Source of the DNA: a virus | Lineage: Duplodnaviria; Heunggongvirae; Uroviricota; Caudoviricetes | Direction: 5' to 3' (one strand) | Length of the DNA stretch: 3,621 nucleotides | Virus record (IMG/VR): IMGVR_UViG_2675903595_000013 | In this document: one piece after another, positions 1-3,621 of the stretch | How positions within the stretch are numbered: position 1 is the first letter of the stretch | Layout: each line of letters opens with the position of its first letter | The notes under the pieces: generated by a model | What the model saw: the letters and a program-made list of their open reading frames with translations, nothing else | What the model was told of the DNA's origin: nothing | Databases searched by the model: none | Translations under genes and position numbers: made by a program

Positions 1-32
1 CCAATGACTAGTCTAAAAACTAGTATTAAGAC

Positions 33-52
33 TATCACTTATTTAAGTGATA
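33..52. repeat. Perfect 20-bp palindrome TATCACTTA-tt-TAAGTGATA (9-bp arms, 2-bp spacer) in an AT-rich intergenic region; candidate operator, function unknown
   Basis: Read directly: 33-41 tatcactta is the reverse complement of 44-52 taagtgata. Nearby dyads include gactagtc (6-13), actagt (20-25) and gggata-N10-tatccc (~133-154). Confidence 0.5.
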
Positions 53-213
53 CTGGTTGTCTGGAGATTCAGGGGGCCAGTCTAACGATACAGCGCATGA
101 TGTGTCAGGCTTGAATACCTTTATCCTTTAAAAGGGATATCAGTTAAGTTATCCCGTGTAGGGTATAAGCCATTATCAAAGCCACTCTGTAGGGAATGGC
201 TTTTGTGATGGCA

Positions 214-285
214 TCACTTACTCTTTACGCTGCTATCCCACTCATCCCGGAATTTTGATGGGTTATTGAAACCTTCTGCTGACAT
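214..285 (-). CDS. Hypothetical small ORF (23 aa, MSAEGFNNPSKFRDEWDSSVKSK) with strong Shine-Dalgarno
   Basis: ATG at 285-283 (minus) is preceded by AAGGAG (plus 291-296 ctcctt) at ~7 nt spacing; stop TGA at 216-214. The frame stays open upstream to an ATG at 378-376 (54 aa), but that start has no good RBS. No family recognised, and it is too short for composition to be informative. Confidence 0.2.
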   Translation of the reverse strand: MSAEGFNNPSKFRDEWDSSVKSK

Positions 286-509
286 AACAACTCCTTCAAT
301 GTTTGGCTGAAATTGGGATGTCTTTCCATCAGTCCGCCACCACAAAGAATCTTTTTTGCCATAAGGCAGGAGGTTCATCTTTCAGTGGCTGCCGGTGTTA
401 TTTCCCCACTTACTGGCTTGGGTTGTTTCGTGGTACTGCCGTTAACTGGTGGCCCAGAATAAATTCCGGTTTCATTATCAAGCCCACCCGTAAATGGGCT
501 TTGTAATGG

Positions 510-767
510 CTACTTCGCTTTTGCTTCCGCTCGCTTACGCCGGCGCTCTTCTTTCCTCTCGGCTTTTGCCATGTCCATGAATGCCTGCATGATCGAGTTC
601 CGCATCATGTAGCTAACAAAGTGATGATTGACACAGCCGTTGAGGCGCAGCTGCTCGCCAAACTCATCCACCGAGGCCAATGCTTCCATCATGCCCTTCT
701 CGCCTTTCATGAACTCTGAGAAGTCGCGCCCCGCTCTGGAGGCGCATTCAATAACATGATCACTCAT
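510..767 (-). CDS. Hypothetical small protein (85 aa) with a highly basic Lys/Arg/Glu-rich C-terminal tail, translationally coupled to the upstream KilA-N gene
   Basis: ATG at 767-765 overlaps the stop of the KilA-N ORF (766-764) in an ATGA arrangement. The protein ends AKAERKEERRRKRAEAKAK. No family recognised from memory. Could be a separate gene or the C-terminal part of a longer ancestral KilA-N/antirepressor gene split by a frameshift. Confidence 0.5.
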   Translation of the reverse strand: MSDHVIECASRAGRDFSEFMKGEKGMMEALASVDEFGEQLRLNGCVNHHFVSYMMRNSIMQAFMDMAKAERKEERRRKRAEAKAK

Positions 768-1261
768 CCCGGAAGCCCGGGGATCGTAATCTGCAGCTGG
801 TTAGCCAGGGAGTTAATCTCAGCGACCAACACTGGCTTCGTATAGCGCCATGCTGCCAGCCCTTGTCCGCAGAAGCTCGCCATATCTTTCTTCTGGTCAA
901 ATTCATGACATTTCATGTTGAGCTGCGCACTTAAGCTGTTGCGATGCTGAAGTTCTCCGGTGAAGTAGTCATCGAGGACTTTATAGGCCGCGTACTTGAA
1001 CCCGGGGTTTAACCAAGCCGCATAATCGTAAGCAACAAACTTCCCGCCATATGTTCCACCGTGTACACCGCGCTCAGTAAAAACCACAGATTCGTGGTTT
1101 TTCTCCAGCTCGGCTAAGAACTCTTTGGTCTGCTTGTTTCGCAGGTAGTGGTAAGGCGATTCAGATTCACTTTTACCACTGGCTTTCCACATATCAGTGA
1201 GGCAGATCATGCCATCTTCACCGATACGAATTGGTTGATTGAAGAGGGTTAATGATTTCAT
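764..1261 (-). CDS. KilA-N domain DNA-binding protein (165 aa), phage-associated
   Basis: The translation carries the characteristic KilA-N (PF04383-like) signature: ...ICLTDMWKASGK..., YLRNKQTKEFLAELEK, GGTYGGKFVAYDYAAWLNPGFKYAAYKVL. ATG at 1261-1259. Lies immediately downstream of the lysis cassette on the same strand. Confidence 0.75.
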   Translation of the reverse strand: MKSLTLFNQPIRIGEDGMICLTDMWKASGKSESESPYHYLRNKQTKEFLAELEKNHESVVFTERGVHGGTYGGKFVAYDYAAWLNPGFKYAAYKVLDDYFTGELQHRNSLSAQLNMKCHEFDQKKDMASFCGQGLAAWRYTKPVLVAEINSLANQLQITIPGLPG

Positions 1262-1376
1262 AGCGTGTACCTACTCTTTGAAATGAACCTTTGCCGCACA
1301 GGAAACCAGCCCACCGAGGCTCGCCAGCACTAACTGGTATCCTCAAAGGCCCATTCCAAAGGGGCAGGTTCGGTGT

Positions 1377-1403
1377 AAAAAACATGCGTTGCGGTACGCA
1401 TTT
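1377..1403 (-). terminator. Candidate rho-independent terminator downstream of Rz/Rz1
   Basis: Plus 1384-1389 atgcgt pairs with 1396-1401 acgcat (6-bp stem, 6-nt loop). On the minus-strand RNA the hairpin is followed by G + UUUUUU (plus 1377-1382 aaaaaa). Sits ~60 nt after the Rz stop. The stem is only moderately GC-rich. Confidence 0.35.
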
Positions 1404-1462
1404 ATTGCAAAAAGCCCCGCATCGCGAGGCTCATTAAATGGACTTTGTGATTTGCAAAAAAA

Positions 1463-1921
1463 TTATTTCAGGCATTGCGTCCTGATGTATTCCTGCAGGT
1501 AGTTAACCTGCGCGGTTATCTTGTCGATTCCACTTCGGAGACGGTAATAATTGAGTTCAGCATCTGCTGTAAGTCCTGGGCTTTCTCCATCGCCCATGCC
1601 GCTGGCTCCGGTCGTTGACTTTGCACAGGTGGCGGCGACTTGCAGGCGCTTACGCCCAGCAGAAACATCAGCACGGAGACTTTCGATAGTCGCGTTAGCA
1701 TCAGCAAGCTCCTTTATGTATCTTGCGTCGAGTTCTGCTACATCACGTTGACGCTTCCGCATGTCAGCGATGGTGGCGTTCGCCTTCTCCAGTTCACTGG
1801 CCTTGTTATCGCGCTGCTCTTTGTAGGCGATTGCGTTATCACGGTAATGATTAACAGCCAATGACAGGCAGACGATGATGCAGATAACCAGAGCGGAGAT
1901 AATCGCGGTTACTCTGCTCAT
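1463..1921 (-). CDS. Rz: Rz i-spanin (inner-membrane spanin subunit), 152 aa from the ATG at 1921
   Basis: Translation [31 protein letters not shown]... closely resembles lambda Rz, with an N-terminal TMD and a coiled-coil periplasmic domain. The six-frame ORF starts at a GTG (1933), but the ATG at 1921-1919 has a GGGGGAA Shine-Dalgarno and overlaps the endolysin stop (ATGA at 1921-1918). Confidence 0.85.
1516..1701 (-). CDS. Rz1: Rz1 o-spanin (outer-membrane lipoprotein spanin subunit), embedded in the +1 frame of Rz
   Basis: Translation (M)[35 protein letters not shown]... has a signal peptide with a lipobox-like VSAC followed by a proline-rich segment, typical of Rz1. It lies wholly inside Rz. 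The ATG at 1701-1699 is preceded by AAGGAG at 7 nt; the six-frame ORF starts two codons earlier at a TTG (1707). Confidence 0.7.
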
Positions 1922-2415
1922 TGTTTCCCCCACAAACAGACTTCACGCTCAATCTCACGGCGAGTCATCAGTCCTTTCCATTGATTACCGCCAGCGTATG
2001 TCCAGCGCCGTAGCTGATCACATGCGCCTTTAATATCACCCTGGTTTATTTTGCGAAGAAGCGTCGATGTTCTGAAATTGCCAGCACCCACGTTGTAGAC
2101 GAACGAGTAAAGAGCGCAGCGCGTTGTTTCCGGTATATCGACTTTGATGTACGGGTTAATTTGTCTGGCGACAGTGGCAAGGTCTTTATTCAGGAGGGCT
2201 TTGCACTCTGCTTCGGTATACGTTTTACCGGGAATGATGTCTTTTCCTGTATGCCCGTAACATACAGTCCATACACCAACTATGTCTTTGTAAGGATTAT
2301 GTCTCACACCTTCCAGACCATCGTTACCACCTGGGCCAGTGATTAACACAGATGCTATAGCAATAGCCCCGCCACCAATAGCAGCAGCAACAGCTTTTCG
2401 TAATGATGGAGGCAT
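1918..2415 (-). CDS. R: SAR endolysin (signal-arrest-release lysozyme, phage 21 R21-like), 165 aa
   Basis: N-terminal Gly/Ala-rich weakly hydrophobic segment ([20 protein letters not shown]) typical of a SAR domain. T4-lysozyme-type catalytic spacing E35-x8-D44-x5-T50 ([18 protein letters not shown]). Start ATG overlaps the holin stop (TAATG at 2417-2413). Length matches the R21 family. Confidence 0.9.
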
Positions 2416-2630
2416 TATCCACCTCTCGCAGCCTTGCGCTTATCTTCTTTAATCTTGAAATAAAGGTTTGTCAGGTACGTCAGCAGGCCAAATACCAGGC
2501 TACCCAGCACTCCAATTGCCGCCCACTGTGAGGGCGTGACTTTATCTAGCAGCTGTAAAAACCAGTACCCGGCACTACCTGCTGAGGTGCCATAGGCGAC
2601 ACCCGTTGTTAACTTATCCATGGATTTCAT
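2415..2630 (-). CDS. S: Pinholin (phage 21 S21-like class II holin) with a dual-start motif, 71 aa
   Basis: Translation [71 protein letters not shown] has two TMDs, a charged C-terminus, and the Met1-Lys-Ser-Met4 dual start (antiholin/holin) characteristic of S21. A GAGGTGGGG Shine-Dalgarno lies upstream. Confidence 0.9.
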
Positions 2631-2741
2631 AACCCCACCTCGCAGACAAAGCGGGTGTAAATTGAGGGAATACTACGAAACGTAACAGACTCGGAGTCAG
2701 TGAATAACTCAGGTATTGGGTTATCAGCTAATATCGAGACT

Positions 2742-2772
2742 CAAAAAATGGAAAAACCCGCTCGACGGCGGG
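2742..2772 (-). terminator. Intrinsic terminator hairpin upstream of the holin gene, candidate tR'-like late-leader terminator (possibly bidirectional)
   Basis: Plus 2757-2761 cccgc pairs with 2768-2772 gcggg (5 GC pairs, 6-nt loop). On the minus strand the hairpin is followed by UUUUUCCAUUUUUU (plus 2742-2756). Plus 2752-2756 is an A-run and 2773-2775 is ttt. It sits ~110 nt upstream of the holin start, analogous to lambda tR' preceding S. Confidence 0.45.
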
Positions 2773-2820
2773 TTTAAGCTGTGTGACGAAGTAACCACTC
2801 TTAACAGCATAACCAATTTT

Positions 2821-3051
2821 GGTGATGCTGCCAACTTACTGATTTAGTGTATGATGGTGTTTTTGAGGTGCTCCAGTGGCTTCTGTTTCTATCAGCTGTC
2901 CCTCCTGTTCAGCTACTGACGGGGTGGTGCGTAACGGCAAAAGCACTGCCGGACATCAGCGCTATCTCTGCTCTCACTGCCGTAAAACATGGCAACTGCA
3001 GTTCACTTACACCGCTTCTCAACCCGGTACGCACCAGAAAATCATTGATAT
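2821..3051 (+). mobile_element. Truncated IS1 copy: left inverted repeat plus the first 231 bp only
   Basis: 2821-3051 is identical, base for base, to 3291-3521 of the downstream IS1. It begins with the IS1 left IR GGTGATGCTGCCAACTTACTGAT. Identity ends at 3052, where the IS21-family fragment begins. Confidence 0.85.
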
Positions 3052-3079
3052 TGTCAGCGCCAGTGATATAAGACGGTAA
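2876..3079 (+). pseudogene. insA: Truncated insA: first 58 codons (zinc-finger region) fused to 9 foreign codons, lacking the C-terminal HTH
   Basis: Translation is identical to InsA through ...THQKIID, then IVSASDIRR and a stop encoded by the adjoining IS21-like sequence. The CxxC...CxxC motif is retained; the HTH region ([22 protein letters not shown]) is absent. Confidence 0.7.
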
Positions 3080-3257
3080 TTCGCCATTTGGATTGTCCGC
3101 TCCACCCAACATGTTGTTTCCTTAAGGTTCTCACACCAGAAAGGACATCAACATGCTGAGCAGAGAGGACTTTTACATGATAAAGCAAATGCACCAGCAG
3201 GGCGCGTACATCGTCGATATTGCGACTCAGATTGGTTGCTCTGAACGGACGGTCAGA
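3052..3257 (+). mobile_element. IS21-family (IS21/IS100-like) left-end fragment: terminal sequence plus the 5' end of istA
   Basis: Begins TGTCAGCGCCAGTGATATAAGACGG..., which is IS21-family terminus-like. It contains an ORF start at 3153 whose translation MLSREDFYMIKQMHQQGAYIVDIATQIGCSERTVRR matches my recollection of the IstA N-terminus (HTH region) of IS21/IS100. The fragment is cut off after ~35 codons. Confidence 0.5.
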
Positions 3258-3317
3258 CGCTTCTCAACCCGGTACGCACCAGAAAATCAAGGTGATGCTG
3301 CCAACTTACTGATTTAG
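3153..3317 (+). pseudogene. istA: Truncated istA 5' fragment (N-terminal HTH, ~35 codons) reading through into IS1 sequence; chimeric 54-codon ORF
   Basis: ATG at 3153. After ...SERTVRR the frame continues into IS1-derived sequence ([18 protein letters not shown]) and stops at TAG 3315-3317 inside the IS1 left IR. Confidence 0.45.
3258..3289 (+). repeat. 32-bp direct duplicate of internal IS1 sequence (cgcttctcaacccggtacgcaccagaaaatca) between the IS21 fragment and the second IS1
   Basis: Identical to 3013-3044 in the first IS1 fragment and to 3483-3514 in the second copy. Followed by a single a (3290), then the IS1 left IR. Confidence 0.85.
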
Positions 3318-3345
3318 TGTATGATGGTGTTTTTGAGGTGCTCCA

Positions 3346-3621
3346 GTGGCTTCTGTTTCTATCAGCTGTCCCTCCTGTTCAGCTACTGACGGGGTGGTGC
3401 GTAACGGCAAAAGCACTGCCGGACATCAGCGCTATCTCTGCTCTCACTGCCGTAAAACATGGCAACTGCAGTTCACTTACACCGCTTCTCAACCCGGTAC
3501 GCACCAGAAAATCATTGATATGGCCATGAATGGCGTTGGATGCCGGGCAACTGCACGCATTATGGGCGTTGGCCTCAACACGATTTTACGTCACTTAAAA
3601 AACTCAGGCCGCAGTCGGTAA
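3346..3621 (+). CDS. insA: IS1 InsA (transposition inhibitor / N-terminal part of the InsAB' transposase), 91 aa
   Basis: Translation [91 protein letters not shown] matches IS1 InsA, with a zinc-finger and an HTH. GTG start at 3346; TAA stop at 3619-3621. Confidence 0.95.
3597..3603 (+). promoter_or_regulatory. IS1 A6C (AAAAAAC) programmed -1 ribosomal frameshift site for InsAB' transposase production
   Basis: The motif a-aaa-aac lies at insA codons 84-86 (L-K-N), the position where IS1 is known to frameshift into insB'. The insB' frame itself extends beyond the window. Confidence 0.7.

Follow-up and report, generated by a model that had tools for sequence, protein, structure and literature searches.

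The two minus-strand genes that follow the spanin genes in the stretch of DNA analyzed here (3,621 nucleotides, hereafter referred to as the window) form a genuine two-gene cassette, not a broken gene. The first encodes a 165-residue protein with KilA-N and ORF11CD3 domains, the second encodes an 85-residue protein, designated here as p85, and both are distinct genes under purifying selection. The cassette belongs to the domain-shuffling Bro network: a KilA-N domain joined to either ORF11CD3 or P63C precedes the same p85. The cassette is a mobile accessory unit in the late operon of lambdoid phages and consists of an intrinsic terminator, a structured leader of ~150 nt, the KilA-N + ORF11CD3 gene and the overlapping p85 gene, in this order. 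To the overall explanation that we favor, with the proposed roles included, we give about an even chance. The gene pair itself is already known and is annotated in many Escherichia coli prophages and phages. What is new here is the linkage of p85 to KilA-N genes, the occurrence of orthologues that lack p85, the fusion of the p85 head to T5orf172 domains, the true conserved terminator and a covarying leader without an Rfam match.

In the window, the pair starts 201 nt beyond Rz/Rz1, with the KilA-N gene first (Table 1); it sits in the variable accessory slot after the spanins, as the first-pass annotation had it. The cassette is carried by a 2.7-kb prophage remnant bounded by insertion sequence (IS) elements, and IS1 stands in place of the upstream late-promoter region. 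Because the IS elements cut off the remnant, this copy is probably not transcribed from a late promoter. The locus is an unremarkable remnant of a prophage and has no special consequence for the source genome. A Trp_leader match at 2748-2839, which scored below the gathering score and coincided with the terminator that precedes the holin gene, was treated as chance.

Integrity and domain composition of the two genes

Table 1. Features of the cassette and of the adjoining lysis genes in the window.
Feature	Position	Strand	Basis
KilA-N + ORF11CD3 gene, 165 aa (Bro-network protein)	764..1261	-	ORF list, Pfam, PHROG
p85 gene, 85 aa	510..767	-	ORF list, PHROG 875
Hexanucleotide repeat GCR-AAR (Ala-Lys), in frame, p85 3' end	513..530	-	Length variants among prophages
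Conserved intrinsic terminator between Rz and the leader	1409..1432	-	Alignment of related loci
Small GC hairpin, leader helix 1	1378..1401	-	Pattern scan
Structured 5' leader, ~150 nt, ending at the KilA-N start codon	1259..1414	-	Covariation
Lysis cassette directly upstream (context)	1463..2630	-	Pfam
P21-type holin	2415-2630	-	Pfam
Lysozyme	1918-2415	-	Pfam
Rz	1463-1933	-	Pfam
Rz1, embedded in Rz	1516-1707	-	Pfam

With a family HMM score above the gathering score as the criterion of Pfam membership, the 165-residue protein contains a KilA-N domain at residues 9-101 (PF04383; E 1.3e-15; score 57.6 bits, cut-off 23.8) and an ORF11CD3 domain at residues 109-161 (PF10549; E 2.4e-13; score 50.5 bits, cut-off 25). 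The HMM search thus bears out the earlier reading of this ORF as a KilA-N domain gene. Neither ANT (PF03374)/KilA-C nor P22_AR_N or P22_AR_C was matched in Pfam. The protein also matches PHROG 129, annotated as 'transcriptional regulator' (E 2.7e-61). An AlphaFold2 (AF2) model (pLDDT 82) combines a beta/alpha N-domain with two long helices, which span residues 86-130 and 132-156; a fold search with this model returned weak matches to winged-helix proteins, DdrC and Mbp1, all with E values of at least 0.1. When the gene was compared with its orthologues, non-synonymous change was far below synonymous change.

The second protein, p85, matches PHROG 875 over its full length (residues 1-85 against profile positions 1-85, E 1.3e-53), a family with no annotated function. 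The first-pass annotation could not assign it to any family, which holds for the named families of Pfam and NCBIfam but not for PHROG. In all, 137 homologous clusters were collected, almost all of 83-87 residues and standing alone, and only 22 matches occur in 1.84 billion representative proteins; the p85 family is enterobacterial and very small. The dN/dS ratio of p85 in its own frame is 0.08-0.30. Its AF2 model (pLDDT 92) consists of helices at residues 3-20, 26-42 and 48-84, the third of which extends into an Arg/Lys/Glu-rich tail. This tail, described earlier as extreme in its K/R and E content, indeed has 10 K/R and 4 E in its 19 residues (67-85, AKAERKEERRRKRAEAKAK). The copy number of an (AK) unit differs between otherwise near-identical prophages, and variants of 85, 87, 89, 91, 93 and 95 residues differ solely in the number of these units.

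The head of p85 has relatives outside its own family. Residues 3-60 share homology with the N-terminal part of T5orf172 proteins (hhalign probability 95-96%), and the first 60 residues are found again in fusions with T5orf172 nuclease-like domains; the genes for these fusion proteins occupy the same slot and have the same leader upstream. PDB sequence searches gave no match, and a fold search with p85 was uninformative, yielding nothing but generic helical bundles (McpS, designed proteins and MIT domains). A candidate zinc site (C8, C45 and H48/H49) was rejected, since these residues are not retained in the T5orf172-fused relatives.

The two genes overlap by 4 nt: the plus strand reads 'tcat' at 764-767, corresponding to ATGA in the coding direction, so that the p85 start codon overlaps the KilA-N stop codon. 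Both the ATGA overlap and the coupling noted in the first-pass annotation are therefore confirmed. The annotation had also raised the alternative that the two ORFs are frameshift-split halves of one gene and the locus a pseudogene. The 4-nt overlap would fit such a split, as would the PHROG 129 profile, which has 273 positions and is covered by the 165-residue protein only from 3 to 174, and a 123-residue protein (P0001) that joins the end of ORF11CD3 to p85. However, P0001 is a single aberrant sequence with a frameshifted linker, and the continuous ORF of ~250 residues expected from a split gene was not found in homologous loci. KilA-N orthologues are 164-189 residues long and none contains the p85 sequence, whereas p85 is complete at 85 of 85 positions of its own profile, keeps its narrow length range across the clusters and evolves with a dN/dS of ~0.1 in its own frame. 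The other junction type found among the relatives (TGA tc ATG) also retains two ORFs. We thus regard a split gene as hardly credible. Programmed frameshifting was likewise rejected, as reading the sequence by eye revealed no slippery heptamer before either junction type.

Distribution and domain shuffling

Many E. coli prophages and phages carry annotated genes that match the pair at ~99% identity, with protein identities of 95-100%. Near-identical pairs are present in HK620 (hkbK/hkbL) and, annotated as a 'KilA-N domain-containing protein' and a hypothetical protein, in E. coli prophages, the Stx phages 1717 and 2851, ECP1 and PhiR49_1. These pairs have the same genes, ATGA overlap and post-Rz position; no substantive difference separates them from the pair in the window, which lies on an IS-bounded remnant. 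HK97 (p60/p61), HK022 and mEp235 (gp59/gp60) share the terminator, the leader and the post-Rz slot, and their p85 proteins are 85-95% identical to that of the window. In contrast, their upstream protein has 242-263 residues, carries P63C instead of ORF11CD3 and is only 23% identical, and the junction is TGAtcATG instead of ATGA.

The ORF directly upstream of p85 was a KilA-N gene in all 91 readable loci. These genes fall into two classes, the ORF11CD3 type with the ATGA overlap and the P63C type with the TGAtcATG junction, which share only the KilA-N domain. Therefore, p85 always follows a KilA-N gene, whatever the C-terminal domain of the latter, but the converse is untrue: KilA-N + ORF11CD3 orthologues without p85 occur in the same slot. 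There is no small ORF at all in two Cronobacter loci (L103/L104), an unrelated small ORF in phiEt88 and locus L096, and a 14-residue remnant of p85 in locus L099. Three other loci (L009, L010 and L087) have frameshifted KilA-N copies beside an intact p85, an observation with no bearing on toxicity either way.

The cassette moves as a unit and occupies different genome slots; in the Klebsiella phage RAH1, the terminator, the leader and both genes are placed between tail genes. Four cassettes are arranged in tandem in L099, and recombination junctions fall exactly at gene borders. ORF11CD3 is also found at the C-terminus of Rha and P22_AR_N proteins. This architecture is that of the Bro network (KilA-N, Bro-N, Rha, ANT, P22_AR, ORF11CD3 and T5orf172), whose proteins combine an N-terminal DNA-binding module with an exchangeable C-terminal module (PMC10111431), and the loci compared here display such domain swapping directly. 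The head domain of p85 is not among the Pfam domains listed for the network, and the literature searched contained no description of a shared structured leader and upstream terminator for it. Nor did searches with ORF11CD3, KilA-N, hkbK/hkbL, PhiR49 and rha/IHF retrieve a functional study of the pair or the leader.

Terminator and structured leader RNA

The terminator consists of a GC-rich hairpin at 1432..1414, GAGCCTCGCG-AT-GCGGGGC, followed by five T residues (1413..1409). It is retained in all related loci, including HK97, mEp235 and Klebsiella phage RAH1, and its equivalent is annotated as a rho-independent terminator in the mEp235 record. More broadly, a terminator-like hairpin precedes 112 of the 119 leader copies. 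The first-pass annotation had pointed to a different terminator-like hairpin, at 1377-1403. That hairpin exists (ATGCGT-ACCGCA-ACGCAT at 1401..1384 on the minus strand, followed by T6), but the conserved terminator is the one described above; in other variants, the small hairpin is kept (GCGC/GCGC) with no T-run after it.

A scan for sigma-70 consensus sites found no promoter-like site between the terminator and the KilA-N gene, where the conserved structured leader lies. This result lends no support to the independent expression that had been suggested for the pair and makes late read-through dependent on the phage Q protein more likely. Morons have their own promoter upstream and a terminator downstream; here, no sigma-70-like site was found and the terminator is upstream, not downstream. 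The cassette does behave like an insert, as its place between tail genes in RAH1 shows. An activator-dependent promoter may lie inside the leader. A possible -10 element (CATATT) seen by eye downstream of the small hairpin in some variants was rejected as a promoter: it has no -35 element and is absent from the window variant.

The leader comprises the small hairpin and a long hairpin (~1357..1283), the arms of which are near-invariant (GAGCCUGAGA / ACAGGCUC). Of the 21 pairs predicted by RNAalifold, 14 show compensatory changes. Pairing was retained in 93.6% of cells compared with 28-50% when the partners were slid, and none of 500 shuffles reached the observed values. The covariance model R1 scored the leader of the window at 98.6 bits, and its single-sequence minimum free energy had a z-score of -3.3. 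No match at E <= 1 was found in Rfam 15 for the leaders of the window, L099, L100 or L094. The consensus helices do not cover the ribosome-binding site. A conserved small upstream ORF was considered and rejected, as indels between variants break the frame.

This leader is not confined to the cassette described here, being located upstream of Rha, KilA-N, ANT, T5orf172 and HNH genes. We tentatively propose, as a possibility short of probable, that it is an undescribed cis-regulatory RNA common to an entire class of accessory or selfish cassettes in temperate phages, where it would gate translation or mRNA processing during late transcription, and that p85 combines an unrecognized head domain of the Bro network with an Arg-rich nucleic-acid-binding tail, possibly for the leader RNA. 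The tail segment ERRRKRAEAK resembles RRRERRAEK of lambda N, an arginine-rich-motif RNA-binding peptide; in peptides of this type, a basic helix binds a specific RNA hairpin. The leader is also found without p85, which weakens a link between the p85 tail and lambda-N-type RNA binding.

Proposed role of the cassette and competing readings

According to the explanation that we favor, the terminator would silence the cassette unless the Q protein renders RNA polymerase terminator-resistant, so that the pair would be made late in lytic growth. The KilA-N protein would bind DNA through its N-domain and oligomerize through the long helical hairpin of ORF11CD3, and p85 would be translated by termination-reinitiation after it. 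Through a compact head of two helices and a basic tail helix, p85 may assist KilA-N proteins as an accessory subunit for nucleic-acid binding or targeting. Most likely, the pair would act as a late regulator of other DNA, namely that of the host, co-resident prophages, satellites or rival phages. Given that near-identical p85 proteins accompany KilA-N proteins with only 23% identity to each other, p85 may also act on its own, independently of the KilA-N protein.

The best surviving competitor, which we nevertheless consider rather unlikely, is that the cassette spreads chiefly for its own sake, as a selfish mobile unit resembling a homing endonuclease gene; its leader and flanks would then regulate and mobilize the unit itself, and the phage would gain little. 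This leader is also found before HNH_3(-AP2) genes and T5orf172 (GIY-YIG-like) genes, and the tandem cassettes, the variety of slots occupied and the precise recombination junctions all point in this direction. In T4, free-standing homing-endonuclease genes are under translational control by RNA hairpins. The parallel is that, there as here, genes of the endonuclease type or related selfish genes are immediately preceded by a structured leader within a transcription unit of the phage. However, the T4 hairpins have no sequence relationship to the leader described here, the consensus helices of which leave the ribosome-binding site uncovered, and to our knowledge lambdoid phages lack T4-type late promoters. 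[quoted passage not shown] This reading is compatible with the late-operon cassette and does not compete with it exclusively.

It is unlikely that the pair is an anti-phage defense or superinfection-exclusion module that the prophage expresses to shield its lysogen. The precedent is BstA, a prophage-encoded abortive-infection protein of the KilA-N type, ~307 residues long, with a KilA-N-like N-domain (PMC8585504), and the slot is a classic site of accessory cargo. Apart from prophage coding and the kind of N-domain, the two systems differ: BstA has its own C-domain and another genome location, and the protein studied here has 165 residues and an ORF11CD3 tail. A PADLOC scan of the KilA-N protein gave no match to the BstA HMM and returned only the candidate PDC-S22 (E 1.2e-8), for which the best-matching stretch was limited to ~30 residues within the KilA-N domain. 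The conserved terminator and the lack of a promoter-like site before the gene count against expression in a lysogen.

Still less probable is an antirepressor function, in which the KilA-N protein, aided by p85, would bind and inactivate the repressor of its own prophage or of a different one. The RAH1 record annotates the KilA-N protein as 'antirepressor', the protein matches PHROG 20738 and 2127 ('anti-repressor') weakly, and ORF11CD3 is shared with the P22_AR_N and Rha proteins mentioned above. These annotations were, however, transferred by similarity, none of the domains ANT, P22_AR_N and P22_AR_C is present, and a gene placed in the late operon behind a terminator would yield its protein only after induction had already occurred.

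We consider it improbable that the pair acts as a toxin-antidote or host-killing system in which p85 neutralizes or modulates a toxic KilA-N protein. Expression of P1 KilA kills the host; P1 KilA has a KilA-C/ANT-type C-terminus and is encoded in the kilA-repL operon. Its KilA-N domain is homologous to that of the window protein (~29% identity over residues 17-127), and the tight translational coupling of the two genes would suit such a pair. The similarity is limited to the N-domain, however, and neither the KilA-C/ANT-type C-terminus nor the kilA-repL setting is found here. Moreover, type II toxin-antitoxin pairs co-occur obligately, whereas the same-slot orthologues without p85 (the Cronobacter loci, phiEt88, L096 and L099) count against an obligate toxin-antidote pair.

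Bro-network genes, such as those encoding KilA-N, Rha and Ant proteins, are among the commonest unexplained genes of temperate phages, prophages and satellites. The cassette provides three experimental handles on them: a small protein family strictly tied to KilA-N genes, a head domain of this family that is also fused to T5orf172 nuclease-like domains, and a single covarying RNA leader that many Bro-network cassettes share behind a terminator. Together, these handles allow tests of how such genes are switched on, what their products bind and whether they move selfishly.

Two genes downstream of the spanins

The lysis genes of the window form a lambdoid cassette on the minus strand, and a spacer of 201 nt separates Rz from a KilA-N gene whose stop codon overlaps the start of the ORF encoding p85 (ATGA, as read from the sequence). 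The first-pass annotation had described such an ATGA-coupled pair behind the spanins, and the ORF list, Pfam and PHROG all bear it out. In the 165-aa protein, KilA-N (E = 1.3e-15) and ORF11CD3 (E = 2.4e-13) domains each score well over the Pfam cut-off. p85, which ends in the 19 residues AKAERKEERRRKRAEAKAK, has no family in Pfam or NCBIfam and matches end to end PHROG 875 (E = 1.3e-53), which carries no functional annotation.

Coordinates of features in the window and in compared loci
Feature	Position	Strand	Basis or remark
P21-type holin	2415-2630	minus	Pfam
Lysozyme	1918-2415	minus	Pfam
Rz	1463-1933	minus	Pfam
Rz1, embedded in Rz	1516-1707	minus	Pfam
KilA-N + ORF11CD3 gene, 165 aa	764-1261	minus	ORF list and Pfam
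p85 gene, 85 aa	510-767	minus	ORF list and PHROG 875
Terminator + leader	1259-1432	minus	Covarying helices; also in L099, L093, L083, L090, L105-L184
Four leader-plus-gene units around lysis genes: KilA-N+ORF11CD3, P22_AR_N+ORF11CD3, KilA-N+ORF11CD3, KilA-N	L099 (Salmonella Kottbus contig) 1-3534		
Unrelated small ORF, phiEt88-type phages	L096 3067-3183; L095 about 1196-1370		L095 ~58 aa by eye; L096 cut at contig end

The suggestion that the two ORFs are halves of one frameshifted gene proved wrong. The p85 homologues fall into 137 clusters, almost all of 83-87 aa, and the KilA-N homologues (164-189 aa) never contain p85 sequence; the sole fusion found, the 123-aa protein P0001, occurs just once, and its linker is frameshifted. 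Compared with diverged homologues, p85 has a dN/dS of 0.08-0.30, and synonymous change far exceeds non-synonymous change in the KilA-N gene. The separate lengths, the lone aberrant fusion and the purifying pattern in both ORFs exclude a split gene; both are real genes.

Both are also ordinary and already in databases as uncharacterised. Bases 85-1500 match many E. coli prophages at ~99% identity, and there the pair is labelled 'KilA-N domain-containing protein' and 'hypothetical protein'; the pair is also present in HK620 (hkbK/hkbL), Stx phages 1717 and 2851, ECP1 and PhiR49_1, whose record names the first gene 'KilA-N-ORF11CD3'. Klebsiella phage RAH1 has the entire unit between tail genes. 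The p85 family is very small, with 22 matches among 1.84 billion representative proteins in a profile search and only six loci at one genome per species, five of them in Enterobacteriaceae. The sixth lies on a contig (L087) that bears the label of a Nanosynbacter MAG but matches E. coli prophage DNA at 100% identity, and is therefore probably contamination.

Two features were seen at the p85 3' end. An in-frame Ala-Lys (GCR-AAR) hexanucleotide repeat (513-530, minus) varies in copy number among otherwise near-identical prophages, giving 85 to 95 aa (L008, L017, L026, L039, L053, L086). Directly past the stop codon, a hairpin (481-505, AAGCCCA-loop-TGGGCTT) without a T-run on the minus strand separates genes that converge in intact prophages; it may serve the opposite-strand genes as a terminator.

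Terminator and structured leader

A terminator-like hairpin had been placed at 1377-1403. A hairpin followed by T6 does exist there (1401..1384, minus), but alignment with HK97, mEp235, RAH1 and others revealed that a GC-rich hairpin immediately 5' of it (1432..1414, with T5 at 1413..1409) is the conserved terminator, and that the flagged one forms the first helix of a conserved leader of ~150 nt; in most leader variants no T-run comes after this helix. Further upstream, a strong intrinsic terminator (2754-2775, minus) lies 5' of the holin gene in the position of the lambdoid late-leader terminator (tR'); a weak Trp_leader Rfam match on its hairpin is probably due to chance.

RNAalifold predicted from 15 diverse leaders a small and a long hairpin with 21 pairs, 14 of which show compensatory changes. 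Standard pairs filled 93.6% of cells, against 28-50% with the partners slid, and the covariation score was 0.436, against a shuffled mean of 0.177, with 0/500 shuffles as high as observed. The G-U pairs are consistent with the coding strand, the window leader folds better than its own shuffles (z = -3.3), and the ribosome-binding site lies outside the consensus helices. No family in Rfam 15 matched the leader.

A covariance model built from the 15 leaders scored 98.6 bits at 1414..1259 and also found copies outside its building set: four in tandem in L099, each 5' of a gene of the Bro network (domain-shuffling phage DNA-binding proteins); one in a low-GC phage, 5' of a p85-head::T5orf172 gene, with the long hairpin kept and the small one not; and others 5' of HNH-AP2 genes (L083, L090). 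In L090 (Scandinavium hiltneri, 2535-3998), the homing-endonuclease-type HNH-AP2 gene (183 aa) lies between the leader and a KilA-N+P63C gene and looks as if it had been inserted into the cassette. Scanning viral contigs for a single sequence variant of the long hairpin yielded 119 copies with a downstream ORF, 112 of which have a terminator-like hairpin 5'. Downstream were Rha+ORF11CD3 (64 copies), KilA-N (15), p85-head+T5orf172 (10), KilA-N+P63C (8), Rha (5), ANT (4), an unknown 198-aa protein (4), KilA-N+ORF11CD3 (3) and HNH_3 (1).

Linkage and domain relationships of p85

The ORF just 5' of p85 is a KilA-N gene in all 91 loci with a readable 5' side (91/91). These genes are of two classes, sharing the KilA-N domain alone (23% identity): a 165-aa ORF11CD3 type with the ATGA overlap, and a 242-268-aa type in which the other domain is P63C and the junction reads TGAtcATG (HK97, HK022, mEp235, Scandinavium, Raoultella, Trabulsiella). 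p85 proteins behind different classes are up to 95% identical, and their lineages track host genus, not partner class; the upstream gene has therefore been swapped through recombination at the gene border. This strict linkage over two KilA-N architectures is a new point. In some prophage copies, p85 is intact next to a KilA-N gene that is truncated or carries a frameshift (146-149 aa; L009, L010, L087, L016).

Conversely, KilA-N+ORF11CD3 orthologues in the same slot can be without p85. Cronobacter L103/L104 have no small ORF, and all that L099 retains of p85 is its first 14 residues, in a 59-aa ORF after the third unit. In L096, an unrelated small ORF (starting MTKTEYNRIDASLEYL) follows with an ATGA overlap; it also follows the KilA-N gene of phiEt88 (L095) and is a possible analogue of p85. 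That the dependence runs one way only speaks against a toxin and antidote that must occur together, and favours p85 as a putative accessory factor for KilA-N proteins.

In the remotest relatives, P0133 and P0135, the p85 head (residues about 3-60, motif GC.xHHFVN) is joined to a T5orf172/MUG113 GIY-YIG-like domain. Ten more such fusions all lie 3' of leader copies, hhalign gave 95-96% probability of homology between the head and N-termini of T5orf172 proteins, and a weak PHROG 4284 match agrees with this link. P0135 occupies the same slot, between lysis genes and small terminase, in the low-GC phage mentioned above, which is unrelated. Given this recurrence, the head behaves as a Bro-network module without a Pfam model, and in p85 a basic helix stands in place of the nuclease-like domain. 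That the head is a shuffled domain, found joined to T5orf172, is likewise new.

Expression and possible function

Independent expression of the pair, as proposed earlier, found no support. Since no sigma-70-like site was found between the terminator and the KilA-N gene, we infer read-through from the late operon: Q-modified, terminator-resistant polymerase would read the cassette, and p85 would be translated via coupling to KilA-N. The prophage fragment of the window (85-2818) has a boundary at either end. Bases 1-84 are the end of a multi-copy element (present on chromosomes and plasmids of E. coli, with a median of 3 and as many as 41 copies in a genome), which we take to resemble an IS2 end or terminal repeat, and the match to intact prophages begins at base 85. 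On the right, homology to PhiR49_1 ends ~45 bp 5' of the pre-holin terminator, where IS1 is inserted; the late promoter region is therefore absent. With mobile elements on both sides, late-promoter-driven expression of the cassette is therefore unlikely in the window. Two IS1 copies lie in direct orientation (2821-3056, truncated, and 3291-3621), with a 54-aa helix-turn-helix fragment of a different transposase between them (3153-3317); the presence of one 32-nt stretch from within IS1 at three places (3013, 3258, 3483) suggests that the IS cluster is nested or has been rearranged.

Our literature search found no functional test of the pair. As modelled (pLDDT 82), the KilA-N protein combines a beta/alpha N-domain with two long helices (86-130 and 132-156); its PDB matches are weak and are DNA-binding domains (winged-helix, DdrC and Mbp1). 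The reading with most support is that of a Bro-network DNA-binding protein, expressed late and accompanied by a small basic cofactor. Selfish-element, defence, antirepressor and toxin roles are less probable. For defence, PADLOC returned candidate PDC-S22 alone, the best-matching stretch being ~30 residues inside the KilA-N domain, and did not match BstA; an antirepressor is disfavoured by the absence of ANT and P22_AR domains from both proteins in Pfam, and a toxin-antidote pair by the orthologues lacking p85.

The interest of the locus is moderate and mostly owed to the leader: a covarying RNA behind a terminator, common to many Bro-type and endonuclease-type cassettes, is a new point.

Follow-up and report, generated by a model that had tools for sequence, protein, structure and literature searches.

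An IS1 insertion within the predicted late promoter of a DLP12/434-like prophage, as in Shigella sonnei, and its probable effect on Q-dependent lysis gene expression

Late promoters and lysis genes of related phages

In phages lambda, 21 and 82, the late promoter pR' lies directly after the gene for the antiterminator Q. In phage 21 (6P18, 6JNX), the Q-binding element is situated between the -35 and -10 hexamers, comprises two subsites centred at -21 and -13 that are both essential, and is required for loading of Q21 at a sigma-dependent pause. The Q protein of the phage type studied here is of the same Pfam family but only distantly related to Q21 (E = 7.6e-8 over 80 residues), as is the Q of Shiga toxin (Stx) phage 933W, to which it is 79% identical; the TGAGCA direct repeats bound by Q21 were not present at the locus described here.

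Much nearer are the Stx phages 933W and Sakai Sp5/Sp15, which have the same Q family and a homologous -35, spacer motif, -10, initial transcribed region and first hairpin. Their late promoter, like that of the DLP12 type, is constitutive, and read-through is what depends on Q. The late promoter of Stx phages overlaps the 3' end of Q and is followed by a second terminator at +258, which defines the sRNA StxS, and by tRNA and stx genes; at the present locus, in contrast, the predicted promoter lies 170 nt upstream of the holin gene, is followed by the first hairpin alone and is split by IS1. Prophage DLP12 of E. coli K-12 (essD-rrrD-rzpD/rzoD, with antiterminator QuuD) is identical in its promoter block and leader and shares the quuD-porin-pR'-holin order. 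Both K-12 and 434B carry IS5 in nmpC, upstream of an intact promoter, whereas here IS1 lies within the promoter. Downstream of Rz there is a KilA-N gene in place of the bor gene of DLP12 and 434.

The DNA analysed (the window: the whole stretch of 3,621 nucleotides, IMG/VR record IMGVR_UViG_2675903595_000013) represents the late end of a defective DLP12/434-like lambdoid prophage, as in Shigella sonnei, with lysis genes that read leftward. Its left boundary and coding features are as follows.

1..84, minus strand: what we take to be the left end of IS2, in reverse complement; left boundary of the prophage remnant (similarity to E. coli relatives begins at base 85)
510-767, minus strand: 85-aa ORF downstream of the lysis genes (ORF list)
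764-1261, minus strand: KilA-N domain gene downstream of the lysis genes (ORF list; Pfam KilA-N)
1463..1921, minus strand: Rz i-spanin, 152 aa from the ATG at 1921 (ORF list; Pfam Phage_lysis)
1516-1707, minus strand: Rz1 o-spanin, nested in Rz (ORF list; spanin annotation in phage 434)
1918..2415, minus strand: SAR-type endolysin, 165 aa, with a Gly/Ala-rich N-terminus (ORF list; Pfam Phage_lysozyme)
2415..2630, minus strand: S21-type class II holin/antiholin, 71 aa, with the dual start M-K-S-M (ORF list; Pfam Phage_holin_2_1)

The Pfam calls for the lysis and KilA-N genes were made on identical or near-identical genes of the S. sonnei relative L008. Homologues are annotated in the phage 434 record as S71/S68 holin, SAR endolysin and spanins. 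From these features, the window is predicted to encode a phage 21-type pinholin/SAR-endolysin cassette with nested Rz/Rz1. The holin, endolysin, Rz and Rz1 frames were all open and equal in length to those of intact phages, in agreement with the initial annotation, which had called all four lysis ORFs intact. In relative L009, the DNA adjoining the counterpart of 1-84 encodes IS3-family ORFs of 121 and 301 aa.

Position of pR' and of the IS1 junction

The 76 bp that precede IS1 (window 2745-2820) aligned unambiguously with the 933W segment annotated as pR', qut and rho-independent terminator. The annotated pR' of 933W reads TTTACG-16-TATCAT and overlaps the end of Q; intact relatives of the window carry TTTACG-16-TATGCT at the insertion site, with the spacer TACGTAAAAAATTGGT. 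In Sakai Stx phages, the PR' start and the 3' end of tR' have been mapped 258 nt apart (Sy et al.). A start 258 nt before the U-tract of the second terminator in 933W falls on an A located 7 nt after TATCAT, so that the annotated 933W promoter fits the experimental map. By homology, pR' of the window's phage is placed at the insertion point, as TTTACG-TACGTAAAAAATTGGT-TATGCT, with a predicted start at about 2799. Promoter scanning alone was not significant (3 hits versus 1.5 expected).

2631..2799, minus strand: late leader of about 169 nt, from the predicted start at about 2799 to the holin ATG (homology to the 933W start site)
2744..2775, minus strand: candidate tR', an intrinsic terminator with a stem-loop at 2775-2754 and a U-rich tract to 2744 (terminator scan; RNA fold)
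2776..2805, minus strand: near-invariant initial transcribed region GTTAAGAGTGGTTACTTCGTCACACAGCTT (invariant alignment columns; table of 25 loci)
2806..2811, minus strand: -10 hexamer TATGCT of pR' (-12 to -7), on the lysis side, aligned with TATCAT of 933W pR'
2813..2820, no strand: left copy of the target-site duplication CCAATTTT, leftover of the downstream promoter spacer (both copies in L008, L009 and L016)
2821..3050, plus strand: IS1 nt 1-230, comprising the left inverted repeat, the insA promoter and a truncated insA (repeat family D1; 100% identical to the L008/L009 copies)
2829..2834, minus strand: outward -35-like TTGGCA in the IS1 left inverted repeat, 17 bp from TATGCT (promoter scan)

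The motif TTTAC[GA][AT][AT]CGTAAAAA had a single copy, on the late strand, in each of the 20 related loci checked and was absent from the window. It lies downstream of cargo in phages of the porin, lipocalin and other cargo types. In L013, which has no cargo just after Q, it begins about 30 nt after that gene, and the match to window 2752-2820 begins about 42 nt past the Q stop codon. Each of 363 phage records contained a single copy of the block of promoter, leader and hairpin; the roughly 280 Stx phages among them matched at 77-78% identity, with the block at the end of Q in those listed. The order in Kati, PhiR30_1, 434, ev243, Lambda_4C10 and K-12 DLP12 is Q, about 190 bp, a porin gene on the opposite strand, an AT-rich spacer of about 570 bp, and the holin gene. 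In intact relatives, the late strand carries a predicted sigma-70 promoter between Q and the lysis genes; its -10 half is all that the window keeps.

The initial annotation had supposed another arrangement, with pR' and qut far to the right after Q and lost as a unit, such that IS1 merely separates a complete leader-tR'-lysis unit from them. Such a layout would agree with the position of pR' immediately 3' of Q in 933W, as in lambda, 21 and 82, and with the distance of 1.9 kb between Q and the holin gene in porin-type relatives. However, the 190 bp after Q in porin-type phages held neither the class A promoter motif (see below) nor a sigma-70 consensus hit, and the homologue of the 933W pR' occurred once, at the insertion site. 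Moreover, Q-modified polymerase passes terminators over long distances, and an IS between promoter and genes therefore need not block late expression. We regard this layout as very improbable: the -10, start, initial region and terminator are all placed within 2744-2811. In porin-carrying relatives, where Q is 1.9 kb away, the cargo is found between Q and pR' rather than between tR' and the holin gene. Alignment to intact relatives, which the initial annotation had proposed as a check on whether pR'/qut is missing or retained, gave a divided answer, in that the -10 side is retained and the -35 and upstream half of the spacer are displaced; likewise, an intact promoter and qut within 2773-2820 would have told against the annotation, and that stretch contains half of the promoter. 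Window 2776-2805 covers the site that the 933W record labels as putative qut. The placement at the insertion site relocates the late promoter of DLP12/434-type prophages to immediately upstream of the holin leader, with cargo between Q and promoter.

A variant in which pR' sits next to Q, about 1.9 kb off, with the hairpin as a second terminator, was rejected in view of L013, 933W and the motif census. Separately, in class A phages the cargo between Q and pR' is a porin gene or genes for lipocalin, desulfurase or an AraC-type protein (L002 2906-4576, L024 1340-4196, L019 1531-3410), and the antiterminator gene is thus up to 1.9 kb from its promoter; in Stx phages, by contrast, cargo comes after tR'. 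One published coordinate set counts against our placement. In PMC7918800, an essD reporter spans -121 to +650, citing Rueggeberg 2015, and its forward primer implies an essD start about 525 bp upstream of the ATG, near the start of nmpC. An RpoE-dependent essD start other than pR' is implied; a promoter of this kind would likewise be displaced by IS1.

The IS1 left inverted repeat GGTGATGCTGCCAACTTACTG begins at 2821, with insA running rightward from 2876, and the distance from the holin ATG to IS1 is exactly 190 bp (2631-2820); the earlier description of an IS1 some 190 bp upstream of the holin and reading away from it was therefore accurate. The product of the truncated insA ORF (2876-3079) matched Pfam Zn_ribbon_InsA, and DDE_Tnp_IS1 was called in the homologous IS1 copy of L009. 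The identity of the element is further given by its length in L008 (768 bp), its terminal repeats (GGTGATGCTGCC... and ...GGAGTCATTACC) and its insA/insB' frames. An 8-9 bp target-site duplication had been anticipated at the other end of the element, and closely related genomes provided it: in L008, L009 and L016, an 8-bp direct duplication, CCAATTTT, stands on both sides of the 768-bp IS1. The window holds the left copy alone, the right end of that IS1 copy being absent. The empty site CATAACCAATTTTTTACGTACG was found in 13 of the relatives fetched, and every other relative that carries this spacer has the site empty.

The simple 768-bp insertion was common to five assemblies (L008, L009, L010, L011 and L016), one of which is confirmed S. 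sonnei (L008 = CP022457.1, strain 2015C-3566). Window 1-3051 differed from L008 and from L009 by one mismatch each, and the truncated 67-aa InsA had an exact protein match in NCBI assemblies L008-L011. At the junction, the lysis-side flank CATAACCAATTTT is joined to GGTGATGCTGCC. This exact junction had no match in genome_contigs and none that was contiguous in complete E. coli genomes, nor does any complete E. coli genome carry the window whole. A literature search found no description of the lesion; Leuzzi et al. 2017, a possible describer, lay outside its scope.

Candidate Q-binding element, terminator and hybrid promoter

The junction falls between -22 (2821, the first IS1 base) and -21 (2820). 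The lysis side keeps the -10, the predicted start, the initial transcribed region, the terminator and the 169-nt leader. In S. sonnei, at least 776 bp now separate this side from the -35 and the upstream half of the spacer, which are found beyond IS1 in the sequence TTTACGTACGTAAAAAATTGG followed by GGTAATGAC; the window lacks both. Within the spacer, IS1 cuts the conserved CGTAAAAA in two.

Comparison of Q types gives this motif a possible role. Two classes were distinguished: class A Q proteins are 78-93% identical to one another and class B proteins 70-99%, with 47-51% identity between classes. Class B promoters have GCGGTCCGC or GCGTACGC in place of the class A TACGTACGTAAAAA (class B sites: L015 2845-2892; L025-L027 about 1457-1504; L029 1480-1527). 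Class A promoters pair with class A Q and class B promoters with class B Q, and the transcribed leader is common to both; in L019 and L021, a class A Q and a class A promoter, the latter after cargo, stand before a different leader. Because Q class tracks the promoter while the leader is shared or swapped, a Q-specific determinant upstream of +1 is indicated, in agreement with the position of the binding site in phage 21, and CGTAAAAA (-26 to -19), which covaries with Q type, is a candidate Q-binding site. The covariation rests on a handful of lineages, and in several of them Q and promoter are linked, so that co-inheritance could mimic it. If it holds, it is a pointer to the Q-binding element of the Q933W family, which controls Shiga toxin expression. 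Alternatively, the putative qut annotated in 933W downstream of the start is intact here; should that be the true site, Q might load on a hybrid promoter.

The hairpin at 2775-2754 consists of 8 pairs, 5 of them G-C, around a 6-nt loop and is followed by TTCCATTTTT (terminator scan). It lies at +25 to +56 from the predicted start, after an initial transcribed region that in intact relatives is near-invariant over 25 nt and with about 110 nt of leader onward to the holin gene, and it aligns with the 933W terminator annotated at 20726-20748, the first after pR'. The tR'-like hairpin that had been noticed at 2742-2772 corresponds to this stem-loop with a shift of a few bases, and is homologous to the 933W terminator. 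By fold and homology, then, a candidate intrinsic terminator stands between the promoter and the late genes. Folding gave no second terminator-like hairpin 3' of 2744 in the leader; the leader z-score of -1.35 indicates a real hairpin in a segment that as a whole is not unusually structured. An Rfam Trp_leader hit at 2748-2839 (minus strand; 28.8 bits versus a gathering score of 41, E = 0.005) was rejected, the terminator shape being probably responsible. In Stx phages, the first hairpin (+25 to +49; 933W L022 1225-1249) looks canonical and is at least partly read through, since the 258-nt StxS precursor is made.

These features suggest how the insertion may act. In an intact prophage, Q made elsewhere in the element would load at native pR' and carry RNA polymerase through the terminator. 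Sequence comparison shows that IS1 entered the spacer at the -22/-21 step, with a duplication of 8 bp. A sigma-70 hybrid promoter may persist by way of the IS1 hexamer TTGGCA with the ideal 17-bp spacer, and Q loading would probably be lost with the cut CGTAAAAA, by analogy with the Q21 binding site. Transcripts from the hybrid promoter would end at the hairpin as RNAs of about 50 nt, and the lysis genes are expected to be silent and unresponsive to prophage induction. We consider it likely that an IS1 inside pR', between -35 and -10, uncouples the intact lysis cassette from Q in this way. The initial annotation had surmised a disruption of Q-dependent late transcription of an intact cassette, and the split of pR' at 2820/2821 makes such a disruption probable. 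If so, there would be a testable molecular reason for an intact S. sonnei lysis cassette to ignore its antiterminator; and as a functional DLP12-type lysis module attenuates Shigella virulence according to the literature, the route by which it is silenced in each lineage is of some interest.

Published work on IS1 describes, within its inverted repeat, a -35 box that faces outward and forms hybrid promoters, and an IS that lands in a promoter and donates a -35 is an event of a well-known kind. At this junction TTGGCA occupies -35..-30, and TTGGCA-17-TATGCT, whose spacing is within 16-18 bp, is a candidate IS1 hybrid promoter. It matches the earlier suggestion of an IS-derived promoter. Described IS1 hybrids (Prentki et al. 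1986; afaA in ST131; acrEF; blaTEM) likewise have the outward -35 at 17 bp from a resident -10. Those hybrids activate a silent or weak gene, whereas the -10 here came from a functional, regulated promoter and the terminator still follows it; the effect is likely to be lost Q dependence rather than gained expression. Two further promoter-like arrangements were observed at the ends of the element. The insA -35 CTGCCA (promoter 2828-2855, plus strand) and the outward TTGGCA (promoter 2834-2806, minus strand) share bases on opposite strands, so that the two promoters and InsA binding should compete. At the other end, in L008 5229-5258, the displaced native -35 and spacer face the right inverted repeat of IS1, and TTTACG is followed 17 bp on by TAATGA; the pair could form a weak hybrid promoter that reads into the element, antisense to insB.

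Could the hybrid promoter have been retained because it drives Q-independent, low-level expression of the cassette or a short leader RNA? It is at least as good as the native promoter by consensus (9/12 matches with a 17-bp spacer versus 8/12 with a 16-bp spacer), hybrids of this kind are documented, all five assemblies keep intact lysis ORFs, and the terminated PR' transcript of Stx phages is a functional sRNA. Yet the terminator between promoter and holin is intact, and homology to StxS covers the first 60 nt or so, without its active 3' part. In an IS1-filled genome, the -35 should be blocked by InsA, which binds the inverted repeats of the element, and the insA promoter overlaps the same bases on the opposite strand. 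The attenuation of virulence by a functional cassette also argues against selected expression, and we judge this activation unlikely. A stronger version, in which IS1 rewired pR' to an IS1/InsA-controlled, Q-independent promoter kept by selection in S. sonnei, seems to us quite improbable; were it true, the product would be a short terminated RNA (a truncated StxS or a 6S analogue) or leaky pinholin/SAR-endolysin expression, kept, for example, for envelope turnover or vesicle release.

The intact reading frames had been taken to suggest either a recent insertion or selection for retention. S. sonnei is a young, IS-rich clone, and with the insertion common to five assemblies the intact ORFs need no selection. 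We give about even weight to the possibility that the position has no selective meaning, as an accident of an AT-preferring IS1, present in many copies in S. sonnei, in a prophage that was already defective. Favouring it, at least four complete E. coli genomes have an independent IS1 in the same AT-rich spacer, and the remnant is also bounded by IS2 and contains an IS1::IS21 nest. The insertion is apparently fixed in the assemblies seen, which might seem to count the other way, though drift in a young clone predicts the same; and the possibility concerns selection, not mechanism, so that it is compatible with the split promoter described above. The independent IS1 insertions elsewhere in the essD-porin spacer are those of E. 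coli TA8571, EC6, EC24 and JNEC-KY204 (L006 8642 among them). They indicate that this spacer is a favoured IS1 target and that the position seen here may be chance; being upstream of the promoter core, they are presumably harmless to the promoter.

The IS1/IS21 nest to the right of the insertion

Beyond position 3050, the window departs from a simple IS1 insertion.

3051..3261, plus strand: left end of an IS21-family element inside IS1, with the istA start at 3153 (identical to the IS1::IS21 junction of L008-L011, 5.5 kb further right)
3258..3290, plus strand: 32-nt piece equal to IS1 nt 193-224, plus one extra A (repeat family D2; base-level view)
3291..3621, plus strand: second IS1, nt 1-331, leaving the window end (repeat family D1; 100% match to the L008 IS1)

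The end of the IS21-like element (207-211 nt), which carries the family name ISEc62, meets the 32-nt IS1 piece at a CGCT microhomology, and the second IS1 copy holds a complete 91-aa insA frame (3346-3621). In L008 and L009, the DNA beyond IS1 carries the rest of the spacer, the porin gene, quuD, ylcG, rusA, ybcO and ninE, with quuD intact and its protein identical to K-12 QuuD. In these two genomes, a second direct IS1, split at nt 230 by the IS21-like element, lies 5476 bp further on; L010, L011 and L016 have the junctions in common with them. The IS1 of the window continues into the IS21-like end of that second IS1, as if IS1 x IS1 recombination had removed about 5.5 kb or the assembly had followed a false path through the repeat. 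In the arrangement as it stands in the window, the porin gene and quuD were probably deleted along with the -35.

We regard it as possible, though the less favoured reading, that everything right of 3050 is an assembly artefact by way of the repeated IS1 and that the true locus is a simple IS1 with the porin gene and quuD beyond it. The switch occurred within a repeat of 230 bp that shows no difference between the two loci of L008 and L009, and the IS21-to-IS1 joint at 3258-3290 had no match in genome_contigs, metagenome_contigs or complete E. coli genomes. Weighing against an artefact, two direct IS1 copies separated by 5.5 kb are an unremarkable substrate for genuine homologous recombination, and a joint with 4 nt of microhomology is not something that a k-mer assembler can create without spanning reads. 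The joint itself is either a strain-specific rearrangement or an artefact; the 54-aa chimeric ORF was without match in an exact look-up. An IS21-like element has also taken another route to inactivation in this prophage type: in E. coli O166:H15 JNE070796 (L007 5479-8105), ISEc62 splits the endolysin gene.

Follow-up and report, generated by a model that had tools for sequence, protein, structure and literature searches.

The window analyzed here is a stretch of 3,621 nucleotides from a Caudoviricetes virus (IMG/VR record IMGVR_UViG_2675903595_000013). Upstream of its IS1 sequence lie minus-strand genes for a holin, a lysozyme and Rz together with a KilA-N gene, annotated in E. coli as essD, rrrD etc. 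Inside the Rz gene and out of frame with it, a 63-residue ORF (1516-1707, minus strand) with a lipoprotein-like LLGVSAC motif presumably encodes the Rz1 o-spanin, and a Pfam Rz1 match is found at the equivalent place in the related loci L009 and L012. A terminator-like hairpin with a T-run (2754-2775, minus strand) is located upstream of the holin gene, between this gene and the IS1 insertion point, and may represent a late-operon tR'-type terminator. The first 84 nucleotides of the window (minus strand) correspond to the left end of an IS2, which abuts the prophage DNA at 84/85 and shows 98.8% identity to L019 sequence beside a gene annotated as IS2 transposase. The IS2 insertion is also present in L006, L010, and L026, and the E. 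coli relatives L022 and L024 continue differently at this point.

The right-hand part of the window is assembled from pieces of IS1 and of an IS21-family element, which meet at three junctions, J1, J2, and J3. Its features are the following.

2813-2820, no strand: left copy of the 8-bp target duplication CCAATTTT of IS1_A, the resident IS1 in the prophage DNA, assigned by comparison with relatives.
2821-3051, plus strand: IS1 nt 1-231, with 100% identity to nt 1-231 of the L005 IS1.
2821-2843, plus strand: left inverted repeat of this first IS1, within nt 1-231.
2828-2855, plus strand: promoter-like site in the first IS1, from a consensus scan.
2876-3079, plus strand: truncated insA' ORF of 67 residues crossing J1 into IS21, with Pfam Zn_ribbon_InsA and partial HTH_Tnp_IS1 matches.
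3048-3057, plus strand: J1, where IS1 nt 228-231 (ATAT) abut the IS21 terminus TGTCAG; the same 25-mer exists in relatives.
3052-3257, plus strand: left 206 nt of an IS21-family element, comprising the terminal inverted repeat and istA codons 1-35 (ATG at 3153), with 100% identity to IS21 nt 1-206 of L005 and L038.
3153-3317, plus strand: chimeric ORF of 54 residues, from the ORF list, with a weak HTH_23 match.
3258-3261, no strand: J2 microhomology CGCT, equal to IS21 nt 207-210 and to IS1 nt 193-196 when the parent sequences are compared directly.
3258-3289, plus strand: third copy of IS1 nt 193-224, out of order, with 100% identity (repeat family D2).
3290, no strand: an extra A explained by neither parent, IS1 nt 225 being T in the copies inspected.
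3291-3621, plus strand: IS1 nt 1-331, from the exact terminus of the left inverted repeat to the window end, with 100% identity.
3346-3621, plus strand: complete insA of 91 residues with full-length Pfam domains.

The blocks were compared base by base with intact reference elements from the related chromosome L005 (CP022457.1), and all four are 100% identical to the IS1 or IS21 reference. Repeat analysis of the window yields a direct repeat of 236 nt (2821-3056 and 3291-3526, spacing 470) and a 32-mer, CGCTTCTCAACCCGGTACGCACCAGAAAATCA, with three exact copies at 3013, 3258, and 3483. Exact repeats of known mobile elements on this scale are far beyond chance. An earlier sequence-only reading of this DNA had described a chimeric junction running from IS1 nt 1-231 through about 206 bp of an IS21-family left end and a 32-bp internal IS1 duplicate to a full IS1, and this description proves correct to the base, with two amendments. 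First, the right-hand IS1 is visible only as far as nt 331, where the insA stop codon coincides with the window end, and cannot be called full. Second, the length of the duplicate is right, and the copies at 3013, 3258, and 3483 bear out that IS1 nt 193-224 are already present in the left IS1 fragment, but 4 of these 32 nucleotides (CGCT) belong equally to IS21 and only 28 (IS1 nt 197-224) are unambiguously IS1. The single extra base that it had placed before a fresh IS1 left end is the A at 3290, IS1 starting at its nt 1 at 3291; in 16 of the 16 IS1 copies inspected, nt 224 is followed by T (...AAAATCA-TTGATAT). Around J2, intact IS21 reads ...CAGACGCTACCTCAA and IS1 reads ...ACACCGCTTCTCAA. 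Direct comparison of the two parents recovers both similarities noted in the earlier reading, CGCT being common to both and CTCAA being present in both just after it, offset by 1 nt. A 48-mer, GGTCAGACGCTTCTCAACCCGGTACGCACCAGAAAATCAAGGTGATGC, spans J2 and J3 together.

The identity of both parents is well defined. The IS1 left inverted repeat is found in the window at 2821 and at 3291, and the full 768-bp IS1 of L005 and L038, which is identical to the window over the parts present, has the size (~768 bp) and the ~23-bp imperfect terminal inverted repeats (GGTGATGCTGCCAACTTACTGAT / GGTAATGACTCCAACTTATTGAT) of the IS1 family. Pfam analysis reports Zn_ribbon_InsA and HTH_Tnp_IS1, both full length, in the ORF at 3346-3621. 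In relatives the next genes encode DDE_Tnp_IS1, in keeping with the insA-then-insB' order of the family; the position of insB' falls beyond the window end. The 67-residue InsA' ORF at 2876-3079 retains Zn_ribbon_InsA but matches HTH_Tnp_IS1 at just 17 of 46 positions. The 8-9 bp target duplication of IS1-family elements is seen in the canonical copy, which CCAATTTT flanks in seven relatives. The intact IS21-family parent in L005 measures 2130 bp and encodes IstA (390 residues; rve, Mu-transpos_C_2) and IstB (266 residues; IstB_IS21); PGAP labels its relatives 'IS21-like element IS21 family'. Members of the IS21 family carry istA (DDE transposase) followed by istB (AAA+ helper), have terminal inverted repeats that start with 5'-TGT, and duplicate 4-8 bp of their target. 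The L005 parent ends on the right with TGTCAACGCCA and generates 4-bp duplications, ATAT, TATG, and CCGG, in three contexts. Of this two-gene element the window holds the left terminus, TGTCAGCGCCA, and istA codons 1-35 only, with neither a right end nor a duplication. The IS21 piece is a fragment of a family member and not a complete member.

The junctions do not follow the order of a nested insertion, as the earlier reading had recognized. IS21 is cut at nt 206 and possesses no right end or target duplication, and IS1 resumes at nt 193 instead of nt 228, repeating nt 193-224 out of order, before restarting at nt 1. The 54-residue ORF at 3153-3317 accordingly combines IstA residues 1-35, 11 residues that translate IS1 nt 193-224 in a frame foreign to it, and the peptide GDAANLLI encoded by the left repeat of IS1. 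Its sole Pfam match is the weak HTH_23 hit, and it is presumably non-functional. With the left insA truncated, istA reduced to 35 codons and IS21 devoid of its right end, the structure would be expected to yield no functional product. A hybrid sigma-70 promoter created by J1 (TTGATA-16-TATAAG) was considered and dropped, as the consensus scan makes no such call.

Related loci were collected through the truncated InsA' ORF, through holin and KilA-N look-ups, and through an IMG/VR scan for J1. Seven assemblies (L005, L006, L010, L014, L017, L026, and L038) carry exactly one 768-bp IS1 at this locus with an 8-bp duplication CCAATTTT on each side, reading ...AACCAATTTT, IS1 (768 bp), CCAATTTTTTACG; the flank on the nmpC side is CCAATTTTTTACGTACG..., and the insertion site is uninterrupted in E. 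coli relatives. Positions 1-3051 of the window are 100.000% identical to L038 and differ by one base in 3051 from each of L005 and L006. A second IS1 (IS1_B) is located 5476 bp downstream of IS1_A in these genomes, in the same orientation, and holds a complete IS21 after its nt 231, flanked by the 4-bp duplication ATAT; here the nested insertion is intact. Window positions 2821-3257 are base-identical to the left 437 nt of this IS1_B::IS21 composite, a donor that is presumably also present in the window's own genome. The J1 25-mer is likewise found in L005, L006, L007, L008, L010, L014, L017, L032, and L038. The A at window position 3193 (IstA His14) is common to L005 and L038, L006, L008, L032, and L033 having a G (Arg14), and this single-base marker assigns the window to the L005/L038 lineage. 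Because the relatives possess a single IS1 at the locus and an identical IS1_B::IS21 nearby, the window amounts to the canonical locus with 470 private bases added, and its J1 appears to be a copy and not a new IS21 insertion.

IS1_B itself (L005 9946-12847) is devoid of a target duplication of its own, with ..ACCACTTC on its left and CGCTTGCAG.. on its right. CGCTTGCAG also adjoins the left repeat of an inverted IS1 (IS1_C, L005 ~16417-17184) some 4.3 kb away, and this shared flank is the signature of an IS1-IS1 inversion across a lacY-like region.

The two private junctions differ in nature. J2 is internal to both elements (IS21 nt 206-210, IS1 nt 193-196), involves no transposon end, and uses a 4-nt microhomology, within the 2-12 nt range of microhomology junctions; the chance of at least 4 nt at a random join is ~0.016. 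The site is not one of exceptional similarity between IS21 and IS1, since for each of the 419 35-nt windows of IS21 some place in IS1 gives a score that is at least equal, and the longest exact matches between the two elements (9-11 nt) lie elsewhere and are unused at the breakpoints. One 9-mer, CACCAGAAA, is shared by IS21 nt 83-91 (3134-3142) and IS1 nt 212-220 (3032-3040, 3277-3285, and 3502-3510); it is longer than CGCT, yet no crossover is found there. J3, in turn, coincides exactly with the first base (nt 1) of the left repeat of IS1, and this position implies that the DNA end was defined by transposase. The target side of J3 is AGAAAATCATTGATAT (IS1 nt 216-231), the AT-richest internal 16-mer of IS1 (81% AT vs 47% overall). 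Two independent IS21 insertions have struck this patch 1 bp apart, one in S. sonnei (duplication ATAT, IS1 nt 228-231; L005 10173-10176) and one in the E. coli plasmid pVTB432v-2 (duplication TATG, IS1 nt 229-232; L004 5037-5040), whose IS1 is 93% identical (16 mismatches in 232). Integration may have a hot spot at IS1 nt 216-232 (window 3036-3051 and 3506-3522). The sequences flanking the L005 IS1 copies were inspected as possible templates for the extra A, and none ends in A. As the parents share 4 nt at J2 and 0-1 nt at J3, a mis-join in a de Bruijn or k-mer graph cannot produce these junctions, and we infer that each of the two must have been present in one or more of the molecules sequenced.

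Recurrence, which the sequence-only reading had proposed as a check for all three junctions, holds for J1 in relatives, and J2 and J3 were not found in the collections searched. Exact patterns of 34 nt for J2 and 29 nt for J3 returned no match in GTDB species representatives, IMG/VR, or JGI metagenomes, and neither junction was found in the related loci collected up to that search. BLAST of positions 3022-3320 found no complete E. coli genome or PLSDB plasmid spanning J1-J2-J3, and BLAST of the whole window against phage records revealed no second occurrence. The negative results for J2 and J3 apply to these collections, and not to Shigella chromosomes as a set or to S. sonnei at large. At the protein level, the 54- and 30-residue junction ORFs had no exact match in a collection of 15 billion proteins; the best matches to the 54-residue ORF reach its IstA part only, 69% of the query. 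BLAST with a 66-nt J3 probe did return matches in E. coli, the top ones of which (L019-L021) turned out to be ordinary IS1 copies with a flank ending in AAATCAA; this probe is uninformative in BLAST, as the tool merges its two IS1 halves into one place.

Other misplaced IS21 ends were encountered in the related loci. L007 4794-5561 (CWUL01000003.1) is an 'IS1' of 768 bp that has IS21 nt 1-60, exactly in register, in place of its own nt 232-291, with the join at a shared CAACA; its two flanks come from different loci, and it is most likely a draft-assembly artefact. L032 and L033 (2900-3144) are S. sonnei draft scaffolds in which IS21 nt 1-244 are followed by a single N and then by unrelated DNA. 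Joins of this type yield unique spurious 'IS21 ORF1' proteins in public sets (P0009, P0013, P0015, P0016, and P0021). S. sonnei 'IS21 ORF1' proteins that end after residue 48 had suggested a recurrent IS21 breakpoint, and they derive instead from such N-joined scaffolds. Lastly, L039 2900-3297 (UDSI01000153.1) contains a mini-IS21 of ~400 bp in which nt 1 to ~217 are joined to nt ~1945-2130, the deletion having occurred between the imperfect repeats CTCAAATACCCTGAA and CTCAACCACGCTGAA. It sits in an IS2 copy, is flanked by the duplication ACAG, and looks like a MITE-like derivative mobilized in trans; its deletion endpoint lies at most 10 nt from the J2 site in IS21.

The reading that we favor, with confidence no better than evenly balanced, is that the 470 extra bases are a real and private rearrangement scar in the IS1_A of a DLP12-type defective prophage, on a Shigella sonnei-type chromosome. 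Such a scar, if real, would be the trace of a very recent repair or transposition accident; otherwise, it is an assembly error. As the scar could have formed, a DNA end would arise at or beside IS1_A, either because transposase cut at the left repeat or because an IS1 end was transferred into the AT-rich patch (nt 216-231), and would prime repair synthesis with IS1 as the template. As the IS1 copies are all identical, this synthesis could slip onto the adjacent IS1::IS21 copy and pass the old junction J1. After copying 206 nt of IS21, the growing end would dissociate, pair again with IS1 nt 193-196 via CGCT, and copy 28 more nucleotides (nt 197-224). The copied tract would finally be joined to the IS1 terminus with one filler A. 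Overall, the process would amount to SDSA/MMBIR-like template switching completed by end joining or by strand transfer; the copying steps, along with their order and number, are what we infer from the blocks. The donor required for the inserted tract is found in relatives, where the 437 identical nucleotides of IS1_B::IS21 lie 5476 bp away, and the lineage base 3193 A, present in this composite as it is in the window, also counts in favor of a scar. That a scar should be seen just once would be explained by collapse of the 231-bp direct repeat, through homologous recombination, to a perfect IS1, and this repeat should collapse easily.

Within a real scar, there is a small chance that J2 and J3, 32 nt apart, record one coupled event, in which an IS1 end, either cut by transposase or strand-transferred into the AT-rich patch of a different IS1, would create a broken or stalled intermediate that is then rescued by microhomology-guided, break-induced template switching via IS1::IS21. 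If so, the window would preserve a naturally occurring case of MMBIR set off by transposition in a genome saturated with IS copies, and IS1 nt 216-232 would be a hot spot that IS21 and IS1 share for integration. The sub-models of repair differ in what they place to the right of the second IS1, namely CCAATTTTTTACG for a 470-bp insertion at the boundary between flank and left repeat vs GAAAATCA(A/T) followed by IS1 nt ~217-768 for an IS1-into-IS1 event; the part of the second IS1 that would tell them apart, its right end, lies past the end of the window.

The main competitor, possible though on balance doubtful, is that the 470 bp exist in the assembly alone, as a chimeric clone, a PCR gap-closure product, a minority read, or the outcome of polishing or gap filling that mixed IS1 and IS1::IS21 reads. 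Several observations count against a scar and for this artefact: the structure is private to the window in every search, J2, J3, and the chimeric ORF being found nowhere else in the collections searched; the provirus with 100% identical flanks (L038) carries a plain IS1; and artefactual joins of IS1 to IS21 are present in publicly available drafts of S. sonnei (L007; L032, L033). Against a scar, the extra A has no template and the similarity at the CGCT site is unremarkable. The locus, moreover, is situated among many IS copies, in the kind of region that is hardest to assemble. However, the 4 nt and 0-1 nt shared by the parents at J2 and J3 rule out k-mer graph mis-joins, the insertion is out of register, unlike that of L007, and contains no N, and the combination of an exact IS1-terminus join with a microhomology join bears cellular signatures rather than those of random ligation. 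Base quality is also high, as judged from the exact match of positions 1-3051 to L038 and the single base separating them from L005 and L006.

A real scar and an assembly or PCR chimera are thus the two leading explanations among the causes that the sequence-only reading had listed, where they figured as template-switch or illegitimate recombination and as a chimera in a repeat-rich region. The third cause on that list, sequential insertions with deletions, is the least supported of them and quite unlikely. Here, IS21 would have entered IS1_A at ATAT, a further IS1 would have inserted nearby, and deletions would have cut IS21 back to 206 nt. Insertions have indeed struck the AT-rich patch of IS1 repeatedly (nt 228-231 in S. 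sonnei, nt 229-232 in pVTB432v-2), IS1 has a preference for AT-rich targets, and J3 lies at an exact IS1 end. Yet, a host IS1 resuming at nt 228 provides no downstream nt 193-224, so that an extra partial IS1 is required, and at least 3 or 4 independent events are needed in a span of 500 bp. The window matches a copy 5.5 kb away base for base at J1 and over the 206 nt, which makes copying the simpler explanation, and no relative examined displays an intermediate state. Very unlikely, finally, is a larger rearrangement in which homologous recombination between IS1_A and IS1_B would delete the 5.5-kb nmpC-Q segment, so that window positions 1-3257 would represent prophage flank fused to IS1::IS21, and J2/J3 would stem from a further deletion to a distant IS1-in-IS1, since it involves more events than an insertion and no locus or collection searched has an IS1(..224)-A-IS1 structure, even though IS1-IS1 recombination is evident in this region (IS1_B lacks its own duplication, and CGCTTGCAG is found again next to the inverted IS1_C) and the sequence to the right of the second IS1 lies outside the window.

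Whatever its origin, the scar carries little weight for biology at large, being part of a decayed prophage in an IS-saturated genome. If real, it would be a clean natural case of identical IS copies misdirecting repair synthesis, with a switch in by homology, a return by microhomology, and a stop at a transposon end, and it could serve as a lineage- or isolate-specific marker, one that readily reverts through the 231-bp direct repeat. Should it prove an artefact, it marks a local misassembly to correct, and its spurious ORFs (the 67-residue InsA' and the 54-residue IstA'-IS1 chimera) could spread into annotation.

Compared with known systems, the left part of the structure resembles the nested insertions of IS1_B::IS21 and pVTB432v-2, in which IS1 nt 231 abuts TGTCAGCGCC and the IS21 sequence and orientation are the same. 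In contrast with IS1_B::IS21, the IS21 of the window ends at 206 nt, without right end, 4-bp duplication, or resumption of IS1 at nt 228, and is followed by IS1 nt 193-224, the extra A, and a fresh IS1 left end. IS1 is known for adjacent deletions, cointegrates, and sister-chromatid transposition, and it prefers AT-rich targets. The rearrangements that it promotes share with the window a novel joint located exactly at the left-repeat terminus and an AT-rich target; however, strand transfer predicts no extra A, and the target in the window is IS1 itself. Microhomology-mediated break-induced replication, or serial template switching (MMBIR, FoSTeS), is known mostly from eukaryotes and from E. 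coli under stress and, to our knowledge, not as a natural IS scar. It likewise involves serial switches, templated filler (28-32 nt in the window), a donor at a distance of a few kb, and net duplication of sequence. Unlike in that process, the first switch in the window would be hidden in perfect IS1 homology, and the final junction is a transposon terminus. Alternative end joining, a form of short-homology illegitimate recombination in E. coli, is treated in PMC11297215 with reference to Chayot et al. 2010. According to PMC11297215, it usually relies on microhomology of 2-12 bp and at times inserts bases without a template, and the 4-nt microhomology at J2 and the possible 1-nt filler at J3 would fit this description. 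Plain end joining, however, deletes sequence, whereas here 437 nt would first have been copied from an ectopic locus, for which DNA synthesis and template switching are required before any joining. The draft hybrids L007, L032, and L033 also display IS1 nt 1-231 with an IS21 left end followed by misplaced IS1, and a short motif at the join (CAACA in L007), but L007 is in register and length-neutral and L032 and L033 contain an N, whereas the window shows a net gain of 470 bp, out of register and free of N. The scar is either an instance of the known illegitimate or template-switch rearrangements, joined to a transposon end, or an artefact.
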